Positions 1-64,000 of a DNA stretch of 64,000 nt are shown here, in pieces. Where the stretch lies: assembly GCA_022508265.1 (NCBI GenBank), contig JAFLVP010000003.1:39500-103499 (forward strand). The letters run 5' to 3'. The translations under genes and the position numbers were made by a program. The notes beneath the pieces are model-generated. The model made no database searches. It saw only the letters and a list, made by a program, of their open reading frames with translations, and had not been told where the DNA came from. Numbering within the stretch: the stretch's first letter is position 1; every line of letters begins with the position of its first letter. The DNA comes from Clostridiales bacterium. GTDB lineage: Bacteria > Bacillota > Clostridia > Christensenellales > Borkfalkiaceae.

Positions 1-1447
1 GGTCGGCTATGGTTCTTGCAACCTTTATAATCCTCGTCCTTGCGCGGGCGGAAAGATGCAGAGTTTCGAACGCCGTGCGCAGAATGTTTTCGCACTCCTT
101 TGAAAGCTTACAGTACTTTTTAATCTGTCTCTCGCCCATATTCGAGTTTACGGCAATATTTTCTTCGCAAAACCTCTCTCTTTGAATTGCGCGCGCTCTT
201 TCTACACGCTCTTTTACCTTTGCGCTCGGTTCCTCGCTTCCCTCTCCCGAGAGGTCGTCGTATTTTACGCCGTCCACCTCGACCTGCAAGTCAATTCTGT
301 CTAAAAGCGGACCCGAAATTTTACTTCTGTATTTATGAATTTGTGCGGGCGTACAGGTGCAAGTGAGATGCGCCGAACCGTAATTTCCGCAGGGGCAGGG
401 GTTCATACTTGCGCAGAGAATAAAATCTGCAGGAAAAGTGACGGCTCCGCCCGCGCGGGTTACTGTTATTATTTTATCTTCAAGGGGCTGACGAAGGGAT
501 TCGAGTGCATTGCGTGTATATTCGGGCAACTCGTCCAAAAACAGTACGCCCTTGTGCGCTTTGGAAATTTCGCCGGGATGTATTTTGCTGTTCCCGCCTC
601 CGCAGAGCGATACGGTAGTCGCCGTGTGGTGAGGCGTTCTGAATGGACGCAGGGATACAATTCCCTCCTCGTTGAGCTCGCCCGCAACCGAGTGTATTTT
701 GGTAACTTCCAAAGCCTCGTCAAAGGTCATATCGGGCATAATCGTAGGAATACACCTTGCAAGCAAGGTCTTGCCCGTTCCGGGAGGACCTGCAAGCAGA
801 ATATTGTGACCGCCCGCAACGGCAATCTCCAACGCTCTTTTAGCCGTTTTCTGACCGCGCACGAGCGACATATCGTAGTTGTAGTTATTCTCCTTCTGCG
901 TTGCCGTAAAATCGCGGTGCGCTACGGGCTTAAACGCCCTCTCTCCCTTTAAAAACTCCACGGTGTCGCGAAGTGAGGCCAGCGCGTAAACCTCCGTACC
1001 CGCCAAATAGCTCGCCTCGTTGGCGTTGCCCTTGGGCACAATAAAGCGGGTACAGCCCTTCGCCTTTGCCGATATGAGTATGGGCATTATGCCCGTCACG
1101 GGGCGCAAGCCTCCGTCGAGGGCAAGCTCGCCCAAAAATACCGTGCCGTCCGTGTCGGCTTCAAGCTGGTCGCTCGCCTTCAATATGCTTATAGCAATGG
1201 GCAAATCGTAGTGCGAACCCTCTTTTTTTATGTCCGCGGGCGCAAGATTTATAGTTATTTTGTTTACGGGAAAGTTAAGAGCGCTGTTTTTTATGGCGGA
1301 GCGCACGCGCTCCTTGCTCTCTTTTACGGCGGCGTCGGGCAACCCTACGAGGTCGTAGGACACAATACCCTTGTTTATATCCGTCTCTATCTGAACGGCA
1401 ACGCCTTCAAGTCCGTTTAAAGCAAAGCTCGCAATTTTAGACAGCAT
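1..1447 (-). CDS. comM: ComM/YifB-family Mg-chelatase-like AAA+ ATPase; C-terminal part runs off the left edge
   Basis: Not in the ORF track because it is open at the window edge. My own reverse translation from the ATG at 1447 reads MLSKIASFALNGLEGVAVQIETD...LLAGPPGTGKTLLARC... The Walker A motif GPPGTGKT is present. Confidence 0.85.
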   Translation of the reverse strand, partial: MLSKIASFALNGLEGVAVQIETDINKGIVSYDLVGLPDAAVKESKERVRSAIKNSALNFPVNKITINLAPADIKKEGSHYDLPIAISILKASDQLEADTDGTVFLGELALDGGLRPVTGIMPILISAKAKGCTRFIVPKGNANEASYLAGTEVYALASLRDTVEFLKGERAFKPVAHRDFTATQKENNYNYDMSLVRGQKTAKRALEIAVAGGHNILLAGPPGTGKTLLARCIPTIMPDMTFDEALEVTKIHSVAGELNEEGIVSLRPFRTPHHTATTVSLCGGGNSKIHPGEISKAHKGVLFLDELPEYTRNALESLRQPLEDKIITVTRAGGAVTFPADFILCASMNPCPCGNYGSAHLTCTCTPAQIHKYRSKISGPLLDRIDLQVEVDGVKYDDLSGEGSEEPSAKVKERVERARAIQRERFCEENIAVNSNMGERQIKKYCKLSKECENILRTAFETLHLSARARTRIIKVARTIAD

Positions 1448-1516
1448 GTTATTCCCCTTTGTATCTTTCCCCTTTGTAAAAGTAAAGCTCCCGCGCATAA
1501 CGGGAGCATTTATAAA

Positions 1517-1861
1517 TTATTTAAGTTCGGTAATCTTCGCGGCTTTACCGGTAAGTCCGCGCAGGTAGTAAAGTTTAGCTCTTCTTACTCTGCCGCGCTT
1601 AACCACGGTTATAGACGCAATCTTGGGGGAGTGCAAGGGGAAGGTTCTTTCTACGCCGACGCCGAACGAAAGCCTGCGAACGGTGAAACTTTCGCGGATG
1701 CCGCCGTGCTTTTTGGCAATTACAACGCCCTCGAAGTTCTGAATTCTTTCCTTTGTACCCTCGATAACCTTGAAGCCTACCTTAACCGTGTCGCCCACGT
1801 TGAATACGGGAACCGACTTTTTCATGCCTTCTGCTTCTATGGCTTCTACAAGACCTTTCAT
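1517..1861 (-). CDS. rplS: 50S ribosomal protein L19
   Basis: 114 aa with typical L19 sequence (FNVGDTVKV...RRAKLYYLR). GGAGG RBS upstream. In the rpsP-rimM-trmD-rplS neighbourhood. Confidence 0.97.
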
Positions 1862-2017
1862 TTCAAATCCTCCATTTATACAGCGCGTTCGTGCAAGGTT
1901 TTTGCAGAGGACCGCGCAAAATCGAACTCTATCTTAACAGAACAATAGTAAAAAAGCAACTCATTTTAGGGGGTGTGTCGCAATTTTCACAAATCTTTTT
2001 TTCAATATTATAATAGG

Positions 2018-2206
2018 TTCACAAAAATTAAAAACTATTCTGCGTTTTCAATTTTTCGTGAGTTTTGGGAACTAAGTTCCCCTTTGCGCAATCTTTAAGG
2101 GCAAACAATAATATGATTGCGCAAATTCCCCTCCACGAAGGCGTAGGCATACGCAAATTGGGTGCGCAAGCAAAAAGCGTGGTTTTTGCTTGCGCCGTTA
2201 AAAGTT
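2018..2206 (-). repeat. Family-1 mosaic hairpin repeat, full copy (head ACGGCGC to tail TTTTGTGAA reads on the minus strand)
   Basis: Five consecutive hairpins, e.g. GCAAGCAAAAA/TTTTTGCTTGC, GCGTA/TACGC, TTTGCGCAATC/GATTGCGCAAA, GGGAAC/GTTCCC, TCACGAAAAATT/AATTTTTGTGA. Alignable to copies at 3952, 27061, 37214, 55504 and 11373. Confidence 0.9.
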
Positions 2207-2214
2207 ATAAGATG

Positions 2215-2260
2215 TGTTAACAAAATTAAAAACTATTCTGCGTTTTCGATTTTTCGTGAA
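2215..2260 (-). repeat. Family-1 repeat, solo tail hairpin (H5) module
   Basis: AACAAAATTAAAAACTATTCTGCGTTTTCGATTTTTCGTGAA is nearly identical to 2018-2064. It ends at the base before the stop codon at 2261. Confidence 0.8.
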
Positions 2261-2887
2261 TTATACAAATTTAGAATAGCCGTAAGAGTTGACGACCGCG
2301 TCTACTTTTACGCCGCTTCTGCAAAGGGGGCAGTCAACGGGCGCGTAAGAGGAATAATCGGGAATATCGTCTATGCCGAACAGCTTTACCGTTTGAACGC
2401 TGCAATCGAATTTACCGCCGAAAACCATAGCCGCGCCCACGGGAGTGCCGCCGTAAAAACGAATTCCCTCTACAACGCTGTTCACGTCCTTACCCGTCGT
2501 AGCCGAATCCGTTAAAAGGAGAACGTGCTTGTATTTTACGTAGGACAAAAAGTTGTCGCGAAGCAGCAATTTATCGTTAGTGATTTCGGGAGTAATTACT
2601 GCGATGTTCTGATTTTTGCTCATCTGTGTGTGCGCAAGCTCTTCCGCCATAAACGAGCCGACCATCTTCATTCTGTCAAGCGAAATAATGGTATCAACGG
2701 GCGTGCCCGCAAAGCGCGCCGCAAGCAGTTTTGCCGCCGCCTTGGCATCAAATAGCTGCGACTTGACCGCCGTCATATCCACGCAGTAATTTACGTGCGA
2801 GTGCTTTGTGGCAAAGTGCCCGGGAATAACCTTGATAAATACGTTCCGGTCTGCCTTTGAAAAAAGTTCGTATGCTCTGCCTTCCAT
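2261..2887 (-). CDS. Phosphoribosyltransferase-family protein (PRPP-binding motif VLLLTDSATTG)
   Basis: ORF 2261..2953 trimmed to the ATG at 2887 (MEGRAYELF...), which is preceded by GGAGGAATTTT. PRT-type acidic/hydrophobic motif present. Exact substrate unknown. Confidence 0.7.
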   Translation of the reverse strand: MEGRAYELFSKADRNVFIKVIPGHFATKHSHVNYCVDMTAVKSQLFDAKAAAKLLAARFAGTPVDTIISLDRMKMVGSFMAEELAHTQMSKNQNIAVITPEITNDKLLLRDNFLSYVKYKHVLLLTDSATTGKDVNSVVEGIRFYGGTPVGAAMVFGGKFDCSVQTVKLFGIDDIPDYSSYAPVDCPLCRSGVKVDAVVNSYGYSKFV

Positions 2888-2982
2888 AAAATTCCTCCAA
2901 AAATTTGCGTTTTTATATGTAAAATTCAGTCGAAATGATAAATTGACCACCACATATGCCTTAAATAACGACGTTTTAGGTA

Positions 2983-3354
2983 TTATTGACCAAATGCGTT
3001 ATCTATATGATTGAGCTCGCTTTTGAACACCTCTATTATATCAAAACGCACCGTACAATCGATAATTTTATTCATAAAATAGTAATTTGCCCCCCTAATA
3101 TACCGCAGTTTCCGCTCATTTGACACAGCTTCGGATGGGGCACCGTAGATATCGGACAGCCTTGTTTTAACCTCAATAAAGGCAACGACCTCGCCTTTTT
3201 CAGCTATAATATCTATCTCTCCGAAGGGGGTTTTATAGTTTTTTTCAAGTATTTTCCAGCCCCGCCTTTTCAGATAAGAGCGCGCCTTCTTTTCGCCCTC
3301 TTTCCCAAGCTTTTTGTTGTGAAAGCTGTCCTTATTTTCCTTTTCTACTGCCAT
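2983..3354 (-). CDS. yraN: YraN-family (UPF0102) endonuclease-like protein
   Basis: ...KKARSYLKRRGWKILEKNYKTPFGEIDIIAEKGEVVAFIEVKTR... is typical of UPF0102. Trimmed to Met-12. Follows rnhB, as is common in Firmicutes. Confidence 0.85.
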   Translation of the reverse strand: MAVEKENKDSFHNKKLGKEGEKKARSYLKRRGWKILEKNYKTPFGEIDIIAEKGEVVAFIEVKTRLSDIYGAPSEAVSNERKLRYIRGANYYFMNKIIDCTVRFDIIEVFKSELNHIDNAFGQ

Positions 3355-3941
3355 TTTTTTGTAAAGCTCCTGCGGTGAACGGGGCATATTCCCGCCCGTT
3401 TTATGGCGTCTATGTGAGTTTTGGTTCCGTAGCCCTTGTGCTTTGCAAAGCCGTATTCGGGGTAAAGCCTGTCGTATTCGTCCATGACGGCGTCCCTGTA
3501 AACCTTGGCGATAATGGACGCTGCGCCTATCGAATAGGACAAGCTGTCGCCCTTTACTATACTCATCTGCTCATAGGGAATATCCAGCGTCATATTGCCG
3601 TCCGTCAGCACGAAATCAGGCTTAATTTTAAGGCTTTCAACCGCATTTTTCATACACAGCTTTGTTGCCTCTAAAATGTTTATTTCGTCAATAATTTGCG
3701 GTTCAATGCGGCATATTGCGTGGGCAATTGCCTTTTTTTGAATTTGCTCCGCCAGCGTTTCACGCTTTTTTGCGGACAGTTTTTTGCTGTCGTCAACCCC
3801 CTCGATTATATCGTCAAGGGGCATAATTACGGCGGCGCAGACGACGGGCCCCGCAAGCGGACCTCTGCCCACCTCGTCAACTCCGCAGATATATTTTGCT
3901 CCCCTTTCAAGGAGTTCTCTTTCGTAAATAAGCTTATCCAT
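3345..3941 (-). CDS. rnhB: Ribonuclease HII
   Basis: GVDEVGRGPLAGPVV motif. ORF-track start 3995 is a TTG inside a repeat element. The ATG at 3941 (MDKLIYERE...) gives the usual N-terminus, but the start remains uncertain. Confidence 0.9.
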   Translation of the reverse strand: MDKLIYERELLERGAKYICGVDEVGRGPLAGPVVCAAVIMPLDDIIEGVDDSKKLSAKKRETLAEQIQKKAIAHAICRIEPQIIDEINILEATKLCMKNAVESLKIKPDFVLTDGNMTLDIPYEQMSIVKGDSLSYSIGAASIIAKVYRDAVMDEYDRLYPEYGFAKHKGYGTKTHIDAIKRAGICPVHRRSFTKKWQ

Positions 3942-3951
3942 ATCAAAATGT

Positions 3952-4136
3952 CTTACGGCGCAAGCAGAACCACGCTTCTGCGCCCGCGCACTCAATTTGC
4001 GAATACTTTCGCCTCAGTGGAAGTGAATGCCCGCATTTTTATTATTGTTTGCCCTTATAGAATGCGGGCAGAGAAACTTAGTTTCTCAAACTCACGGAAA
4101 ATATGCTTCGCAGAATAGAAGCTTATTTTCGTGAAC
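3952..4136 (+). repeat. Family-1 mosaic hairpin repeat, full copy
   Basis: ACGGCGCAAGCAGAACCACGCTTCTGCG...TTGTTTGCCCTTATAGAATGCGGGCA GAGAAACTTAGTTTCTC ...TCACGGAAAATATGCTTCGCAGAATAGAAGCTTATTTTCGTGAAC. Close to the copy at 27061. Confidence 0.92.
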
Positions 4137-4140
4137 ACTA

Positions 4141-4995
4141 TTAAAATTCAAGCGAGGTTATGTCCTCTACGCTGTCGAGCGTAATTCTGCCAAGTCTGCC
4201 CTTTCTGAAATCGTCGATTATTGCCCGCTCGCCCCGCTCGTAGTCGTACTCGCCTCCGCGCAGAATAAAGCCTCTGCGGGCGCAGACCCCTTCAAGCATT
4301 TCAAGTGGCTGCCCTATATTTATCGAATATCGCTCCTCGAGGCGTTTGGGATAGTTTGCCGCGAGCTCTTCCAGAAGTGCAAGCGCAATTTCGTCCATTT
4401 CCAAAATATCGTCGTTTATGCTGCCGACGTATGCAAGATGTCTTGCAAGATATTGATTTTCGAACGCGGGGGGCATTGTGCCGGGGGTATCCAAGAGCTC
4501 GAACCCGTCGCACTTTATCCACTGTTTGCCGCGCGTCACTCCCGCCTTGTCGCCCGTTTCCGCGCGCTTTGAACCAGCAAGTATATTTATAAGCGTACTT
4601 TTGCCAGTGTTGGGAACTCCCGCAACCATAAAACGGAAAACCCTGTTGTAGCCCTTTGCGGCAGCCGTCTCTCTCTTTTGGGCGACGAGTGACTTAATAG
4701 CTTCGGTAAGCGCCCTGCGGGCGCCCGCGTTTACGGAATTAGCCTTAACGCAGACCGCACCCATACTCTTTACTGCCGACATTAAAATATCGACCCTCTC
4801 GTCAGCGAGGTCGGCCTTGTTGAACACGTATAAGACGGGTTTTGACTTTAAAAGCTTTTTAAGTTTTGCGTTGAACGAGGCGGCGGGGCAACGGGCGTCG
4901 AGCACGAAAATTACTCCGTCCACGAGGGACAAATTTTGCTCCATCATGCGCATTGCCCCCGTCATATGCCCCGGATACCACTGTATTATCTTCAT
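4141..4995 (-). CDS. rbgA: Ribosome biogenesis GTPase A (YlqF/RbgA, circularly permuted GTPase)
   Basis: MKIIQWYPGHM..., NKADL precedes GVPNTGKST (permuted G motifs). Neighbourhood includes rnhB. Confidence 0.93.
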   Translation of the reverse strand: MKIIQWYPGHMTGAMRMMEQNLSLVDGVIFVLDARCPAASFNAKLKKLLKSKPVLYVFNKADLADERVDILMSAVKSMGAVCVKANSVNAGARRALTEAIKSLVAQKRETAAAKGYNRVFRFMVAGVPNTGKSTLINILAGSKRAETGDKAGVTRGKQWIKCDGFELLDTPGTMPPAFENQYLARHLAYVGSINDDILEMDEIALALLEELAANYPKRLEERYSINIGQPLEMLEGVCARRGFILRGGEYDYERGERAIIDDFRKGRLGRITLDSVEDITSLEF

Positions 4996-5014
4996 AAAAT
5001 TGCCTTAAATACGC

Positions 5015-5692
5015 CTACTTTAGACCTTTGTTTAAAAGGTCGGGACGCAGTTTTTTTGTGAGTTCTTCGCTCTGCTCCCTGCGCCACCTGTCTATCTCGG
5101 CGTGGTTGCCCGAAAGCAGAACTTCGGGAACGGACAGCCCCTCGTAGACTGCGGGGCGGGTGTACTGCGGATATTCGAGTCCGCCCTCGCCGAAAGTTTC
5201 GTCTGTCAGCGACTTGTCCGAAATTACCCCGTCCACGTACCGCGAAATGCAGTCGCATACGACCATAGCGGGCAGTTCTCCGCCCGTCAGCACGTAGTCG
5301 CCTATGGAAATTTCCTCGTCTATATAGAGGTCGATAATCCTTTGGTCTATCCCCTCGTAGTGTCCGCACAAAAGGACGATGTGCCCGTAGCTTAAAAGCC
5401 CGAACACCTTGTCCTGCTTAAAGGTTGCGCCCTTGGGCGAGAGGTATATGCGGTGCGCCCTGTGTTCGGGGTCAACGGCGTTTATTGCCGAACCTATCGG
5501 CTGGGGCATCATTACCATACCCGCGCCGCCGCCGAAAGGATAGTCGTCGCACTTAAAATGCTTGTTATCGGCATAATCGCGGATATTGACGATTTGAATA
5601 TCGAGCTTTCCCGCTTTCAGCGCCCTGCCCGTAATACTTGAAAAGAGTGGCGCGAACATTTCGGGAAAGAGTGTCAAAACGGTAATTTTCAA
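5015..5692 (-). CDS. trmD: tRNA (guanine37-N1)-methyltransferase
   Basis: 225 aa, typical TrmD sequence (LTLFPEMF..., GHYEGIDQR). Overlaps the rimM stop by 4 nt. Confidence 0.96.
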   Translation of the reverse strand: MKITVLTLFPEMFAPLFSSITGRALKAGKLDIQIVNIRDYADNKHFKCDDYPFGGGAGMVMMPQPIGSAINAVDPEHRAHRIYLSPKGATFKQDKVFGLLSYGHIVLLCGHYEGIDQRIIDLYIDEEISIGDYVLTGGELPAMVVCDCISRYVDGVISDKSLTDETFGEGGLEYPQYTRPAVYEGLSVPEVLLSGNHAEIDRWRREQSEELTKKLRPDLLNKGLK

Positions 5693-6186
5693 ACCGACAC
5701 TTCCTTAAACCTTTTTTTGTTTACCGTAATTTTCTTGGTCTCGACGTCAACGTCCTCTATGACGCCGTCCGCAGCCGCAAAGCTGACCTCGCCCTTCGCT
5801 GTTGAAAGCACGTAGATATCCGTCCCTGCGGGAACGACCTCTTTTACCTCGCCTATTTTCTCGCCGGAGGTGTAGAAAACCTCACAGCCGAGCAAATCTG
5901 CGATATAATACCTGCCTTCGGGCAGTGGCGGACAGTCCGAACGCAGAACGTCGATATCTTTTCCGCGCAAGGTTTCGGCGACGTTTCTGTCGGCTATGCC
6001 CTTGACGCCAACAAAGGCAAAATCGCCCTGCGTGCGCACGCTCAAAACGGAGTATTCCTCCCCGCCGATAAATATGCGCTTGAAGGTCTTAAAGTCCTCG
6101 CTTTCGTCCAAAAAAACCTTAACTTTAATCTCGCCGCGGATACCTTGAGGCTTTAACACCGTGGCAACGTTTAATTTTTCTTCCAT
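5689..6186 (-). CDS. rimM: 16S rRNA processing protein RimM
   Basis: 165 aa, N-terminal KPQGIRGEIKV motif with a PRC-barrel-like C-terminus. In the rpsP-KH-rimM-trmD gene order. Confidence 0.93.
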   Translation of the reverse strand: MEEKLNVATVLKPQGIRGEIKVKVFLDESEDFKTFKRIFIGGEEYSVLSVRTQGDFAFVGVKGIADRNVAETLRGKDIDVLRSDCPPLPEGRYYIADLLGCEVFYTSGEKIGEVKEVVPAGTDIYVLSTAKGEVSFAAADGVIEDVDVETKKITVNKKRFKEVSV

Positions 6187-6239
6187 ACTTTAAAAAATTG
6201 CAACCGAGTAATTACCCCGGTTGCACAGCGCAACCCGCG

Positions 6240-6485
6240 TTACGCCTTTTCTTTTATTTCGATGATATAGCGCTTGCTGTTTCTGGGCGTAGCCGCAGCA
6301 ACGAGCGTGCGGAGTGATTTGGCAATCTTGCCCTGCTTTCCGATTACCTTTCCCATATCGCCGGGGTCAAGCAAAACGGTAACCTCGTACGCGTTTTCCT
6401 TTTCCTCGATATTGTACTCGACCTCGTCCTTCTTCTCGGCAAAAGTGCCCACGACGTATTTTATAAGTTCTAAAATATTATCCAT
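6240..6485 (-). CDS. KH-domain RNA-binding protein (YlqC/UPF0109 type)
   Basis: 81 aa with GKVIGKQGKIAKSLRTL, a KH GXXG loop. Conserved position between rpsP and rimM. Confidence 0.9.
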   Translation of the reverse strand: MDNILELIKYVVGTFAEKKDEVEYNIEEKENAYEVTVLLDPGDMGKVIGKQGKIAKSLRTLVAAATPRNSKRYIIEIKEKA

Positions 6486-6504
6486 TTTAATTTCCCGTTA
6501 CAAA

Positions 6505-6801
6505 TTAGCTTTTCTTCTTTTTGTTGTTGGTCTTGGGAGCGGAAAGCTTGTCGCTCTTTTGAATAGCGCCGACGGTAACAAGATAGCTTTTAACGGTTTC
6601 CGTAGGCTGAACGCCCTTGGAGAGCCAATCTTTAGCCTTTTCCACGTCGAGGTGAATTTCCGCAGGCGATTTGAGGGGATCAACGTAACCGATCTGATCG
6701 ATATACTCACCCGAGCGCGCCTTGCGCGAATCCGTTACGACGACACGGTAGAAGGGATGCTTCTTGTCGCCCATTCTCGTAAGTCTCATTTTAACTGCCA
6801 T
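6505..6801 (-). CDS. rpsP: 30S ribosomal protein S16 (with Lys-rich C-terminal tail)
   Basis: MAVKMRLTRMGDKKHPFYRVVV... is canonical S16. AAGGAG RBS. Confidence 0.97.
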   Translation of the reverse strand: MAVKMRLTRMGDKKHPFYRVVVTDSRKARSGEYIDQIGYVDPLKSPAEIHLDVEKAKDWLSKGVQPTETVKSYLVTVGAIQKSDKLSAPKTNNKKKKS

Positions 6802-6836
6802 TTTAGTAAAACTCCTTAAAAATTATTATCCTGTAT

Positions 6837-6953
6837 TTTAACCCCAAAAGTGCAATAACTGCGGCATATATTGGGGGTAATTACAAATTTTGTATTAAAA
6901 ATCACCTATAATTTGAACCCCAAAAAATGCGTTATTTAAGGCATATATGGGGG
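6837..6953. repeat. Two ~43-nt CCCCAA...TTGGGG hairpin units spaced 74 nt apart in the ffh-rpsP spacer
   Basis: TTTTAACCCCAAAAGTGCAATAACTGCGGCATATATTGGGGG (6837-6878) versus ATTTGAACCCCAAAAAATGCGTTATTTAAGGCATATATGGGGG (6911-6953). Confidence 0.7.
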
Positions 6954-7086
6954 CGAGCACGGATTTCTCAAAACAGCACAGCGCGCTGTTTTGCCGTGCG
7001 AGGTGAGCTTGCACATAAGGGGTGCAAGCGGTGCCCGAGTTGGCAGATGCTCCTTACTGCCAACGAGAAAATTGCAATTTTTTATG

Positions 7087-8397
7087 TTAAAAAGGCAATC
7101 TTCTTCTGCCGTTTTTAAACTGTTTCATAAGCTGCTTTGTCTGGTCGAACTGCTTTAAAAGCTGATTGACCTCCTGCACACTTGTTCCGCTTCCCGCGGC
7201 AATTCGCTTTCTTCTCGACGAGTTTATAATCGAGGGGTCTACCCTCTCTCTCTTTGTCATTGAAAGAATTATCGCCTTGGTTTTTTCTATCCTCTTTTCG
7301 TCTATATCGTCGGCTTTTACCTTTCCGCCCATACCCGGCATCATAGAAAGTAACGCCTGCGCACCGCCCATTTTTTTCATGCTCTCGAACTGTTCCAGGT
7401 AGTCCTCGAGCGTGAAGGTGTTTTCAAGCATCTTTTTCTGCATGGCTTTCGCCTGCTCTTCCGTGACAGCCTCCTGCGCCTTTTCTATGAGCGTCAGAAC
7501 GTCGCCCATGCCGAGAATTCTCGACGCCATTCTGTCGGGATAGAAGGGCTCCAACTCGGTCAGCTTTTCGCCCACGCCGATAAACTTAATGGGCTTGCCC
7601 GTAACAGCCTTTATCGAAAGGCATGCACCGCCCCTCGTGTCGCCGTCAAGCTTGGTTAAGATTATGCCCGTGACTTCCAGCCTCTCGTTGAAGGTTTTGG
7701 CAACGTTTACAGCCACCTGACCCATCATACTGTCTACGGTTAAAAGAATTTCGCAGACGCTGACTGCCGACTTAATCTCTTCAAGCTCGCGCATAAGAGG
7801 CTCGTCGATTTCAAGTCTGCCCGCGGTATCGATGACGACGGTATCAAAGCCCATAGAACGGGCGTACTCAACAGCCTCTTTGGCAGTTTTAACGGGGTTC
7901 TGCGTTCCCTTTTCAAAGACCTCGGCACCCGCATTTCTGCCCACCACTTTAAGCTGGTTGATTGCGGCGGGTCTGTATATGTCGCAGCCGACGAGCAGGG
8001 GCTTTTTGCCGCTCTTTTTTAAATTTATTGCAAGCTTGCCGCAAAGTGTGGTTTTACCCGCGCCCTGCAAGCCGCACATCATTATGACCGTAGGGGGCTT
8101 GGGCGCGATATTGAGCTTCTGGTTGGAGGAACCCATAAGAGCTATGAGCTCTTCGTTTACAATCTTTATAACCTGCTGAGCGGGGTTAAGGCTCTTCATA
8201 ATCTCCTGCCCAACCGCCTTTTCGGAGACGTCGGCGCAGAATTTTTTGGCAACCTGAATATTTACGTCCGCCTCTAAAAGGGCAACGCGAACCTCGCGCA
8301 TGGCAGTTTTGATTTCAAGCTCCGTCAGCCTACCGCGCTTTGTAAGTTTTGAAAATATATGATTTAATCTTTCGGAAAGAGATGCAAAAAGTGCCAT
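7087..8397 (-). CDS. ffh: Signal recognition particle protein Ffh (SRP54)
   Basis: 436 aa, GLQGAGKTT P-loop, DTAGR, Met-rich M domain (LLSMMPGMGG). Confidence 0.97.
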   Translation of the reverse strand: MALFASLSERLNHIFSKLTKRGRLTELEIKTAMREVRVALLEADVNIQVAKKFCADVSEKAVGQEIMKSLNPAQQVIKIVNEELIALMGSSNQKLNIAPKPPTVIMMCGLQGAGKTTLCGKLAINLKKSGKKPLLVGCDIYRPAAINQLKVVGRNAGAEVFEKGTQNPVKTAKEAVEYARSMGFDTVVIDTAGRLEIDEPLMRELEEIKSAVSVCEILLTVDSMMGQVAVNVAKTFNERLEVTGIILTKLDGDTRGGACLSIKAVTGKPIKFIGVGEKLTELEPFYPDRMASRILGMGDVLTLIEKAQEAVTEEQAKAMQKKMLENTFTLEDYLEQFESMKKMGGAQALLSMMPGMGGKVKADDIDEKRIEKTKAIILSMTKRERVDPSIINSSRRKRIAAGSGTSVQEVNQLLKQFDQTKQLMKQFKNGRRRLPF

Positions 8398-8405
8398 TTT
8401 TTACC

Positions 8406-8786
8406 TTAATTTTTCAGCGCGTCGCTTGAGTTCTCCGAATAATCTCTATCAAGAATTTCTGAAAGTTTTGCTATGTCCTGTTCAAATTCCGGGCATTTAA
8501 GCTTGAAATTTTCCGCCCAATTTTTTGCTTTTGTGACCAAAAGCGAAATTTCCAAGGAAATTTTGTCCATATTCTTTGCAAAACCGAGCTTTCGTTCAAG
8601 ATCTTCAAGCTGTTTTTTGCAGGTCTGCAAACACTCCGAAACGGCTTGACGGGTCACGCCTTTTTCCGCGGCAATTTCCGAAACCGTCAAATCGAAATTG
8701 AAATACAGATCGGTAAACTCCCGCTGGGTGGGCGTTAAAATTCCGCTATATATGTCCCAAAGCCGCATAAACTCGGTTTTATTCAT
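8406..8786 (-). CDS. ylxM: YlxM/UPF0122 putative DNA-binding protein upstream of ffh
   Basis: 126 aa with a sigma-70 region-4-like HTH (LTVSEIAAEKGVTRQAVSECL). Conserved ylxM-ffh pairing. Confidence 0.88.
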   Translation of the reverse strand: MNKTEFMRLWDIYSGILTPTQREFTDLYFNFDLTVSEIAAEKGVTRQAVSECLQTCKKQLEDLERKLGFAKNMDKISLEISLLVTKAKNWAENFKLKCPEFEQDIAKLSEILDRDYSENSSDALKN

Positions 8787-8815
8787 AGTCTGTCAAGCCC
8801 TTTTACTTTACGGCT

Positions 8816-8844
8816 ATTATATCTCTTTAAAAATTCGTTGTCAA
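8816..8844 (-). promoter_or_regulatory. Sigma-70-type promoter for ylxM-ffh
   Basis: On the minus strand: TTGACA, 17 nt spacer, TATAAT (perfect consensus hexamers). Confidence 0.7.
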
Positions 8845-8956
8845 GCAATTTGGCTTGACGATTTTGCATAAATTTACTCTTTTTTTAATAGTTTTTAACA
8901 GAATAATTTATTTTTTAACAAAAGAAGGTCTTGAAAACCGTTGAAAAATTTTTAAA

Positions 8957-8985
8957 TTGACATAAAAAATTCAAAGTGCTAAAAT
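8957..8985 (+). promoter_or_regulatory. Sigma-70-type promoter for the small gene at 9009
   Basis: TTGACA, 17 nt spacer, TAAAAT. Confidence 0.65.
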
Positions 8986-9008
8986 CGAATCAACAGGAGG
9001 ATGTGTTG

Positions 9009-9239
9009 ATGTGTAAAGAGATTGACGGCATCATCTACGATACCGCTTCTTCTACGATTGACAAAAAATTCACCTACGGTGTACCCGGCGACCCCTGCGG
9101 CTATGAGGAGACCTTGTATATAACGAGCGACGGAAGATATTTTATTTACACCTACGGCGGTTCACAATCGAAATATCCCGTGGAAAATGTAGTTCCAATT
9201 GCGCGGGAGGACGTAAAAAATTGGATGATGTCCAGATAA
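9009..9239 (+). CDS. Hypothetical small protein (76 aa)
   Basis: ORF 8976..9239 trimmed to the ATG at 9009, preceded by AGGAGG plus 8 nt. Has its own promoter and terminator. No family recognised. Confidence 0.6.
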   Translation: MCKEIDGIIYDTASSTIDKKFTYGVPGDPCGYEETLYITSDGRYFIYTYGGSQSKYPVENVVPIAREDVKNWMMSR

Positions 9240-9254
9240 AACGCATAAAAATAC

Positions 9255-9287
9255 AAATCGGTTTACTCGCGTAAACCGATTTTTTTA
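9255..9287. terminator. Bidirectional intrinsic terminator
   Basis: AAATCGGTTTAC-TCGC-GTAAACCGATTT, a 12-bp stem flanked by an A-run and a T-run. Lies between convergent genes. Confidence 0.85.
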
Positions 9288-9288
9288 T

Positions 9289-10743
9289 TTATTGAGTCGG
9301 AGCCGAACTGTCAGATACGACAGGGTTTTCCGAAACTGCGTTATCTTCCGAAACCGCACTTTCGGCAAGGACGGTATCAGCACTTTCTTCCGTTCCGCCG
9401 CCACCGCTTTCCTCGGGAGGCTTTTTCTCTTTACCGTATAATACCTTTAAAAGTATCGGCGTAAGTATCGACGAAACGAGTATTAAAAGTACGGTCATGA
9501 ACATAAATTTTGGGTCAAGCTGCGCCGAGCCAAGCCCCGCGTCTGTTACGACCGCAGTTACTATAAGCGCAACCTCGCCGCGCGCCGCCATACCCGTGCC
9601 GCCTATCGCGCTTTCGCGCAGATTATAGCCGAACGCCTTGAACACCCCGCCGCACCCGACGATTTTGCCTATAATGCCCAAAATTACCGCAAGCACGGCA
9701 AAGAGCAGAATTTTATAGTCAAGACCGCTGAAGGAAATGCTTGAGATGCCGATATTCGCAAAGAATACGGGTGCAAATACGGTGTAAGTGTCTACCTCTA
9801 TCTGACTGTCTATGTACTTGCTCTCGCGGATGTCGGTTGAAAGCACTACGCCCGCAAGGAAGGCGCCCGTTATATCCGCAACGCCGAAAATATGTTCCGC
9901 GAGCCAGCTGTAACCGAAGCACACGGCAAGCGAGAAAATGGGTATGCGGTGATGGGTGGGCCAACGTTTATCCATCCATTTAAAGCATTTTGAAACCACC
10001 CAGCCCGCCGCAACGGCAAAGATGAAGAAGCACACAATCATTATAATGGTTCCGTAGGGAGTGGCTTTAAACGCCTCGAATGGGTTATCGCTTTCAACCG
10101 CGCCCGACTTTGCCATACCCGTAATTACGGACAACAGCACTATGCCTATGACGTCGTCTATAATTGCCGCAGAGACGATCGTGGTGCCCAGCTTGGTATT
10201 GATTTTCCCGAGCTCCTTCAAAACCGAAACGGTTATTGCAACGCTTGTGGCAGTGAGAATTACGCCTACGAACAGACTTCTGAAAATATCGTCGCGCGAG
10301 GCAAGCCCGAAACCAAGCTCGCCGAAGGGCAAAGAGATTAAAAATCCGAACAAAAGGGGCACAAAAACGCCGGAAAGCGCCACCAAAAGAGCGGTAAGTC
10401 CCGTATTTTTGAGTTCCTTTAGGTTTGTTTCAAGTCCCGTTGAAAACATCAGGAGAAGTACGCCTATCTTGGAAAATATACTCAACCCGTTGCCTCCCGT
10501 CGGCAGAACGAAAAGCGCGCTGTACTTACCCGCTTCCTGCGCATCTTCAAAGCCGATGAGCGAGACGTGCGCAAATTCGCCGAAGACGGCAGGACCTATG
10601 AGTATTCCCGCAATTATAAAACCGAGAACCTGCGGCAGACCGAAATGTCTGAACACGAGCCCCAAAAATTTAGTCGAAAATAAAATTATGGCAAGCACGG
10701 CAACAAAGCCGAGAGCCGAATTCCCCTCAAACGGAAGCGTCAT
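9289..10743 (-). CDS. Cation:proton antiporter (CPA2, Kef/NapA type), polytopic membrane protein
   Basis: 484 aa, about 12 TM helices, N-terminal GLPQVLGFIIAGILIGP motif typical of the Na_H exchanger family. Low-complexity acidic/Ser tail. Confidence 0.85.
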   Translation of the reverse strand: MTLPFEGNSALGFVAVLAIILFSTKFLGLVFRHFGLPQVLGFIIAGILIGPAVFGEFAHVSLIGFEDAQEAGKYSALFVLPTGGNGLSIFSKIGVLLLMFSTGLETNLKELKNTGLTALLVALSGVFVPLLFGFLISLPFGELGFGLASRDDIFRSLFVGVILTATSVAITVSVLKELGKINTKLGTTIVSAAIIDDVIGIVLLSVITGMAKSGAVESDNPFEAFKATPYGTIIMIVCFFIFAVAAGWVVSKCFKWMDKRWPTHHRIPIFSLAVCFGYSWLAEHIFGVADITGAFLAGVVLSTDIRESKYIDSQIEVDTYTVFAPVFFANIGISSISFSGLDYKILLFAVLAVILGIIGKIVGCGGVFKAFGYNLRESAIGGTGMAARGEVALIVTAVVTDAGLGSAQLDPKFMFMTVLLILVSSILTPILLKVLYGKEKKPPEESGGGGTEESADTVLAESAVSEDNAVSENPVVSDSSAPTQ

Positions 10744-10945
10744 ACAAATTCATACCTCTCAATAAGCTCACGCCCGCACGAGCACGGCGTCGCTTTTTAC
10801 ACCGCTTTGAATACGGCGTGTAAATACCGTTACAAGCAAGTAATTACACTTGCTATTATAGTATCGATTGTTTCAAATGTTAAGCAATTTGAAAAGGTTG
10901 ATTTTGCCACTTTAAAAAAAATTGAAAAAAATTTTAAAAAACCTC

Positions 10946-10973
10946 TTGACAAGTGTGTTTTTGATGATATAAT
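10946..10973 (+). promoter_or_regulatory. Strong sigma-70 promoter with extended -10
   Basis: TTGACA, 16 nt spacer, TGaTATAAT. Confidence 0.75.
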
Positions 10974-10979
10974 GAAAGT

Positions 10980-11340
10980 ACAAAAAGAAAGAAACTTTCA
11001 AAAAATGTTAGCGCGCAACATTATTGAGGTGTTCCAATGAAGGATACGTAGCCGCGAAAGCGGGTCAAGGTTTAATTTATTTGAGTTGCATTTAGCCGAC
11101 TCTATCTGATAAGGGAAAAATTTAATGTGTTAAGGAGGTAAAGTCCGATGGGAAATCTTTACACCTACACTATTAAAAATAAAGGATGGTAAACTCCGAT
11201 GTACAAGTTTACAGATGAGGTTTAATTCCAAACACGGTATAAGTTTGCGGCAGATTGCCGAGTGGTTTCTGAACCAACGTGCCTTTTAAAGCACCGTGAG
11301 GAGGCGACCTCGAAACCACAACTTAATAATTGATATATTT
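10980..11340 (+). ncRNA. Candidate structured non-coding RNA or leader of unknown class
   Basis: Lies between a consensus promoter (10946) and an intrinsic terminator (11341). No ORF longer than 14 codons with an RBS. Twin hairpins at 11133-11166 and 11189-11212. Nested helix GTGGTTTC(11262)...GAAACCAC(11319). Confidence 0.45.
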
Positions 11341-11369
11341 GCCCCGTGCGGTTGCGCGGGGTTTTGTTT
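11341..11369 (+). terminator. Intrinsic terminator
   Basis: CCCCGTGC-GGTT-GCGCGGGG followed by TTTTGTTT. Confidence 0.8.
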
Positions 11370-11372
11370 ATA

Positions 11373-11586
11373 TTCACAAAAATTTAATTCTATTCTGCGA
11401 ATTGAATTTTTCGTGATTTGGGGAACTAAGTTCCCCTTTACGCGATTTTTAAGTGCAAACGATTATAAAATTACGCAAATTCCCCTTGGGTTCGGGAGGG
11501 AAAGCGCAGTTTTCCCGCCCGCCATGGAGTGTTTTAAAAAGTTCACAAAAATATGCCTCTATTCTGCGCCGACTATTTTTGTGAAC
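11373..11586 (-). repeat. Family-1 mosaic hairpin repeat, variant with a tail hairpin at both ends
   Basis: TTCACAAAAATTTAATTCTATTCTGCGAATTGAATTTTTCGTGA, GGGGAACTAAGTTCCCC, ... and a second TTCACAAAAATA...TATTTTTGTGAA (perfect 12-bp stem) at 11541-11586. Confidence 0.85.
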
Positions 11587-11657
11587 AGGCTTTTTTTATG
11601 TTGCAATTTAGCTTTTTGTTTGATATAATCATATAGAAGTTTATATACGGAGATTAT

Positions 11658-12368
11658 ATGAAACCCAAATACAAAAGAGTTCTTATAAAACTTTCCGGTG
11701 AAGCTCTTGCGGGCGAAAGCGGCCACGGGCTTGACGAAAACGTCGTTTCGGGCGTGGTTGAGCAGATTTACAAGATTCACGAAATGGGCGTTCAGGTAGG
11801 GCTTGTAATAGGCGGCGGAAATTTCTGGCGGGGACGTCAGGGCAAGCAGATGGACAGAACGACTGCCGACCATATGGGAATGCTTGCCACCGTTATGAAC
11901 TCGCTTGCAATGATGGACGCGCTCGAACAGCGCGGCATACCCACCCGCGTTCAGACGGCGCTTATTATGACCTCGGTTGCAGAGCCCTATATTTTAAGAA
12001 AGACCCTCCACCACTTTGAAAAGGGCAGGGTAGTGATTATGGCTTGCGGTACGGGTAACCCCTATTTTTCCACCGACACGGCTGCCGCCCTGCGCGCCTG
12101 CGAAATTCAGGCAGACGTCGTGCTGATGGCGAAAAACGTTGACGGCATCTACGACAGCGACCCCAAGCTGAATCCCAACGCAAAAAAATACTCGCATATT
12201 AAATATTTGGATATTATCAAGAACGGTATAAAGGCAATGGATACAACCGCCGCCACAATGTGTATGGAAAATAATATCCCTGTCCTCGCTTTCGGGCTTG
12301 ACGCAAAGGACTCTATTATCCGCGCCGTATTCGGCGATATATCAGGCACCGTTATAGATAACAACTAA
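11658..12368 (+). CDS. pyrH: UMP kinase
   Basis: 236 aa, KRVLIKLSGEAL...GGGNFWRG motif. In the pyrH-frr-uppS-cdsA order. Confidence 0.97.
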   Translation: MKPKYKRVLIKLSGEALAGESGHGLDENVVSGVVEQIYKIHEMGVQVGLVIGGGNFWRGRQGKQMDRTTADHMGMLATVMNSLAMMDALEQRGIPTRVQTALIMTSVAEPYILRKTLHHFEKGRVVIMACGTGNPYFSTDTAAALRACEIQADVVLMAKNVDGIYDSDPKLNPNAKKYSHIKYLDIIKNGIKAMDTTAATMCMENNIPVLAFGLDAKDSIIRAVFGDISGTVIDNN

Positions 12369-12384
12369 ATCCCTTTGGGCTTTC

Positions 12385-12491
12385 CCTTGGATTAGAAACG
12401 AGTAGTTCAAGGCGCACGAGGCTTTCCGACACGAGTTTACTACCCGTAAATGAGTTAGGAAAACGCAGAAATGCGCAGTTTATAATACAAG
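12385..12491 (+). repeat. Family-2 long imperfect palindromic element (subtype shared with 62815)
   Basis: CCTTGGATTAGAAAC...GAGTTTAC-TACCC-GTAAATGA...GTTTATAATACAAG. About 90% identical to 62815-62932. Confidence 0.85.
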
Positions 12492-12514
12492 AACTATATT
12501 AAAAGAGGTAAATT

Positions 12515-13087
12515 ATGATTGATAACGAACAGGTTGAAGAAATAATTCTAACTCTCGACGACAAGCTTTCAAAGACGGTAAGCGTGCTCAAGGAAGAGTA
12601 CGCGGCAGTCCGCGCGGGCAGAGCTAATCCTCATATTCTTGATAAAGTTATGGTGGACTACTACGGCGTACCCACCCCTATTCCGCAGACTTCGAATATC
12701 TCCGTTCAGGAGGGCAGATGCCTTGTTATAGCTCCCTGGGATTCTTCCCTTTTGAAGGGCATCGAAAAGGCGTTGCAGGTTTCCAATATCGGCATTAACC
12801 CTACCAACGACGGCAAGGTTATCCGCCTCGTATTCCCTCAACTTACCGAGGAGCGCAGAAAGGAGCTGTGCAAGCAGGTGCGCAAGACGGGCGAAGATTC
12901 CAAGGTTGCGACAAGAAATATCCGCCGCGACGCTTTGGACGGACTTAAAAAGCTTAAAACGGATAAAATAATTTCAGAGGACGAACACGCTTCCTGTGAA
13001 AAGGACGTTGAAAAGTACGTAACCGATGCAATTGCTTCGATTGATAACTTAATGTCCCAGAAAGAAAAGGAGATTATGACCGTTTAA
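12515..13087 (+). CDS. frr: Ribosome recycling factor
   Basis: 190 aa with typical RRF sequence (RAGRANPHILD..., EERRKELCK). Confidence 0.97.
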   Translation: MIDNEQVEEIILTLDDKLSKTVSVLKEEYAAVRAGRANPHILDKVMVDYYGVPTPIPQTSNISVQEGRCLVIAPWDSSLLKGIEKALQVSNIGINPTNDGKVIRLVFPQLTEERRKELCKQVRKTGEDSKVATRNIRRDALDGLKKLKTDKIISEDEHASCEKDVEKYVTDAIASIDNLMSQKEKEIMTV

Positions 13088-13782
13088 TGCAGGATAGAGG
13101 AACGCCGCTGCACGTTGCGGTAATTATGGACGGCAACGGCAGATGGGCAAAAAAGAGGCTTCTGCCCCGAACCGTAGGACACGGCGCGGGTATGAAGGCA
13201 ATGATTGCCCTTGCAAAGCGGGCGAAGGAGCGCGGTGTTAAATATTTTACGGTATACGCGCTGTCCTCGGAAAATCTTTCCCGCCCCAAGGACGAGCTTG
13301 AAGGCTTATTCAATTTAATTCGCGAATACTTTACAAAAAATTTAAAAGAACTTTATGAAAGCAACTCCGCAGTTAAAATTATAGGCGATATTTCCGCTCT
13401 GCCCCAAGACTGCGCCGCTGTCTTGGAGGACAGTCAAAAAAATTCGCCGAAGGACGCGGATTTTACGATAATTTTTGCCGTAAACTACGGTTCGCGGCCT
13501 GAAATTATAAGGGCTGTAAATACCGCCGTCGAAAGGGGCGAGAAAGTGGACGTAAACTCCTTTTCCTCCCTTTTATACACGGACGGAGTACCCGACCCCG
13601 ACCTTGTGATACGCACGGGGGGCGAAGTAAGGCTTTCAAACTTTCTCTTATGGCAGGCTGCGTATGCCGAGCTGTATTTTACAGACGTACTCTTCCCCGA
13701 CTTTACGCCCAAAAAGCTTGATAAGGCGCTCGACGAGTACGCGCGGCGCGACAGACGCTTCGGAAAAATAAAAACTATATAA
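13087..13782 (+). CDS. uppS: Undecaprenyl diphosphate synthase
   Basis: HVAVIMDGNGRWA and RTGGE.RLSNFLLWQ motifs. Start overlaps the frr stop. Confidence 0.96.
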   Translation: MQDRGTPLHVAVIMDGNGRWAKKRLLPRTVGHGAGMKAMIALAKRAKERGVKYFTVYALSSENLSRPKDELEGLFNLIREYFTKNLKELYESNSAVKIIGDISALPQDCAAVLEDSQKNSPKDADFTIIFAVNYGSRPEIIRAVNTAVERGEKVDVNSFSSLLYTDGVPDPDLVIRTGGEVRLSNFLLWQAAYAELYFTDVLFPDFTPKKLDKALDEYARRDRRFGKIKTI

Positions 13783-13827
13783 CAAAGCCTGATAATTGAA
13801 AACCAGGTTAAATAAAAGGTAACTATT

Positions 13828-14811
13828 ATGAACAATTCGGAAATGAAGACCGCACAAACAAAGGGGCTTTCCTCAATGCAAAAAAGATGCATAACTGCGG
13901 CAGTTTATCTCGTTGTATGGGTAGGGCTGTGCGCCCTGAAATGGACGTTACCCGGTAATTGGGGCGCGTTGGGCTTTGATGCGGCATTCACGGCAGTATC
14001 GGTTATAGGCTGCTATGAATTTTTAAGGGCGGTAAACCGTCCCGAAAGCGGTCAATGCACAATCTCCTCCCCTCAACACACATTCACAATGGCGTTCTGC
14101 GCGCTCGTCGTGCCCCTGCACACACTCGTACAGCTCACTATGGGCGCCGGACTTTTAGCCGTTGCCTGCGCGTTTACGATTTATGTAATGTTCCTTGCGG
14201 CGGCGTCGGTGTTCGACCACCAAAAGAGCACCGTAAAGGGCACAATTTACTGCATATTCTGTATGCTGTACTGCGGCGTGCTCTCAACCATACTTTCATC
14301 CATCAACCATCTTGAAACCAACTCTATGGTGGCAATTTTGGTTCTGTTTATGTCCACCGTCTTAACGGACACGGGTGCGTTTACAATAGGTACGGCGCTC
14401 AAAAAGGTATTGCCCTTGAAGCTTGCGCCCCAGCTTTCCCCCAACAAGACGGTAATCGGCGCGATAGGCGGACTTTTGGGCGGCATAGTCGGCGGAATTC
14501 TTGCATACTATACGATATACATCTTCGGCGGCGTAAACGGACAGTCCATTATCCTGGGCTCCAATTTCAGCGTTTATCTCACCTTCTCAAGCGACAAAAT
14601 TCATCCCATCGTCTCCTTTATTCTCGTTGGACTTGCCACCTCGGTAATGGCGCAGATAGGCGACCTCTTTGAGAGCGCAATCAAGCGTGAATGCAGCGTT
14701 AAGGATATGGGAAACTGCCTGCCCGGACACGGCGGAGTTTTAGACAGATTTGACAGTATGCTTTACTGCAGCTGCGTAGTTCTGCTCTGCTTCGGCACTA
14801 TTATCGTTTAA
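13828..14811 (+). CDS. cdsA: Phosphatidate cytidylyltransferase
   Basis: Polytopic membrane protein with C-terminal signature SAIKRE..VKD.G..LPGHGGVLDRFDS. Start choice uncertain. Confidence 0.9.
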   Translation: MNNSEMKTAQTKGLSSMQKRCITAAVYLVVWVGLCALKWTLPGNWGALGFDAAFTAVSVIGCYEFLRAVNRPESGQCTISSPQHTFTMAFCALVVPLHTLVQLTMGAGLLAVACAFTIYVMFLAAASVFDHQKSTVKGTIYCIFCMLYCGVLSTILSSINHLETNSMVAILVLFMSTVLTDTGAFTIGTALKKVLPLKLAPQLSPNKTVIGAIGGLLGGIVGGILAYYTIYIFGGVNGQSIILGSNFSVYLTFSSDKIHPIVSFILVGLATSVMAQIGDLFESAIKRECSVKDMGNCLPGHGGVLDRFDSMLYCSCVVLLCFGTIIV

Positions 14812-14929
14812 TTTAAATTCAATTTTACGTGGACAAGAATAGCCCACTACACTTCAAGCAAGAAGTATAGTGGGCTATAATTATAACCGTCGTTTTGTCA
14901 TTTTTTATTTTTTAACGGGTATAATAATT

Positions 14930-16024
14930 ATGAAAAATATTTCGCTGATAGGTTCAACGGGCTCAATCGGCAGACAGGTTTTAAACGTCGTGCGCGCAAA
15001 CCCCGACAAATTCAAAATTTGCGCACTCGTCTGCAACTCCCCCTCCGAGGAGTTTAAAAAGCAAATCGAAGAGTTCAAGCCCGCCTACGCTTACGTAGCC
15101 TCGCAGGACAAAGACGCCGTGCAGGCGGCGCGACTTGACGAAGCCGATATAATTTTCAATGCGGCGGGCGGCTTTGCGGGGCTCGAATACAGCTTAACGG
15201 CTGTGGAAAACGGCAAAAGGCTTGCACTTGCCAACAAGGAAACTCTTGTGTGCGCGGGAAGTCTTATTAAATCTCGCGCTGAAATGACGGGTGCGGAAAT
15301 TTTACCCGTTGACAGCGAGCACTCGGCAATCTGGCAGTGCCTGAACTACGACCTTTCCACCCCATTCAAAAAACTGATAATTACGGCGAGCGGCGGGGCT
15401 TTTCGCAATCTTACAAAGGACGAGCTTGAAAAAGTGACTCCCGAACAAGCTCTCAACCACCCCACCTGGAAGATGGGTGCAAAAATTACGGTGGACAGCG
15501 CGACGCTAATGAACAAGGGCTACGAGGTAATAGAGGCTCACGAGCTGTACGACTGCCCCTACGAAAAAATTCAGACGGTACTTCAGCCCACGAGCATAGT
15601 ACACTCGCTCGTCGAGTTCGGGGACGGCGGAGTTTTGGCGCAGATGGGCACGCCGAGCATGGAGTTGCCCATAACCCTTGCACTTACCTACCCCGAAAGA
15701 ATTAAGGGGACAACTACTCCTCTCGACTTTAAAAAGGCGTTCAATCTGGAATTTTTACCCCTTATCCGCAAGAACTACCCCCTCTACGACCTTGCCTTAA
15801 GCTGCGGCGAGGCGGGCGGAACTCTGCCCTGCGCTTTAAACGGTGCCGACGAGGTTGCCGTTCACGCTTTCCTAAATAAAAAAATATCATTTACACGCAT
15901 TTACAGCGTCGTTTCCGAGGTTGTTTCCGCCACCGTGCGCGAGGATATTAAGTCCTTTGAACAGCTCACGGAGGTTGACCGCAAGGCAAGGCAAAGAGCG
16001 GAAGAGTTTATCAGACGGCTTTAA
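14930..16024 (+). CDS. dxr: 1-deoxy-D-xylulose 5-phosphate reductoisomerase
   Basis: ORF trimmed to MKNISLIGSTGSIGRQ (NADPH-binding GSTGSIG). LANKE and HPTWKMG motifs present. Confidence 0.96.
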   Translation: MKNISLIGSTGSIGRQVLNVVRANPDKFKICALVCNSPSEEFKKQIEEFKPAYAYVASQDKDAVQAARLDEADIIFNAAGGFAGLEYSLTAVENGKRLALANKETLVCAGSLIKSRAEMTGAEILPVDSEHSAIWQCLNYDLSTPFKKLIITASGGAFRNLTKDELEKVTPEQALNHPTWKMGAKITVDSATLMNKGYEVIEAHELYDCPYEKIQTVLQPTSIVHSLVEFGDGGVLAQMGTPSMELPITLALTYPERIKGTTTPLDFKKAFNLEFLPLIRKNYPLYDLALSCGEAGGTLPCALNGADEVAVHAFLNKKISFTRIYSVVSEVVSATVREDIKSFEQLTEVDRKARQRAEEFIRRL

Positions 16025-16040
16025 TGCGCATTTCAATTTT

Positions 16041-17159
16041 ATGAATCTACTTTCCTTTTCATCGGTAATGCAAATAATCGGCTCGGTACTGCTGGCAATC
16101 CTGATATTGCTCGTAATGATTACCGTGCACGAGTTCGGGCATTACCTCGCGGGAAAAGCTTTAAAATTTAAAATAAACGAGTTTGCAATAGGCTTCGGTC
16201 CCCGACTTTTTAAACGCACCTCCAAAAAAAGCGGGGAAATTTTTTCGGTTAGGGCTCTGCCACTCGGCGGATTCTGCGCATTCGAGGGCGAGGATACAAG
16301 TAGCGACGACGACGGCGCGTTCACGAAAAAGGCGCCTTGGAAGCGCATAATAGTTCTCGTTGCGGGTCCGCTTGCAAACTATTTAATTGCCCTGCTACTC
16401 ATAATCGTTTCGCTGTTCGCGTTCGGACAGCCCGTCTTTAAGGTGGGCGGCGTTGTCGCTCCCGAGAGCAACACGGAAATTTTCGCCGAATATTCCCTTA
16501 AAGAGAACGACCTTATTTTGAAAGCGAACGGGCAGGGCGTGTACCTTGTAACCGATTTGATGTCGGCGCTGAACGGTAAAAAAGAGGGCGACAAGGTGGG
16601 TTTTACCGTGTTCCGCGACGGCAAGGAACAGGATATTAAGGTTATGCTCCGCGCCGACTGTAAATTCGAAAACTCCTCTCAAACGAGCAGGGTCTGGCGC
16701 GCCCTCGGCATAGAGACGGTCGAAAGAGAGGACGGCAACATCTATTGGAACCTGTCCTCGGTAAATTACAGATTTTCCTTCTTCTCCACGCTCGGGCGTG
16801 CGTTCGTATATTCGGGAAGAATTGCGGGAACTATTTTCAAGGTTTTGGGCGAGCTTTTAACAGGCAAGCTCGGCTTGAGCGCAATGGGCGGGCCCGTCAC
16901 AACGATTAAGCTGACTTCGCAGATTGCCGCACAAGGCTTGCAGAGCTTTCTTGAAATAGCCGCCTATATCGGCGTGAATTTGGCGGTGTTCAATCTCTTG
17001 CCCATACCCGCGCTCGACGGCAGTAAAGTGGTGTTCTGCTTAATTGAGTGGATATTCAGAAAACCCGTCCCGCGCAAAATAGAGGCGATTATCCACGCCG
17101 TAGGCTTTATACTCATTCTCGCCTTCGCCGTCCTTGTGGATATTCTGCAATTTATTTAA
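16041..17159 (+). CDS. rseP: RIP site-2 zinc metalloprotease RseP
   Basis: ORF trimmed to the ATG at 16041 (MNLLSF...). HEFGHY zinc motif in TM1, a PDZ-like middle region, and C-terminal NLLPIPALDG. Confidence 0.93.
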   Translation: MNLLSFSSVMQIIGSVLLAILILLVMITVHEFGHYLAGKALKFKINEFAIGFGPRLFKRTSKKSGEIFSVRALPLGGFCAFEGEDTSSDDDGAFTKKAPWKRIIVLVAGPLANYLIALLLIIVSLFAFGQPVFKVGGVVAPESNTEIFAEYSLKENDLILKANGQGVYLVTDLMSALNGKKEGDKVGFTVFRDGKEQDIKVMLRADCKFENSSQTSRVWRALGIETVEREDGNIYWNLSSVNYRFSFFSTLGRAFVYSGRIAGTIFKVLGELLTGKLGLSAMGGPVTTIKLTSQIAAQGLQSFLEIAAYIGVNLAVFNLLPIPALDGSKVVFCLIEWIFRKPVPRKIEAIIHAVGFILILAFAVLVDILQFI

Positions 17160-17164
17160 AAACT

Positions 17165-17207
17165 AAAAAATAAGCCTCTTGTGCATTGCACAAGAGGCTT
17201 TATTATT
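17165..17207. terminator. Bidirectional intrinsic terminator
   Basis: AAGCCTCTTGTGCA-T-TGCACAAGAGGCTT flanked by A-rich and T-rich runs, between convergent rseP and the thiT-like gene. Confidence 0.85.
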
Positions 17208-17214
17208 ATATTGA

Positions 17215-18417
17215 TTATTCAGCCGTTGTTTCTGCGGAAGCCTCCGCCTTTTCAACTTTTTTTGTACCCATAAGAGTATATTTTTCAACCTGATTTGTGA
17301 AGTTTTTGGACGTGAAAAGCAACACGCCGACAACCACGACGATAATAATTTCGGGTATGACGTACAGCGCGTTGTAGACGAGCGAATACACGTACGCGTT
17401 GGAAAAGCCCTCCCAGACGTCGGTGTACCAGGCGCCGAACGAGCCGAACGCAAACGCGCCAGAGAAGAAGTGCGCTATATAGCGCAAAACGCCAGCAATA
17501 GTTGCGCCGAGCGCAAACTGTGCTTTGTTGCCATTAAATAAGTTAAAGCTCCTCAAAATTCCCGTAAGTCCGAGTGCGGAGAACGCCACGAGATAGTCTA
17601 AAACAAACTGTGCGGGGTGAACCACGTAGGGGTCCTGAATTGCCTGCAGACAGCCGTAGACAAGTCCTGCTATTACACCCTTGCGTGCGCCGAACATATA
17701 TGCGAAGAGCATAAGAGGCAGCATCGAAGCAAAGGTTATCGAGCCACCGAAGGGCATTTTGACTATTCTTATGTAGGACAGCGCAAAGGACATACCTACG
17801 CACACTGCCGCAAAGGTCAAAGAACGGGTATCCCAACCCGTAGAGTTTTTGTCAAAAAGAATTGCGGGAACGGCAATCACTGCTACGAGAATTACAGCCG
17901 ATATGTACAGCCCGAGCGTGTTGACGTCCTCTGCGCTCTCAAACCAGTTGGGCTCGATATAGTCGCCGCTCGCAAAGTGGAAGCCAACGCAGACAATAGC
18001 CGCGACCAATGCCGCACCCGTGAGCGAGGCGCAAGTAATTTTTACCCACTTTAAGGGCTTTAAGTAGATTGCAAGGGCGCTTCCCACCGCCACGAGCACG
18101 AGCGCAAGCAGAGGATAGTACAAAAGCGGGAAGAAGTACTCCTCTTTATCGCTTACTTCAAGGAAGTAGCATACGGTAAACAGCACTATGGAAGTGATGA
18201 CGTAAGCCAAAATAACGCCTAGGCTTATCTTGTTTACAAGCGGTTGCTTGTCTTTGGGAATTACCAGCTTGCACACGATTATGCCGATTGTCAAGGCAAT
18301 TGCAATCCACAGCATTGACGAGCGGCTTGCGTTGGTAAGTCCGTCGAAGTTCGTAAAGTACTGTTTCATATTTTCGAATATGTACTCTCCAAACCCCGAA
18401 AGTAATGAGTTAATCAT
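17215..18417 (-). CDS. thiT: ThiT-like ECF S-component (thiamine transporter) with a ~200-aa extra N-terminal membrane domain
   Basis: C-terminal half (...SYIRIVKMPFGGSITFASMLPLMLFAYMFG...GCLQ...) resembles ThiT/YuaJ. Preceded by a TPP riboswitch. N-terminal half has about 5 additional TM helices. Confidence 0.65.
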   Translation of the reverse strand: MINSLLSGFGEYIFENMKQYFTNFDGLTNASRSSMLWIAIALTIGIIVCKLVIPKDKQPLVNKISLGVILAYVITSIVLFTVCYFLEVSDKEEYFFPLLYYPLLALVLVAVGSALAIYLKPLKWVKITCASLTGAALVAAIVCVGFHFASGDYIEPNWFESAEDVNTLGLYISAVILVAVIAVPAILFDKNSTGWDTRSLTFAAVCVGMSFALSYIRIVKMPFGGSITFASMLPLMLFAYMFGARKGVIAGLVYGCLQAIQDPYVVHPAQFVLDYLVAFSALGLTGILRSFNLFNGNKAQFALGATIAGVLRYIAHFFSGAFAFGSFGAWYTDVWEGFSNAYVYSLVYNALYVIPEIIIVVVVGVLLFTSKNFTNQVEKYTLMGTKKVEKAEASAETTAE

Positions 18418-18452
18418 AAAACTTTCTCCTTTTACCGCCGTAAAAGTTCCGT

Positions 18453-18483
18453 TTAAAATAAAAACGCACCGTAAACGGTGCGT
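18453..18483 (-). terminator. Riboswitch expression-platform terminator
   Basis: Minus strand: ACGCACCG-TTTA-CGGTGCGT followed by TTTTTATTTTA, 35 nt upstream of the thiT-like start. Confidence 0.75.
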
Positions 18484-18494
18484 AGAAAAAACTT

Positions 18495-18580
18495 TTCTTT
18501 ATCATCTTTCGCTCAACAATTACGTTGCCGATTCCAATGGTATAATCTCAGCTTTTTACAGCACCCACGACGGTATTAAA
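18495..18580 (-). promoter_or_regulatory. TPP (THI-box) riboswitch aptamer
   Basis: Minus strand reads ...CGTCGTGGGTGCTGTAAAAAGCTGAGATTATACCATTGGAATCGGCAACGTAATTGTTGAGCGAAAGATGA. GGGTGC, GCTGAGA, ACC and the stem-loop-AGCG core elements are in THI-box order, upstream of a thiamine transporter. Confidence 0.7.
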
Positions 18581-18595
18581 TTATTTTGTATTTAA

Positions 18596-18624
18596 AGTAT
18601 ATAGCGTAATTATGTTAATGTCAA
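18596..18624 (-). promoter_or_regulatory. Sigma-70-type promoter for the riboswitch and thiT
   Basis: Minus strand: TTGACA, 17 nt spacer, TATACT. Confidence 0.6.
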
Positions 18625-18639
18625 CAAAAATTCGTATAT

Positions 18640-18676
18640 TATAAAAATAAACGGCGCGGAGCTTGCTCCGCGCCGA
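18640..18676 (-). terminator. Intrinsic terminator after tsf
   Basis: Minus strand: CGGCGCGGAGC-AAG-CTCCGCGCCG followed by TTTATTTTTAT. Confidence 0.85.
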
Positions 18677-18688
18677 AATTGTTTTAAA

Positions 18689-19591
18689 TTATTTCTTCAT
18701 TGACTCGATTTGTTTAGCGACTTCGTCCTGAAGGTTTTCGCTCTTCTTTTCAAGGCCCTCGCCCATTTCAAAGCGGGCAAAGCGGGCAACTACGAACTTG
18801 TTGCCGATAACCTGCGCAACCTTCTGCGTGTCGTCCTTTACGTAGGGCTGTTCGAGTAAGCAGCTCTCGGAATAGAACTTGCCCATCTTGCCCATAACGA
18901 TTTTTTCGAGAATTTCCTTGGGCTTGCTTGCATTCTTGGGGTCGTTCTGCATCTGAACGAGCATAATTTCCTTTTCTTTTTCAAGAACTTCCGCGGGAAC
19001 GTCGCTGTTCTTTACATAATAGGGCTTGGATGCAGCAATCTGCAGAGCTATATCGTGAAGAATTTCTTCCGAGCCGTCCTTGTAGTCGACAGCCTCAACC
19101 ATAACGCCGACCTTGCCGCCCATGTGGATATAGGTTTCAAGCTTGCCCTTGGTGGTGTAAATTTCAAAGCGGCGGATAGAAATCTTTTCGCCGATAACAG
19201 CCGTCTGCGCCGTGATATAGTCTTTAACCGTGCCGTCGCCGAGCTTGCAAGCCTCGAGCGCCGCAACGTCTGCGGGCTTGTTCTGGGCAACTACTTTTGC
19301 AACCGTATCGATTATTTCGTGGAATTTATCGCCGCGGGAAACGAAGTCGCTCTCGCAGTTAATTTCCAAGAGAACGCCCGTGCCGCACTCCTTGCAAACG
19401 AACGCGCCTACTGCGCCCTCTGCAGCAACTCTGCCTTCCTTTTTGACAGCCTTTGCAATGCCGCGCTCTCTCAAAAGCTCGGCAGCCTTTTCCATATCGC
19501 CGTCTGCGTCCTCAAGTGCCTTCTTGCAATCGAGCATACCTGCGCCGCTCTTTTCGCGCAAATCTTTAACGTCCTGTGCTGTGAATGCCAT
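18689..19591 (-). CDS. tsf: Elongation factor Ts
   Basis: 300 aa, MAFTAQDVKDLREKSGAGMLDCKKAL (UBA-like N-terminus). rpsB-tsf pair. Confidence 0.97.
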   Translation of the reverse strand: MAFTAQDVKDLREKSGAGMLDCKKALEDADGDMEKAAELLRERGIAKAVKKEGRVAAEGAVGAFVCKECGTGVLLEINCESDFVSRGDKFHEIIDTVAKVVAQNKPADVAALEACKLGDGTVKDYITAQTAVIGEKISIRRFEIYTTKGKLETYIHMGGKVGVMVEAVDYKDGSEEILHDIALQIAASKPYYVKNSDVPAEVLEKEKEIMLVQMQNDPKNASKPKEILEKIVMGKMGKFYSESCLLEQPYVKDDTQKVAQVIGNKFVVARFARFEMGEGLEKKSENLQDEVAKQIESMKK

Positions 19592-19608
19592 AATCTATTC
19601 TCCTTTAA

Positions 19609-20385
19609 TTACTTCTCTATTTCTTCTACGGAGGGCTCTGCCGCCTCTACTACTTCCTCTATGGAAGTGGGTTCCGCAGTGTCTTCGGGCACAACGTAAG
19701 CCTCGCCCTGATTCGCCTCTATTACGGCGTTAGCGATAACCGACGAAATGAGCTTGACCGCTCTAATAGCGTCGTCGTTACCGGGGATTACGCAGTCGAT
19801 AAGATCGGGGTCGCAGTTGGTGTCGGTAATTGCAACGATGGGGATGTTGAGCTTGCGTGCTTCCGCAACCGCAATATCCTCGCAGTTGGGGTCAACGATG
19901 AACATAACGCCGGGGAGCTTGTTCATATCTCTTATACCGCCGAGGTTGGTCTGCAACTTGTCGTATTCTTCTTTGAGTTTTGCAACTTCCTTTTTGGGGA
20001 GAAGGTCGAACTCGCCGTTTTGTTCCATTTTTTCAATCTTAACCATTCTGTCGACGCGCGAACGAATAGTCTTGAAGTTGGTGAGCGTACCGCCCAGCCA
20101 ACGGGAGTTTACGTAGTACATACCGCAGCGCAGAGCCTCTTCCTTGATTGCGTCCTGCGCCTGCTTTTTCGTTCCTACGAAGAGAACGGACTTGCCCTCT
20201 TTAACCGCATCGCATACGAACTTGTATGCCTCTTCCACAAGACCGACCGTCAAAGAAAGGTCGATAATGTGAATATCGTTACGAGCGGCATAGATGTACT
20301 TTGCCATCTTGGGGTTCCACTTTCTCGTCTGATGCCCGAAATGCACGCCTGCTTCGAGCAGTTGCTTCATTGTTATAACTGCCAT
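19609..20385 (-). CDS. rpsB: 30S ribosomal protein S2
   Basis: 258 aa, [19 protein letters not shown] is canonical S2. Confidence 0.97.
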
Positions 20386-20504
20386 TTAATTCCTCCGTTT
20401 GCCTCCCCGAAAGCGCGGCTTTTTCGGCATTTATAACGGCATAGAATAGATTTACCGTCACGGACTGCCCGCCTCTCGGGTGTGAATTTTTTTACAGCCT
20501 TTGT

Positions 20505-20533
20505 ATTTTAGCAAAATTTTCCGCAGTTGTCAA
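20505..20533 (-). promoter_or_regulatory. Sigma-70-type promoter for rpsB-tsf
   Basis: Minus strand: TTGACA, 17 nt spacer, TAAAAT. Gives a ~110-nt 5' UTR. Confidence 0.65.
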
Positions 20534-20571
20534 AGCTTTTAACCCCATTACATAAAAATAAAGACATTCAG

Positions 20572-21279
20572 TTATGAATGCCCTTTTTGTTCTTCTGATG
20601 TTTTTTTATATTTTAAAATCAAACTGCTCAGCTGTTCGTAAAGTCCCAATATAAGCCCCGCAACAATTCCGCTTGCGTGTCCCAAATTGTTTAAAAGGTC
20701 GTAAGGATACCATTTAAAGGCTACTCTCTCGGTGCCGCCGCAAAAGCACATTGCAAAGTATATCAGCCCAACGACGATTGCCCCGAATACGATATTGAAA
20801 AGATATCTCTTTTCCTTTTGGCAAAGCGTAAATATATACTCTACGAATATGTATCCGTACATCCCGAAGTTGATGCCCGAAAAACCGTGCCACCAAAGGC
20901 TTATATCATTCGTGGTGCTGGCAAATGCCGTAAACAGCGACATCATTACCATAAAAAGCAAAAACGGCAAACTGCCCTTTTTTCTCTCGACGTACAAACC
21001 TGCAATAAAAAAGCAAAGCATATTCAAAAGTGTATGTTGCCAATTTGCGTGGGTGTAAGAGTTTACTAACGCCTGAAAGAGATTTTTCACGGAGAAAGTG
21101 TGCCACTGTGGGGGGTAAGTATAGAACTCGCCCGTGTCCGAACCGTGTACGGCATAGACGATTATATTTAAAAGAACGATAAAAACAGTTACCACAAAAA
21201 CGTAGTTCCTGTTCAAAACTGTCAGCTTTTTGCTCTTATCGTCAAGGCATATCCTGATATCAAAATTGATTTTTGCCAA
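20572..21279 (-). CDS. Rhomboid-family intramembrane serine protease
   Basis: 235 aa, 6-7 TM helices, HGFSGINFG (GxSG catalytic Ser) and a GHASG His-containing helix. Confidence 0.85.
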   Translation of the reverse strand: MAKINFDIRICLDDKSKKLTVLNRNYVFVVTVFIVLLNIIVYAVHGSDTGEFYTYPPQWHTFSVKNLFQALVNSYTHANWQHTLLNMLCFFIAGLYVERKKGSLPFLLFMVMMSLFTAFASTTNDISLWWHGFSGINFGMYGYIFVEYIFTLCQKEKRYLFNIVFGAIVVGLIYFAMCFCGGTERVAFKWYPYDLLNNLGHASGIVAGLILGLYEQLSSLILKYKKTSEEQKGHS

Positions 21280-21294
21280 AGCATTTGCCTCTGA

Positions 21295-21600
21295 TCAGTT
21301 ATTTTCTTCTTCGTCGATTTCGTTCTGGTAAAATTCAAAGACTTCCTCTAAAAGCTTGTCGTCCTCGATGGGCTCCAAAACCTCCTCCACCTCGTTCAGG
21401 CGGAAAATTACCACCTCGTCCTCGGCGATTTCCTCGTTGGGTTCGGCGGCAAGAAGAAGGGTATATTTTACTCCCTTGTACTCCGTTACGTCCAATAGCT
21501 TGAATTTGAGAACATTGCCGTTATCGTCGATAAGTTCAACAATCTCTTCTCCGTCTTCTTCAAGTATTTCGTCCTCGTTTTCAAGAATTTCGTCGCTCAT
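21295..21600 (-). CDS. DUF1292-family acidic protein
   Basis: 101 aa, highly acidic, core ELIDDNGNVLKFKLLDVTEYKGVKYTLL. Conserved neighbour of ruvX in Firmicutes. Confidence 0.85.
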   Translation of the reverse strand: MSDEILENEDEILEEDGEEIVELIDDNGNVLKFKLLDVTEYKGVKYTLLLAAEPNEEIAEDEVVIFRLNEVEEVLEPIEDDKLLEEVFEFYQNEIDEEENN

Positions 21601-21601
21601 A

Positions 21602-22027
21602 TTAAACTCCTTTTTTATTAATTATGGCAAGATATCCGTCTAAAATATTCGCAGCCGCAAGCGCGTCCACGTAGTTTTTGCGCTTTTCCCTTCTCATACC
21701 CTCGCTTATCAGCGTTTGGTGCGCCATTTGCGTTGTAAACCGCTCGTCGCAACACTCCACGGGTATCGAGGTACGCTCTTTAAGCGCCTCGATAAAATTG
21801 CGCGTTTTTACCGTCTGCACTGCCTCGGTTCCGTCGAAGTTGACGGGCAGTCCGCAAATAATTTTGGTTGCGCCCTTTTCCTGCGCTATCTTTATAACTG
21901 CCTCTATATCTTCTTCGAATTTCTTTCGGAAGTAGGTCTGTGAGGGCAGGGCATAGGTGTTGAAAGGGTCGGAGACGGCAACGCCTATTCTTTTATCGCC
22001 TATATCGAACGCGACGTATCTTTCCAT
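21602..22027 (-). CDS. ruvX: Putative pre-16S rRNA nuclease / Holliday-junction resolvase-like YqgF
   Basis: ERYVAFDIGDKRIGVAVSDP motif. ATG at 22027 preferred over the GTG at 22033. Confidence 0.92.
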   Translation of the reverse strand: MERYVAFDIGDKRIGVAVSDPFNTYALPSQTYFRKKFEEDIEAVIKIAQEKGATKIICGLPVNFDGTEAVQTVKTRNFIEALKERTSIPVECCDERFTTQMAHQTLISEGMRREKRKNYVDALAAANILDGYLAIINKKGV

Positions 22028-22033
22028 ACGCAC

Positions 22034-22062
22034 ATTATAACATTAAATTTTGCATATTACAA
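22034..22062 (-). promoter_or_regulatory. Sigma-70-type promoter abutting the ruvX start (possible leaderless mRNA)
   Basis: Minus strand: TTGTAA, 17 nt spacer, TATAAT, then 6 nt (GTGCGT), then ATG. No Shine-Dalgarno sequence. Confidence 0.55.
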
Positions 22063-22069
22063 GTATTTT

Positions 22070-22108
22070 AAAAGTATATTGCCGCAGGCGTTCCGCCTGC
22101 GGCAACAA
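22070..22108 (-). terminator. Probable intrinsic terminator after the YtxH gene
   Basis: TTGCCGCAGGCG-GAA-CGCCTGCGGCAA stem on the minus strand. Weak T-run. Confidence 0.55.
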
Positions 22109-22124
22109 GAAAAGAAAAAGGCGG

Positions 22125-22307
22125 TTATTCTTCCTCGGTTTCAACTTTCTTTTCCATTTCTTCAAGCTTTGTGTCGATATAATTTTCTGCCTTTTTCATT
22201 AAATCTTCCTGATTCTTTTTAACGAGATTCAAAAGCTTGCAGTTGTTCGCCACAATAAGCGCTCCGCCCGCCATACCTAAGGCGAGCCCGAAAATAAATT
22301 TTTCCAC
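22125..22307 (-). CDS. YtxH-domain small membrane-associated protein
   Basis: ORF trimmed to the GTG at 22307, preceded by AAAGGAG plus 6 nt. N-terminal FIFGLALGMAGGALI helix followed by a charged coiled tail, as in YtxH. Confidence 0.65.
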   Translation of the reverse strand: MEKFIFGLALGMAGGALIVANNCKLLNLVKKNQEDLMKKAENYIDTKLEEMEKKVETEEE

Positions 22308-22542
22308 TTTTTTCTCCTTTGGGAAGGCAACCGTTGACAACCCCAAAAGAAACGCTCTGCCAGGTTGTCAGCGGTCAATAATCTGCCGCCCCTCTGCAAT
22401 TAGTTTGTGTCGGACAAATAGTGATATGTATGTAAAATTTATACAGTCATAGTCTAAAATCATTTTTTTCGGCGACCGACATAATTCGACAAACAAAGAC
22501 ATTTTACCGCTTTATAAGACACGCGTTTTGCCCTTGCATTAC

Positions 22543-22571
22543 TTGCCGAAATTTGGCTGAAAATGTATAAT
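22543..22571 (+). promoter_or_regulatory. Sigma-70-type promoter for the 54-aa gene
   Basis: TTGCCG, 17 nt spacer, TATAAT. Confidence 0.6.
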
Positions 22572-22597
22572 ATAATAAAAAAACAAAGGAGGACAAT

Positions 22598-22762
22598 ATG
22601 ATTAAAATACAGAACATCAATGTTACCGAAAGCGATATTGTTTCATCATTGACACCTTTGATGGAAGAATATTTCTGCGGGAAGATTGCCGCTGAAGAGA
22701 ACAAAATTATATTTACTTCCGAAAGCGGACAAACCTTTCAAATTACAGTAACTCAAATTTAA
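22598..22762 (+). CDS. Hypothetical 54-aa protein (below the ORF-track cut-off)
   Basis: AAGGAGG RBS 6 nt upstream of the ATG. Translation: MIKIQNINVTESDIVSSLTPLMEEYFCGKIAAEENKIIFTSESGQTFQITVTQI. Terminator immediately downstream. Confidence 0.6.
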   Translation: MIKIQNINVTESDIVSSLTPLMEEYFCGKIAAEENKIIFTSESGQTFQITVTQI

Positions 22763-22765
22763 TGT

Positions 22766-22797
22766 AACCCGCCCCGATACGCTCGGGGCGGGTTTTT
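22766..22797 (+). terminator. Intrinsic terminator
   Basis: AACCCGCCCCGA-TACGC-TCGGGGCGGGTT followed by TTT. Confidence 0.85.
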
Positions 22798-22799
22798 AG

Positions 22800-23402
22800 T
22801 TAATTTTGCAGATTTTTGATTTGAAGTCTTAAAAGAGAGTTTTCGTCCGTCAGCTTTTTTAAAAGCGCCGTAAGCTTTTTATTTTCCTCTTTTAAAGACG
22901 AAGCGAGGCGGTTATAGAGCCCGTTTATTTCGTCCTCTATCTTCTTTCTTATCTCGTCGCCGCCGCCTGAAATGTTGTTTTCGCGCATTATCTTTTCAAC
23001 GCGCTCGGGCTGTTTGCTCAATACGTTGCGGTACTTGTTCTGATAGCGCAGCATAAGCTTGTCGTTGCCGCCCGAAAGATTTAAAACGGCACGGCGCACG
23101 GACACGCCCTTTGACTTCTGCTCTAAAATTCTCTTTAAGATTTCGTCCGTTTCCTCTTCGGAGAAGGGCATAATCTTTTCCGCCGAAAGGTTCTTGCCGT
23201 GCAACATATTTTTAACCCTCTCGTCGCCCGTGCTTCTGAGGAGTGCGTAGTAATAATTTCTTACGCTCCCCTTTGCTCTGCCCGTTTTTTGCGCGTAGGA
23301 AGCGAACAGCCCCGACAGAGTTCTACCCTCCTTTTTGCCGTTATAAATGTACTCTACAAGGTTTTTTGCCTCTTCCTCCGTGTAGCCGTTGATTTTATTC
23401 AT
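22800..23402 (-). CDS. Myb/SANT-like (RsfA-like) DNA-binding protein with C-terminal coiled coil
   Basis: 200 aa. Two helix-rich segments resemble the RsfA/Myb fold (YTEEEAKNLVEYI...GSVRNYYYALLR; FSEEETDEILKRI). The C-terminus is heptad-like (LKKLTDENSLLRLQIKNLQ). Family call is tentative. Confidence 0.5.
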   Translation of the reverse strand: MNKINGYTEEEAKNLVEYIYNGKKEGRTLSGLFASYAQKTGRAKGSVRNYYYALLRSTGDERVKNMLHGKNLSAEKIMPFSEEETDEILKRILEQKSKGVSVRRAVLNLSGGNDKLMLRYQNKYRNVLSKQPERVEKIMRENNISGGGDEIRKKIEDEINGLYNRLASSLKEENKKLTALLKKLTDENSLLRLQIKNLQN

Positions 23403-23498
23403 ACTTGTCTACTCCTTTTTTTATTCCATTAAAAATTACACTCTCTTTATTGACATAATTTTTTGTTGATATTCATTAACTAATAAAAAAGGTGTAAA

Positions 23499-24431
23499 AT
23501 GAGAGTTTATTTTTTGTCATACAAGGCGGCTATTTTAAAGCTGAACGGGCTGTACGTCGGCGGCATAGATTTATTTGAAAGGCACATTGAAATTGACCTT
23601 GCGGACAGCGTACTTGCCGAAATCGTACCGGGCGAAAATCTGCAACCCGTCAATTTTTTCATAAACGAAGATCTGCTTACCAATCCGCCCGAGTTTATGG
23701 ACGTGTACCTTATGGGCGGAGAGGCGCTCATATATATAAGGGCGTACGGGAACAAGGACGCGGGGCTTAAAGTTATTGCACAGACGAGGTTTTACGGAAA
23801 CCTTGTAACCATATTTTCACAGGGAGGAATTTACCTCTCCGTGGAAGGCGGGGAATACTCGCTTATACCCCTGCCTGCGGGTTTTGCGGGCGCGAAGTTC
23901 GAAGAAAAATCAATATCAAATCTGCCCGTACTCGAAATAAAGAGCGGAAACGCCCTTTTAATACTCTCCGACAAGGGCAAGCGGATTTTTATGAACCGCG
24001 TTTTGAAAGCCGACTATAAAGACACCCTTGGAATAGAAGCGGCGTTCGAAACCTGCACCGCCGCGAAAGCCGTGTGCTCCTACTCCTACGACGGCGAAAA
24101 ATTGACCCTCGTATCCTCTGAAACGGTTGAAACCCACCCGCCCGAAAGGGGAATTCTGCACTTTGCTTTCTTTGAGTGCGTGCTGACCTGCGGAGATTTT
24201 GCCGAATACCTTGACGAAAGCTTAAAGGATAAGGCAGGCTCCCTTAAAAGTTATCTCGGCGAGTTTGTCAGCGTTACCGTTCCAACCGAAAAGTTTTACG
24301 CAGAACACCCTGCGGAACAGTCGGCGGGGCTGGTCTATCCCAAGGGCGCAAACCTTTTCGAAGTGAAATATTTTGCAACCCAAATTTCCAAAGACGGAAA
24401 AATAACAAACATCTACCCCGTAGAAAATTAA
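23499..24431 (+). CDS. Hypothetical protein, 310 aa
   Basis: Long ORF with an AAAGGTG RBS and a terminator. No motif recognised. Confidence 0.6.
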   Translation: MRVYFLSYKAAILKLNGLYVGGIDLFERHIEIDLADSVLAEIVPGENLQPVNFFINEDLLTNPPEFMDVYLMGGEALIYIRAYGNKDAGLKVIAQTRFYGNLVTIFSQGGIYLSVEGGEYSLIPLPAGFAGAKFEEKSISNLPVLEIKSGNALLILSDKGKRIFMNRVLKADYKDTLGIEAAFETCTAAKAVCSYSYDGEKLTLVSSETVETHPPERGILHFAFFECVLTCGDFAEYLDESLKDKAGSLKSYLGEFVSVTVPTEKFYAEHPAEQSAGLVYPKGANLFEVKYFATQISKDGKITNIYPVEN

Positions 24432-24434
24432 TAT

Positions 24435-24463
24435 GGCGCGGCTTTTAAGCCGCGCCTTTTATT
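24435..24463. terminator. Bidirectional intrinsic terminator
   Basis: GGCGCGGC-TTTTAA-GCCGCGCC followed by TTTTATTT, between convergent genes. Confidence 0.85.
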
Positions 24464-24476
24464 TATATTACGGATT

Positions 24477-26582
24477 TTAACAGCCACGGCTTCTGCCACC
24501 GCCGCCTCCGCCGCCGTGCGAGCCGTGATGACCTCCGCCGCCTCCGCTGAAGTGACGACTGCCTCCGCCCGAGGACGAAGTGTGTCTTGCGGGTAAGCTG
24601 TGGAAATGCGAGTGATACATACAGCGGCAAATCCACCTGACCTTGATACCCTCACTCATATACTCGGGGAGATTGAAGGACAGGGCGGCAAATCTCTTTT
24701 CAACCTTGTCGCTTATGCCCATAATTACACACCAGGCGAGAATATCCGAAAAATATTCGGGGTTTTCGTCGAACAAAAGCTGTATTTTGGGCAGTTCCGC
24801 CTTTAAAAGGAAGGTTTCAAAGCCCTTTAATCTACCGTAAGTTTTCTGTGCCTCCTCAGTCCTTACGCCCTTTACAAAGAAAGGTAAAACGAACACGCAA
24901 ATTACCCAAATTATGGGCGATATCCACAGGAGACCGATATAGTCGTACGCCGTGAGCGCAAAAAATACGGAAAACAACGCGAACACTCCGCCGTAGAACA
25001 CAACGGGGAAAAGCATATATAAAAGGGCTGTCGGATTTTGTCTCCACATAACGCCCGTATAGGTTCCCGCCGCCATAAATATGATGAAGAACACGGGGAA
25101 GATTTCGCCGAGAAGCAAGCCGTAAAATATCAATACTCCGAGCGTGGGGATAAGCCCTATAAACGGAAGCGCCGTGCGCACCTTTTCCGTATTGCCCTTT
25201 ACGTGCTCCTTATCCTTGCCTTCGTCGGTAAGCTCCTTTATATTGTCAAAGAAAGCCGACTTACTGCTGTTTGATTTGCTCTTGAAAGTGCGGGTCGAGA
25301 AAAATCCGTCGCCGCCAATGCCTAAAAAGAGACGGAAATAAAACTTTTTCTCTACAATGCTGTCGAAGTATTTTTTGTCCGCATCAGAGTAAATAGCGGT
25401 AGCTTGCTCGCTCTTTTCTCCCTCCGCGGGCTTGGCGCCTTGATTTTGAGAAAGCTCGGTAGACACTTCTGCCTTTGCGCTCTTTAATCTGAAGGTGCTA
25501 AAATCGTATATTCCCGTGGGGCGCAGAATTAAGTCCTTTTCCCCGTCCTTTTCTATCGTCAAAAGTCCGAGGTTTGCCCACTTTAAGATGAGCGCCGCCG
25601 AGTCCTTTGCCCTTGCGCCCCTGTGCCATATCGAGGAAAACTCCATTACGGACATTCCCTCCGGGGGATAAAATTCCACAACTTCAAGCGTCTTGCCCTG
25701 CAAAAAATTTCTTAAAAATAATATCAAAGCAAGCGCAATCCCGCCGACTGCACAGATTATTGCAATTATATAGTACCAATAGAACGTGAGGGAAGCCTCG
25801 GAAAAATATCCGTCTGGCAGAATTACCTGCACAGTATAGCCCTTGTTCTCTGCCTTGGGGTATGCCGTAAATTGAATGTAATTACTTCCTATTTGCAGGC
25901 TCTCGGGCTCGTACTCGTTTTCAAGGTCCGGACTCCACTCAAATACCTCGGAGCGACCCGACTTATTGGTTCTGATTGAAACCTTATCCGAAGAAATATT
26001 TGCGGGAAAGGTTATTTTTGCGGTTAATACTTCCGTCTTGTTCATTTCGTAGCCGAGCACGTCGAAAATAAAGTCGTCGTAGCCCGAGACCTTGTCGTCG
26101 CTCATATCGTAGGCGTATTCGAGCACAAAGGTGTGCTCGCCCTCTTCGATTTTTCCGCTCGGCTTGCGCATATATATTGAGTACATTTCCGAGCTTGTTT
26201 CTATTTGGGGCTTTATAGTCGTGCCGTCGTAGCTCGCCTTTACGTTTTTAAGCTGTGCGTAAAAACTCTTGCCCTTGACCTTTTTGCCGTCTATGTAGCG
26301 TGTAGTCGTGGTCTGGCGCTGAATATCCCTTACAATGCCCCTGTTTATACCCGAGTCTTTGAAATAGGTTACAAGGGTTTCTTTAACGGTGTAGACCTTG
26401 TTCTTACCCACTTCGATTTCTACGTCTATCCGGTTAAATTCAAAGTTCGTGTCAAGCGAGCTTGAAGCCGCATATGCCGCTTCAGGCGTACCCAAAGAGC
26501 TTACAAAAGTCGAGCAGACAAGGGTTAAAAGTATGAGCGCAAGTGCGGCAAGTACCGCAAAGATGTTTTTTGTTTTTTTCAT
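24477..26582 (-). CDS. DUF2207-family membrane protein
   Basis: 701 aa. N-terminal signal/TM, a large extracytoplasmic domain, a multi-TM C-terminal half and a Gly-rich tail (SGGGGGHHGSHGGGGGGGRSRGC) characteristic of DUF2207. Confidence 0.75.
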   Translation of the reverse strand: MKKTKNIFAVLAALALILLTLVCSTFVSSLGTPEAAYAASSSLDTNFEFNRIDVEIEVGKNKVYTVKETLVTYFKDSGINRGIVRDIQRQTTTTRYIDGKKVKGKSFYAQLKNVKASYDGTTIKPQIETSSEMYSIYMRKPSGKIEEGEHTFVLEYAYDMSDDKVSGYDDFIFDVLGYEMNKTEVLTAKITFPANISSDKVSIRTNKSGRSEVFEWSPDLENEYEPESLQIGSNYIQFTAYPKAENKGYTVQVILPDGYFSEASLTFYWYYIIAIICAVGGIALALILFLRNFLQGKTLEVVEFYPPEGMSVMEFSSIWHRGARAKDSAALILKWANLGLLTIEKDGEKDLILRPTGIYDFSTFRLKSAKAEVSTELSQNQGAKPAEGEKSEQATAIYSDADKKYFDSIVEKKFYFRLFLGIGGDGFFSTRTFKSKSNSSKSAFFDNIKELTDEGKDKEHVKGNTEKVRTALPFIGLIPTLGVLIFYGLLLGEIFPVFFIIFMAAGTYTGVMWRQNPTALLYMLFPVVFYGGVFALFSVFFALTAYDYIGLLWISPIIWVICVFVLPFFVKGVRTEEAQKTYGRLKGFETFLLKAELPKIQLLFDENPEYFSDILAWCVIMGISDKVEKRFAALSFNLPEYMSEGIKVRWICRCMYHSHFHSLPARHTSSSGGGSRHFSGGGGGHHGSHGGGGGGGRSRGC

Positions 26583-26648
26583 AACTCTCTATAAACAAAC
26601 GGACGGCACAATTTGCCGCCGTAAAGCGGGTATTCAGCCCGCGGATTT

Positions 26649-27014
26649 TTATTTGTGTTTTTGAACGTAGTCCTTCATCATATCAAAGGTTACCTTCGAT
26701 ACGACGTGTTCGAGCTCGCACGCGTCCTCGTCCGCGTCCTTTGAATTGACGCCGTGCAGGGTTAAAAATTCGCGTATGGTGCAGTGTCTGTCAAAAATCT
26801 CTTCCGCGTAATTTTTGCCCTTTGTAGTCAAATAGATGTGCATACCGTCGCACTCTATATAGCCGTTTTCAACGAGTATGCGCACCGCCTTTTGCACCGC
26901 GGGTTGGGAAACGCCTATCTTTCTTGCCACATCGACGCGATGAACGAACTCCGTCTCGCGCGAGAGCAATAAAATACATTCAAGATAGTCCTCTGCCGAC
27001 TGACTTTTTTTCAT
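26649..27014 (-). CDS. DtxR/MntR-family metal-dependent transcriptional repressor (short form)
   Basis: 121 aa. SAEDYLECILLL..., HTH VARKIGVSQPAVQKAV, and a dimerisation/metal-site region DRHCTIREFL...ACELEH. Confidence 0.85.
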   Translation of the reverse strand: MKKSQSAEDYLECILLLSRETEFVHRVDVARKIGVSQPAVQKAVRILVENGYIECDGMHIYLTTKGKNYAEEIFDRHCTIREFLTLHGVNSKDADEDACELEHVVSKVTFDMMKDYVQKHK

Positions 27015-27060
27015 CCGTTTCCCCCAACAGCCAAAAAGTAGCTTTTGATTTTTTAAATAT

Positions 27061-27245
27061 TTAACGGCGCAAGCAGAACCACGCTTCTGCGACCGCGCAC
27101 CCGATTTGCGAATACCTTCGCCTCGGTGGAAGTGAATGCCCGCAATTCATCACTTGTTTGCCCTTAAATATTGCGGGCAGAGAAACTTAGTTTCTCAAAA
27201 TCACGAAAATTTGTTTTCGCAGAATAGAAAACAAATTTTGTGAAC
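27061..27245 (+). repeat. Family-1 mosaic hairpin repeat, best-preserved full copy
   Basis: H1 GCAGAA/TTCTGC, H2 GCGAA-TACC-TTCGC, H3 TGCCCGCAAT...ATTGCGGGCA, H4 GAGAAAC-TTA-GTTTCTC, H5 TCACGAAAATTTGTTTTC-GCAGAATA-GAAAACAAATTTTGTGA. Confidence 0.93.
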
Positions 27246-27250
27246 TTATT

Positions 27251-28330
27251 TTACTCTTCACCGGCAAGCTGGGCTTCGCGTTCCGCAACAGTCAAAGCCT
27301 CTATCATACTGTCTATATCGCCCATTATAAATTCCGTAAGGTTGTACTGCGAAAGCCCTATTCTGTGGTCTGTGACTCTGCCCTGCGGGAAGTTGTAAGT
27401 TCTTATTCTCTCGCTCCGATCCCCCGTACCGACGAGTGATTTTCTGTGTTCGTCGTACGCCGAGCGGTTCTGCGAATTGTAGTAATCGTACAGCCTCGAA
27501 CGCAGCACTTTAAACGCCTTGTCCTTGTTTTTAAGCTGACTTCTCTCGTCCTGACAGGTTACCACGAGCCCCGTGGGGAAGTGAGTAATGCGGATGGCGG
27601 TCTCCGTCTTGTTTACCTTCTGTCCGCCCGCGCCCGAGGAGCGGTATACGTCCACCCTTATGTCCTCGTCCTTTATCTCAACTTCGACGTCTTCCGCCTC
27701 TGGAAGCACCGCAACCGTTGCGGTGGAGGTATGAACCCTGCCTTGCGACTCCGTTTCCGGAACGCGCTGAACGCGGTGAACTCCGCTCTCGAATTTGAGC
27801 TGTTTGTAGGCGTTTTTGCCGCTGACGTTAAAGACAACCTCCTTGACTCCGCCCAGCTCGGTTTGGTTTAAATCTACAATCTCTGCTTTGAGTCTGTGCC
27901 TCTCGCAGTAGTTCAAATACATTCTGTACAGCTCGTAGGCAAAGAGCGCCGCCTCCTCGCCGCCTGCACCGCCCCTTATTTCTACGATACAGTTTCTGTC
28001 GTCGTTTTTGTCCTTGGGAAGGAGCAGAATTTTGAGCTCTTCTCTTAAAGATGCAAGCTTTTCACGGCAGGAGTACACCTCCTCCGAAAACATTGCCCTC
28101 ATCTCGGGGTCGCTCTCCGTCTTTTCCGCCTCCTCGGCGCCTGAAAGCTGTCTTTCGCACTCGGCGTATTCGGCATACTTTAATGCCGTTTCCGAAATTT
28201 CCGCCTGCGCTTTTGCAATCTCCGTCCAAAGCTTTGTATCGGAAATGATTGCGGGGTCGCTCATTTGCTTTGTGAGCTCCCCGTATCTCGCGTAAATATC
28301 TGCAAGTTTTTCAATCATCTTGTCCGCCAT
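27251..28330 (-). CDS. prfA: Peptide chain release factor 1
   Basis: 359 aa. PET tripeptide (VQRVPETE), which is RF1-specific, plus the GGQ motif (SGAGGQKVNK). Confidence 0.97.
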   Translation of the reverse strand: MADKMIEKLADIYARYGELTKQMSDPAIISDTKLWTEIAKAQAEISETALKYAEYAECERQLSGAEEAEKTESDPEMRAMFSEEVYSCREKLASLREELKILLLPKDKNDDRNCIVEIRGGAGGEEAALFAYELYRMYLNYCERHRLKAEIVDLNQTELGGVKEVVFNVSGKNAYKQLKFESGVHRVQRVPETESQGRVHTSTATVAVLPEAEDVEVEIKDEDIRVDVYRSSGAGGQKVNKTETAIRITHFPTGLVVTCQDERSQLKNKDKAFKVLRSRLYDYYNSQNRSAYDEHRKSLVGTGDRSERIRTYNFPQGRVTDHRIGLSQYNLTEFIMGDIDSMIEALTVAEREAQLAGEE

Positions 28331-28348
28331 AAAAGACCCGTTATTTAA

Positions 28349-30175
28349 CTAAAATGCTATTTTTACGAACCTGTCTACGCCCGATAGGTCCTTTTGAACC
28401 ATAGCAAAGTCGCGCTTGGGGAAGAGCTTGATTATATCTGTTGCCTGACCCTCTCCGCACTCCATAATGAGCATACCGCCGCTTACGAGGTAGCTTTTAA
28501 CCACCTTTGCTATTCGGCGGTAGAACTCAAGTCCGTCGCTGCCGCCGTCGAGTGCAAGCTTGGGCTCGTGCTCGCGCACTTCGCGCTGAAGATGGGGAAT
28601 GTCCCCGCTCTTTATATACGGCGGGTTGCAGACTATTATGTCGAACCTGCCCCTTACTTTCGTAAACAAATCGCTTAATACAAAGTCTATTACAACGCCG
28701 TTGCGTTTGGCGTTCTCCCGCGCAAGGGATATTGCGGCTTCCGAAATATCCGAGGCGGTTACTGTTAAATCCTCTCTCGCCTTTGCAACCGCCACGGCAA
28801 TACAGCCGCTGCCCGTGCACAAATCGAGAATTTTATTGCCCTCTTCGGCGGTCTTTACCACGATGTCGGCAAGAATTTCAGTCTCGGGACGGGGGATGAG
28901 CGCGCGCTCGTCCACCTTTATGGTGCAACCGTAAAACTCGGTGTCGCCGAATATATACCAAAGGGGTATGCCCGAAAGCCTTTTTTGCACTATTCCGTCA
29001 ATACGCTTGCTCTCCGAAACCAATACTTTCCGCTCTACCCCAAGCTGACTGCGGTTTACGTTTAAAACAAGCGAGTATATCCACTCCGCGTCGCTCTCGT
29101 CAATGCCCTCCGCCCAGAATTTTTTCTTGGTTTTATCAAGCATCTTTGTGAGCAGTCCGCTTGTAACGAAACTCGTTTCGGGAACACTCTCGTCCGCGTC
29201 CATTTCAAGCACCTTGTTGAACGCCGCTATTGCTACGGCGAGCATCTCCTCGTCGGGTTCGCGTGTGGTTAAAAGCTTTTGAAGCAACATTCCGGGCGCC
29301 TTGAATATATTTACGAAAGGGTTATCAAACCTTGCCAGAAATCTTAAAATCTCGTAGGAAATGCCCGTTATAACGGGAAGCAACACTATCTCCATACCTA
29401 TGCGGGCAAAGGCTTTTAAAACGCCGTTTTCGATACCGTCTATGCCCGTGAGCCAGCCGAAGAAAGAAAATATAAAAATATTAATTATTACTACTATGAA
29501 CAGAAACGAGGTTCCGCACCTGTCGTGTATTCGGGAAGCCTCCTTAACCTTTTCGGGAACGAGCTCTATGCCGTGTTCGTAGGCGTTAATAGTCTTATGC
29601 TCGGCGCCGTGGTACATATACAGCCGGCGTATATCCTTCATAAGGAGTATTGCCGCAAGATAAATTATGAATATAACAAGCTTTATTCCGCCGAGAATAA
29701 GTCCCGACCAAAGCCCCGCAAGCTCGTGTTGTTTAAGCGCGGGGAAAGCCTTTTGCAGAAGGTTTAAAAGTATATTGGGCACAACGATAAATATGCCGAC
29801 CGCGAGCACTATGCCGACGACTATTGCAACCCACGAAAGAATCGAGGACAGGCTTACCTTAAACTTGGAGGCAACGAAGCTTTCTACCTTGCCCGCCTCC
29901 TCGTCGTCGTCACCGTAGACGTCGGCAGAGCGCATAAGCGTTTTGCTTCCGCGCATAAGCGAAGAAAACAGGTTGACGACGCCGCGCACAAAGGGGATTT
30001 TAGACGCCCTCTGCGCGTGAACGCCCTTATTCAGCCTCTTGGACTCTATCTGAATTTGTCCGTCGGGGTCACGGACGGCGGTTGCCATAGAGGTCTTGCC
30101 CATCATCATAACGCCTTCGAGCACAGCCTGCCCGCCTATATAGGTTCCGCACTTTTTTACTTTTTTCTTTCCCAT
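28349..30175 (-). CDS. prmC: Fusion protein: N-terminal DUF1385 membrane domain plus C-terminal release-factor glutamine N5-methyltransferase PrmC/HemK
   Basis: 608 aa in a single frame. Residues ~1-330 carry YIGGQAVLEGVMM and YHGAEHK (DUF1385). Residues ~340-608 carry LDLCTGSGCIA (SAM-binding) and NPPY. Confidence 0.88.
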   Translation of the reverse strand: MGKKKVKKCGTYIGGQAVLEGVMMMGKTSMATAVRDPDGQIQIESKRLNKGVHAQRASKIPFVRGVVNLFSSLMRGSKTLMRSADVYGDDDEEAGKVESFVASKFKVSLSSILSWVAIVVGIVLAVGIFIVVPNILLNLLQKAFPALKQHELAGLWSGLILGGIKLVIFIIYLAAILLMKDIRRLYMYHGAEHKTINAYEHGIELVPEKVKEASRIHDRCGTSFLFIVVIINIFIFSFFGWLTGIDGIENGVLKAFARIGMEIVLLPVITGISYEILRFLARFDNPFVNIFKAPGMLLQKLLTTREPDEEMLAVAIAAFNKVLEMDADESVPETSFVTSGLLTKMLDKTKKKFWAEGIDESDAEWIYSLVLNVNRSQLGVERKVLVSESKRIDGIVQKRLSGIPLWYIFGDTEFYGCTIKVDERALIPRPETEILADIVVKTAEEGNKILDLCTGSGCIAVAVAKAREDLTVTASDISEAAISLARENAKRNGVVIDFVLSDLFTKVRGRFDIIVCNPPYIKSGDIPHLQREVREHEPKLALDGGSDGLEFYRRIAKVVKSYLVSGGMLIMECGEGQATDIIKLFPKRDFAMVQKDLSGVDRFVKIAF

Positions 30176-30194
30176 ATCACAACACCGCTACGTT

Positions 30195-30223
30195 TAAAAA
30201 AATTACGGCTCTTTTGAGCCGTA
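30195..30223 (-). terminator. Intrinsic terminator after rpmE
   Basis: Minus strand: TACGGCTC-AAAA-GAGCCGTA followed by ATTTTTTTA. Confidence 0.8.
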
Positions 30224-30237
30224 TTCGCAGACCATAA

Positions 30238-30441
30238 TCAAATGCTGTATCTTTTTTTGAACTTATCTACACGGCCGCCTGTATCTACCAACTTCTGCTT
30301 GCCGGTAAAGAAAGGATGGCATTTGTTGCAAATGTCCACTTTCAGCGTATCAACCTTCTTGGTGGTACCCGTCTTGAAAGTAGCCCCGCATGCGCAAACA
30401 ACCGTTACATCGTGATAGTTAGGATGTATCTCGGGCTTCAT
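30238..30441 (-). CDS. rpmE: 50S ribosomal protein L31 (Cys-containing type A form)
   Basis: [19 protein letters not shown]...[10 protein letters not shown] is canonical L31 with CxC...CxxC. Confidence 0.96.
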
Positions 30442-30612
30442 CTTTTCACCTCGCTTAATTTTGACTTACGGACGCAAAATATACTTGCGCCCCATACATA
30501 AGTCATTATATAACAAGTCGCGCGAAGCAGTCAAACGATTTTAACCGCGTTTAACAAAAAAAGATGAGTATTTGCGTTAAGTTGGCAATTTGCCAAAAAA
30601 CGGTAATTTTAG

Positions 30613-30641
30613 TTGCAAATATTTAAAAATGAGCGTATAAT
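30613..30641 (+). promoter_or_regulatory. Sigma-70-type promoter, essentially leaderless with respect to the ATG at 30651
   Basis: TTGCAA, 17 nt spacer, TATAAT, then 9 nt, then ATG. No Shine-Dalgarno sequence. Confidence 0.6.
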
Positions 30642-30650
30642 GGGCGTACA

Positions 30651-31673
30651 ATGTCTAACTGGGTATTGAAAGGCGTAAAAACGCTTGAAGATGAACAAGA
30701 GAGCGTAAACATTACCTCTCCCACACAGGTAAAGGTCAAGGTATCGCACCTGATGATTACCGACTACGACGCAATGCTGTACAGCGGCAAAATCAAGACT
30801 GATTACCCCATTATACCGGGGCGTGCTGCCGTCGGCATCGTAACCGAGGTCGGAGAAAACTGCTACGGTATGGAAAAGGGTATGCGGGTTTATTTCAAAC
30901 CTACGCGCGCCTGCGGAAGCTGTCTTTCCTGCCTCGGCGGCAAGAAGAGAGACTGCACCACCTTGAAACTCGCGGGCAGAGACTTTAACGGGTTCTTGCG
31001 CGATTTCGTGGTCTGCGACCAATCCGAGGTTGCCCCCCTGCCCCAGTCGGTTGACGAATTCCGCGCCCTTTGCATAGAAACTATCGGAATAGCCGAAAAT
31101 ATCTATAACAAACTCAATCTCTCCGCAGGTCAGAGAGTTGCGGTTATAGGCGCAGGCTTCGAAGGCAACGTAATTGCCCAAGTGCTTTTGTACCACAAGA
31201 TTATTCCCATAGTTATAGACGGCGATATTTCAAAGCTCGAAATGGCAAGGAAATGCGGTATCTACTTCACTTACGAAGCGGACGACAAGCTGACGGACTG
31301 CATTGTAAACACCACGAGCGGAGATATGTGCGACGCGGTTGTGTACTGCGCAAACTCCAACCTGCCTATAAATACCGCCATAAATATAGCGGGTTACGGC
31401 AAAAAGGTGGTTTTGTGCGGGCAGACTGGTTTCGGCTCTACCCTCAATGCGGGCAAGCTGTTCGATAAGAACCTGACCGTATTCGGAATAAGCAACGCGT
31501 TTACCTATACCGACACCGTAATAAATATGCTCGTAAACAATGCGGTAAATCTCGATTTCTTTGAGCGGGAAACACTGACTTCGTTCGACCCCGCCGCCCT
31601 TTTGGAGGAGCGCGCTAACGATATAGCGCAGTCCAAGGAAGGCACTATGAAGATATTGAAAATGGTTCTCTGA
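30651..31673 (+). CDS. Zinc-binding medium-chain dehydrogenase/reductase (alcohol/polyol dehydrogenase family)
   Basis: 340 aa. GroES-like N-domain with PIIPGRAAVGIV and a structural-zinc Cys cluster CGSCLSCLGGKKRDC. Rossmann VAVIGAGFEG. Confidence 0.85.
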   Translation: MSNWVLKGVKTLEDEQESVNITSPTQVKVKVSHLMITDYDAMLYSGKIKTDYPIIPGRAAVGIVTEVGENCYGMEKGMRVYFKPTRACGSCLSCLGGKKRDCTTLKLAGRDFNGFLRDFVVCDQSEVAPLPQSVDEFRALCIETIGIAENIYNKLNLSAGQRVAVIGAGFEGNVIAQVLLYHKIIPIVIDGDISKLEMARKCGIYFTYEADDKLTDCIVNTTSGDMCDAVVYCANSNLPINTAINIAGYGKKVVLCGQTGFGSTLNAGKLFDKNLTVFGISNAFTYTDTVINMLVNNAVNLDFFERETLTSFDPAALLEERANDIAQSKEGTMKILKMVL

Positions 31674-31689
31674 CTTGCGCATTTTATTT

Positions 31690-33105
31690 ATGCCAAAGTT
31701 TTTGAAGGTTATATTTTCACTCAATTTTTTGTATATAATTCTGATTGCGGCACAGGTTGCCGCAATTATTTTTTTGTGCGTATATATCCCCTCCACTCTG
31801 CCCCTCGCACTCGCCTTTGCCGCCGTTTGGATTCTCGACGCGATTTGCGCACTTATACTCTTTTCCAAAAAAGGTGCGCCCGAAGTAAAATGCGTGTGGT
31901 TTCTCTTGATTGCCGCTCTGCCCGTCGTGGGAGCGATAATATACCTTTTTGCATCTTCGGACAAGAGGCCGTGCGGCACGCTTAAAATCGTATGCGAGAA
32001 CGGGACGGGCTTGAACGGAGCCGCAAATTTACTGTGCGGAACCACTTTGGCGGGGTATGAAGACGCGGTGTATTTCCCCGACGGCGAAAGCTTTTTCACC
32101 GCCGCCGTTTCCGAGATAGAGAGGGCGAAAAAGAGCGTATATATCGAGTTTTTTATAATCGAACGCGGAAATCTGTTCGAAAGGGTGCTTGCCGCATTAA
32201 AAAAGGCGAGAGAGCGCGGCGCGGAGGTCAAGATGATTTCCGACGGCGTGGGTTCGGCGTTCAGACTGCGCAAAAAGGAGATAAAGCGCCTTAAAGACGA
32301 GGGCGTTGAAATAAAAATTTTTCATAGAATTACCCCCGTTGCCCGCACCAAACTCAACCTGCGCGACCACAGAAAAATTATAACGGTTGACGGAAAAGTT
32401 GCGTTTACGGGTGGAGTTAATCTTGCCGACGAGTATATAAATATCGGCAGTCCCTACGGGTATTGGAAGGACGCGGGCGTAGCCGTCTACGGGGAGGCGG
32501 CAAAAATTTTCGAGGGGATGTTCCTTGCCCTGTTCGAGGGAAATTGCAAAGAAATTCCAGTGCCCCGACAAGGTAAAAAGAACTGTCTGCCGATCTGCGA
32601 CAGTCCGCCCTTAAATTCAATCTGCGAGGACGCCTACGCGTGCGCAATTTGCTCCGCCGAGGAGCGTATTCATATTATGACCCCCTATTTTTGCCCGAGC
32701 GACAAGCTTTTATCCGCGCTTGCGTTCGCCGCCCGTCGGGGTGTGGACGTAAAAATTATTCTGCCACATATCCCCGACAAGAAATACGCATTTGAAATTT
32801 CCAAGGCGTACGCCCGTTCTCTTATCCCCTGCGGGGTTAAATTTTACGAATACACCCCCGGCTTTATGCACGCAAAAAACGCTATTTTCGACAACAGGTG
32901 CTTCATTGGGAGCTATAACTTCGATTTTCGCTCCACCCACTTCAACCACGAGTGCGGAATTATGTTCGAGGACGAAATGACGGTTGAGGCCGAAAAGGAT
33001 TTTGAAAAATGCCTTGTCCTCTCCTCCCCCTTTGCCGAAAATAAAATTTCGCCGATGAAAAAATTTGCGGTATTTATACTCAAAATCTTTTCCCCCCTTA
33101 TGTGA
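31690..33105 (+). CDS. cls: Cardiolipin synthase (PLD superfamily, two HKD motifs)
   Basis: N-terminal TM pair, HRKIITVDGKVAFTGGVNLADEY and HAKNAIFDNRCFIGSYNFD. The start could also be the TTG at 31675. Confidence 0.92.
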   Translation: MPKFLKVIFSLNFLYIILIAAQVAAIIFLCVYIPSTLPLALAFAAVWILDAICALILFSKKGAPEVKCVWFLLIAALPVVGAIIYLFASSDKRPCGTLKIVCENGTGLNGAANLLCGTTLAGYEDAVYFPDGESFFTAAVSEIERAKKSVYIEFFIIERGNLFERVLAALKKARERGAEVKMISDGVGSAFRLRKKEIKRLKDEGVEIKIFHRITPVARTKLNLRDHRKIITVDGKVAFTGGVNLADEYINIGSPYGYWKDAGVAVYGEAAKIFEGMFLALFEGNCKEIPVPRQGKKNCLPICDSPPLNSICEDAYACAICSAEERIHIMTPYFCPSDKLLSALAFAARRGVDVKIILPHIPDKKYAFEISKAYARSLIPCGVKFYEYTPGFMHAKNAIFDNRCFIGSYNFDFRSTHFNHECGIMFEDEMTVEAEKDFEKCLVLSSPFAENKISPMKKFAVFILKIFSPLM

Positions 33106-33153
33106 CATTGACAAGCGCGGTATACAGTGGTAAGATATACGAAAGGTGAAACT

Positions 33154-33681
33154 ATGATTTTTGTTATTGCTTCGGATATACACGGTTCGGCGACCTACTG
33201 CAAGAGGCTTGTTGAAATTTTCAAGGAGGAAAAAGCCGATAAGCTCCTTTTGTTGGGGGATATTTTATACCACGGACCGAGGAACCCCCTCCCCGACGGC
33301 TACGCTCCTGCCGAGGTTGCTAAACTACTTTGCGAGATAAAAGATAAGATTATGTGCGTCAGAGGCAACTGCGACAGCGAGGTTGACCAGCTTGTTCTGC
33401 CCTTTAACGTCTTATCCGACTATGCGGCGGTCTATGCGGACGGATTGAATATTTACCTCTCGCACGGGCACAGAGAAGTTCCGCCTCTTTTAAAAGGGGA
33501 TATTTACCTCACGGGGCATACCCACGTTCCCTTAAAAGAGGACTGCGGGTATATTCATCTGAACCCCGGCTCCGTTTCCCTGCCCAAAGAGAACAGCCCC
33601 CACTCCTATATCCTCTACAAAGACGGAACCTTCTATTTTAAGACTTTAGACGGAAAAATTTACGATAAAATTCAATTATAA
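33154..33681 (+). CDS. YfcE/MJ0936-type metallophosphoesterase
   Basis: ORF trimmed to MIFVIASDIHGS, preceded by AAGGTGA. GDILYHGPRN, GNCD and GHTH motifs. Confidence 0.88.
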   Translation: MIFVIASDIHGSATYCKRLVEIFKEEKADKLLLLGDILYHGPRNPLPDGYAPAEVAKLLCEIKDKIMCVRGNCDSEVDQLVLPFNVLSDYAAVYADGLNIYLSHGHREVPPLLKGDIYLTGHTHVPLKEDCGYIHLNPGSVSLPKENSPHSYILYKDGTFYFKTLDGKIYDKIQL

Positions 33682-33685
33682 ACTA

Positions 33686-33716
33686 AAAAGCCCTGCACCG
33701 AGTGCAAGGCTTTTTC
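33686..33716. terminator. Bidirectional intrinsic terminator
   Basis: AAAGCCCTGCAC-CGA-GTGCAAGGCTTT (one mismatch) flanked by A and T runs. Confidence 0.75.
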
Positions 33717-33729
33717 AGTTGTTTTTTAA

Positions 33730-33963
33730 TTAGGTTAAAATAAGTTTCTTCTGTAATAAGCACGAGAACAAGTCGATCCAGCCGAGTAAAATACCGGTAG
33801 GAAGAATTGCGAAGATGAGCACAACTACCTGTGCTAATCCCTTGCCGTGCAATGCCGCCGAAACACGGACTACGATTTCAGTAACCCAGTTAACGCCGGG
33901 GATTAAAAGCAAGATAATCTGGATGAGTCTGGGCAACTTTTGGAAGCTCTTATTGATGGACAT
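33730..33963 (-). CDS. Small two-TM membrane protein, unknown family
   Basis: 77 aa with two hydrophobic helices (IQIILLLIPGVNWV...; VVVLIFAILPTGILLGWIDLF). Last gene of the minus-strand block. Confidence 0.6.
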   Translation of the reverse strand: MSINKSFQKLPRLIQIILLLIPGVNWVTEIVVRVSAALHGKGLAQVVVLIFAILPTGILLGWIDLFSCLLQKKLILT

Positions 33964-34065
33964 AATTTCAACTCCTTATAAAAATTTATTTATATTTATA
34001 TTATATCATATGTATAAAATTTGTCAATAATTTGACAAGCGTAATTTATTGACTTACCTTTTAAA

Positions 34066-34100
34066 ATATAAAAGAGGCACAAAAAGTGCCTCTTTTGTGT
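34066..34100. terminator. Intrinsic terminator after the 1009-aa gene
   Basis: AAAGAGGCAC-AAAAA-GTGCCTCTTT with T-rich flanks on both strands. Confidence 0.75.
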
Positions 34101-34114
34101 TGTGTTTATAAATA

Positions 34115-37100
34115 TCAGTATCCGCCGTCGTAGCCGGAAGCGCTATCTCCGCATGTAGCCATTACTCCAAAAGTTATACCGAGCATTGCAACGCAAGCCA
34201 TCAAGCCGATTATAGCAATTACCATTGCGACGGTGTATTTGACGTCTGCCTTGCGACCTTCTGCCTTGGCTGCCTTTCTTTGAGCGTTGGCGTTTCTCAA
34301 TACGAATACGTAGCCCACACCGAGAACGATTGCGCCTATTATGGTCGTAATCATCATTCCGACGGGAGCGTAGTAGGACTCAAGCAACCGGGGTATCACA
34401 AGACCCATGAATAAACCTGAAATAACGTACAGAACTATGCTGATAAGGAGCAAATGCAGAGGATTAGTCACTTTGCCCATACCGAACGAAAGGACTTTAG
34501 AGCTTGTGGAGCTTGAGGAATTGGAACGAACGGGCTGGCTTGCGGGTTTAGCCGCTACCGCTACCGGCGCACCTCCCTCGGTCTGCTGAATCTGTTCTTC
34601 GCCGATTGCGCCTGCAGACATCTTGCCCTTTCTCTGATAGGTAACCTTGTTGGGGATTTCCTTGATAATTGCGTCCTTTGTTACGGTCTTCTTCTTCAAG
34701 CAGCCGCTCTGGAAGGAGAACGAACCGCCGTCGGGCTTGCCGAATACGGCAACGTCCTTGAAGGTGTCCTTTTCGATATTGTAGAGGAGCAACGACTTAA
34801 TCTTACGGGTTTCGTAATGGGTGTCGTAGTTGCCCTTGTCGTCCGTAGGAATTGAGACGGAATAGGTAACCGTAGAGGTCTTGTAGAGGTAGAGCTCGTC
34901 GTCATCGTACTTGTTTTCCGTTGCGTTGGAAACGTCGAAGGCAATCTTGGTGAGGTTATGTCCCACTTTGTCTACCTTGTAGAGCGACTTGGAATATGCG
35001 CCCTTGCCGCCCGCGTCTACGACGCCGATATATTCCCTCTTTAAAAGATAGATAGCGTCGCGCGTAATCTTTACGAGCTCCTGAACGTCGCTTAAAATGA
35101 CCTTGTTGGAGGTACCGTCCTCTCTTACGATGCGGAGAGCACCGCGGGTGTCGAGATAGTAAACGTGACCGTCCTGGAAGTCGATAAGTTCGTCGTACTG
35201 CGTGCAGAGAACCACGCTCTTTTTGCCGTCTACGCTTATCTTCTTGAGAGCTGCGTTCAAGCCGCTGCCGACCTTGACGTAAAGCCATCCGCTGCGAACG
35301 ACTGCCGAGCCGAGACCGCCTGCGTTGGGCATAATTTCCTGCTTGTCGGAGCCGTCGGTGTTGATGGAGTACAGGGTAACGTTGTTGTTGTTACCGACGT
35401 AGTAGTAAATCTTACCGTCGATAGTTGCGTAGTAGTCGTAAACGTTTTTATCGAGCTTGGTCTTCTCTCCGTTAGCCAGATTGAGGCTGTACAGATCCAT
35501 ATTGTAGTTGTTGGGAACCCAAAGGAAGTAAATTACCTTGCCGTCCACAACGTCCACGATTTGGGTGTCTGCACTCAAAACGGACTTAACCTTCTTGGTG
35601 TCCATATTGAAGGAGTAGAACATCTCTACGTCCTCGCCGTGCTCGCCCTTTGCAGCGGTGGTATAGAAAATCTGATTGCCGTACTTATCCATTATGTCGA
35701 TAAGTTCGGGAATAACGGTATCAGCCGTGCCGTTTGCGAGGTTCAGGGAAAGAAGTGCGTAGTTGTTCCTGTTGGAAATTTTAACCTCGTCCTTCTTCTT
35801 TTTGAAGAGGCTTGCAAAGCAGCCTGCCTTTTCCTGCGTAACAGCCTTGAGCTTTGTGGTTATGTAGAGGTTGGTGCCCGAAATAAAGTACTTGGTCTTG
35901 CCGCTTGCGTCGTTGAAGTCGCCCTTGCCTGCCTTATGTACTTCTGTTTCAGCCGCTTCTGCCGCATTGGAGTTGAAGGTGCAGAGCGTCTTATCCTCTT
36001 TGATATATACGAGATATCCGCCGAAGTGAGCGAGAATATCGGTAATTCCCTTAATAACGGGAGCTTTCTCCTGCTTCGTGTCCTTGATTTCGTACAAATC
36101 GTAGTGCTTGGTTCCGTCTACCTGCTCTGCTTCCTCGGGTGCCTGCTGCTTGTTGCCGAGGTTGAGCTGGAATACGGGAGCGGCGCCCTCTTTGAGGATG
36201 TAGTACTTGTTTGCAAGGCGGATGATAAGTCCGTCGGTAATCGAGAACGAGAAGTAAGCGTCGAGCTTTTTGATATAGTCCTCTGCGTCCTTGTAACCGT
36301 TGATTTTGGTAAAAGCAGCAAGAGTTGCACGTCTGTCTGCGCCTGCCTTGTAGTCGGTAACTGCTTTGGTGTAAATTTCCTCGGCATTTATACCCTGTGC
36401 GGAAAGCTTGTCGCTGATGTGCTTCTGCTTCTGCTGATAAGCCTGCTCGTAGCCGGGAAGCTCTTTATAGCCCTTCACAGGCTTAACCGAGGCAATTTTC
36501 TGCTGTAAGTGAGAAAGCTGTGCGGAAAGCTGGGTTGCAACTGCGGGGTTGCCCTTATATTTTTTATAGTACTTGATGGCATTATCAAGCTTTTTGATTA
36601 CGTCGCTGCCCTTTGCGGAGATAGTCGAAGCGATGAACGAATATGCGTCGTAGTAGATGAAAGCGTTTGCAAGGTCGTCCGATTTAACGTACTCTTTAAA
36701 AAACTTCTCTTCCAAGGTTGCAAGTCCGTTTATCTTCTTCAAAAGAGGGTCGGAAAGCGCCTTGAACTGCAACTCCCAAGTTGCGGGGTTGGCGGCACTC
36801 TTTACGAGGATTTTGTCCACCATTCTGTCGATTGCGGGAATTGTAAGCTCGCTCGTAAGAATGAAATCGTCCCAATTGTAGGTATCGAGACAGTTTTCAA
36901 GGTAAGCAAGTGCAGACTCTGCGTCGTCTGCATACGCAACGAGTGCGTCGCCTGCGGGCAGACCGCCTATTACTGCAGAGGACATGCCGTCTGATGACGG
37001 TTTGTTCTCCAACTCTTTGATTGTCCAACGGCGCTGACAGCAAGAGCAGAACTCGGAGTCTGTTGCATTTCCCTTGTCGGGTTTGGCGTCGTGGAGAATC

Positions 37101-37144
37101 GGACTACCGCATGAAGGGCATGTGTAGTTGATAATTTGTGCCAT
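34115..37144 (-). CDS. Large zinc-ribbon / helical / DUF5050-like beta-propeller protein with a C-terminal 3-TM anchor
   Basis: 1009 aa. N-terminal CPSCG...CSCCQ. Residues ~330-830 carry repeated ...LY.I..DG... blades (KIYYYVGNNNNVTLYSINTDGSDKQEI). Ser-rich linker. Three C-terminal TM helices with a Lys/Arg-rich loop. Confidence 0.8.
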   Translation of the reverse strand: MAQIINYTCPSCGSPILHDAKPDKGNATDSEFCSCCQRRWTIKELENKPSSDGMSSAVIGGLPAGDALVAYADDAESALAYLENCLDTYNWDDFILTSELTIPAIDRMVDKILVKSAANPATWELQFKALSDPLLKKINGLATLEEKFFKEYVKSDDLANAFIYYDAYSFIASTISAKGSDVIKKLDNAIKYYKKYKGNPAVATQLSAQLSHLQQKIASVKPVKGYKELPGYEQAYQQKQKHISDKLSAQGINAEEIYTKAVTDYKAGADRRATLAAFTKINGYKDAEDYIKKLDAYFSFSITDGLIIRLANKYYILKEGAAPVFQLNLGNKQQAPEEAEQVDGTKHYDLYEIKDTKQEKAPVIKGITDILAHFGGYLVYIKEDKTLCTFNSNAAEAAETEVHKAGKGDFNDASGKTKYFISGTNLYITTKLKAVTQEKAGCFASLFKKKKDEVKISNRNNYALLSLNLANGTADTVIPELIDIMDKYGNQIFYTTAAKGEHGEDVEMFYSFNMDTKKVKSVLSADTQIVDVVDGKVIYFLWVPNNYNMDLYSLNLANGEKTKLDKNVYDYYATIDGKIYYYVGNNNNVTLYSINTDGSDKQEIMPNAGGLGSAVVRSGWLYVKVGSGLNAALKKISVDGKKSVVLCTQYDELIDFQDGHVYYLDTRGALRIVREDGTSNKVILSDVQELVKITRDAIYLLKREYIGVVDAGGKGAYSKSLYKVDKVGHNLTKIAFDVSNATENKYDDDELYLYKTSTVTYSVSIPTDDKGNYDTHYETRKIKSLLLYNIEKDTFKDVAVFGKPDGGSFSFQSGCLKKKTVTKDAIIKEIPNKVTYQRKGKMSAGAIGEEQIQQTEGGAPVAVAAKPASQPVRSNSSSSTSSKVLSFGMGKVTNPLHLLLISIVLYVISGLFMGLVIPRLLESYYAPVGMMITTIIGAIVLGVGYVFVLRNANAQRKAAKAEGRKADVKYTVAMVIAIIGLMACVAMLGITFGVMATCGDSASGYDGGY

Positions 37145-37213
37145 AAGTTTCTCCTTTAGTATTTTAATATATTATTTTATTTTTGTTTTTAGTATTCAAT
37201 AAGTAATTTTTTA

Positions 37214-37496
37214 AACGCTTTACGGCGCAAGGAGGGTTTTTCTCCGCCCGCGCACCCAATTTGCGAACGCTTGCGCAGAATAGCTTTTAATTTTTAAACT
37301 TCTCAAACGCTTTACGGCGCGCCCCAAAATCACACTTTTGGGGATGCGCACCCAATTTGCGCATACCTGCGCTCAAAAGAAAGGAATTGCCGTAATTCTA
37401 TGTTTGTTTGCCCTTAAAAATTGCGACAAGGGAAACATTGTTTCCCAAACCTCACGAAAATTTGCTTGCGCAGAATAGCAAGAAAATTTTGTGAAT
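37214..37496 (+). repeat. Family-1 mosaic hairpin repeat with a duplicated head module
   Basis: CGCTTTACGGCGC occurs twice (37216 and 37302). H1 variants GGAG/CTCC and CCCCAAAA/TTTTGGGG, H2 GCGCA-TACC-TGCGC, H4 GGGAAAC-ATT-GTTTCCC, H5 ...GCAGAATAG...TTTTGTGAA. Confidence 0.88.
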
Positions 37497-37499
37497 ATT

Positions 37500-37874
37500 T
37501 TACGGCCAATCCTCGCCGCCGTTGGGGGGCTTGCAGCGAATAATTCTGCGAATTCCCTTGGTTACGCCGACTATGATGCCGTATTTTTTGATTGAAAGTA
37601 TCATATACGTCGAGCAGGTGGGATGAAATCTGCACTCCTGCCTTATCGACATAGGAGCGTACGCCTTGTACATAAGCACGCAGCCGATGAGAAAACACCT
37701 GAACGGCATATAAGTTAAGGCGATTACGACAAGCAATTCTATCCAAACGCTTACGGGAAGCAGTTTGAGTCCGACAATAACGCCGAACGCCGTCCAGAAT
37801 ATTGCCAGAACACCTATTTGCAACCAAAAATAAATTATTAAGTCTTTTACGCGTACTTCGCGGATCTGTTTCAT
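37500..37874 (-). CDS. yidD: YidD-family membrane protein insertion efficiency factor with an N-terminal two-TM extension
   Basis: C-terminus ECRFHPTCSTYMILSIKKYGIIVGVTKGIRRIIRCKP is the YidD signature. 124 aa, against my recollection of ~70-85 aa for typical YidD proteins. Confidence 0.8.
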   Translation of the reverse strand: MKQIREVRVKDLIIYFWLQIGVLAIFWTAFGVIVGLKLLPVSVWIELLVVIALTYMPFRCFLIGCVLMYKAYAPMSIRQECRFHPTCSTYMILSIKKYGIIVGVTKGIRRIIRCKPPNGGEDWP

Positions 37875-37899
37875 TTAAAGTTTGCGCACGAGCGTGCCG

Positions 37900-39117
37900 T
37901 TAATTACCTTTGGTTAAATCAAGATTGCAGCTGGGGCATTTCTCCGTGCGGGGCGTGACGGGGTATCCGCACTTGGGGCAGGTTCCCGACTGCGCCGCTT
38001 GCGAGAAGCCGTACGTCTGTTGGGACTGTTGAGGCTGCTGCATAGGCTGAACGGGCTGTGCGCGATAACCGCACATCTGGCAGAACGCCGCACCGTAGGG
38101 CATGGGCGCACGGCAGTTGGGGCAGAACGAAGCCGCTCCGCCGTACATAGGCTGCTGTCCGTAGTAGGGGTTCACGGGGGGGACGGGAGGAACTGCGCCG
38201 GGATACATATTGGGATAGGGATATCCGCCGTGCATATAACCGCCGCCCGCCGCCATATTCTGCTGGGTCTTCCAATACTGTTCGTCCTGATATGTATAGC
38301 CCTGCATTTCGCGCTCTTTTGCCTTTGCCTCCGCCATTCTTACCGTACGGTTATATTCGGCGGTAGTCATCGCATCCGAATCGAGCACGACGTCGTTTCT
38401 TGCGTTGATTTTGTTTTGTCTTACCAAAAGTCTGCCCTTTGAAGCGTCGTCGACAGAAATCTCTACGATATTGAAGTGACGGACGCCCAAGCCGTAATCG
38501 GAAAGCTTTTGGTTGAGTTTTGCCGCTACCAAGTCGGACAGGTCCTCGAGCTTTGTATTGATTTCCAAAAGGCTGACGTTGTTTTCCACTATTGCGGTTG
38601 CGAAATTGGTCTTTAACACCGTTAAAATATCCGCGCGCACGGTTGCGGCAACGCGTTCAACCGAGTATTCGCCCATGCGGCCGACCAAGTTTACAACGAA
38701 CTGCATTGCGTCCACAACCTGTATATTTACGCTGCCGTTTGAACCGACTTCTACGAGCTCGTTATAGAGGGGGTCCTTAACCATTATGCGGTTGGGCGTA
38801 CCCCAAGCTACGGGGACGTCGTTTGACATATTTACAAAGAATACGTCACAGTCGAAGGGAACGCCTGGAATTTCTTTGTTGCGGCTGAAGAGTTTTTTGA
38901 AAAAAGCGCGGAATTTAGAGATATTGTTGGTGGGCAGCACGTGTTTACCCGCAGTGAAGGGACCCTCCGCCGCGCCGTCCTTGTATATTATGGCGTGTTG
39001 AGAGGGCTCGACGATGAGTACGCTGTCGTTTTTGAAATCGGTAATTTTGGTTTTGTATATAATTTCGCGATTGTCGCTACCTACGCTCTGAATAACGTTG
39101 TAAACGGGTTCTGCCAT
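37900..39117 (-). CDS. SPFH-domain protein of the YdjI/COG4260 type with a Pro/Gln/Tyr-rich linker and two C-terminal zinc ribbons
   Basis: 405 aa. The N-terminal ~270 aa resemble the YdjI-like SPFH fold (VIQSVGSD...IVEPSQHAIIYKDG...). C-terminus has CPNC..CQMCG and CPKCG..CPSC. Confidence 0.75.
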   Translation of the reverse strand: MAEPVYNVIQSVGSDNREIIYKTKITDFKNDSVLIVEPSQHAIIYKDGAAEGPFTAGKHVLPTNNISKFRAFFKKLFSRNKEIPGVPFDCDVFFVNMSNDVPVAWGTPNRIMVKDPLYNELVEVGSNGSVNIQVVDAMQFVVNLVGRMGEYSVERVAATVRADILTVLKTNFATAIVENNVSLLEINTKLEDLSDLVAAKLNQKLSDYGLGVRHFNIVEISVDDASKGRLLVRQNKINARNDVVLDSDAMTTAEYNRTVRMAEAKAKEREMQGYTYQDEQYWKTQQNMAAGGGYMHGGYPYPNMYPGAVPPVPPVNPYYGQQPMYGGAASFCPNCRAPMPYGAAFCQMCGYRAQPVQPMQQPQQSQQTYGFSQAAQSGTCPKCGYPVTPRTEKCPSCNLDLTKGN

Positions 39118-39147
39118 AATACTCTTCCTTTTTAGTGTGTTTTCATA

Positions 39148-39177
39148 ATTATATCACACGCATTTCATCAAATGCAA
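39148..39177 (-). promoter_or_regulatory. Sigma-70-type promoter with extended -10 for the SPFH/yidD unit
   Basis: Minus strand: TTGCAT, 18 nt spacer, TGaTATAAT. Confidence 0.6.
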
Positions 39178-39261
39178 CATTATGAATAATTTAATTTCGT
39201 AAATTTATAAATATACAAAGAAAATTTGCTTCGGCGTTATACGGTAATTTTTAATGCTATG

Positions 39262-39298
39262 TAAAAAAGTAAAATTGCACCCTTAGAGGGTGCAATTT
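39262..39298 (-). terminator. Intrinsic terminator ending the alpha operon after rplQ
   Basis: Minus strand: AAATTGCACCC-TCTAA-GGGTGCAATTT followed by TACTTTTTTAC. Confidence 0.85.
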
Positions 39299-39304
39299 AT
39301 TACT

Positions 39305-39811
39305 TTATACTAATTCTATTATGGCTTCTTCTGCGTTGTCGCCGCGACGCGCACCCAGAGTATAAATTCTGGTGTAACCGCCGCCCTGACCCTTCTCTTC
39401 GGCACGCTGTGCGTACTTGGGAGCAATCTCGTTGAAGAGCTTTTCCATAAGGGGATGCTGAATATCTTCAGTTCTTGCCTTAAACGCCTTTTTGCTTTCC
39501 GTAAAGGGCTTAACTTCCTGTAAGTCACGAAGCTTGCTCATAAGCTCACGGCGAACCGCAAGCTTGCGGGGGCTGTCTTTAACGCCCTTTACCGTGATTT
39601 CCTTACCCTTTTTGTCGGTGGTCTTTTCGTCGTATTCAACGTTGTCGTCGTAGACCTTAATAGCTTTGGTAATTATCTTTTCAACGTAGGGCTGAAGCTC
39701 TTTGGCCTTTGCCTTGGTGGTTGTGATTTTGCCGTACCACAGAAGCTCGGACGCCTGATTTCTCAAAAGTGCAACTCTCTCTTCTGCCGTTCTTCCCAAT
39801 TTGCCGGGCAT
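39305..39811 (-). CDS. rplQ: 50S ribosomal protein L17 (with a ~45-aa internal insertion)
   Basis: 168 aa. Conserved ends (LGRTAEERVALLRNQ...; GGYTRIYTLGARRGDNAEEAIIELV). Last gene after rpoA. Confidence 0.95.
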   Translation of the reverse strand: MPGKLGRTAEERVALLRNQASELLWYGKITTTKAKAKELQPYVEKIITKAIKVYDDNVEYDEKTTDKKGKEITVKGVKDSPRKLAVRRELMSKLRDLQEVKPFTESKKAFKARTEDIQHPLMEKLFNEIAPKYAQRAEEKGQGGGYTRIYTLGARRGDNAEEAIIELV

Positions 39812-39814
39812 ATG

Positions 39815-40768
39815 TTAGTCCTCCTTGTTTGAAAGTGAAAGTCCGTAAGATTCGAGCTTTAAGATGACTTCGTCAAGCGACTTCTTGCCGAGGTTTCTGA
39901 CTTTAAGCATTTCGTCTTCGGTTTTCTTGGTTAAATCTTCTACGGTGTGAATATTTGCGCGCTTCAAGCAGTTGTAGGAACGAACCGAGAGGTCCATTTC
40001 CTCGATTGCCATTGCAAGAATTTTCGCCTGCTTGTCGTCCTCGTTCTTTACGAGTATGTCCATATCTCTTATGGAGTCGGACAAATCGACGAAGAGCGAA
40101 ATATGGTCCTGCATAATTTTTGCTGCCAAAGATACGATTTCTTTTGCGCTGAACGCGCCGTTCGTCCACACTTCGAGCGTGAGTTTGTCGTAGTCGGTGT
40201 TCTGACCTACGCGGGTATTTTCAACCGAGTAGTTTACTTTTTTGACGGGTGTGTAGATGCTGTCGATGGGGATATAGTCAAGTAGCTCCGTGCGGGTGTG
40301 GTCAGCGCCCTTGTAGCCTCTGCCGCGTCCGATTGTAATTTCCATATCAATCTTGCCGCCTGCGTCTACCGTGCAGATGTGCTGGTCGCCGTTGATAATT
40401 TCAATCTCGGCGTCCTCGGATATATCCTTTGCCTTGACCTCGCAAGGTCCTTCTTTGTAGAGATGAACTTTCTTTTCGTAATCCTTATCGGTTACCGTCG
40501 TCTTTATTGCAAGCGACTTTAAGTTGAGAATAATTTCCGTTACGTCCTCTTTGACGCCTGCGAGTGCCGAAAATTCGTGTTTTACAGTGCCGTCTAAAAA
40601 TCTTATGCCCTGTGCCGCCGCTCCGGGGAGTGCCGACAAGAGTATTCTTCTAAGGCAGTTGCCTATTGTAAGACCGAAGCCCTTTTCAAGCGGATCTACG
40701 ATTACCTTCGCATAAGCGCGGTCGTCGCTTTCCAAAACTTCTATTTTGGGCATATCCATTTCGATCAT
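39815..40768 (-). CDS. rpoA: DNA-directed RNA polymerase subunit alpha
   Basis: 317 aa. [17 protein letters not shown]-terminal domain has [14 protein letters not shown]. Confidence 0.97.
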
Positions 40769-40792
40769 ATAACTTCCTCCTTTTTCCGATTA

Positions 40793-41416
40793 TTACTTGG
40801 AGTACAGTTCGACAATCATATGCTCGGAAATCTGACTGTCTATATCGTCCCTTTCGGGCAATGCCAATATCTTTCCCTCTAACTTTCCGTTGTCAAACTC
40901 AAGCCACTTGGGCAAATTTCCACCCTTGCTTGCCTTGAGCTCTTCGAAAAACTTGTTGGAATTTTTGCTTTCTTTTACGGTGACTGTATCGCCGACCTTA
41001 ATGATGTATGAAGGAATATTTACCTTTCTTCCGTTTACGAGGAAGTGACCGTGGTTGACAAGCTGTCTTGCCTGAGCACGGCTGACGCCTATACCCATAC
41101 GGTAAATGACGTTATCGAGCCTGCGCTCCAAAAGCGAAAGCATATTTTCACCGGTAATGCCTTTCATTCTGTCGGCTTTCTCGTAGTAGGAACGGAACTG
41201 CCCCTCCTGCACGCCGTAAATTCTCTTGACCTTCTGCTTTTCGCGAAGCTGCTGACCGTATTCGGACACCTTTTTTCTTGCAAGTCCGTGCTGACCGGGA
41301 GCCATGGGTCTCTTTTCAAACGGGCATTTGCCGTTGTAACATTTTTCGCCTTTCAAAAACAGCTTTCCGCCCTCTCTTCTGCAAAGGCGGCATTTTGCCT
41401 CTCTATAAGTTGCCAT
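40793..41416 (-). CDS. rpsD: 30S ribosomal protein S4 (Cys4 zinc-finger form)
   Basis: 207 aa. CRLCRREG...CYNGKCP N-terminus plus an S4 RNA-binding domain. Confidence 0.97.
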
Positions 41417-41430
41417 ACTTTTTTACCTCC

Positions 41431-41835
41431 TTATACTCTGCGGCGTTTAGGCGGTCTGCATCCGTTGTGAGGGATGGGGGATACGTCGGAAATGAGCGTA
41501 ATCTCAACCTCGCACGCGCCTATTGCACGAATAGCCGACTCTCTGCCCGCGCCGGGACCTTTTACGTAAACCTCAGCCGAGCGAAGCCCGTGAGCTTTAG
41601 CTGCGTTTACAGCCGTTTCGGTTGCCTGCTGCGCTGCAAAGGGGGTGCCTTTTCTCGAACCCTTGAAGCCGAGGCTTCCTGCGGACGACCAGCTTATTGC
41701 ATTGCCCTGCAAGTCGGTTACGGTTACGAGAGTGTTATTGAAAGAGGACTGAATATGAACCTGACCTCTGTCAACCTTTTTGAGTTCTCTTTTCTTTCTT
41801 GTTACTGTCTTAGTCTGTTTTTTAGCCTGTGCCAT
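41431..41835 (-). CDS. rpsK: 30S ribosomal protein S11
   Basis: 134 aa. [15 protein letters not shown]...[11 protein letters not shown]. Confidence 0.97.
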
Positions 41836-41846
41836 TATAGTCCTCC

Positions 41847-42221
41847 TTACTTAGCGCCCTTCTTCTTGGCTACCGTACGGCGAGGTCCTTTTCTCGTCCT
41901 CGCGTTGGTCTTGGTGGACTGACCGCGCACGGGAAGTCCCTTTCTGTGACGGATTCCGCGATAGCAGCCTATTTCCATAAGTCTTTTAATGTTGAGCGAA
42001 ACTTCACTGCGAAGCTCACCCTCCACTCTTAAATTGTGGTCGATGTATTCTCTCAATTTGGATACGGTGGTTTCATCGAGGTCCTTAACTCTCGTGTCGG
42101 GGTCAACGCCCGTAGCTGCGAGAATTTTCTGGGAAGTCTTTAAACCTATTCCGTAGATATAAGTCAAGCCTATTTCAACCCTTTTCTCTCTGGGTAAATC
42201 TACGCCGGCAATACGTGCCAT
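41847..42221 (-). CDS. rpsM: 30S ribosomal protein S13
   Basis: 124 aa. [26 protein letters not shown]. Confidence 0.97.
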
Positions 42222-42391
42222 AAATTTGATTCCTCCGTTAAAATTTTAAAAAATAGAATATGTTATATAAACCGTTTGGCGTCCGTCTTAAAAGTGGAAT
42301 GTAGACGGATTAGCCAAAAGGGATTGTTTTCAAAGCACAATAAAGCATTTTAAAACGCAGAGAAGCAAGCAGACGCTCACTTCCGCAAGTC

Positions 42392-42515
42392 TAAAACACA
42401 GAGAGGCAAGCAAGACAAGGAGCGCGCGGATATGTCGACGGGAGCGTACACAGAAGTACGTGACCGAGACATAACGCAAGCGCGACACCGTATTGCGACG
42501 CCTATATGTGTTTTA
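42392..42515 (+). repeat. Family-2 long imperfect palindromic element (rpmJ-rpsM spacer)
   Basis: TAAAACACAGAGAGGCAAGCAAGAC...ATGTCGACGGGAGCGTAC-ACAGAA-GTACGTGACCGAGACAT...GTATTGCGACGCCTATATGTGTTTTA. The last 3 nt are the rpmJ stop codon. Confidence 0.85.
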
Positions 42516-42629
42516 TCCCTGGCGTTGCTTGTGGGACTTGTTTTTAGAACAAATCACCATAACTTTGCCGTTTCTTTTGATAACCTTGCATTTGTCGCAC
42601 ATAGGTTTTACAGAAGGTCTTACTTTCAT
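42513..42629 (-). CDS. rpmJ: 50S ribosomal protein L36 (38 aa, below the ORF-track cut-off)
   Basis: Own translation: [49 protein letters not shown]. Between infA and rpsM as expected. Confidence 0.93.
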
Positions 42630-42693
42630 AACTTTCTCCTAATTTCTTTACGCGCTCTCGCGCGGGAATTTGCTTGTGACTAATTATTCGTAA

Positions 42694-42915
42694 TCAGTTC
42701 TTGCTGCGCCAGGTAATTCTGCCCTTGGTAAGATCGTACGGGCTTATTTCAAGCTTGACGTTGTCGCCCTCTATAATTCTGATATAGTTGAGACGAAGCT
42801 TGCCCGAAATGTACGCCGTTATGATATGGCCGTTGGTAAGTTTAACCTTGAACGTTGCATTGGGAAGGCACTCTATTACCTTGCCCTCTGTTTCAATTAC
42901 GTCGTCTTTAGACAT
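42694..42915 (-). CDS. infA: Translation initiation factor IF-1
   Basis: 73 aa. [26 protein letters not shown]... Confidence 0.97.
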
Positions 42916-42925
42916 AGAACTCCTT

Positions 42926-43225
42926 TTATTTTTCCGCGTCCGCGGATTTAATATTGAACCTTTTGAGTGCGGAAATTACCTCCGCGTCGTAAACCTTGAC
43001 CCCTTTTGAGAGCTTTTCCGCAATTTCTTCATTTTTTTCGGGAAGCAGGTACAGATGCTTTAAATTTTTGCGCTTGGGTGCGGAAACCTTTTTATACTTT
43101 CCGTCCACAACAAGGACAAATTCGCCGTCTATTAAAAAGATTAAATAGTATTTGTCCTTATCTCTGCCCTGTGTGCTCTTGCAGACGCCCCCCAAAACGG
43201 GAGTTTTATTCTTCATATATTTCAC
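42926..43225 (-). CDS. KOW-domain-like small RNA-binding protein commonly found between map and infA in Clostridia
   Basis: 99 aa. [19 protein letters not shown]... Positional conservation supports the call. Function unknown. Confidence 0.65.
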
Positions 43226-43239
43226 TTAATATATTTCAC

Positions 43240-43986
43240 TTAAAGAGTTAATATTTCAACGCCGTCCTCTGTGATAAGTACGGTGTTCTCGTAGTGCGCC
43301 GCACATTTGCCGTCGGCGGTCGTAACCGTCCAGCCGTCGTTATTATCCATCAGGACTCTGTATGTACCGAGGGTAATCATCGGCTCTATGCAGATTGTCA
43401 TACCCGCTTTAAGCCGCATACCTGTGCCCCTCTTGCCGTAGTTGGGAACGCCGGGGTCCTCGTGCATACTTCTGCCTATTCCGTGACCCGTGAGCGCACG
43501 GACGACTCCGTAGCCGTGGCTTTCCGCATGCGTCTGAACGGCGTAGCCTATATCGTAGAGGTGCGAGCCTGCCCGCAGACCTTCGATTGCCTTGAAAAAG
43601 CACTCCTCGGTAACTTTTACAAGCTTTTTCCTCTCCTCGGACACGTTGCCGATAAGAAAGGTTCTTGCCGCGTCGCCGTGGAAGCCGTTCTTTTCAGCCG
43701 TTATATCCACGCTGACTATGTCGCCGTCCAAAATAACTCTGTCGCCGGGAATTCCGTGTACCACGACCTCGTTTACGGATACGCACGAGCTTGCGGGATA
43801 GCCTTCAAAGCCGAGTTCGGAGGGATAGGCGCCGCAGGAGATAATATACTTGTAGACGAGATCGTCCACTTCCTTCGTAGTCATCCCCGCGTGTATCCTG
43901 CTACCCACAAAGTCAAGCGTTTCCTTGACTATGCGGCAGCTTTCACGCATAAACTCAATTTCCTTGGGAGTCTTTACGGTAATCAT
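43240..43986 (-). CDS. map: Type I methionine aminopeptidase
   Basis: 248 aa with metal ligands in the usual context (VVHGIPG, DIVSVDI, GHGIG, ICIEP, ENTV). Confidence 0.96.
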   Translation of the reverse strand: MITVKTPKEIEFMRESCRIVKETLDFVGSRIHAGMTTKEVDDLVYKYIISCGAYPSELGFEGYPASSCVSVNEVVVHGIPGDRVILDGDIVSVDITAEKNGFHGDAARTFLIGNVSEERKKLVKVTEECFFKAIEGLRAGSHLYDIGYAVQTHAESHGYGVVRALTGHGIGRSMHEDPGVPNYGKRGTGMRLKAGMTICIEPMITLGTYRVLMDNNDGWTVTTADGKCAAHYENTVLITEDGVEILTL

Positions 43987-44609
43987 TGTTTATCTAAAAT
44001 TTCCTCAATCTGCGCGAACACTTCGTCCGGACTGCCCTCGCCGCTCTTTACGCATTTAAGCTTGCCCTGCGCCTTGTAGTACCCGATAAGGGGCGCGGTC
44101 TGACTGTTGTAGGTGTCAAGCCTTGCCTTGACCGTTTCGGGATTGTCGTCTGCACGCCGATAGAGCGCGCCGCCGCACTTTGCGCAAGCGGTTGCGCCGC
44201 CCAGCGTAGAGACGTGATAGCTCTGTCCGCAGGAGCACACCCTTCTTCCGCAAATTCTGTCCATAAGAAGTTTTTCGTCAACTTCTATGTTGAGACAGAG
44301 GTCAATTTGCGCAAATTTATCCAGCCTCTCCGCCTGAAAGATATTGCGGGGAAAGCCGTCGAGCATATATCCGCCCTTAACGTCGTCCTTTTGCAATCTG
44401 TCCTCTACGATGTCGCAAGTGACTTCGTCGGGAACGAGCTTGCCCGCGTCGATATAAGATTTGGCAAGCTTGCCAATCTCGGTTCCGCCCTTTATGTTGG
44501 CACGGAAAATATCGCCCGTGGAGATGTGCAGGACATTGTATTTCTGCGCAATTTTACTTGCCTGCGTGCCCTTGCCTGCGCCGGGTGCGCCCAAAAGAAT
44601 TATGTTCAC
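43983..44609 (-). CDS. adk: Adenylate kinase (Cys4 zinc lid)
   Basis: 208 aa. GAPGAGKGTQ P-loop. Lid has CSCG...CAKCG. Confidence 0.97.
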   Translation of the reverse strand: MNIILLGAPGAGKGTQASKIAQKYNVLHISTGDIFRANIKGGTEIGKLAKSYIDAGKLVPDEVTCDIVEDRLQKDDVKGGYMLDGFPRNIFQAERLDKFAQIDLCLNIEVDEKLLMDRICGRRVCSCGQSYHVSTLGGATACAKCGGALYRRADDNPETVKARLDTYNSQTAPLIGYYKAQGKLKCVKSGEGSPDEVFAQIEEILDKQ

Positions 44610-44628
44610 TTATATTTCCCTGTCTTTC

Positions 44629-46020
44629 TTATTTGAGGAAGCCCTTATACGTCTTCATCATAAGCTGCGATTCAAGCTGTTTGTCAAGCTCGAGCGCAAC
44701 GGATACGACGATGAGAATACCCGTCGTGGAGAATACCGACAAGAGGGTAAGATTGCTCTGACCGAGACTTGCGAGTACTATCGAGAGTATCGAGGGAATA
44801 AACGCTACGAGCGAGAGATAAATCGCACCAAAGAGCGTAATTCTGTTGGAAATCTTTTTGAGGTGGTCGGACGTGGGCTTGCCGGGTCTTATACCCTGAA
44901 TAAAGCCGCCGTTCTGCTGAATTGTCTTGGAGACGTCCTCGGGGTTGAACTGCATCGACTGATAGAAGAACGAGAAAGCAAATATAAGTAAGCAAAGCGT
45001 TACCATATATATGAGCTGACCGTACCATTGAGGCGACGAGCCCGAGAACCAGATAGTGATATTCTTTGCAGCGTCCGTATTGGGCCAGAAGAGGCTGATA
45101 AGGAGCTGCGGGAAGGAAATGAGGGCGAACGCGAAGATTAAAGGCATGACGCCCGAGCCCGAAATCTTGATGGGGATTACGGACGACTGACCGCCGTACA
45201 TCTTTCTGCCCTTTACCTGCTTTGCGTACTGAACGGGAATCTTTCTCTCGGACAAATCTACCGTTACGATTGCGGCAAATTCGACAACCGTCAAAAGCAC
45301 GAAGCCGAGAACCTCCCACAAAACGGAGGGATTTGCCTTTCCAGCATAGTCGCCCCAGCCGAATGCTTCGGTAAATCTGTCGACGATGGTAAGTCCCGCG
45401 GTGGAGATAATACCGACGAAGATTATGAGCGAAATACCGTTGGATACGCCGTATTCGGTTATTCTTTCGCCGAGCCACATAACGAGCATCGCACCTGCCG
45501 TATAGACTACGGTGAGGAATATACCCGCCATAACTTTAGCTCCCGTTTCGGAAACTACCGAGAGCTCTGTATTCTGTGAAAAATAGCCAAAGAAATTGAG
45601 GTTGAGCGCGTTGCTGTTTATACCGAAGTTGATGATTATACCTATTGCCTGCGCAATTGCAAGGGCAATAGTCACAAAGCGCGTTATCTGCGCTATTTTC
45701 TTTCTGCCGTCTTCGCCTTCCTTTGACAGCCTTTCAAGGGCGGGAATTCCAACCGTTAAAAGCTGGATAATAATCGACGCATTGATATACGGGCTTATGC
45801 CGAGCGCAAACAGCGTTGCACTTGCAAGCGAACCACCCGTTATGGACGAGAGAACGCCCAAAAACTCGTTGCCTTCGATTACGCTCTTAAATTCCGATAC
45901 CTTGATACCGGGGACGGGAATATAACAGCCGAGTCTGAAAATAAGAAGCAGTATAAGCGTTAAAAATATCTTCTTTCTTATTTCTTTGACTTTAAAACAG
46001 TTTTTAATTGTTTCAAACAT
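44629..46020 (-). CDS. secY: Preprotein translocase subunit SecY
   Basis: 463 aa, 10 TM helices, typical SecY sequence. Positioned between rplO and adk. Confidence 0.97.
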   Translation of the reverse strand: MFETIKNCFKVKEIRKKIFLTLILLLIFRLGCYIPVPGIKVSEFKSVIEGNEFLGVLSSITGGSLASATLFALGISPYINASIIIQLLTVGIPALERLSKEGEDGRKKIAQITRFVTIALAIAQAIGIIINFGINSNALNLNFFGYFSQNTELSVVSETGAKVMAGIFLTVVYTAGAMLVMWLGERITEYGVSNGISLIIFVGIISTAGLTIVDRFTEAFGWGDYAGKANPSVLWEVLGFVLLTVVEFAAIVTVDLSERKIPVQYAKQVKGRKMYGGQSSVIPIKISGSGVMPLIFAFALISFPQLLISLFWPNTDAAKNITIWFSGSSPQWYGQLIYMVTLCLLIFAFSFFYQSMQFNPEDVSKTIQQNGGFIQGIRPGKPTSDHLKKISNRITLFGAIYLSLVAFIPSILSIVLASLGQSNLTLLSVFSTTGILIVVSVALELDKQLESQLMMKTYKGFLK

Positions 46021-46060
46021 TTTAAACCTCTTTCAAGGGGATTTAACCTTGAAGCTTTAA

Positions 46061-46176
46061 TCAGTTAAGATACGAGCAAGACAAGGCGTGCGAGGAAAAC
46101 CCGAGGGAGTTTACTATAACGTAAATGACCGAGAGTTGCCACAGCACAACGCAGTATTGCGAAGTATATTAGCTGA
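46061..46176 (+). repeat. Family-2 long imperfect palindromic element (rplO-secY spacer)
   Basis: TCAGTTAAGATACGAGCAAGAC...CCGAGGGAGTTTAC-TATAAC-GTAAATGACCGAG...GTATTGCGAAGTATATTAGCTGA. The 3' arm overlaps the last two codons and the stop of rplO. Confidence 0.85.
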
Positions 46177-46618
46177 TTACCTCGCAAGTGCCGCCCGCTT
46201 TCTCGATAGCCTCTTTTGCGCTTGCCGAGAATTTTGCGGCTTTTACAGTGAGAGCAACCTCTAATTTGCCCGTGCCGAGCACTTTGAGCCCTGCCGAGTC
46301 CTTAACTTCCTTTGCAAGGTTGTGGCTTGCAACGTATTCGAAGTCAATTACCGTGCCTGCCTTTTCGTTTGCAAGCTGGCTGAGATTAACTATAGTGTAG
46401 TGCGTAGCCCATTTATTGTGGAAACCGCGTTTGGGGATACGTCTTGCAAGAGGCATCTGACCGCCTTCGAAGCCGGGACGAACGCCGCCGCCCGAACGCG
46501 CCCACTGACCCTTGTGACCCTTACCGGAAGTCTTGCCGAGTCCCGAGCCTATACCTCTGCCGAGTCTTTTAACGCTGTGTCTTGCGCCCTCTGCGGGCGA
46601 TAAAGTATCTATTCTCAT
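46169..46618 (-). CDS. rplO: 50S ribosomal protein L15
   Basis: 149 aa. [19 protein letters not shown]. Confidence 0.97.
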
Positions 46619-46627
46619 AAATTCACC

Positions 46628-46801
46628 TTAAACCTTTTCGACAAGCACAAGATGGGCAACCTTTTTAATCTGCCCCAAATTTGCGGGAGTTTCCTCCAAA
46701 GTCTTTGATTGACGGATTTTTTTAAGCCCCAATGCGGCGATTGTGTCCTTTATGGACTTAATCTGACCGTTTGTGCTTTTAATTAAAGTAACTTTAACCA
46801 T
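46628..46801 (-). CDS. rpmD: 50S ribosomal protein L30 (57 aa, below the ORF-track cut-off)
   Basis: Own translation: MVKVTLIKSTNGQIKSIKDTIAALGLKKIRQSKTLEETPANLGQIKKVAHLVLVEKV. Between rpsE and rplO. Confidence 0.92.
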   Translation of the reverse strand: MVKVTLIKSTNGQIKSIKDTIAALGLKKIRQSKTLEETPANLGQIKKVAHLVLVEKV

Positions 46802-46813
46802 TTCAATTCTCCA

Positions 46814-47347
46814 TTATGCTTTGAGTTCGTCAACACTCTTGCCGCGAGCCGCCGCAACCTCTTCGGGCGATTTAAGCTCGTAGAGTCCGCAGACTGCCGC
46901 CTTTACGCAGTTAATAGGGTTGGAAGTGCCGTGCGACTTGGTTCTTACGTCCTTTACGCCCGCTGCTTCCATAACCGCACGCACGGGACCGCCCGCGATA
47001 ACGCCGGTACCTTCGGAGGCAGGCATCATAAGCACCGAGCCTCTGCCGAAAACGCCGAGTACGGAGTGGGGAATAGAAGTGCCGGCAAGCGCCACCTTCT
47101 TCATATTTTTTTTAGCCTGAGCGTTTGCCTTTTCGATAGCCTCGGGAACTTCCTTGCTCTTTGCCATACCGTAGCCAACGTTGCCCTTGCCGTCGCCGAC
47201 GACAACAAGCGCCGCAAAGCGCATATTTCTACCGCCTTTAACGGTCTTGGAAACCCTGTTTACCTGTATAAGTTTTTTGATTAAGCCGTCGTCTTCCTGC
47301 CTTCTTCTGTTATCTCTTCTTGCAGGTCTTTCTTTCTTTTCTTCCAT
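46814..47347 (-). CDS. rpsE: 30S ribosomal protein S5
   Basis: ORF trimmed to the ATG at 47347, preceded by AAGGAG plus 6 nt. [12 protein letters not shown] motif. Confidence 0.96.
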
Positions 47348-47357
47348 ATCAAACTCC

Positions 47358-47726
47358 TTAGAAATCAAGTCCGGCTTCTCTTGCGCCGTCTGCCAATGCC
47401 TGAACGCGTCCCGTGTAGAGGTAGCCGCCTCTGTCGAACACGACCTGCTTTATGCCGAGTTTAGTTGCCTTTTCCGCAACGCACTTTCCGACGACCTTGG
47501 CTGCGTCGGTCTTGTTGAGACCTGCAACCTTGCTCTTTACGTCCTTTTCCATTGTGGAAGCCGAGCAAAGGGTCACGCCCTTGGTATCGTCGATAACTTG
47601 CGCATAAATATGGTTAAGAGACCTGTAAACGCTGAGTCTGGGCGTTTCAGCCGTTCCGCTGACCTTTTTGCGGACACGCAGATGTCTTCTTAAACGTTCC
47701 TTGTTCTTATCAATTTTAGTAATCAT
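47358..47726 (-). CDS. rplR: 50S ribosomal protein L18
   Basis: ORF trimmed to [21 protein letters not shown], preceded by an AGGAGA RBS. Confidence 0.96.
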
Positions 47727-47773
47727 AATATCTCCTATGGACAAGTTAACCAAACAAGTGGTTAATCCTTCGG

Positions 47774-47888
47774 GTTATCAGTCGCGCGCAAGACAAGGCG
47801 AGTGAGCATTTTTTTGAGGGAGCGTACACAGAAGTACGCGACCGAAAAAAAGCGGAACTCAACGCTGTATTGTGCGATGAATGATAAC
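47774..47888 (+). repeat. Family-2 long imperfect palindromic element (rplF-rplR spacer)
   Basis: GTTATCAGTCGCGCGCAAGAC...CATTTTTTTGAGGGAGCGTAC-ACAGAA-GTACGCGACCGAAAAAAAG...GTATTGTGCGATGAATGATAAC. Confidence 0.85.
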
Positions 47889-47894
47889 ACGAAA

Positions 47895-48443
47895 TTATTT
47901 CTTGCCTTTGCCTCCCGTCTTACCTTCCTTACGCTCGATTACTTCGTCGCTGTACGCAATGCCGTAACCGTGGTAAGGTTCGGGAATTCTGATGTTTCTG
48001 ATATCGGCTGCCGTCTGTCCGACAAGAATTTTGTCTATGCCGGATACGGTAATTTCGTTTGCGGTAGGGCATTCAAGCTTGATACCCTGCGGTTCAACGA
48101 AATCTACGGGGTGCGAATAGCCTACGTTGAGAACAATTTTGTTGCCCTGCTTTGCGACCTTCCAGCCGACGCCGTTGACTTTGAGCGTCTTCTTGTAGCC
48201 GTCGGTAACGCCGACAACCATATTGTGAAGAAGTGCGCGGTAAAGTCCGTGTTTAGCGTTTGCATCGGGAGTTTGGGAAGTTTTTTCAACGATAGCTTCC
48301 GTACCCTCTACCTTGATGTTGATGTCGCCGACAACTGTCTGGGTAAGCGTGCCCTTGCTGCCCTTTACGGTCAAAAGTCCGTTTTCAAAGGTAACGGTTA
48401 CGCCTGCGGGTAAAGCTACGGGTAATTTTCCTATTCTTGACAT
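47895..48443 (-). CDS. rplF: 50S ribosomal protein L6
   Basis: 182 aa. MSRIGKLPVALPAGVTV... Confidence 0.97.
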   Translation of the reverse strand: MSRIGKLPVALPAGVTVTFENGLLTVKGSKGTLTQTVVGDINIKVEGTEAIVEKTSQTPDANAKHGLYRALLHNMVVGVTDGYKKTLKVNGVGWKVAKQGNKIVLNVGYSHPVDFVEPQGIKLECPTANEITVSGIDKILVGQTAADIRNIRIPEPYHGYGIAYSDEVIERKEGKTGGKGKK

Positions 48444-48457
48444 ATTTAATTACCTCC

Positions 48458-48850
48458 TTACCAGATGTAGCACAGCACTTCGCCGCCTACGTTCTGCGCC
48501 TTTGCCTGCTTGCCCGTCATAATGCCCTTGTTGGTGGAAAGAATGGCAATGCCGAGTCCGTCCATAACCTTGGGCATAGTGTCCACGTCCGAATAGACGC
48601 GAAGTCCGGGACGGGAAACTCTTTTAAGTCCGTTTATAACGGGCTTTTTCTTGCCTGCGTACTTGAGGGTTATAACGATTTTGCCGTTATAGCCGTCTTC
48701 TTCGTAATCAGCTCCGGAAATATAGCCCTCGTTAAGCATAATATCCGCAATCGCCTTTTTCATATTGGATGAGGGAATCTCAACCTTTTCTTTATTAGCT
48801 GCAAGCGCGTTTCTTACGCGTGTGAGCATATCTGCAATAGGATCTGTCAT
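48458..48850 (-). CDS. rpsH: 30S ribosomal protein S8
   Basis: 130 aa. [15 protein letters not shown]... Confidence 0.97.
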
Positions 48851-48866
48851 ATTTTCGCTCCTCCTC

Positions 48867-49052
48867 TTACCAACTCGATTTCTTCACGCCGGGAATCTGT
48901 CCCTTGTAAGCGAGGTTTCTGAAACATATACGGCATACTCCGTACTTGCGCAAAACCGCGTGAGGTCTTCCGCAAATGGAGCACCTTGTGTATGCTCTCG
49001 TCGAGTATTTAGCAGGTCTCTGCTGTTTATTTATCATTGATTTCTTTGCCAT
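48867..49052 (-). CDS. rpsN: 30S ribosomal protein S14, type Z (zinc-binding, 61 aa)
   Basis: [20 protein letters not shown], a CxxC...CxxC motif. Confidence 0.96.
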
Positions 49053-49061
49053 AAAAACTCC

Positions 49062-49712
49062 TTACTTCTTGAAGGGCATACCCATCGCCCTCAAAAGCTC
49101 TCTCGCTTCTTCATCGCTCTTTGCCGTGGTTACGAAACAGATGTCCATACCCCTTATCTTCTCTACCTGATCGTATTGAATTTCGGGGAACATAAGCTGT
49201 TCCTTAACGCCCGTGCAGTAGTTGCCCTTGCCGTCGAAGCTCTCTGCGGATACGCCGCGGAAGTCGCGAACTCTGGGAAGTGCAATAGAAATGAACTTAT
49301 CGAAGAAATCGTACATCATCTTGCCGCGGAGAGTTACCTTTAATCCGATAATCATACCTTCACGAACCTTGAAGTTTGCAACCGACTTCTTTGCCTTGCA
49401 GGTTACGGGCTGCTGTCCCGTAATGAGCTTCATTTCGCTTTGAGCCATCTGAATTGATTTTGCGTTGTCCTTGATATCGCCGAGTCCCGAGCTTACTACG
49501 ATTTTAACAAGCTTGGGAACCTGCATAACGTTTTTATAGCCGAATTTAGCGGTGAGTGCGGGAACGACTTCCTTTTCGTACTGTTCCTGAACTCTTGAAA
49601 CGTATTTCTTTTCAGCCGCAGGCGCCTTTTTGGCGGTTTTGGGTGCAGCTGCTTTTACTGTCTTTTCTTCTTTTACTTCGGCGTTTTCAGCCGCTGTCTT
49701 TTTAGTAGCCAA
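49062..49712 (-). CDS. rplE: 50S ribosomal protein L5 with a ~36-aa Lys/Ala-rich N-terminal extension
   Basis: 216 aa. TTG start at 49712 sits 7 nt after AAGGAGG and 12 nt after the rplX stop. The L5 core begins around [17 protein letters not shown]. Confidence 0.93.
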
Positions 49713-49723
49713 CTCGCACCTCC

Positions 49724-50149
49724 TTATTCAGCGTCGCCGCCCGTCGTTTCGGGGGTTTCTTCGTCTTTCTTCGCGCGTTTTCTTACACGCTTCTTGGGAG
49801 CTTCTTCCTTCTTGGCAGCAGCCTTCTTGCCCGCGTATGCCTTGTCGAGCACTGCGCCGCATTTGCCGCACACTCTGTGCTTTTTATCGCCTTCTACGGA
49901 ATACTTAACTCTTATTGCTTTGCCGCACGCGTCGCAAACTACCATTACGTTGGATACGTCCAGGGGAGCGGCGATTTCGACGATTTCGGAAATTTCGTTT
50001 GCCTTTCTTGCCTTCTTCGCCTTCTTGTGAATATTCACGCCCTCGACCGTAACCGTGCCTTTCTTGGGAGAGGTGGCAACTACCTTGCCCTGCTTGCCCG
50101 CATACTTACCTGTGATAACTAAAACGTTGTCGTTTAATTTTACGTTCAT
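49724..50149 (-). CDS. rplX: 50S ribosomal protein L24 with a CxxC...CxxC motif and a ~35-aa Lys-rich/acidic C-terminal tail
   Basis: 141 aa. KOW N-terminus ([17 protein letters not shown]), [10 protein letters not shown]...[10 protein letters not shown]. Confidence 0.95.
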
Positions 50150-50165
50150 AGCACTTCTCCTTTAA

Positions 50166-50534
50166 TTACAGCACTTCGGGAGCGAGCGAGATAATCTTCA
50201 TATAGTTCTTCTCACGAAGCTCCCTTGCAATCGGTCCGAAAATACGCGTACCGCGAGGTTCTTTGTTGGTGTTTATTATTACTGCGGCATTGTCGTCGAA
50301 ACGGATATAAGTACCGTCGTCGCGTCTGATGCCCTTGGAACTGCGCACGATAACCGCCTTTACCACTTCGCCCTTTTTAACGGCGCCGCCGGGGGTTGCC
50401 GTTTTAACCGAGCAGACGATTACGTCACCGATGTTCGCCGTCTTTCTGAACGAGCCACCGAGTACTTTTATGCACATAAGTTCCTTTGCGCCGCTGTTGT
50501 CTGCGGCTTTAAGTCTTGTTTGAGGTTGTATCAT
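50166..50534 (-). CDS. rplN: 50S ribosomal protein L14
   Basis: 122 aa. [27 protein letters not shown]. Confidence 0.97.
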
Positions 50535-50692
50535 AAAAACTCTCCTATTTTTGAACTTACAACTGTGTGCAGAGGATTATCTTACAGACACATAAGTGAA
50601 GTTGAGCGCCCCACTCTCCTTTGCCTGTGAATGACAATCATACATTATTTTATTATATCTTGCTCTCCCGCAATCGCGGGAGTCTGTCTAAA

Positions 50693-50807
50693 ATTCAGAG
50701 ATACGAGTTAGGCGAGGCGCACGAGCACCGACCGCAGGGAGTTTACATTGAGGTAAATGACCAAGGCGGCGCGGAGTGCAACAAAGCATAACGACGTATA
50801 TATGAAT
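50693..50807 (+). repeat. Family-2 long imperfect palindromic element (rpsQ-rplN spacer)
   Basis: ATTCAGAGATACGAGTTAGGC...CCGCAGGGAGTTTAC-ATTGAG-GTAAATGACCAAGGCGG...GCATAACGACGTATATATGAAT. Ends 1-2 nt before the rpsQ stop codon. Confidence 0.85.
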
Positions 50808-50808
50808 T

Positions 50809-51066
50809 TTACTTTGCTTTTTCAATTATTTCGGCAACGCGCCAATTCTTATCCTTTGAAAGCTTGCGCGTTTCCACTATTCTGACCTTATCGCCCTCGC
50901 CGCACTCGTTGTTCTCGTCGTGCGCCTTGAAGCGGGTCGTTCTTAAAATGGTCTTTTTATAGAGGGGGTGCTTGCGGTTATCTCTGACCGCAACGACTAC
51001 CGTCTTGTCCATCTTGCTGGATACGACAATGCCCACTCTTTCTTTCCTTAAAGATGTTCTTTCCAT
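50809..51066 (-). CDS. rpsQ: 30S ribosomal protein S17
   Basis: ORF trimmed to the ATG at 51066 ([16 protein letters not shown]...), 8 nt after AAGGAG. Confidence 0.96.
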
Positions 51067-51078
51067 ATTTAGCACTCC

Positions 51079-51273
51079 TTACGCCTTTAACTGCCTTGCA
51101 CGGATGACCGTATTCACTCTTGCGATGTCCTTTTTAACGAGGTTTATTGCAAGGGGGTTTTCAAGTTGGCCGCTTGCGTGACGGAAGCGCAGTTTAAACA
51201 GTTCGCTTTTGAGCTCCTGAAGTCTGTTGTTAAGCTCTTCGTCACTCAAATTTACTATCTCTTTAATTTTCAT
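51079..51273 (-). CDS. rpmC: 50S ribosomal protein L29
   Basis: ORF trimmed to the ATG at 51273 ([22 protein letters not shown]...). Confidence 0.95.
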
Positions 51274-51703
51274 TAGCGTCACCGCCTTCTTCTACAATCT
51301 CTTTCTTGATGAACTTGCATTTTACGGGGAGCTTGTGGCTTGCAAGACGCATTGCCTCGCGAGCGATATCCTCCGCAACGCCAGCCATTTCGAACATAAC
51401 CCTGCCGGGTTTAACGATAGCTACCCAATACTCGACTGCGCCCTTACCTGAACCCATACGGGACTCGGCGGGGTGCTTCGTGATGGGCTTGTGGGGGAAG
51501 ATATCTATCCAGACCTTACCGCCACGCTTGATAAATCTCGTCATTGCAATACGGGCTGCCTCTATCTGGTTGGAAGTAATTCTTCCGCCCTCCTCGGCAA
51601 CGAGTCCGTACTCGCCGTATGCAACGGTATTGCCCTTTTGAGCTCTGCCGCGAATCTTGCCGCGGTGCTGTCTTCTTCTTTTAACTCTCTTGGGAATTAA
51701 CAT
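51263..51703 (-). CDS. rplP: 50S ribosomal protein L16
   Basis: 146 aa. [16 protein letters not shown]... Confidence 0.97.
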
Positions 51704-52374
51704 TACTCTTCGCCTCCCTCGGATATCATAAGGCGTTTTGCCGTTTCAAGCACTTCACCCTTGTATATCCAGCATTTGATGCCGAGTACACCGAAGGTCG
51801 TATGCGCCTCTGCAAAGCCGTAGTCGATGTCGGCGCGGATTGTCTGAAGAGGAATAGAACCCTCGTGGTAGCTTTCGCTGCCCGCTATTTCTCTGCCGTC
51901 AAGTCTGCCGCCTACGGTTATCTTAACGCCCTTTACGCCCGTCTTTGCAACCTTTGCAATCTGCTGCTTTACCGCTCTTCTGTAAGAAACGCGCTTTTCA
52001 AGCTGGGCTGCAACCGCCTCCGCAACGAGCTGTGCGTCCTGGTCGATTTTCTCGACCTTTTTAACGTTGATTATTATTACTTTACCCTTCGTGAGCTTTG
52101 CAAGCTGCTTTTTGATAACCTCAATCTCGGAGCCCGCCTTGCCGATGAGCACGCCGGGTCTGCCCGTGTAGATGCCGATTTCAATCTTGTTTGCCGCTCT
52201 GATGATGGTAATTTTGCTTATCGCCGCGTCGTAATACTTGGTTTTGAGGAATTTGCGGATATCGCTGTCCTCTTTGATAAATGCGGAGAAATTCTTTTTA
52301 TCCGCATACCACTGAGTGTCCCATGCGGAAATTATGCCGACTCTTAAACCGTGAGGATTAACTTTTTGTCCCAT
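51703..52374 (-). CDS. rpsC: 30S ribosomal protein S3
   Basis: ORF trimmed to the ATG at 52374 ([13 protein letters not shown]...). Confidence 0.97.
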
Positions 52375-52387
52375 ATTCTCTCTCTCC

Positions 52388-52777
52388 TTAAATCTTCTTC
52401 GCGTCAAGTATGACGGTGACGTGGCTCGTTCTCTTTAAAATTGCGTGTCCGCGACCCTTGGATACGGGTTGCATCCTCTTTAAGTGGGGACCGCCGTCCG
52501 CAAAGGCTTCGGAAACGAACAAATCGCTTCTGTCCATGCCCTTGTTGTGCTCTGCATTGGCAACGGCGGACATGAGAACCTTTTTAACTTCCAGACTTCC
52601 GCCCTTGGTGCAATAGTTCAGAATTGCCTCTGCCTCCTCCACGCTCTTGCCGCGGATTAAAGCGAGCACCGTTCTTATCTTGTAGGGCGAAATTCTTATA
52701 TGCTTTGCCGTTGCGTAAGGACGTGTATCCTTATTTGCGGCAATTCTTTCAACCTTTTTATTCATATTGCTTGCCAT
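52388..52777 (-). CDS. rplV: 50S ribosomal protein L22 (about 15-20 aa N-terminal extension)
   Basis: 129 aa. ...AKHIRISPYKIRTVLALIRGKS. AAGGAG lies 9 nt upstream of the ATG at 52777. Confidence 0.95.
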   Translation of the reverse strand: MASNMNKKVERIAANKDTRPYATAKHIRISPYKIRTVLALIRGKSVEEAEAILNYCTKGGSLEVKKVLMSAVANAEHNKGMDRSDLFVSEAFADGGPHLKRMQPVSKGRGHAILKRTSHVTVILDAKKI

Positions 52778-52790
52778 AGTACACTACTCC

Positions 52791-53063
52791 TTACTTCTTG
52801 GCGGTCTTTGCCGCGTGACCTTTGAACGTTCTCGTAGGAGCAAACTCGCCGAGTTTGCAGCCTACCATATCTTCGGTAACGTATACGGGAACGTGCTTTC
52901 TGCCGTCGTAAACCGCAATCGTATGACCAACCATCTGGGGGAATATAGTCGTTGCGCGCGACCATGTTTTAACTACTTTCTTCTCGCCGCTTGCGTTCAT
53001 AGCTTCTATTCTCGATAAAAGTCTTTCTTCGGCGTAAGGTCCTTTTTTAACGCTTCTTGACAC
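52791..53063 (-). CDS. rpsS: 30S ribosomal protein S19
   Basis: 90 aa. [10 protein letters not shown]... Confidence 0.97.
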
Positions 53064-53076
53064 AGTCTATTCCTCC

Positions 53077-53904
53077 TTAATTGATTCTCTTTAAGATAAA
53101 CTTGGAAGAAGGATTCTTCTTCTTTCTGGTCTTGTAGCCGAGAGCAGGCTTGCCCCAAGGGGTCATAGGACCTGCATGTCCGACAGGGCTCTTACCTTCA
53201 CCACCGCCGTGAGGGTGATCGTTGGGGTTCATAACCGAACCGCGGACCGTGGGACGGACGCCGAAGTGTCTCGTCTTGCCGGCTTTACCCACACGGATAA
53301 TTTCGTGTTCGAGGTTGCCTACCTGACCGATAGTTGCCTTGCATTTAACGGGAATGAGCCTCATTTCGCCGGAGGGCATCTTTATTGTTGCGTAAGCGCC
53401 TTCCTTTGCCATGATTTGAGCGGAGATGCCCGCAGACCTTGCAATCTGCGCGCCTCTGCCCGGCTGCATCTCTATTGCGTGAACGACAGTACCTACGGGA
53501 ATGTCCGAAAGGCAGAGTGCGTTTCCGCTCTTGATATCAGCGCCGCTGCCCGATAAAACCTTGTCGCCGACGCTCAAGCCTACGGGAGCGAGAATGTATC
53601 TCTTTTCGCCGTCTGCATACGCAAGGAGCGCGATGTGCGCCGAACGGTTGGGGTCGTACTGAATGGACTTAACCGTTGCGGGAATACCGTCTTTGTTGCG
53701 CTTGAAATCAATTATTCTGTACTTTATTCTGTTGCCGCCGCCAATGTGGCGTACCGTGATTTTACCCTGATTGTTTCTGCCGCCCGTCTTGCGCTTGTCG
53801 TGCAATAAGCTTCTTTCGGGTTTGTCGCCCGTCAGCTCGGTGTACGCGCTTACAGTCATAAATCTGCGCGCGGGCGAGGTGGGTTTGTACCTTTTAATCG
53901 CCAT
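53077..53904 (-). CDS. rplB: 50S ribosomal protein L2
   Basis: 275 aa. [14 protein letters not shown]..., GGGEG motif. Confidence 0.97.
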
Positions 53905-53915
53905 TTTCAGCCTCC

Positions 53916-54206
53916 TTACGATAACGAGTTGAAGTCCTCAATCGCCTTGGAGTCAGCTTTTAACTGGACGACTGCCTTCTTATAGTCGGGAGTGTATCCC
54001 TCGTATTTACCCATTCTCTTCTTTTTGCCCTTGCAGTTTACGGTGTTTACGCTTTCAACGCTAACGCCCCAAATCTTTTCAACGGCATTTTTAATCTGTG
54101 TTTTGTTAGCCGATTTCTTTACTACGAAAGTGTACTTTTTATCGGCAATTCCGTCATAACCTTTTTCCGTGAGGAGAGGTTTAATTATAATATCTTCGGC
54201 AAACAT
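53916..54206 (-). CDS. rplW: 50S ribosomal protein L23
   Basis: 96 aa. [10 protein letters not shown]... Confidence 0.96.
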
Positions 54207-54832
54207 TATTTTCCGTAGACCTCCTCTAATTTCTTAACGGCTTCCTTCGTTAAAACAACTTTGGAATTTGCAACGACCTCGTAAGTCGATATCTGCGCCA
54301 CGGGCAGAGTCGAAAGTTTTTCGATGTTGCGTGCCGCGCGGATTACGCCCAAATCGTCGTTGTCCATAACGATTACAGCCGACTTGTCAAGGTTTAAAGC
54401 CTTCTGGAAAGCGACCATCTCTTTGGTCTTGCCCTCTTTTACTTCGAGGCTATCCACTACGACGAGCTCGCCGTCCGCAACCTTTTTGGAGAGAGCCGAT
54501 AAAAGTGCGCCTATCTTGGCTTTCTTGTTCATATCCTTGGAGAAGTCGCGGCTCTTGGGAGCGAATACTACGCCGCCCTTTATCCACTGGGGAGCGCGTA
54601 TCGAACCCTGACGGGCGTTACCCGTGCCCTTCTGACGCCAAGGCTTTCTGCCGCCGCCCCTTACTTCCGTACGGGTGAGCGTGGATTTCGTACCCTGTCT
54701 TTCGTTTGCAAGACGGGTTACGACCGCCTGATGTATGAGCGCTTCATTGTATTCGACGCCGAATACCTTGTCGCTCAAGTTTATCTTTCCGGCAACGCTG
54801 CCGTCCATTTTATACACATTTACACTGGGCAT
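54206..54832 (-). CDS. rplD: 50S ribosomal protein L4
   Basis: 208 aa. ...[20 protein letters not shown]. Confidence 0.97.
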
Positions 54833-54846
54833 TTATCTGTACCTCC

Positions 54847-55476
54847 TTATTTAACGGTGTCGTTTATGGTAACGACGCTACCGTTGGGGCCGGGAATCGA
54901 ACCCTTAATAAGTAAGCAGTTTCTCTCTGCGTCTACTCTGACTATCGTAAGGTTCTGAACGGTTACGTTTTCAACACCGTACTGACCCGCAAGTCTCTTG
55001 TTCTTGAATACGCGCGAGGGCGAGCTGTTCGCACCCATTGAACCGGGTTCTCTGTGTACGGGGCCTACGCCGTGCGTTTCCTTCAATCTGTGCTGATTCC
55101 ATCTCTTGATAACGCCCGAGAAACCGTGACCTTTCGAAACGCCGTGTACGTCCACTCTGTCGCCTGCCGCGAAAACGTCTACCTTGATTTCGCCGCCTAC
55201 CGCGTAGTTCGACAAGTCGTCGAGGCGGAATTCCTTGAGCACCTTGCAGGGCTTGACGCCGGCTTTCTTGAACTGTCCGAGTTCGGGTTTTGTGAGATTC
55301 TTTTCCTTTGCTTCGTCAAAACCGAGCTTTAAAGCGGCGTAGCCGTCCTTTTCAACAGTCTTGATTTGCACTACGGGGCAGGGGCCTGCTTCCACTACCG
55401 TTACGGGAATAACCTTGCCCTCCGGCGTAAATATCTGGGTCATTCCAGCTTTACGCCCGATGATTGCTTTATTCAT
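54847..55476 (-). CDS. rplC: 50S ribosomal protein L3
   Basis: ORF-track start 55638 lies inside a repeat. Trimmed to the ATG at 55476 ([16 protein letters not shown]), preceded by GGAGGAAC. Confidence 0.96.
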
Positions 55477-55503
55477 TGATAAAGTTCCTCCAATAAATTT
55501 TCT

Positions 55504-55689
55504 CTCACGAAATTTTATTTCTTGATGCGAATTAAAATTTCCGTGACTTGGGAGGCGCCGCCTCCCTTTACGCGATTTTAAGGGCACACCATTATATACT
55601 CGCGTAAATTCCCTCTGCTGAGGCGCAGGTTTGCGCAAATTGAGTTGCGCGGCGGAAAAACGTGGTTTTCCTTGCGCCGTAAAGCGTTG
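55504..55689 (-). repeat. Family-1 mosaic hairpin repeat, divergent full copy inside the S10 operon (rpsJ-rplC spacer)
   Basis: TCACGAAATTTTA...TAAAATTTCCGTGA, GGGAGGCG/CGCCTCCC, TTTACGCGA...TCGCGTAAA, GCGCA/TGCGC, GGAAAA-CGTGG-TTTTCC, GCGCCGTAAAGCG. Confidence 0.85.
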
Positions 55690-55809
55690 AGAATGTTCGG
55701 TTATTTTAATTGCTCAATAATAAATTTCGTATATTTCAGATACCGCGCCGCGCCGTCCCGCCGTTTCCGTCGTCTGCGCTCCGTAGAGTATCTTTATTGA
55801 CTTAATTGA

Positions 55810-56109
55810 TTATAACTTGATTTTGATATCTACGCCTGCGGGCAATTGCACCGTGTCGAGCAATTTTGCATTGGGGGTGTAGATGTCGATAATGCGCTTG
55901 TAGGTTCTCTGCTCGAACTGTTCTCTCGAATCTTTATATTTGTGGGGGGAGCGGAGAATTGTGACTATTTCCTTCTCGGTGGGAAGGGGTATGGGGCCCG
56001 ATATTTTAGCGCCGCTCTTCTTCATCGTTTCTACGATGCGCGAAGCCGCGAGGTCCACGAGCTCGTGGTCGTAAGCTGCAAGTTTAATTCTGATTTTCTG
56101 TCCTGCCAT
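55810..56109 (-). CDS. rpsJ: 30S ribosomal protein S10
   Basis: 99 aa. [15 protein letters not shown]... Confidence 0.97.
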
Positions 56110-56349
56110 TTTGTAACTCCTTAATTTATACTAACTTTTTTATTCGCGTCAACTTATCCGTGTGTGTCGCGCTTCGTTTTTTTACTATGCGCCCTACGGC
56201 GCATAGGCTTATTGACAAAAACGCGGTTAGTCGCAAGGGTCCTGCCCTCACATTTGTCCGCACAAATTATCTGTTACGGCGGGTTTATCCGTAAAATTTC
56301 AGTAACTTTGCGCTTCGTCCCGAGCACACACTCTCACGCGTGCTTATTC

Positions 56350-56378
56350 ATTATAAAGATGTCAATAGGAAATGTCAA
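56350..56378 (-). promoter_or_regulatory. Sigma-70-type promoter of the S10 operon
   Basis: Minus strand: TTGACA, 17 nt spacer, TATAAT. Implies a ~230-nt 5' UTR before rpsJ. Confidence 0.65.
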
Positions 56379-56491
56379 ATGAAAAAGACTGAATATTTGG
56401 TATTTTTTTATAATTTTTGAATATTATATAAGTCGACCGCAAATTGCTTTATTCTTAACCCGTTTCACGGGCATTATTTTTAATTACCCCC

Positions 56492-56520
56492 TTGAAAAAA
56501 CCGTTTATTTATATTATAAT
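56492..56520 (+). promoter_or_regulatory. Sigma-70-type promoter for the EF-G paralog
   Basis: TTGAAA, 17 nt spacer, TATAAT. The 5' UTR contains the hairpin CCGCC-GAAC-GGGCGG. Confidence 0.6.
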
Positions 56521-56562
56521 AGGTATAATGAACCGCCGAACGGGCGGGTTAAGGGGCTTTTT

Positions 56563-58617
56563 ATGAGTATTACAGCAAAAGAAATAAGAAATATTGCAGT
56601 TATCGGACACAGCGGCGAAGGCAAGACCACTCTTTGCGAGGCAATGCTTTACAACGGCGGAGTTACGGACAGAATGGGCAAGGTTGAGGACGGCACCACC
56701 GTTATGGACTTTGACGAGCTTGAAAAGAGCAAGAAAATTTCCGTATACGCCTCCGTTGCGTATCTTACCTGGAAGGGAATAAAGATAAATCTTTTGGACC
56801 TCCCCGGTTTCTACGATTTCGAGGGCGAGAGACACGAAGGACTTGCCGCATGCGGTGCGGCGATACTCGTACTCGGCGCGAACGGCGTTCTGCCCATCGG
56901 CGCGGAGAGCGTAGTCGATTACTGTTTGAAACTTCAGAAACCGCTCGTTATATTTATCAACGGTATGGACAAGGCCAACGCAGACTATTCGGGAACGCTT
57001 GCTGCGCTCGAAGAAAAGTACGCGGGCAAGCTTGCTCCCATTCAGATTCCGATGATTGACGGCGGAAAGATGACGGGTTACGTCAACGCTATTCAGGAGA
57101 GAGCGTATAAATTCTCCACGCAGGGACCGCAGGAAATTCCCGTACCGAAGGAGTATGTCGAGCAAATGAACGCAATGCAGTTCCGACTTATGGAGACTGC
57201 GGCAGAGAACGACGACTTGCTTTTGGACAAGTATTTCGAAGTGGGCAAGCTGACGAAAGAAGAAGCCGTTCACGGAATAAGGCGCGGTATCGCTACGGGC
57301 AGCGTTATTCCCGTAATGGCCGGCAGTGCGCTTCAGAACCGCGGCGTTATCAACCTTTTGGACGAAATCGTAAGATATATGCCCACCGCAAACGAGAGAC
57401 TTAACAGCCTTGCAACCGACGTGGACGCCGACGAGCTTGTAAGCGTTACCTGCGACGAGGAAGCACCCTTTGCCGCGCAGGTATTCAAGACGGTGTACGA
57501 CCCCTTTGCGGGCAAGCTCAACTATATTAAGGTTTACCGCGGAAAGTTAAAAGCGGGCATGACCGTACTCAACTCCAACACGGGCGTTGAAGAGAGAATA
57601 GGTCAGATATTTATGATGAAAGGCAAAAAGACCGAGCTTGTGACAGAGCTTTCGGCGGGCGATATCGGCGGTGTGAACAAGCTCACTTCGACGGACACCA
57701 ACCACACCCTCTGCGCACTCGGAACGAATATCCGCTTCGACCCCATACACTTCCCCCGCCCCTGCCTTTCGCTTGCGGTTAATGCCGTGAATAAGGGCGA
57801 CGAGGACAAGATTTTTGCAGGCTTTAACAAGATGCGCGAGGAGGATTACACTTTCTCGGTTGAAAAGAGAGCCGAAACGGGCGAGGTCATCATAAGCGGT
57901 CAGGGCGAAATTCATTTGGAGATGCTCTCCAAAAAGCTCAAACAGCGCTACGGCACGGACGTTACTTTATCCGAACCCAAAATACCTTACCGCGAGACTA
58001 TCCGCGCCACGGCAACCGCAGAGGGCAAGCACAAGAAACAGTCGGGCGGACACGGTCAGTACGGACACTGCAAGGTGCGCTTCGAGCCCTGCGAGGCAGA
58101 TTTCGAATTCGGCGACGAGGTTGTCGGCGGCGCCGTTCCCAAGCAGTATATTCCCGCAGTTGAAAAGGGACTTCGCGAGTGCCTTTCACGCGGTGTGCTT
58201 GCCGACTATCCCGTAATAGGCGTGAGAGCAGTGCTCTACGACGGAAGCTATCACGACGTCGACTCCTCGGAAATGGCGTTCAAGGCGGCAGCGGCGCTCG
58301 CGTTTAAAGAGGGTATGAAAAACGCCAAGCCCATACTTTTAGAGCCCGTTATGAAATTAAAGACCGCCGTAAACGGCGAATACCTCGGCGCGGTTATGGG
58401 CGATATCTCAAAGCGCAGAGGCAGAATTAACGAGAGCGTGACCGAGGGCGATATCACAACCGTTATTGCCGAAGTTCCCCTCTCCGAAATTGCCAAGTAC
58501 GCCACCGACTTACGCGGTATGACGCGCGGACAGGGCAAGTTCTCGACAGAGTTCCTGCGCTACGAGGAAGTTCCCCCTCAAATCGCCGAAAAGGTAATTG
58601 CCGATTCAAAATCCTAA
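56563..58617 (+). CDS. Elongation factor G-like translational GTPase (EF-G paralog, not the str-operon fusA)
   Basis: 684 aa. G1 is GHSGEGKTT (canonical EF-G has AHIDAGKTT), followed by DLPG and NGMD. Domains II-V are alignable to EF-G. Divergently transcribed from rpsJ. Confidence 0.85.
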   Translation: MSITAKEIRNIAVIGHSGEGKTTLCEAMLYNGGVTDRMGKVEDGTTVMDFDELEKSKKISVYASVAYLTWKGIKINLLDLPGFYDFEGERHEGLAACGAAILVLGANGVLPIGAESVVDYCLKLQKPLVIFINGMDKANADYSGTLAALEEKYAGKLAPIQIPMIDGGKMTGYVNAIQERAYKFSTQGPQEIPVPKEYVEQMNAMQFRLMETAAENDDLLLDKYFEVGKLTKEEAVHGIRRGIATGSVIPVMAGSALQNRGVINLLDEIVRYMPTANERLNSLATDVDADELVSVTCDEEAPFAAQVFKTVYDPFAGKLNYIKVYRGKLKAGMTVLNSNTGVEERIGQIFMMKGKKTELVTELSAGDIGGVNKLTSTDTNHTLCALGTNIRFDPIHFPRPCLSLAVNAVNKGDEDKIFAGFNKMREEDYTFSVEKRAETGEVIISGQGEIHLEMLSKKLKQRYGTDVTLSEPKIPYRETIRATATAEGKHKKQSGGHGQYGHCKVRFEPCEADFEFGDEVVGGAVPKQYIPAVEKGLRECLSRGVLADYPVIGVRAVLYDGSYHDVDSSEMAFKAAAALAFKEGMKNAKPILLEPVMKLKTAVNGEYLGAVMGDISKRRGRINESVTEGDITTVIAEVPLSEIAKYATDLRGMTRGQGKFSTEFLRYEEVPPQIAEKVIADSKS

Positions 58618-58631
58618 AATAAATAATGAAG

Positions 58632-58652
58632 AGCCCCCGAAATTCGGGGGCT
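58632..58652 (+). terminator. Possible terminator hairpin after the EF-G paralog (no clear T-run)
   Basis: AGCCCCCGAA-A-TTCGGGGGCT. Confidence 0.4.
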
Positions 58653-58653
58653 T

Positions 58654-58691
58654 AAAAAATGTAAAGCGCGTTGCGATTTCGCAACGCTCTT
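58654..58691 (-). terminator. Intrinsic terminator after the GTPase pair
   Basis: Minus strand: AGCGTTGCGA-AA-TCGCAACGC(G)CT followed by TTACATTTTTT. Confidence 0.6.
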
Positions 58692-58695
58692 TACT

Positions 58696-59643
58696 TTAAT
58701 AGTAAGTAGCAACGGGTTCCTCGGGCGGGTCGGAGTATTCAAGCTTTACAGCCTTTATTACGGGACCCTTGGAGCGGTACATTGAATTGTACTCAATGCC
58801 GATTACGCCCGTGACCGTTACCCAGTCCCTCGTCTTGACATCGGGGAGCATACCCCCCGACTTTACGGCAAATCCGTCGTAAGCGGTGTCCGCCTCGCAA
58901 CAGGTCATAATGTGTCTGCCGAGGATAAAGCAGTCCTTGCCCGCCTTCTTTGAAAGCGCCGCCATGCCCTTGAATTTTACCGTCTTGCCGATATAGTCGG
59001 AGGTGTTTTCCGCCATATCGCGATAGAACCAAGCAAAATCTCTGTCCTCGATTTCAATTATTTTTGCGTTCTTGTCGAAGGGCAGCGGGTCCTCTATCTC
59101 GTCGAACTCGGCTTTGCCTCCCACATATTCGTAGACGATATCGGGACGGCGGGAAATTCCGCGCACGATTTTATGAAAGGCAAGCTTGTCGTATTCGGGC
59201 TTGAAACGGTTGAAAACAACCATCTGCGTCATCTGAATTTTATCGAATACGAGCTGACGCATATTTGCGTTGTAATTTAAAAAGGTTGCGCTATCAAAGA
59301 AAGTCATCATCTGCACGATAACCCAATCTTCTGGCATGGCGTCAAAGAACTGTTGCAAAAGCCATGTTCCGTTGAACTCCGCCACCACCCTCTGAGCGCC
59401 GTATTTTTGGGCAAGCGAAGAAAGATTGTCCGCGTTTAGCTCGTCCACGCTCTCCAAAGTGACTTTGGCAACGTTTTTAACCTCGAACTTTTCGGGAATA
59501 TATTCCTCCTCCCCCTCCTCGCAGACGAGCAGCATTGTGCGCTGACCGTTCTCCATGCGGGGGTCTTCGAGCGTTTCCTGTATGAATTTGGTCTTGCCCG
59601 ACTCTAAAAAGCCGAGAAAAAGATAAACTTCTATATCCTGCAT
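58696..59643 (-). CDS. Fusion of a degenerate G3E/CobW-like P-loop domain with a DUF1980 (TIGR03943-type C-terminal) domain
   Basis: 315 aa. N-terminus has GFLESGKT but lacks the CxCC motif. The C-terminus ...GRHIMTCCEADTAYDGFAV... matches my recollection of the MTCC-AAD motif of DUF1980. Its start abuts the stop of the upstream CobW gene. Confidence 0.6.
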   Translation of the reverse strand: MQDIEVYLFLGFLESGKTKFIQETLEDPRMENGQRTMLLVCEEGEEEYIPEKFEVKNVAKVTLESVDELNADNLSSLAQKYGAQRVVAEFNGTWLLQQFFDAMPEDWVIVQMMTFFDSATFLNYNANMRQLVFDKIQMTQMVVFNRFKPEYDKLAFHKIVRGISRRPDIVYEYVGGKAEFDEIEDPLPFDKNAKIIEIEDRDFAWFYRDMAENTSDYIGKTVKFKGMAALSKKAGKDCFILGRHIMTCCEADTAYDGFAVKSGGMLPDVKTRDWVTVTGVIGIEYNSMYRSKGPVIKAVKLEYSDPPEEPVATYY

Positions 59644-60741
59644 TTATACTCCGAATAATTCGGCGAGCTCTTCGCCGTCGATTTTGCTGCCTATTACGCA
59701 CAGTCTGCCCGTGTACGCCGCTACCCCGTCGCGCACGTCGATTTCGCCGGGGATATAGTCGAAATGTATCCACTTATTATCCTCGCCCGCAACTATGCCC
59801 TTTGCGCGGAGTACCGTGCCGTAGGTAACCGCGTCCGAAAGCTTGGAAAGGGCTGTTTGTATCTGCTCTTTAGAAAACTTCTTGCCGGTCTCTATGCCCC
59901 AACTTGTGAACACCTCGTCGGCGTGATGATGGTGTTCATGTTCGTGGTCATGGTGGCAACAATGCCCGTCGTGGCCGTGATGGTGTTCGTGGTGACAGTG
60001 TTCGTGTTCTTCGTCATCGTCGTGATGACAACAATGCCCGTCGTGGTCGTGATGGTGTTCGCCGTGACAGCACTCACCGCCGTGGTGGTGCCCGTGGTGG
60101 CAGTGCTCGTGCTCCTCTTCAAGCTCTTTCAATTCGTCCGCGAGGGTGCGCGAGTGCTCCATAGCCTCAAGAATTTGCTTGCCGTCGAGCTCGTTCCAAG
60201 CGGTGGTAACAATTGTTGCGTGTGCGTTGTGCGCCTTTACGAGTTCGACTGCGGTAGCAAGCTTTTCCGCCGAGGCAACGTCCGTATGGCTGAACACTAT
60301 GCAAGCGGCGGTTTCAATCTGGTCGTTGAAAAATTCGCCGAAGTTCTTCATATACATCTTGCACTTGGCGGCGTCCACTACAGCCGTGTAGGAATTTACA
60401 GTGCAGTTTTCAAGCTGTGCGCTCTCAACCGCACGGATAACGTCGGAGAGCTTGCCCACGCCCGAGGGCTCAATTAAAATCCTGTCTGGGTTGTATTCTT
60501 GTTGAACCTTTTGAAGCGCCTTTGAAAAATCGCCCACGAGCGAACAGCAGATACAACCCGAGTTGAGTTCGTTAATCTTTATGCCCGCCTCCGCCAAAAA
60601 TCCGCCGTCGACGCCTATCTCGCCGAATTCGTTCTCAATCAGAACAAGGTTTTCGCCCGCGTACGCCTCTTTTATGAGCTTTTTTATAAGCGTAGTCTTG
60701 CCCGCGCCCAAAAATCCCGAAAAAATATCAATCTTAGTCAT
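59644..60741 (-). CDS. CobW/COG0523-family G3E GTPase (putative zinc metallochaperone) with a ~70-aa His/Cys-rich insert
   Basis: 365 aa. GFLGAGKTT, the CICCSL metal motif, IEPSG. Insert: EHEHCHHGHHHGGECCHGEHHHDHDGHCCHHDDDEEHEHCHHEHHHGHDGHCCHHDHEHEHHHH. Confidence 0.88.
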   Translation of the reverse strand: MTKIDIFSGFLGAGKTTLIKKLIKEAYAGENLVLIENEFGEIGVDGGFLAEAGIKINELNSGCICCSLVGDFSKALQKVQQEYNPDRILIEPSGVGKLSDVIRAVESAQLENCTVNSYTAVVDAAKCKMYMKNFGEFFNDQIETAACIVFSHTDVASAEKLATAVELVKAHNAHATIVTTAWNELDGKQILEAMEHSRTLADELKELEEEHEHCHHGHHHGGECCHGEHHHDHDGHCCHHDDDEEHEHCHHEHHHGHDGHCCHHDHEHEHHHHADEVFTSWGIETGKKFSKEQIQTALSKLSDAVTYGTVLRAKGIVAGEDNKWIHFDYIPGEIDVRDGVAAYTGRLCVIGSKIDGEELAELFGV

Positions 60742-60804
60742 ACTATACCTCTAAAATCTTTACTCGTATATAACAATTATAAACTTTTAACTTTGCTGAC
60801 AAAC

Positions 60805-60840
60805 ATAATAATTTAGCCGAAGTTATCTTCGGCTAATTTT
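60805..60840 (-). terminator. Probable intrinsic terminator after the DUF2188 gene
   Basis: TTAGCCGAAG-TTAT-CTTCGGCTAA with T-rich flanks. Confidence 0.55.
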
Positions 60841-60854
60841 ATTTAATGGCTTTA

Positions 60855-61469
60855 TTAATATGTAAGTTTTCTGAAAGAGCCGTCCTCTTTGTGAATCATA
60901 ATGCGCGCTTCCTGATTGCCCGCAAGAGTCTTGCAGTATTCGATTGCCTCTTTCTGGGTCAGGAAAAGCTTAATTGCTTTTGCACCGCCCTCCGCCTTTA
61001 TCTGCCATCTGTTGTCGTCCTTGCGCTTGGAAATATGATAAACCTTGGAGACAGGCTTATCGGCAACCTTTGCCGAAGTTGTCTTTTGGGCGGTCGAGGC
61101 GGTAGTTGTCTTTTTAGCCGTAGTCGTCTTTTTAACGGGAGTTACAACGGGCGACTTTGTTTGAGTCTTTTTAGCAGCGGGCTTTTTCTCCTCTGCGGGT
61201 TCCTCGGGGATTTCCTCCGCTATGGGCTGAGGCTCTTCTTGGGGCTGAACATCTTCAACGGGTTGAGACTCTTCCGCAATTTCCTCTTTTACGGGCTCTG
61301 CAACGGGCTCCGCAGCCTTTGCCTTTTTCTTCTTTTTGGATTTGCTTACCGCGACCGCAATTATAATTATTAAAATCAGCAGTAAGCCGCCGATGGCTGC
61401 CGCCCAACCCCACCAAGGAACGTTATTTAAAAACGACAAAGGTTCGGGGAAAGTAAAAAGCAAATTCAT
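60855..61469 (-). CDS. Membrane-anchored DUF2188-domain protein with a low-complexity Pro/Glu/Lys/Thr linker
   Basis: 204 aa. N-terminal TM (WGWAAAIGGLLLILIIIIAVAV). The C-terminus VYHISKRKDDNRWQIKAEGGAKAIKLFLTQKEAIEY... resembles DUF2188. Confidence 0.7.
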   Translation of the reverse strand: MNLLFTFPEPLSFLNNVPWWGWAAAIGGLLLILIIIIAVAVSKSKKKKKAKAAEPVAEPVKEEIAEESQPVEDVQPQEEPQPIAEEIPEEPAEEKKPAAKKTQTKSPVVTPVKKTTTAKKTTTASTAQKTTSAKVADKPVSKVYHISKRKDDNRWQIKAEGGAKAIKLFLTQKEAIEYCKTLAGNQEARIMIHKEDGSFRKLTY

Positions 61470-61596
61470 ATTCCACCTCTTTTTCTTTTATTTTATAATA
61501 AAATCGGCAAAAAATCAAGTAAAATTTGTTAAAACAAAAAGCACTCTCATGAAGGAGTGCAAATTATATTATCGTTTGCTATTAAATATTGCAGCA

Positions 61597-61663
61597 AGGG
61601 GAACTTGGTTCCCCTGATTACGAAAAATTCCTTACGCAGAACAGTAAGGAATTTTTCGTGAAC
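61597..61663 (+). repeat. Family-1 repeat, partial copy (H4 plus H5 only)
   Basis: GGGGAAC-TTG-GTTCCCC, then TTACGAAAAATTCCTTAC-GCAGAACA-GTAAGGAATTTTTCGTGAA. Confidence 0.8.
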
Positions 61664-61669
61664 CTATAA

Positions 61670-62608
61670 TTAATATTTTACTATTTTAACACTCTTTATA
61701 ATGATTGCCGTCTTGGGCGAACGGAAGGTCTCTTCAATGCCCTTGTCTGCAGCCTCTTCGGAGAAGGACTCCATCTTGTCGACTTCGACTACGGGCTGGG
61801 TGTAATGGTCGGAAACGGTGGTGCCGTACTCGGAGTCATTGTAATCTTCAACGGCGGCAACGAATTTCTCCAACGCGGAGTCGTCCTTGATTCTTGCGAA
61901 TACGCAGTACTGGCTTGCAACGTAGGTTGAAGTCGTTCCCACCTGCACACCGAACACGTAGGTTGCGCAGTTTTTGCTGTAATCGCTGTGCGCAATTCCA
62001 CCGCTCGAGGGCGTAACGTAAACCTTCTGCTTGGTCTCCTTGTTGCTGTAATACATTTTAAGACAGCCGTATTCGGCAGTGAGCGCACCGTTTTCTATGG
62101 CGTGCTTGTTGTCCGAGAACTCACCGATAAGCGTAGCCATTTTGTACTTCACGTCTAAAATCTGAGTCTGTCCTTCAAACGCAATATTTTTATAAACGGT
62201 TGTTGAAAGCTTGCCGGCGTCAAACAGGTCGTAATACGCCTGCTCTTTGCTGTACGTTTCGTAATACTCCTTCATTGCGTCGGCGCCGTTCTCGGTGAGG
62301 CTTGCATACTCGTCCTTGACGTACTCGTACGCGCCGCCGAACCAGTCGTTGCTCTCCATATCGTGAACTACGGTGTTGTTATAAAAACCGCTTTCGGTAA
62401 GCTCAAGGAAATGGCGCACGGTGTTGGGGTACATATTTCTGTACAGAGTATACTCTATAGCGTACGTCTTGCCGTTGAATTCATAGGTTATTTTAACCTC
62501 GGGATGGTCGGTTTCCGCAGAACAGCCCGCAAACGCTCCCGCCATGCACGCAACGGTCGCCGAAAGAGCTATACAGGTTATTAACTTTTTTATCTTGCCA
62601 AATTTCAT
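61670..62608 (-). CDS. Lipoprotein with a cyclophilin-type peptidyl-prolyl isomerase domain
   Basis: 312 aa. Lipobox AFAGC. PNTVRHFLELTESGFYNNTVVHD is cyclophilin-like. Long insertions relative to minimal cyclophilins. Confidence 0.75.
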   Translation of the reverse strand: MKFGKIKKLITCIALSATVACMAGAFAGCSAETDHPEVKITYEFNGKTYAIEYTLYRNMYPNTVRHFLELTESGFYNNTVVHDMESNDWFGGAYEYVKDEYASLTENGADAMKEYYETYSKEQAYYDLFDAGKLSTTVYKNIAFEGQTQILDVKYKMATLIGEFSDNKHAIENGALTAEYGCLKMYYSNKETKQKVYVTPSSGGIAHSDYSKNCATYVFGVQVGTTSTYVASQYCVFARIKDDSALEKFVAAVEDYNDSEYGTTVSDHYTQPVVEVDKMESFSEEAADKGIEETFRSPKTAIIIKSVKIVKY

Positions 62609-62688
62609 ATCTATATCCGTAAAAGACTTTTAGTCCTATCTATTTTACTTTGTAATTCAACGATAGTCAAGCAATTTCAGTCTGTAAT

Positions 62689-62806
62689 GCAAAAAATATG
62701 GTTTGCGGAATTGCTTGCGGTGCGTCAAGCAATTTTTAAGTCGGTAAGCAAAAAATATAAATTGCGGAATTGCTTGCGGTGCGCGCGAGCGTTTTTAAGC
62801 TTGTAC
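62689..62806 (+). repeat. 59-bp tandem direct repeat, 2 copies (plus a partial third upstream)
   Basis: GCAAAAAATATGGTTTGCGGAATTGCTTGCGGTGCGTCAAGCAATTTTTAAGTCGGTAA versus GCAAAAAATATAAATTGCGGAATTGCTTGCGGTGCGCGCGAGCGTTTTTAAGCTTGTAC. Confidence 0.8.
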
Positions 62807-62814
62807 AAAAAAAT

Positions 62815-62932
62815 CCTTGGATTAGAAACAAGCAGTTCCAGGCGCGCGAGGCTTTCCGACACGAGTTTACTACCCGTAAATGAGTTAGGAAAATGTAGCG
62901 CAACGTCGAAATGCGAAGTTTATAACCCAAGG
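62815..62932 (+). repeat. Family-2 long imperfect palindromic element (subtype shared with 12385)
   Basis: CCTTGGATTAGAAAC...GAGTTTAC-TACCC-GTAAATGA...GTTTATAACCCAAGG. The outer arms pair at 13 of 15 positions. Confidence 0.85.
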
Positions 62933-62934
62933 AG

Positions 62935-62970
62935 CAATAAAAAAATTCCCGCAGGAACCTGCGGGAATTT
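62935..62970 (-). terminator. Intrinsic terminator after rplL
   Basis: Minus strand: AATTCCCGCAGG-TT-CCTGCGGGAATT followed by TTTTTTATT. Confidence 0.85.
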
Positions 62971-62983
62971 GATTTTTTAAAAA

Positions 62984-63361
62984 TTACTCCAAAACGACGT
63001 TTGCGCCTGCTGCCTTGAGGTCTGCGGCAATCTTCTCTGCCTCTTCCTTTGCAACGTTCTCTTTGAGCACGCCGCCCTTTTCAACTGCCTGCTTAGCTTC
63101 AACAAGTCCAAGACCCGTGAATGCACGAACGACCTTGATAACGTCGATTTTCTTAGCCCCTGCGTCTTTAAGAACTACGTTGAACTCGGTCTTCTCTTCA
63201 ACTGCGGGAACTGCTGCCGCGCCTGCTGCGGGAGCTGCTGCTACTGCTACGGGAGCTGCTGCGGATACGCCGAACTCCTCTTCAAGTGCTTTTACGAGCT
63301 CGTTAAGCTCTAATACGGTCATAGTTTTGATTTCTTCGATAAATTTCTTTACGTCTGCCAT
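62984..63361 (-). CDS. rplL: 50S ribosomal protein L7/L12
   Basis: 125 aa. Ala-rich hinge. C-terminus [19 protein letters not shown]. Confidence 0.97.
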
Positions 63362-63455
63362 TTTTTTATTCTCCTAAATGATTTTATATTTTTTAATTTT
63401 TTTGTTTGCGCTTTGTTTCAGGCAACGCCCACCTGTTGTCTTTTTGATTTTTTTA

Positions 63456-63977
63456 TTAAGTTTTTTGTTCTGCGATGTTATTAAGCACTCTTACGATACC
63501 CGATAAAAGATTGTTCAACACGCCTGCGAAATTTGCAAGGGGTGCCTGCATAGAACCAAGCATCTTTGCAACCAGCTCTTCCCTCGAAGGCATAGCGGCA
63601 AGTGCCTTTGCACCGTTCTTGTCCACGTAAGCATTGTCCACGAACGCACTTTTTACGACGATTTTACCGTCGTAAGCCTTTGAGGCTTCAACCATTAATT
63701 TAGCCGCACCCGTTTCGTCCGTGCCGAATGCAAAAGCTGTAGGGTTATTTAAATCGCTATCGAAATCTTTATAACCCAAATCGTTGAAAGCTTTTCTTAC
63801 AAGCGTGTTTTTGTAGACCTTGTATTCACAATTAGCCTGCCTGCATTTATTGCGCAGTTCGGAAACTTCGGCAACGGTAAGCTTATTGTATTCTACGAGA
63901 ACTACTGATTTTGCTTCTTTAATCTTGTTGGTAATCTCTTCAACTACAAGTTTTTTAGCTTCAAAATTAGCTGACAA
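63456..63977 (-). CDS. rplJ: 50S ribosomal protein L10
   Basis: 173 aa. Typical L10 sequence, immediately upstream of rplL. Its leader would lie beyond the window. Confidence 0.95.
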   Translation of the reverse strand: MSANFEAKKLVVEEITNKIKEAKSVVLVEYNKLTVAEVSELRNKCRQANCEYKVYKNTLVRKAFNDLGYKDFDSDLNNPTAFAFGTDETGAAKLMVEASKAYDGKIVVKSAFVDNAYVDKNGAKALAAMPSREELVAKMLGSMQAPLANFAGVLNNLLSGIVRVLNNIAEQKT

Positions 63978-64000
63978 ATTATTTACCTCCCGTTTTATTT

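Follow-up and report, generated by a model that had tools for sequence, protein, structure and literature searches.

Positions 10979-11369 of the window (the whole 64-kb stretch of DNA that was analysed) are, judged by sequence, a single gene: a stand-alone structured RNA with a consensus promoter and an intrinsic terminator. The unit is found in 77 or more species of a single Christensenellales genus, a group of uncultured gut Clostridia, and by comparison of these relatives its conservation is far beyond chance. We tentatively interpret it as this genus's form of an uncatalogued group of RNAs with tandem mini-ORFs found in gut Clostridia, and as a structured RNA with a fold that would be gated by translation of its own mini-ORFs; we place this combined reading a little short of an even chance. 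The features on which the argument draws are listed here.

9289-10743, - strand: CPA2-type cation:proton antiporter gene (PF00999), the divergent neighbour
10946-10973, + strand: promoter TTGACA-16-TATAAT with an upstream TG in the 16-nt spacer, sigma-70 score 12/12
10979-11369, + strand: inferred transcript of ~390 nt, its 5' end inferred from the -10 box
11004-11022, + strand: hairpin H1, stem AAUGUU/AACAUU, loop A plus GCGCGC (hexamer 11011-11016); the stem covaries
11026-11051, + strand: module 1, with SD GAGG, a spacer ending UCCA, and ORF1 (AUG AAG GAU ACG UAG, 11037-11051; MKDT*)
11052-11063, + strand: GNRA hairpin CCGC-GAAA-GCGG, directly after the ORF1 stop; 100% paired
11100-11119, + strand: unpaired conserved motif CUCUAUCUGAUAAGGGAAAA (consensus YUCUAUAUGAUAAGGGAAA), from the alignments
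11122-11173, + strand: ORF2 hairpin, whose outer and inner stems bury SD2 (AGGAGG, 11133-11138), with AUG2 in the loop
11148-11192, + strand: ORF2, 14 codons (MGNLYTYTIKNKGW*), its UAA stop inside module 3
11183-11204, + strand: module 3, with SD GGAUGG (consensus GGAAGG) and the near-invariant GGUAAACUCCRAUGUAC
11199-11225, + strand: ORF3, 8 codons (MYKFTDEV*), starting 6 nt past the ORF2 stop in the same frame
11217-11311, + strand: 3' domain, from alignment, consensus fold and covariation
11217-11222 with 11306-11311, + strand: helix P-a, 6/6 pairs changing on both sides, 94% of cells pairing
11226-11229 with 11300-11303, + strand: helix P-b
about 11235-11237 with 11294-11296, + strand: helix P-c
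11248-11260, 11264-11275 and 11279-11294, + strand: inner hairpins of the 3' domain
11312-11340, + strand: single-stranded A/U-rich tail (consensus AAAAYUNAAUA), conserved in the alignment and unpaired in the consensus fold
11341-11369, + strand: intrinsic terminator, a hairpin (11341-11362) followed by a U-tract, with compensatory changes in relatives

The boundaries of the unit are those proposed in an earlier, sequence-only reading of this DNA. Its near-consensus promoter does earn the full sigma-70 score, has an extended -10 TG and lies behind an A/T-rich tract (10900-10945), and TTGACA stands at the identical offset in all 20 blastn-derived relatives. The terminator is likewise confirmed as a hairpin with a T-run after it, and the + strand between the two signals holds no protein-sized ORF, as had been stated. 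In 67 of the 74 relatives with a recognisable terminator, the distance from TSS to terminator is 380-445 nt. The inferred transcript has a minimum free energy of -103.7 kcal/mol (z = -2.2). The gene is single-copy within its source genome and present once per genome in relatives. By eye, the terminator loop GACGUAUU might pair with ORF1 codons, but this pairing shows no covariation.

No catalogued RNA accounts for the unit. A cmscan search against Rfam 15, the check suggested in the sequence-only reading, gave no match to a known class at the gathering threshold in the whole 64-kb window; at E<=10, positions 10700-11700 returned only terminator-driven chance matches of <=21 bits, and ARAGORN found no tRNA or tmRNA in the window. 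A divergent RNase P RNA was considered on account of GGUAAACUCC, which recalls conserved RNase P regions. This candidate and three others are rejected because the canonical genes are located elsewhere in the genome: a type A RNase P RNA on C40 (248 bits), tmRNA on C20 (112 bits), a large SRP RNA on C8 (188 bits) and 6S RNA on C12 (54 bits). In the literature on minigenes and on Clostridia we found no paper describing such RNAs. Stand-alone transcription, the lack of an Rfam match and a covarying fold together support the interpretation as a novel sRNA, one of three that had been offered. The second, a cis-regulatory leader, is not supported by what lies beyond the terminator: at least five kinds of gene follow it, often convergent (18 loci), the conserved downstream gene that a leader-peptide attenuator requires was not found, and pyrH in the window has its own promoter.

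Conservation in relatives, also named earlier as a check, extends to 23 of the 24 genomes of the genus searched by blastn. Beyond the genus, the strict module occurred only at control level in 200 genomes of the order, a covariance model of the 5' domain had no match in 57 genomes that represent 22 further genera of the family, and phage and plasmid collections gave no match. The source genome itself holds neither a second module copy nor another mini-ORF cluster; a match on C39 proved to be an ordinary small protein gene. Module 3 is confined to this unit within its own genome and recurs in RNAs of other Clostridia. A module spacer ending UCCRAUG (GAGGUAWASUCCRAUG) is common to RNAs of MAGs labelled Eubacterium, Dorea and Ruminiclostridium; these related RNAs carry 2-7 modules that open frames of just 2-3 codons, and they have no Rfam match either. 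Because the 5'-domain model matches no mini-ORF RNA of other lineages, homology to them is shown for the module alone.

All three modules of the window carry UCCRAUG, and each opens a short frame. The two mini-ORFs reported from the sequence-only reading hold up, with an SD ahead of each; a third, the four-codon ORF1, had been missed. ORF1 was scored as a four-codon frame ending at the GNRA hairpin in 62 of 77 units, with UAG as the stop in every one, and three further units missed by the scan also have four codons (MKYK*, MQNI* and MQKD*). Of these, MQNI* and MQKD* keep that length despite different sequence, and MQKD* ends in UGA. The stable hairpin begins 14-15 nt past the ORF1 AUG. ORF2 ranges from 13 to 15 codons, with an AUG-to-UAA distance that is a multiple of 3 in 73 of 77 units; its length has changed at least 14 times on the tree, every time by a multiple of 3. 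Where the UAA has become UAU (four loci), an in-frame stop lies 3-4 codons upstream in 4/4. The entropy at third codon positions of ORF2 reaches up to 1.95 bits versus 0.4-1.1 bits. The peptide is conserved within clades, as in YFAKT with synonymous changes and the pattern M..LYFAKTIE..KGR, and diverges widely between them (e.g. MGTCTGIKKEKGR, MRKLFCKTNEDKVR and MIKLLVSHVNEGKGW). ORF3 has 8 codons in 67 of 77 units and stops at the same place with UGA or UAA. The frame, length and stop position of ORF1-3 are under selection, and ribosomes therefore very probably read these frames. The third of the original interpretations, a dual small-peptide transcript with occluded RBSs, holds in substance: the mini-ORFs change over evolution in the manner of translated frames, and a conserved hairpin buries SD2. 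The frames number three rather than two, however, and of the 'twin' hairpins just one is conserved. Amino-acid conservation of ORF2 within clades, an observation that speaks against gating, would also fit a functional peptide.

The fold that overlaps these frames is itself conserved. Pairing cells amount to 95.7% in alignment A1 and 88.0% in alignment A2, and in both the covariation score was reached by none of 500 shuffles. Of the 4 pairs in the GNRA hairpin, 2 show changes in both partners (CCGC/GCGG, CGGC/GCCG, CGCC/GGCG, CCCC/GGGG); compensatory changes in relatives thus bear out this hairpin as originally described, and likewise CGGCA-GAT-TGCCG. The first of the two hairpins that had been presented as covarying twins, whose 5' arm contains SD2 and whose loop contains AUG2, recurs in relatives with different sequences, its stems differing between clades and the 3' part of ORF2 forming the anti-SD arm. 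Folded sequence by sequence, it has a median energy of -13 kcal/mol (z = -2.3), and at least 3 of the 5 SD2 nucleotides are paired in 32 of 50 sequences. The second twin, GTAAACT/AGTTTAC, forms in the window but is only 77.7% paired over 50 relatives, with a single compensatory pair (3 sequences) and a nearly invariant 5' arm. The description as twin covarying hairpins was overstated, since the likeness of the two modules is limited to the window and a few relatives, and the shared GGTAAA(G/C)TCCGATG is not a covarying pair but a recurrent translation-start module. GGUAAACUCCRAUGUAC is near-invariant across 63 distinct sequences, a strong conservation for which no helix accounts. The hairpin over ORF3 that classical attenuation needs is not conserved, a further observation on the side against gating. 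The nested helix GTGGTTTC...GAAACCAC proved window-specific, its 3' partner in relatives being AAAAYUAAAA. Missed in the earlier account were the closing helices of the 3' domain, and it is here that frame and fold meet: codons 6-8 of ORF3 are the 5' strand of P-a, and its last three codons plus stop are the 5' strand of the closing helices.

At the 5' end, the H1 loop carries a hexamer, also overlooked before, that is self-complementary in all 77 units. It occurs once per RNA, exists in 14 variants and has changed at least 22 times on the tree, and four units remain self-complementary only via G·U pairs. Self-complementarity kept in 77/77 units through 14 variants therefore suggests a kissing-loop homodimer.

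From the geometry of the RNA we can propose how its fold might be gated, a reading that we hold with slightly less than even confidence. A ribosome ending ORF2 would halt 6 nt before AUG3, from where it might pass on to ORF3; translating ORF3 would require a ribosome to melt P-a and P-b, and because of this the closed 3' domain and a translated ORF3 would exclude each other, so that ribosome traffic would pick the form. Traffic would thereby determine how far the 3' strand, which contains GGAGG, and the A/U tail are exposed, while two copies of the RNA probably pair through their palindromic loops. A bolder version, which we consider distinctly unlikely as a whole, makes the RNA a riboregulator of a new kind that would dimerise with itself and sense ribosome traffic. 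It would combine the palindromic-loop dimer with a relay of three mini-ORFs (4, ~13 and 8 codons) through which the cell's initiation and termination activity would open or close the 3' domain; the output would be RNA conformation or assembly, not a protein or a downstream gene, and GGUAAACUCCRAUGUAC would be a dedicated ribosome-docking or re-initiation signal.

Other readings assign the frames or the RNA a different role. If the unit were a micropeptide operon, the products would be peptides of ~13 residues from ORF2 and 8 from ORF3, perhaps with a tetrapeptide from ORF1, and structure would only tune their synthesis. The coding signature of ORF2 with its in-frame length changes, the strong SD on all three frames, and clade-level conservation of ORF2 (M..LYFAKTIE..KGR) and ORF3 (MYKFTGEI) all fit such an operon. 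RNA elements, however, dictate much of both peptides: KGR* of ORF2 is also the SD of module 3, the MY of MYKFT lies in the near-invariant module, and the C-terminus of ORF3 is a P-a strand. Moreover, ORF2 differs widely between clades, related Clostridia RNAs have only 2-3-codon frames behind the same module, no maturation or export genes were seen among the neighbours, and some 200 nt of covarying 3' domain plus the palindromic loop would be left without a role, so that we regard peptides as the purpose of the unit as unlikely. Alternatively, a very abundant RNA might act through being translated, as a minigene- or CreT-like sink for ribosomes, initiator or elongator tRNA, release factors or Pth. 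The consensus promoter with its A/T-rich upstream tract, the three strong SD+AUG modules, the 4 codons of ORF1 with a stable hairpin 14-15 nt past the AUG, and the sister RNAs with 2-7 modules of 2-3 codons would suit a sink, and CreT is a precedent for a mini-ORF RNA that works in this way (PMC8501985). Yet SD2 is masked, which suits a sponge poorly, ORF2 and ORF3 exceed minigene length, the large conserved fold would go unexplained, and no CRISPR or antitoxin-like gene was seen among the neighbours. The codons are ordinary in this genome (the rarest, AGG, at 6.7 per 1000), and the codon table, with no CreT-like run of rare codons, rejects a CreT-like rare-codon reading. A sink of any of these kinds appears very unlikely.

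The neighbourhood raises the further prospect that the RNA is a dedicated regulator of the CPA2 antiporter, through trans RNA pairing, a peptide or a shared control region. The antiporter gene adjoins the unit in 69 of 77 units although the downstream genes vary, the adjacency survives inversion at two loci (L002 and L061), and in a single complete genome of the genus, G070, antiporter and unit are both missing. Against this, the promoters are back to back and the divergent transcripts do not overlap, the 5' UTRs of the antiporter are short and not conserved, and 18 of 22 other genera of the family have antiporter homologues without such an upstream RNA; no such unit was seen in the upstream regions of homologues from four other genera. 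Tested with RNAduplex on 26 cognate antiporter mRNAs, pairing with the start region had a mean z of -0.4 at scattered positions with no common site, on which grounds antisense action on the antiporter is rejected, and a search of the source genome, a MAG without rRNA genes, for an antisense partner of the module returned chance-level matches only. We find dedicated control of the antiporter highly improbable. The linkage itself, like the conservation of GGUAAACUCCRAUGUAC, is left unexplained by gating. A sponge of the CsrB/RsmZ type, in which repeated GGA sites sequester a CsrA-like translational repressor, would account for several purine-rich GGA/GGAGG motifs in one RNA, but no CsrA (PF02599) was found in the 94%-complete genome, the invariant core is GGUAAACUCCRAUGUAC and not GGA, and the frames are under selection as frames; its probability is next to negligible.

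Strongly promoted RNAs that are built around tiny translated frames, and are absent from Rfam, appear to be numerous in gut Clostridia. For the unit described here, one alignment of at least 77 species shows three selections, on a reading frame, on a multi-helix fold that overlaps the frame and on a self-complementary loop. Gating of this fold by translation bears on whether ribosomes serve as a structural switch on non-coding RNAs, and the palindromic loop on whether small bacterial RNAs act as homodimers, a topic opened by the structures of OLE, ROOL and GOLLD. Were the function only RNA stabilisation or peptide production, the annotation of Christensenellales genomes would still gain a new family of RNA genes.

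Among known systems, the translation-attenuation leaders with leader peptides of the ermC, cat and tetA(L) type share with this RNA a buried SD and a short frame whose translation melts, or here would melt, a downstream hairpin. As in leader-peptide attenuators, the short frames overlap alternative RNA structures, and the ORF2 stop here adjoins the next start codon. Unlike those leaders, the unit controls no resistance or other gene, and the 'regulated' frame is only 8 codons. Relatives do not conserve the hairpin over the ORF3 start, and beyond the transcript's terminator lie unrelated or convergent genes. The unit resembles dual-function sRNAs such as B. subtilis SR1/SR1P, S. aureus RNAIII/hld and E. 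coli SgrS/SgrT as a stand-alone structured RNA with what are probably translated small frames. Their single peptides of 26-43 residues and their known base-pairing targets set those sRNAs apart from the unit, which has three frames of 4-15 codons.

Minigene RNAs are exemplified by the bar minigenes of phage lambda. Further examples are synthetic minigenes of 3-8 codons (PMC2490762) and the CreT tRNA-sequestering RNA toxins (PMC8501985). With these the unit shares a strong SD and a few-codon frame on a small, non-coding-looking RNA, and their effect needs translation; by contrast, its sequence gives no sign of rare codons, an antitoxin, a CRISPR partner or toxicity, and its conserved structure is much larger. 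The H1 loop is closest to the kissing-loop hairpins of the HIV-1 DIS, whose loops contain GCGCGC or GUGCAC (reviewed in PMC7357161): both hexamers are among the H1 variants, and in both systems a 6-nt self-complementary loop sequence varies by lineage while self-complementarity is kept. The H1 loop has 7 nt with a single 5' A, the DIS loop 9 nt, and the dimer here is predicted. OLE, ROOL and GOLLD are self-assembling bacterial RNAs (PMC12286853), in comparison with which the present RNA is far smaller and probably translated.

The nearest likeness in overall plan is to the mini-ORF RNAs of other gut Clostridia, which likewise have their own strong promoter and terminator, no protein-sized ORF, and several modules of SD, spacer, AUG and short frame with stops held in frame. 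Relative to these, the modules of the unit number only three, ORF1 alone keeps to the 1-4 codons typical of the group while the other frames are longer (13-15 and 8 codons), ORF2 is conserved at the amino-acid level, and the modules sit within a large covarying fold accompanied by a palindromic-loop hairpin.

The unit at about 10979-11369 is a stand-alone gene on the forward strand. Its promoter (TTGACA, a 16-nt spacer with TG, TATAAT) scores 12/12 and is the top-scoring site of a 4-kb scan, a terminator lies at the other end, and an ORF scan of the + strand between them found no frame of protein size, so the sequence-only reading was right to propose a promoter-to-terminator unit without a credible protein ORF. 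The transcript ends used here are those implied by the promoter and terminator positions. The unit is single-copy in its genome. Its divergent upstream neighbour is a PF00999 transporter of 484 residues, CPA2-like by NCBIfam (the antiporter), beyond which lie ylxM and ffh; downstream are an intergenic repeat, pyrH with its own promoter, and frr. A direct repeat, TTCACAAAAAT..CTATTCTGCG (11373-11399 and 11542-11568), brackets this intergenic repeat copy, which lies after the terminator and ahead of the pyrH promoter.

Features of the unit and its upstream flank
10883-10855, - strand: promoter-like site of the antiporter gene
10946-10973, + strand: promoter of the unit
11004-11022, + strand: 5' hairpin H1, stem AAUGUU/AACAUU, loop A plus the self-complementary hexamer GCGCGC
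11037-11051, + strand: ORF1, 4 codons, stop abutting a GNRA hairpin
11148-11192, + strand: ORF2, AUG after AGGAGG, stop UAA within GGUAAAC
11199-11225, + strand: ORF3, beginning 6 nt past the ORF2 UAA in the same frame
11217-11222 with 11306-11311, + strand: helix P-a, ORF3 codons 6-8 with the segment preceding the tail; 6 of 6 pairs change on both sides
Within 11217-11311, + strand: helix P-b, UUCC after the ORF3 stop with GGAG; covaries
11341-11369, + strand: terminator from a sequence scan, 9-bp G+C-rich hairpin and T-run

No Rfam 15 family scored above threshold anywhere in the 64-kb window, which answers the sequence-only reading's call for that search, and at E<=10 only weak matches (at most 21 bits, mostly terminator-centred) fall near the unit. 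ARAGORN found neither tRNA nor tmRNA in the window, and the phage and plasmid collections gave no match to the unit. Its size suggested a divergent housekeeping RNA; we reject this because canonical RNase P type A, tmRNA, large SRP and 6S genes are present on other contigs.

Conservation in relatives, the other check then proposed, is clear within the genus, where 23 out of 24 further genomes match the unit by blastn at 66-88% identity; there were no blastn matches in 16 other families of the order. Scanning 185,579 species genomes for the exact pattern GGTAWASTCCRATGTACNA gave at least 118 loci, and 59 among the matches listed carry the unit by our criteria. R1, a covariance model built on the 5' domain, matches 59 among the first 100 loci of the pattern scan and none of 57 genomes spread over 22 further genera of the family. 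Unit-bearing records are titled as Clostridia, Candidatus Borkfalkiaceae, Candidatus Coproplasma or 'Christensenella' MAGs, from the gut of mouse, rabbit, chicken and human. All genomes compared are MAGs, and the unit's own genome lacks rRNA genes. Within the genus, G152, counted as negative, does carry the unit, the G014 contig stops where it is expected, and G070 (99% complete) has neither unit nor antiporter. We collected 77 units for comparison, the pattern-scan part being drawn from the matches listed; from inferred start to terminator, 67 of the 74 with a recognisable terminator span 380-445 nt. A divergent subgroup (L020, 1490-2290; L015; L016) retains the 5' half, three frames, P-a pairing, tail and terminator around a 3' domain enlarged to ~430 nt, giving an RNA of ~770 nt. 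Two tandem R1 matches at L028:4648-4839, in an RNA of 494 nt, suggest a duplicated 5' domain, and the species L007 and L011 have four frames, the extra one, of ~15-16 codons behind its own SD, being inserted after the GNRA hairpin and ahead of the ORF2 equivalent.

The three short frames are under selection as frames. The distance from AUG to UAA in ORF2 is divisible by 3 in 73/77 units (39, 42, 45, 48 or 63 nt), and its length has changed at least 14 times on the tree, always by whole triplets; that tree was made quickly with FastTree from the remainder of the RNA, so 14 may be an overestimate, and even five such triplet-only changes would be unlikely by chance. The site of these changes, immediately past the AUG, is the apical loop of the ORF2 hairpin, and nothing in the RNA structure there would call for steps of three. 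At the consecutive K/R and T codons of ORF2, third-position entropy is 1.95 bits where the first two positions have 0.4-1.1 bits, and the four loci in which UAA has become UAU each have an in-frame stop 3-4 codons upstream. ORF3 is 8 codons long in 67/77 units, with a stop (UGA or UAA) fixed in position. The sequence-only reading had named these two and no others; the third, ORF1, appears as a 4-codon frame in 62/77 units scored and in 3 more that the scan missed, holding its length even with quite different sequence (MQNI*, MQKD*). Codons in the mini-ORFs are ordinary for the genome by its codon table. Three different stop codons close the three frames (11049-11051, 11190-11192, 11223-11225): ORF1 ends in RF1-specific UAG, the least used stop in this genome (53 of 665 long ORFs), ORF2 in UAA, and ORF3 in UAA in the window and UGA in most relatives, a pattern that may be a coincidence of overlapping RNA motifs.

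A covarying fold overlaps the three frames. In the 5' domain (47 sequences) 95.7% of cells are paired, and in the 3' half (50 diverse sequences) 88.0%; 0/500 shuffles reached the observed covariation in either, a statistic that overstates significance because related sequences are not independent, so that the slid-partner controls and the numbers of independent changes are the more reliable guides. Compensatory changes occur in the H1 stem and in the GNRA stem, bearing out the hairpin CCGC-GAAA-GCGG picked out beforehand, and covariation is present in helix P-c, two inner hairpins and the terminator. A leader helix between SD1 and AUG1 (CUUAC/GUAAG) is 94% paired with compensatory change in one pair only; in the window itself a local hairpin is predicted in its place. 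The supposed twin covarying hairpins fared unequally. That of ORF2, with SD2 buried and AUG2 in its loop, recurs on stems that differ by clade (GUUUUAG/CUAAAAC, UUGCAAAA/UUUUGCAA, the window's own), as judged by per-sequence folds (median -13 kcal/mol, z = -2.3), whereas GUAAACU/AGUUUAC, which spans AUG3, reaches 77.7% pairing and shows practically no compensatory change. The proposed nested helix GTGGTTTC/GAAACCAC has no counterpart among relatives. Most relatives share a terminator loop, CCGACGUAUUGG, on covarying stems (columns 318-327 of the 3'-half alignment), for which we found no pairing partner; in the window and in a few other units a short GGUU loop stands in its place.

The sequence GGUAAACUCCRAUGUAC is almost invariant within the genus, and no helix accounts for this. 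SD plus UCCRAUG occurs in only a handful of places in the unit's genome, three of them the starts of its ORFs. Across 200 genomes of the order, the strict form of this module is at control level outside the genus. Promoter-to-terminator RNAs, 450-650 nt long, of Eubacterium-, Dorea-, Lachnospiraceae- and Ruminiclostridium-labelled MAGs carry 2-7 tandem copies of it, and after each copy just 2-3 codons precede a stop. Neither Rfam nor R1 matches these RNAs; given the R1 result, the module alone is demonstrably common to both groups. The RNAs of MAGs labelled Eubacterium or a related genus (L029:7200-7830, L090:1-560, L066, L073, L093, L084, L040), ~550-600 nt from promoter to terminator and matching no Rfam family, have a frame of 15 codons close to the 5' end (for instance MGIEPENLATCKVFQ or MKLQIDTPATYTVSQ), then a structured central part, and ahead of the terminator 2-4 modules GAGGUAWASUCCAAUG, each with 2-3 codons and a stop. 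Lineage-specific module RNAs of the Dorea/Lachnospiraceae and Ruminiclostridium MAGs (L057, L062, L080, L094, L117, L140; L033, L083, L105, L127, L133; L072; L137) carry six modules in L072 and about seven in L137, some RNAs including modules without AUG (…GUCCAAAG…, …GACCACC…).

We tentatively favor, at a little under even chances, a structured RNA gated by translation, in which ribosomes reading the three frames would remodel the fold. A ribosome on AUG1 would meet the GNRA hairpin at the mRNA channel entrance, because the hairpin begins 15 nt after the A of AUG1. SD2 would need release from the ORF2 hairpin, and a ribosome terminating ORF2 would cover SD3 and the opening bases of module 3 at a distance of 6 nt from AUG3, a geometry that would suit coupling. 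Terminating ORF3, it would occupy the 5' strands of both P-a and P-b along with part of P-c, and closure of the 3' domain and translation of ORF3 would therefore be mutually exclusive. That the unit is instead a micropeptide operon seems unlikely, and action as a ribosome or tRNA sink, for which CreT toxins offer a precedent (PMC8501985), more unlikely still. A CsrA-type sponge is barely credible, no CsrA having been found in the genome; what probability remains goes to something not considered.

Regulation of the antiporter by the unit would fit their association. A CPA2-type gene adjoins the unit in 69/77 cases (most of the remainder being truncated contigs or members of the divergent subgroup) while downstream neighbours are of at least five kinds, L002 and L061 keep the antiporter beside the unit, there on its downstream side, in the same orientation and under a promoter of its own, and G070 lacks both. 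However, the two transcripts do not overlap, no consistent RNA-antiporter pairing site was found, antiporter UTRs are short and variable, and homologues (41-55% identity) in 18/22 other genera of the family have no such RNA upstream. We consider such regulation improbable, and the linkage is unexplained. The antiporter mRNA in the window appears to have a 5' UTR of ~110 nt (10744-10855, - strand) with several hairpins, matching no riboswitch family; the -10 box in relatives lies ~35 nt from the start codon.

The loop hexamer of H1 is self-complementary in all 77 units: 72 by Watson-Crick pairs alone, four only with G·U (GCUGGC twice, GGUGCC, GCCGGU), and L060 with GGUACC behind a stem containing G·U. 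There are 14 variants, from at least 22 changes on the tree. All three central 'pairs' change on both sides, although adjacent columns are included, which cannot pair inside one hairpin; and because the hexamer occurs once per RNA, with no second copy, the loop has no intramolecular partner. A DNA operator is disfavoured by the G·U cases and by the extra A on one side only. The most economical interpretation is a homodimer that the RNA would form through a loop-loop (kissing) contact, judging by the pattern in the sequences and by RNA dimers already described (PMC7357161; PMC12286853). The likeness is to the HIV-1 DIS, both variants of which, GCGCGC and GUGCAC, are found among the loops of the unit.

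Follow-up and report, generated by a model that had tools for sequence, protein, structure and literature searches.

The window, a 64,000-nt stretch of Clostridiales DNA, contains a real family of non-coding repeats, each about 190 nt long with an 11-nt lead-in, that have six covarying helices and lie between housekeeping genes. The family is apparently undescribed and resembles BOX, BIME and bcr1 elements rather than a new kind of system. Compared with an earlier note drawn from the letters of this DNA, what is new here is above all the tight placement of the repeats at coding boundaries, and further their turnover between relatives and a weak 11-nt inverted similarity of their termini. To our knowledge, small structured repeats have been well studied in Proteobacteria, streptococci and bacilli, and hardly at all in uncultured gut Clostridia represented only by metagenome-assembled genomes (MAGs). 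Because the repeats make up ~2% of the window and are present in core operons (S10, ruvCAB, ylxM-ffh), they will influence how operons are predicted, sRNAs and riboswitches discovered and MAGs assembled in this clade. Unusually, the repeats combine very strong covariation with loops that are invariant and with a position between a stop codon and a ribosome-binding site (RBS) that is exact to the nucleotide, which makes them a tractable case for asking whether such a repeat is a parasite or a host tool; alleles that occur naturally in four states (empty, filled, inverted, remnant) have been identified for comparison.

Architecture and covariation of the repeat

Repeat search joined seven regions of the window in both orientations, 2018–2262(−), 3926–4136(+), 11373–11588(−), 27035–27245(+), 37209–37498(+), 55504–55693(−) and 61562–61661(+), and all seven were recovered by nhmmer as well as by a covariance model (CM), bearing out the earlier proposal of a repeat family with copies in both orientations. 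Five full or near-full copies and further partial modules are present (Table 1), at a density of ~1 copy per 8 kb. The word TCACGRAAA, for which 1.6 occurrences are expected, is found 11 times in the window, nine of them within copies. All loci listed in the earlier note stand, with changes to their extent: the copy at 11373–11586 is not full, since it has no junction or H2 and includes a separate H5-only module (11537–11584); the repeat at 37214–37496 is not a single copy, consisting of an internally deleted copy (37213–37296) followed by a full one (37305–37502); and the partial copy at 61597–61663 is indeed partial, with its true start at 61562, in the H3 loop. The modularity claimed there is seen in tail-only, head-plus-tail and H3-to-tail copies, in tandem arrays and in module swaps.

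Table 1 Copies of the repeat in the window, and elements of the focal copy from head to tail.
Feature	Position	Strand	Evidence and context
Full copy	2018–2206	−	CM 210.5 bits; between unknown 230-aa gene and rplS, co-directional with the genes
H5-only module	2215–2260	−	Repeat search, nhmmer; directly after stop codon of gene 2261–2953(−)
Full copy	3952–4136	+	CM 224.5 bits; GTPase gene (stop codon 4141) on one side, rnhB start on the other; antisense to both
Copy without junction and H2	11373–11520	−	CM; divergent region between Na+/H+ exchanger gene and pyrH
H5-only module	11537–11584	−	nhmmer, CM; upstream of the head of the 11373–11520 copy
Focal full copy	27061–27245	+	Between prfA stop codon and DtxR-family repressor gene, antisense to both
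Internally deleted copy	37213–37296	+	nhmmer, CM; head to H2 5′ arm fused at shared TGCGC to H5 loop and 3′ arm
Full copy	37305–37496	+	CM 204.7 bits, Pfam; tail adjoins yidD stop codon (37500), antisense to yidD
Full copy	55504–55689	−	CM 178.3 bits, Pfam Ribosomal_S10; S10 operon, rpsJ/rplC gap, co-directional; tail followed by GGAGG and rplC ATG
5′-truncated decaying copy, H3 loop to tail	61562–61663	+	nhmmer model positions 90–195; adjoins PPIase gene stop codon (61670)
Focal copy: unpaired lead-in AAATATTTAAC (family consensus AAATAATTTAC)	27055–27065	+	Conserved
Focal copy: P1 (27067–27070 GCGC / 27095–27098 GCGC) around H1	27067–27098	+	Double changes in 4/4 P1 pairs; 98.6% of cells pair
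Focal copy: H1 (27073–27078 GCAGAA / 27085–27090 TTCTGC), loop CCACGC	within 27067–27098	+	Double changes in 6/6 pairs; 94.2% of cells pair
Focal copy: junction ACCCGATTT (consensus ACCCAATTT), then H2	27099–27121	+	Columns invariant or near-invariant
Focal copy: H2 (27108–27112 GCGAA / 27117–27121 TTCGC), loop TACC	within 27099–27121	+	4/5 pairs compensatory
Focal copy: conserved linker CTCGGTGGAAGTGAA	27122–27136	+	Extra covarying pair just after H2 (C-G, G-C or T-A); mutual-information scan, alignment columns 67/72
Focal copy: H3 (27137–27147 / 27169–27179), 21-nt loop	27137–27179	+	Double changes in 11/11 pairs; 95.7% of cells pair
Focal copy: H3 loop block TTGTTTGCCCTTAAA	27154–27168	+	Conserved across family
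Focal copy: H4, GAGAAAC-TTA-GTTTCTC	27180–27196	+	6/7 pairs compensatory
Focal copy: H5 tail, TCACGAAAATTTGTTTTC / loop GCAGAATA / GAAAACAAATTTTGTGA, then AC	27201–27245	+	15/16 pairs compensatory; base TCAC/GTGA nearly invariant

The stem and loop sequences given in the earlier note are present, but its five hairpins have to be raised to six helices because an outer helix, P1 (GCGC/GCGC), encloses H1. Conservation begins ~13–16 nt ahead of P1 in a position profile of 77 copies, and the lead-in of other copies often includes the stop codon of an upstream co-oriented gene. At the opposite end, the focal H5 ends 6 nt short of the prfA stop codon (27251–27253, minus strand; prfA identified by Pfam). 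The conservation of the loops, and of the junctions with them, was confirmed in the columns of the cross-genome alignment, where the unpaired blocks ACCCAATTTGCG, GTTTGCCCTTAAA, TCACGAAAA and CGCAGAATAG, and also TTTYGTGA, are near-invariant.

The focal copy (27055–27251) folds at −64.7 kcal/mol, with z = −6.4 against dinucleotide shuffles, and its opposite strand at −66.2 kcal/mol (z = −4.5), the two folding about equally well, as Watson-Crick hairpins should. Among the six window copies alone, compensatory changes are found in 21 of 49 pairs. We built the covariance model from these six copies and matched it against the window, ~12 Christensenellaceae/Clostridia MAGs and metagenome contigs, which yielded 109 strong matches, 96 of them distinct. 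Across the 96 distinct copies, 95.6% of cells pair, compared to 73.7% in shuffles, 46 of the 49 pairs show double changes, and double-change cells number 985 against 288 ± 15 expected; when the partners were slid by 1–3 columns, pairing fell to 36–53%. Because this alignment is fitted to the covariance model, it was checked by two other routes: a structure-blind MAFFT alignment of 39 copies, in which 26 of 35 predicted pairs were compensatory, and an unsupervised mutual-information scan, which put the model's pairs at the top. Together, these statistics bear out the earlier claim of selection on the fold. The stems drift freely in sequence yet stay complementary; the junctions, and the loops of H3 and H5, hardly vary.

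G:U wobbles outnumber A:C wobbles (91 vs 31) in the same direction in every gene context, with four helix-terminal positions dominating the count; internal pairs only give 32 G:U and 16 A:C. This asymmetry weakly favours the head-to-tail strand as the folding strand. Loops are equally conserved in antisense and sense copies.

Other repeats were also seen. A second, unrelated structured family occupies window positions 12385–12490, 42402–42505, 46068–46170, 47780–47885, 50699–50800 and 62815–62925 (all + as aligned), in intergenic gaps of the ribosomal-protein and pyrH-frr regions. It is a rod-like hairpin of ~105 nt with a conserved core GAGTTTAC...GTAAATGA (or GAGCGTAC...GTACG), for which RNAalifold on the six copies gave 27 pairs, 17 of them compensatory; there was no Rfam match. 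A reverse-complement relative of this second family forms an ~190-nt insertion between a yicC-like gene and gmk in locus L031 relative to L032. The PPIase gene and rplL are separated by a gap that holds two 36-nt direct repeats (62689–62724 and 62748–62783), 59 nt apart with 92% identity, just upstream of a second-family copy. Two 72-nt tandem direct repeats with 82% identity (59927–60070) are found inside a CobW-family GTPase gene (59644–60741, minus strand); they are rich in CAT/CAC on the coding strand and therefore probably encode a His-rich metal-binding stretch. The MAG HAN107, which is ~87–95% identical to the window, carries at L022:583–852 (window 1453–1477) a ~245-nt insert with ~25-nt terminal inverted repeats (AAGTTTAGGAGAGCCGAGCTTGCAAGG...) that is missing from the window and has the look of a conventional MITE, with no relation to the multi-hairpin family.

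Distribution, placement and turnover

Genomes were scanned, one per species, with a composite pattern running from the H3 loop to the H5 base, and only 8-kb loci were taken. Of 34 loci obtained, 31 came from ~12 MAGs labelled Christensenellaceae, Christensenella, Clostridiales or Clostridia, and the remaining three were chance matches with no model match. The H5 pattern found 52 more metagenome loci and no viral contigs, and blastn against plasmid and phage collections returned nothing similar. Since the loci were chosen by presence of the repeat, occupancy rates are rough. These matches confine the repeat to one clade of Christensenellales-like Clostridia, uncultured and from the gut. Confinement to the window, which the earlier note had named as a point against its reading, is not what we found, given the matches in ~12 MAGs and in metagenome loci. 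Rfam 15 gave no matches for the whole window at gathering score; when E values up to 10 were admitted, the repeat itself scored at best 18 bits, to unrelated eukaryotic snoRNA and miRNA models, so the view that no Rfam family is involved holds at both levels. In the literature on Christensenellaceae or Clostridia repeats, no specific description of such a repeat was found.

The window is a core housekeeping region that includes rplS, trmD, rimM, ffh, pyrH, frr, dxr, tsf, rpsB, prfA, rpoA, the S10/spc/alpha operons, secY, fusA and rplJL. Pfam assigned ordinary housekeeping or DUF-type domains to 43 of 50 window ORFs and left seven unmatched; no transposase was found among these 50, in agreement with the first reading of the window, and the strictly intergenic position of the copies likewise holds against the ORF map and Pfam. 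Among proteins near copies, none was recurrent in the first 34 loci and none looked like a transposase, and neither TnpA nor TnpB was seen in 650 kb of loci.

Among 92 evaluable tails, 43 lie near a converging stop codon, at a distance of 1–8 nt (two at 17–19 nt), and 28 lie directly before an RBS, with the start codon 9–29 nt away (mostly 9–14); several of the other 21 present the same situations with weaker signals, or have another copy next to them. The tail adjoins a coding boundary in ~77% or more of copies, and the 43 antisense or converging and 28 sense tails confirm that both orientations relative to genes occur. Distances from head to gene are looser, and in 18 copies the upstream stop codon lies inside the A-rich lead-in. 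The genes downstream of copies (rplC, ffh, valS, ileS, ruvC, ruvA, iscU, rpoZ, der, gpsA) have unrelated functions; the consistent sense position and coherent gene set of a riboswitch or cis-regulatory leader were not found. Several sense copies have a sigma-70-like promoter 10–45 nt upstream of the head, and these copies are therefore 5′ leaders. A scan of the focal copy found no promoter at its head and no terminator on H5 or P1/H1 on either strand. Surviving copies lie almost exclusively between a stop codon and the next RBS, or just past a converging stop codon, in either orientation and inside housekeeping operons. The rpsJ-rplC junction, which houses one of the window copies, is normally very short.

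The earlier note had advised a search for empty sites, and true empty and filled pairs exist at window 58694, ylxM-ffh and gmk-rpoZ. Position 58694 is empty in the window, and the HAN107 site (L009:7290–7392) has a 5′-truncated copy, 2 nt from a stop codon and 91.6% identical to another HAN107 copy. At gmk-rpoZ, the empty allele (L032) reads TAAGGAG and the filled one (L031) reads TAA-element-AAGGAG, and ylxM-ffh, filled in L020 and empty in the window, has the same geometry. In these tight junctions, a single insertion point spares both genes. The partial copy at window 61562 is full-length at the orthologous HAN107 site. Elsewhere, deletion remnants of 35–50 nt have lost everything but the two extremities of the repeat; L005 and L010 were rejected as empty sites, both being such remnants.

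Copies are also reversed in place. The window block 2013–2262 (an H5-only module and a full copy) is inverted relative to HAN107 within collinear flanks, and the ruvC-ruvA copy is reversed between metagenome strains whose flanks are 98% identical. The reversed ruvC-ruvA alleles share only the H3/H4 core (~95% after inversion), their P1/H1, H2 and H5 core being other family variants, and more widely, relatives with 93–98% identical flanks hold same-site copies in opposite orientation with module swaps. A simple inverton was rejected, as the reversed alleles are not exact reverse complements and match only in the H3/H4 core. Tandem identical units are seen as well, with a copy number that differs between strains at 99% flank identity. 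Directly upstream of a gene start, L077:7186–7700 holds a tandem array in which a 5′-truncated unit precedes two full units, identical to each other and repeating every 194 nt; the array speaks for recent tandem duplication of the repeat. Between close relatives, copies are thus gained, lost, truncated, tandemly duplicated and reversed in place, and they swap modules.

Within genomes, copies have a mean identity of 73% and a maximum of 85% (non-tandem pairs), and a copy in one species resembles its orthologue in another no more closely than it resembles a random paralogue. Some sites are filled in several species: three genomes have a copy at the prfA 3′ end, and two have one at the ruvC 5′ end. 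The copy at 3952 and its HAN107 orthologue are identical at 151 of 152 aligned nt, with flanks that differ by 10.9% (1 difference vs 16.6 expected), and five strain pairs show no differences in their copies against ~11.7 expected from the flanks; in one strain pair, tandem copies evolve faster than their flanks. At ~20% flank divergence, same-site copies have diverged about like coding DNA and are still structurally intact, with compensated stems. This intactness could reflect either selection in place or replacement by intact paralogues.

Readings of spread and persistence

Our best reading, which we hold tentatively and at a little less than even confidence, is that the repeat is a non-autonomous, recombining structured element, recognised through its fold and loops by a factor from elsewhere in the genome and tolerated only between coding sequences. 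Such an element would spread by copy-and-recombine, and a protein acting in trans would bind its single-stranded fold and conserved loops, as RAYT does with REP/REPIN hairpins. Its precise placement would be what a compact genome tolerates, with an A-rich, stop-codon-rich head and an RBS-compatible tail allowing intergenic residence without gene damage. Resident copies would be co-transcribed with their neighbours and probably act as a stable RNA hairpin block (intercistronic punctuation or mRNA-end protection), a role that could explain the conservation of some of them. Against this reading, no mobilising enzyme was found, and since H5 is nearly confined to full repeats, no autonomous parent is seen either; target-site duplications are not consistent, the inverted similarity of the termini extends to only 8 of 11 positions, the strand bias of the wobble pairs is weak, and resident copies often show more conservation than would be expected of a neutral insertion. 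Without a non-tandem within-genome pair above 85% identity, the family is unlike a recently active MITE.

The in-place conservation makes a serious rival, in our view a less likely one, of the idea that the host selects the repeat as an RNA acting in cis. It would then be a portable module of intercistronic regions or UTRs, bound by a global RNA-binding protein or nuclease, that would set mRNA stability, processing or translation of the adjacent gene, would spread by duplication and gene conversion and would be kept by selection at each locus. Resident copies that can exceed their coding flanks in conservation (1 vs 16.6; 0 vs ~11.7) and that stay intact with compensated stems at ~20% flank divergence fit such a module well, as do the ~28 copies that end exactly at an RBS, several of them with an upstream promoter-like site, and the sites filled in several species (prfA 3′ end, ruvC 5′ end). 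However, antisense copies outnumber sense copies (43 to 28) with equally conserved loops, downstream genes share no theme, and relatives have empty sites or 35–50-nt remnants with no apparent replacement. The module would also have to accommodate same-site orientation flips between strains with 98% identical flanks, and one strain pair in which it evolves faster than the flanks. The mobile-repeat and host-RNA readings are not exclusive, because exaptation of some copies is likely.

In a further version, which we regard as improbable, the repeats would be a host-maintained genome-wide set of ~200–300 portable intercistronic modules, either a multi-hairpin REPIN-RAYT analogue or structured RNAs of a new class with a protein dedicated to binding them, with purifying selection at each locus, and with replacement or reversal re-tuning the adjacent housekeeping gene.

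Derivation from a single-strand HUH/Y1 transposon of IS200/IS605 type, as a PATE-like element or stand-alone guide-RNA scaffold that inserts 3′ of a short target such as TTWAC, is quite doubtful. TTWAC is indeed conserved immediately left of P1, but it belongs to the 11-nt block that travels with the repeat. The lack of clear inverted ends or duplications, the hairpins found at both extremities when H5 precedes the head, and the wobbles that weakly favour one strand whatever the gene orientation are compatible with this origin; against it, copies show no preferred orientation with respect to the direction of most genes, Rfam gave no IS605-orfB or HEARO match at E up to 10, and no TnpA or TnpB was seen near any copy.

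Still more doubtful is a classical MITE with short terminal inverted repeats, to which a DDE transposase would bind and move it by cut and paste. The lead-in AAAnAATTTAC and the reverse complement of tail plus flank, GTGAACTnTTT, do match at 8 of 11 positions, but the right half of this similarity, with its T-run after the tail, coincides with the stop codon of the neighbouring gene and is absent in sense-context copies. The longest word shared between a copy's own flanks is slightly above that of shuffled pairings (5.0 vs 4.5) at inconsistent positions, so that no duplication of fixed length or position emerges; we rejected the marginal excess as a target-site duplication, judging it an A+T-composition effect with inconsistent geometry. 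The target-site duplications that the earlier note had suggested looking for were accordingly found nowhere consistently, nor at the empty and filled pairs (window 58694, gmk-rpoZ). Pfam also revealed no transposase in the 50 scanned ORFs of the window, the first 34 loci yielded no recurrent protein, and near-identical dispersed copies do not exist.

A family of independently transcribed small RNA genes, to which the strongly conserved fold and loops and the U-rich stretch after H5 in antisense-context copies would be suited, is the most improbable reading, since the focal copy has no promoter-like site at its head and an H5 that does not score as an intrinsic terminator on either strand, heads can lie 0–20 nt from the neighbouring gene and so leave no room for a promoter, and ~1 copy per 8 kb is far above the density of known sRNA families.

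Other candidates were rejected on specific grounds. A conserved small ORF, suggested by an ATG after GTGA in some copies, fails on two counts, the lack of conservation of the ATG and the covariation of the stems; an uptake sequence was set aside with the H5 base word almost confined to the repeats; and 5′-truncation was not accepted as a retrotransposition signature, as 3′-truncated and internally deleted copies also exist.

Comparison with known repeat systems

BOX elements of Streptococcus pneumoniae (boxA-boxB(n)-boxC; PMC3184786) are modular like the repeat described here, with modules missing or repeated, and both are intergenic near gene ends, non-autonomous and endowed with a stable predicted fold; co-transcription with neighbours may be a further shared trait. 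The two have no sequence relationship and different host clades, six helices with conserved loops stand here against three boxes, and no candidate mobilising IS was found for the repeat here. The bcr1 elements of the Bacillus cereus group are ~155 nt long and transcribed, keep a multi-stem structure through compensatory changes, and have a distribution that is not conserved between related strains (PMC3184786). The compensated multi-stem structure and strain-variable distribution recur here, with more helices and much stronger loop conservation, whereas the 5-bp direct repeats that flank bcr1 were not found around our copies.

REP, BIME and REPIN sequences with their RAYT are likewise high-copy, extragenic, present in both orientations and in mosaics, located at gene 3′ ends and in operon interiors, and persistent over long times. 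By analogy with REP-RAYT, one enzyme encoded at another place in the genome would recognise a hairpin as its unit, and the H5-only modules behave like solitary REPs. REPs are 20–40-nt G+C-rich palindromes with a GTAG or CGTC tag (PMC3733652); H5, in contrast, is 44 nt, A+T-rich and untagged, and begins TCACG, and the full unit is ~5 times longer. SPRITE and terminator-like repeats (PMC3184786) share the bias to 3′ ends of converging genes. The G+C-rich stem followed by a U-run that marks an intrinsic terminator was, however, found on neither H5 nor P1/H1 on either strand, and one third of the copies here lie in 5′ leaders. Integron attC sites and cassettes differ too, as the head of the repeat does not pair with the tail, H5 pairs with itself, and the flanking genes are syntenic core genes.

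As it departs from each named family in at least one defining trait, the repeat is a new family with its own architecture, and its high copy number, extragenic location in both orientations, mosaics and tandems, strain turnover and site dispensability group it with BOX, bcr1 and REP/BIME.

Follow-up and report, generated by a model that had tools for sequence, protein, structure and literature searches.

The six repeats found in a stretch of DNA from a Clostridiales bacterium (GCA_022508265.1 JAFLVP010000003.1:39500-103499; 64,000 nucleotides, hereafter the window) probably represent a distant member of the ERIC/IRU superfamily of ~120-bp non-autonomous repeats, and most likely a co-transcribed mobile hairpin. 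ERIC, also termed IRU or RU-1, was reportedly described by Sharples and Lloyd in 1990 and by Hulton et al. in 1991. It is a ~127-bp MITE with a TA duplication, and in Yersinia it has an orientation- and ribosome-dependent effect on mRNA that is exerted through RNase E (PMC2229807, PMC3184786, PMC10969869); the dependence of this effect on both orientation and ribosomes is documented further (PMC2229807, PMC3049150). Only Enterobacteriaceae and Vibrionaceae are given as ERIC hosts in reviews (PMC10969869, PMC3184786, PMC2267715). The relationship proposed here extends the superfamily to Clostridia and to several other phyla.

A profile HMM built from the six predicted segments and run with nhmmer over the 64-kb window returned exactly six places, all on the + strand, with E = 2.6e-20 to 5.8e-27; the next best match had E = 0.54. 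A covariance model built from the six window copies only (R1) scored 75.6-113 bits on these copies and, with filters off, at most 16 bits in the rest of the 64-kb window, where the top additional match (58652-58701, 16 bits) is an ordinary terminator-like hairpin. All six copies are thus where the original prediction had them (Table 1). The degenerate seventh copy suspected near 10766-10850 was not recovered, since R1 gives nothing there even at E <= 10 with filters off. The repeats had been described as ~110 nt long. They are indeed multi-copy imperfect palindromes of ~110-125 nt, but with the outermost helix included the length of the element is about 119-131 nt.

Table 1. Copies of the repeat and adjoining features in the window (positions counted from the first nucleotide of the window).
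Feature	Position	Strand	Inverted repeat	TA dinucleotides	Stop codon of upstream gene	Evidence
pyrH-frr copy, CCTTGGATTAG subtype	12385..12491	+				R1 75.7 bits; pyrH and frr by NCBIfam
One-armed remnant of a second copy (TAAAACGCAGAGAAGCAAGCAGAC...)	42350..42391 (approximate)	+				sequence read; adjoins the full rpmJ-rpsM copy
rpmJ-rpsM copy	42392..42515	+	42394-42513	42392-93 and 42514-15	rpmJ TAA, complement of 42513-15, first triplet of outer helix	R1 112.9 bits; fold -55.4 kcal/mol, z -9.4
rplO-secY copy (the copy featured in the original prediction)	46058..46179	+	46060-46177	46058-59 and 46178-79	final two codons and stop of rplO inside outer helix arm	R1 108.2 bits; fold -37.1 kcal/mol, z -5.8
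rplF-rplR copy	47763..47897	+	core 47774-47888; pairing reaches 47765-47895	47763-64 and 47896-97	rplF stop, complement of 47895-97, first triplet of outer helix	R1 107.8 bits; fold -47.1 kcal/mol
Small hairpin CTCCCGCAATCGCGGGAG beside the rpsQ-rplN copy	50668..50685	.				in block missing from empty alleles
rpsQ-rplN copy	50689..50811	+	50691-50809	50689-90 and 50810-11	rpsQ stop, complement of 50809-11, first triplet of outer helix	R1 113.1 bits; fold -40.6 kcal/mol, z -7.2
Copy between two - strand genes, 12385 subtype	62815..62932	+				R1 100.3 bits; fold -35.8 kcal/mol

Four of the copies lie in spacers of the S10-spc-alpha operon, which in the window also contains adk-map-infA. The predicted ribosomal-operon neighbours were identified by NCBIfam (S13, L15, SecY, L6, L18, S17 and L14) and by Pfam (L36). 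The remaining two copies lie in the pyrH-frr spacer and between two - strand genes; these copies are 93% identical over 84 nt. The pyrH-frr copy has the same orientation as its flanking genes and has lost ~10 nt of its 3' arm, and the 62815 copy adjoins a terminator-like hairpin. At the rpmJ-rpsM site the element is also found in loci L141, L144 and L146, and alignment shows that the TAAAACGCAGAGAAGCAAGCAGAC... unit, present in the window as a remnant, is repeated 2-3 times in L141 and L146.

The original prediction did not recognise the family, and counted a match to a known REP or MITE family against its proposal. ERIC is such a family. R1, built from the six window copies, matches all eight ERIC copies in a test set comprising the copy in the E. 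coli ybhI-ybhJ spacer and seven plasmid copies (Citrobacter, Pantoea, Klebsiella, Salmonella, Rahnella and E. coli; six genera). The matches are full length, with scores of 17.1-28.1 bits and E = 2.6e-7 to 5.6e-4, and the opposite strand of the same copies scores at most 3.8 bits. In a search of 772 kb, R1 matches the whole of the E. coli ybhI-ybhJ copy with 25 bits and E = 5e-4. When an HMM of the family was built from sequence alone and without ERIC, the real ERIC ranked first among 3001 sequences (ERIC and 3000 dinucleotide shuffles), with 17.1 bits versus 11.6 bits for the best shuffle. The window copies and ERIC have several blocks in common in the same order, namely CGAG, AAGGCG, GA-GYTTAC-loop-GTAART-GA, AACGCA and GAAGTAT. 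The central core reads ...CAGGAGCTTACATAAGTAAGTGACTG... in E. coli and ...GGGAGTTTAC-N6-GTAAATGACC... in the window, and in both it forms a 6-bp helix with a G.U closing pair and tandem G.A on its flanks. In ERIC this central core is the target of the ERIC1R/ERIC2 typing primers, and the apical motif resembles it. Predicted folds show the same architecture in the window copies, in members from other phyla and in E. coli ERIC, and the end-to-end length of the inverted repeat has a median of 123 nt (112 copies among the matches listed).

Like ERIC, the element is ~120-127 bp long, forms a single long imperfect hairpin, encodes no transposase, occupies intergenic positions within operons with stop codons adjoining, and has size variants with internal insertions or deletions. 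It differs from ERIC in its hosts, which are Clostridia and members of other phyla, in a primary sequence that is only distantly similar, in a shorter outer helix without conserved sequence, and in the location of four window copies inside a ribosomal-protein operon. A common origin with ERIC is likely; the similarity is distant (17-28 bits), and convergence on a similar hairpin is the less likely alternative. Since the host range of ERIC is a taxonomic rather than a mechanistic property, the family is best filed as a new member of the superfamily and not as ERIC proper.

A search of one genome per species (GTDB) with the apical pattern and six degenerate flanking bases identified at least 119 loci, most of them from gut Clostridia MAGs. 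Clostridia hosts among the matches listed include Candidatus Coproplasma, Stercoripulliclostridium, Borkfalkiaceae, Christensenella, Gallimonas and Scatosoma (Bacillota, class Clostridia). The gut Clostridia MAG hosts are Christensenellales-like. R1 matched 151 elements in the loci listed and 41 in ribosomal loci, many with ~100 bits and often several per 8 kb. The window stems from an uncultured member of the Clostridia, and its closest loci among the matches listed are also Clostridia MAGs, of which L071 shares 81% identity with it over 7 kb. Hairpins that are full length and have the same blocks were found in Gammaproteobacteria MAGs, Arcobacteraceae, Mucispirillum, Alistipes, an Alphaproteobacteria MAG and Candidatus Peribacteria. 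Staphylococcus petrasii and Dysgonomonas alginatilytica, both cultured isolates, have them too. Some of the weaker matches may score largely through the apical motif by which they were fetched; the named examples from other phyla fold as complete hairpins. Viral contigs gave zero matches to the apical pattern. As far as a literature search shows, a host range of gut Clostridia and at least five other phyla is new, as are the near-absolute stop-codon polarity and the termini constrained for pairing only that are described below.

Every window copy folds as one long hairpin, as predicted, with + strand minimum free energies of -28 to -55 kcal/mol and z of -3.4 to -9.4 versus shuffles. The two apical versions are likewise as first described, with GAGTTTAC/GTAAATGA in four copies and GAGCGTAC/GTACGYGA in two. 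Among the six window copies alone, 17 of 27 consensus pairs have a compensatory change. The middle helices and their compensatory changes are those of the original prediction, but the changes reflect in part the exchange of whole modules and not stepwise substitution. The proposed asymmetric internal loop, RGGG/GACCRAG, is better read as a GG/CC (or AC/GU) helix between tandem G.A mismatches. In 148 distinct R1-aligned matches, 94.2% of cells are paired compared to 70.4% in column shuffles, and 25 of the 27 pairs vary on both sides; when the partner arm is shifted by 1-3 columns, pairing falls to 24-41%. Because an R1 alignment is fitted to its model, the analysis was repeated with plain MAFFT and RNAalifold on 30 diverse members, which gave 37 pairs, 34 of them compensatory. 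In the same alignment the outermost helix is 9 bp long and has zero sequence conservation. The ends of the element are constrained for pairing, not for sequence. An outermost helix without conserved sequence is unlike a MITE, whose terminal repeats bind transposase, and the lack of a conserved terminal sequence is hard to square with a classical terminal-repeat transposase.

These data also bear on whether the likeness among the copies, and to ERIC, is simply the chance or compositional likeness of generic palindromes such as terminators and REP-like hairpins. R1 matches of ~25 bits can stem from the apical motif alone in loci fetched with that motif, such as L007, L011 and L020. However, the six copies score 76-113 bits in a window that otherwise stays at or below 16 bits, and no shuffle attains the observed pairing. 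The ERIC copies were obtained independently of the apical pattern, of which they have no exact instance, yet eight of eight were matched over their full length and on one strand. Together with the result from MAFFT and RNAalifold, these observations refute chance likeness, which is extremely improbable.

Departures from Watson-Crick pairing in the hairpin, namely two tandem G.A steps, a single G.U and purine-rich loops, are conserved across phyla but on just one of the strands. The G.U at the base of the apical helix is present in 140 of 150 cases. Wobble pairs elsewhere have no strand bias (GU+UG 76 versus AC+CA 68), which rules out wobble asymmetry as a pointer to the functional RNA strand. 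Pairing seems to be required as Watson-Crick complementarity, with the asymmetric features under selection; the G.A, G.U and purine-rich loops are probably maintained by selection, because a palindrome would otherwise drift to perfect complementarity. The model strand folds better than its complement by 3.5-10 kcal/mol in five of the six window copies, and this better-folding strand, with its G.A and G.U, is opposite to the mRNA in ~90% of copies.

The very strong covariation, the conservation of non-canonical motifs in several phyla and the better fold of the model strand could alternatively indicate a selected cis- or trans-acting structured RNA, for example a hairpin that binds protein through its tandem G.A motifs or an antisense RNA from the strand that faces the operon's coding sense, with multi-copy spread as a secondary effect. 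However, template switching in palindromes ("self-correction") can yield paired changes without selection on RNA. Moreover, no promoter or terminator brackets the element in a consensus scan, and its neighbours are unrelated genes. At the gathering threshold Rfam has no match anywhere in the window, and within 42300-51000 no Rfam model matches the elements at E <= 5; a coronavirus UTR hit within the latter region lies away from the elements and is attributable to chance. The fate of individual sites bears on the same question. Sites can be retained across species, as seen with 12 loci (among the matches listed) near one queA-like gene family and with the rpsQ-rplN copy, which is kept in L071 at 81% genome identity. 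Set against this retention, the same spacers lack the element in close relatives with no visible replacement, and one-armed remnants and internal deletions are common. A selected structured RNA is thus quite unlikely as the primary identity of the family.

Comparison of the ribosomal-operon spacers in related genomes, which had been suggested as a check, revealed filled, empty and one-armed alleles. The relatives compared were loci encoding an identical L14 or IF-1 protein. Exact-protein look-ups gave matches for L14, L36 and IF-1 and no identical record for SecY and L30; the identical L14 is encoded in contigs of GCA_022508245.1 and of several metagenomes. Among loci with identical L14, the window, L127 and L130 have the element in the rpsQ-rplN spacer, and L121/L122 have it with an additional 40-nt nested insertion. 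L123 and L128 have a single arm there, and the spacer of L124, L125 and L129 is empty. The empty alleles are without the element and also without a 32-nt stretch that holds the CTCCCGCAATCGCGGGAG hairpin. The rplF-rplR spacer is filled in L121, L124, L125 and L126, and is a 61-nt spacer without the element in L123. At rplO-secY, the window and L143 have the element, and L141/L142 have an empty spacer of 48 nt. The pyrH-frr spacer of L048 is empty and ~10 nt long. The presence of filled, empty and one-armed spacers in close relatives indicates that the element comes and goes. Copies also exchange segments, as indicated by middle helices that are swapped between loci: the middle helix of the window's rpsQ-rplN copy recurs in the rplF-rplR copy of L121, and the T7/A7 middle helix found at rplF-rplR in the window recurs in the rpsQ-rplN copy of L130. 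In places, three or four copies are arrayed head to tail.

The filled and empty alleles provide information on what the element carries with it. L15 ends in ...VIS* or ...VVG* in filled alleles and in ...VAE* in empty alleles, indicating that the element supplies the helix arm, which takes the place of the last codons. The idea that the outer helix is an inverted copy of the target, or a pre-existing hairpin entered through its loop, was rejected on three grounds. Copies of one subfamily at unrelated loci have the same outer helix (three times in L022, and in the TAAAACRCA group); the last rplO codons differ between filled and empty alleles; and in empty alleles the sequence that follows the stop shows no match to the helix arm. 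Each of the four ribosomal-operon copies is flanked by TA, as reported for ERIC, and TA...TA forms the outermost inverted-repeat bases in 18 of 112 copies among the matches listed; at rpsQ-rplN, rplF-rplR and rplO-secY, filled and empty spacers are too diverged for an exact target duplication to be read. Judged from the N-terminal sequences of 715 ORFs from the 119 loci listed, no linked transposase recurs, and the recurrent neighbours are housekeeping genes.

The position of the element relative to genes is strongly polar. Polarity was scored in 167 near-full-length matches (at least 96 nt) from the loci listed, using ORFs of at least 100 codons that read toward the element and end no more than 15 nt from either end. 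A stop codon lies at the model 3' end in 96 elements (TAA 66, TAG 17, TGA 13) and at the 5' end in 3. Among the matches listed that lie between co-directional genes, 66 are opposite to the genes and 7 have the same sense; the median gap is 4 nt on the side of the upstream stop and 91 nt on the side of the next start. Relative to the outer end of the inverted repeat, the stop is mostly at -5 to +2 nt; in a second group the frame enters the element by 9-12 nt and ends at a conserved TATAA/TATAG. In the mRNA sense, the element begins at the stop codon of the upstream gene, and all four ribosomal-operon copies in the window are of this kind (Table 1). The stop of E. coli ybhI touches the same end of its ERIC copy. 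Polarity is far stronger here than in enterobacterial ERIC, in which three stops are at that end and two at the other (n = 8 copies). De Gregorio et al. reportedly found in 2005 that ERICs beside stop codons in Yersinia prefer one orientation.

The polarity and the strand-specific mismatches may also be accounted for if the element acts as single-stranded DNA, serving as a folded-hairpin substrate for recombination or transposition in the manner of attC, IS200/IS605 or REP-RAYT. An enzyme would then recognise the folded hairpin and its conserved mismatches, and not the termini, resulting in strand- and orientation-specific insertion at gene ends. The attC sites of integrons, including Vibrio cholerae repeats, are 57-141-bp imperfect palindromes located after or overlapping stop codons in one fixed orientation. 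Their structure is more conserved than their sequence, and conserved unpaired bases mark one strand. The element resembles attC in being a palindrome at or overlapping a stop codon, in its single orientation and in conserving structure over sequence. An outer helix that pairs without conserved sequence, beside internal loops and mismatches conserved across phyla, fits recognition by shape, and wobble without strand preference (76 versus 68) is expected if pairing is needed in DNA or on both strands. The extreme polarity (96:3 among the matches listed), with stop overlap like that of attC sites, fits as well. All six window copies are on one DNA strand, although one is among + strand genes, and this strand has a negative GC skew; six copies do not decide the matter.

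Other observations argue against a single-stranded DNA substrate. No integrase, HUH or other recombinase gene recurs near copies in the 119 loci listed. When the flanks were read by eye, no conserved RYYYAAC...GTTRRRY core was seen at the ends. The flanking genes are fixed, syntenic housekeeping genes and not cassettes. In addition, co-directional replication would expose the mRNA-like strand, which is without G.A and G.U. The variable termini, the core not seen in the flanks and the neighbours without a recurrent integrase speak against identity with attC itself. The folding strand opposite to mRNA, the question of RNase E discussed below and the variable terminal helix all leave room for a single-stranded DNA substrate more generally, which is nevertheless unlikely.

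Two further groups of bacterial repeats invite comparison with the proposed ERIC/IRU-type element. REP units are 20-40 nt long and G+C-rich, with a conserved GTAG or CGTC head (PMC3733652); REPINs form long hairpins, and REPs may be moved by a single-copy enzyme encoded elsewhere (PMC3116915). Like REP, BIME and REPIN sequences, the element consists of intergenic palindromes that can occur in tandem clusters. Against identity with them, the element forms a single hairpin of ~120 nt around an ERIC-type core, and its neighbours in the loci listed include no recurrent RAYT-like gene. Correia elements (NEMIS) of Neisseria are non-autonomous, ~100-155 bp long, have TA termini, and are co-transcribed as RNA hairpins that are cut by RNase III (PMC2229807, PMC10969869). 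The element is similar to them in being a small non-autonomous repeat that folds as a long hairpin, and its ribosomal-operon copies are flanked by TA. However, Correia elements have conserved terminal repeats of 24-26 bp and IHF or promoter motifs, whereas here the termini are the least conserved part. No sequence resemblance to Correia was noticed, the comparison being one of descriptions.

An ERIC/IRU-type hairpin in these positions would be transcribed as part of the operon mRNA. The RNA would form a long irregular hairpin with the stop codon at its base, and with the base at this position each terminating ribosome would melt the outer helices. As proposed for the Yersinia ERICs in one orientation, local mRNA decay or processing between cistrons may be modulated as a result. 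The elements were not flagged as terminators in a consensus terminator scan. To our knowledge, RNase E is not known in Clostridia, and the mechanism described in Yersinia is therefore not transferable as such. Only the orientation tolerated by operons would persist beside stop codons. Spread of the element would presumably occur by movement in trans, catalysed by a putative enzyme.

ERIC has served as a typing target for 35 years, and its movement and role are still unsettled. Uncultured gut Clostridia abound in hairpins of this architecture with the same conserved mismatches, and Staphylococcus and Dysgonomonas isolates have them too; the ERIC family is thus either much older than its name suggests or more widely transferable. 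Within the most highly expressed essential operon, the element is tolerated in one orientation only and at stop codons only. The naturally filled and empty ribosomal spacers are a ready-made experiment on the effect of the hairpin on operon mRNA, and with so wide a range of hosts it is feasible to look for the mobilising enzyme by comparing genomes. Finally, it may be tentatively speculated that ERIC-type elements are cross-phylum mobile hairpins that are recognised by their shape, possibly by a conserved host-encoded enzyme that reads a folded single strand with its G.A and G.U mismatches and inserts it in one orientation at the 3' ends of genes. If so, the "enterobacterial" ERIC would be only one branch of a shape-recognised class, and the spread of that class over Bacillota, Bacteroidota, Pseudomonadota, Campylobacterota, Deferribacterota and Patescibacteria would make the enzyme findable by phylogenetic profiling.

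The element, an ERIC-like hairpin of ~120 nt, carries a common insert of ~40 nt, AAGCCGTTTCCCMAAAGGGARCCCTCGGCTTSGGTRCGA, in two distinct copies, one in an rpsQ-rplN spacer (L121/L122; L numbers are loci from other genomes, with their own coordinates) and one in an rplO-secY spacer (L143). The insert occupies an identical apical position in both and looks like a nested mini-insertion. It is comparable to the enlarged ERIC variants that were reportedly described by Wilson and Sharp in 2006. Elements also occur head-to-tail, with 3 or 4 per array and a period of about 118-139 nt (L085, L105 and L106). The units in L085 are joined by GATTAGA, and thus the adjacent arms of neighbouring units are also able to pair together.

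The rplN leader is near-invariant across 9/9 relatives, with or without an element in the rpsQ-rplN spacer, and had no match in Rfam. Possible roles are those of an internal promoter or a regulatory leader. Only alleles with the rpsQ-rplN element have the small hairpin CTCCCGCAATCGCGGGAG, and a similar string, ACTCCCGCG, is found in the L141 rplO-secY spacer, where no element is inserted. The hairpin and the string could represent a second tiny repeat, or the likeness could be a coincidence. The rpsJ-rplC spacer of the window is unusually long (170 nt; 55639-55809). Searching it with the covariance model built from the six window copies revealed no element, only an unrelated short hairpin (11.5 bits, E = 0.57). 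A full element is present in the rpsJ-rplC spacer of the relative L071.

Coordinates of element variants, leader and additional repeats
Feature	Location	Strand or context	Sequence or remark
Sites of ~40-nt insert	L121/L122 2688-2842; L143 about 880-925		
Element arrays	L085 1-475; L105 2206-2559; L106 5893-6285		
Full element	L071 700-814		
One-armed remnants	L123/L128; window about 42350-42391; L141, L146	rpsQ-rplN spacer (L123/L128); rpmJ-rpsM spacers (L141, L146)	
rplN leader, ~110 nt	window 50535-50660	-; 5' of rplN	GATTG...CAAAGGAGAGTGGGGCGCTCAACTTCACTTATGTG...AATCCTCTGC...AGTTGTAAGTTCAAAAATAGGAGAG
Small hairpin	window 50668-50685		CTCCCGCAATCGCGGGAG
Composite repeat copies	window 3926-4136, 27035-27245, 37205-37495		
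Composite repeat, partial or related pieces	window 2018-2132, 11373-11486, 11542-11588, 61618-61661		
Two tandem 72-nt units	window 59927-60070	within - strand ORF 59644-60741	82% identical; repeat family D10

The window also harbors another, unrelated repeat family, a composite unit of ~210 nt with the palindromes TCACGAAAAWTT...GCAGAATAG...AAATTTTSGTGAA and 71-89% identity between copies. This is presumably the "first family" implied by the original prediction. All six window copies of the element lie on the + strand, including the pyrH-frr copy, whose flanking genes are on the + strand, and the GC skew of that strand is negative (-0.042). The single-strand placement is compatible with a replication-strand bias, six copies being too few to decide.

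Finally, some spacers retain a single arm of the element, and alongside these one-armed remnants are 2-3 tandem units of ~50 nt, each consisting of one arm plus GACTTGCGGAAGTGAGCG. The remnants and tandem units show that the element decays via deletion and local duplication.
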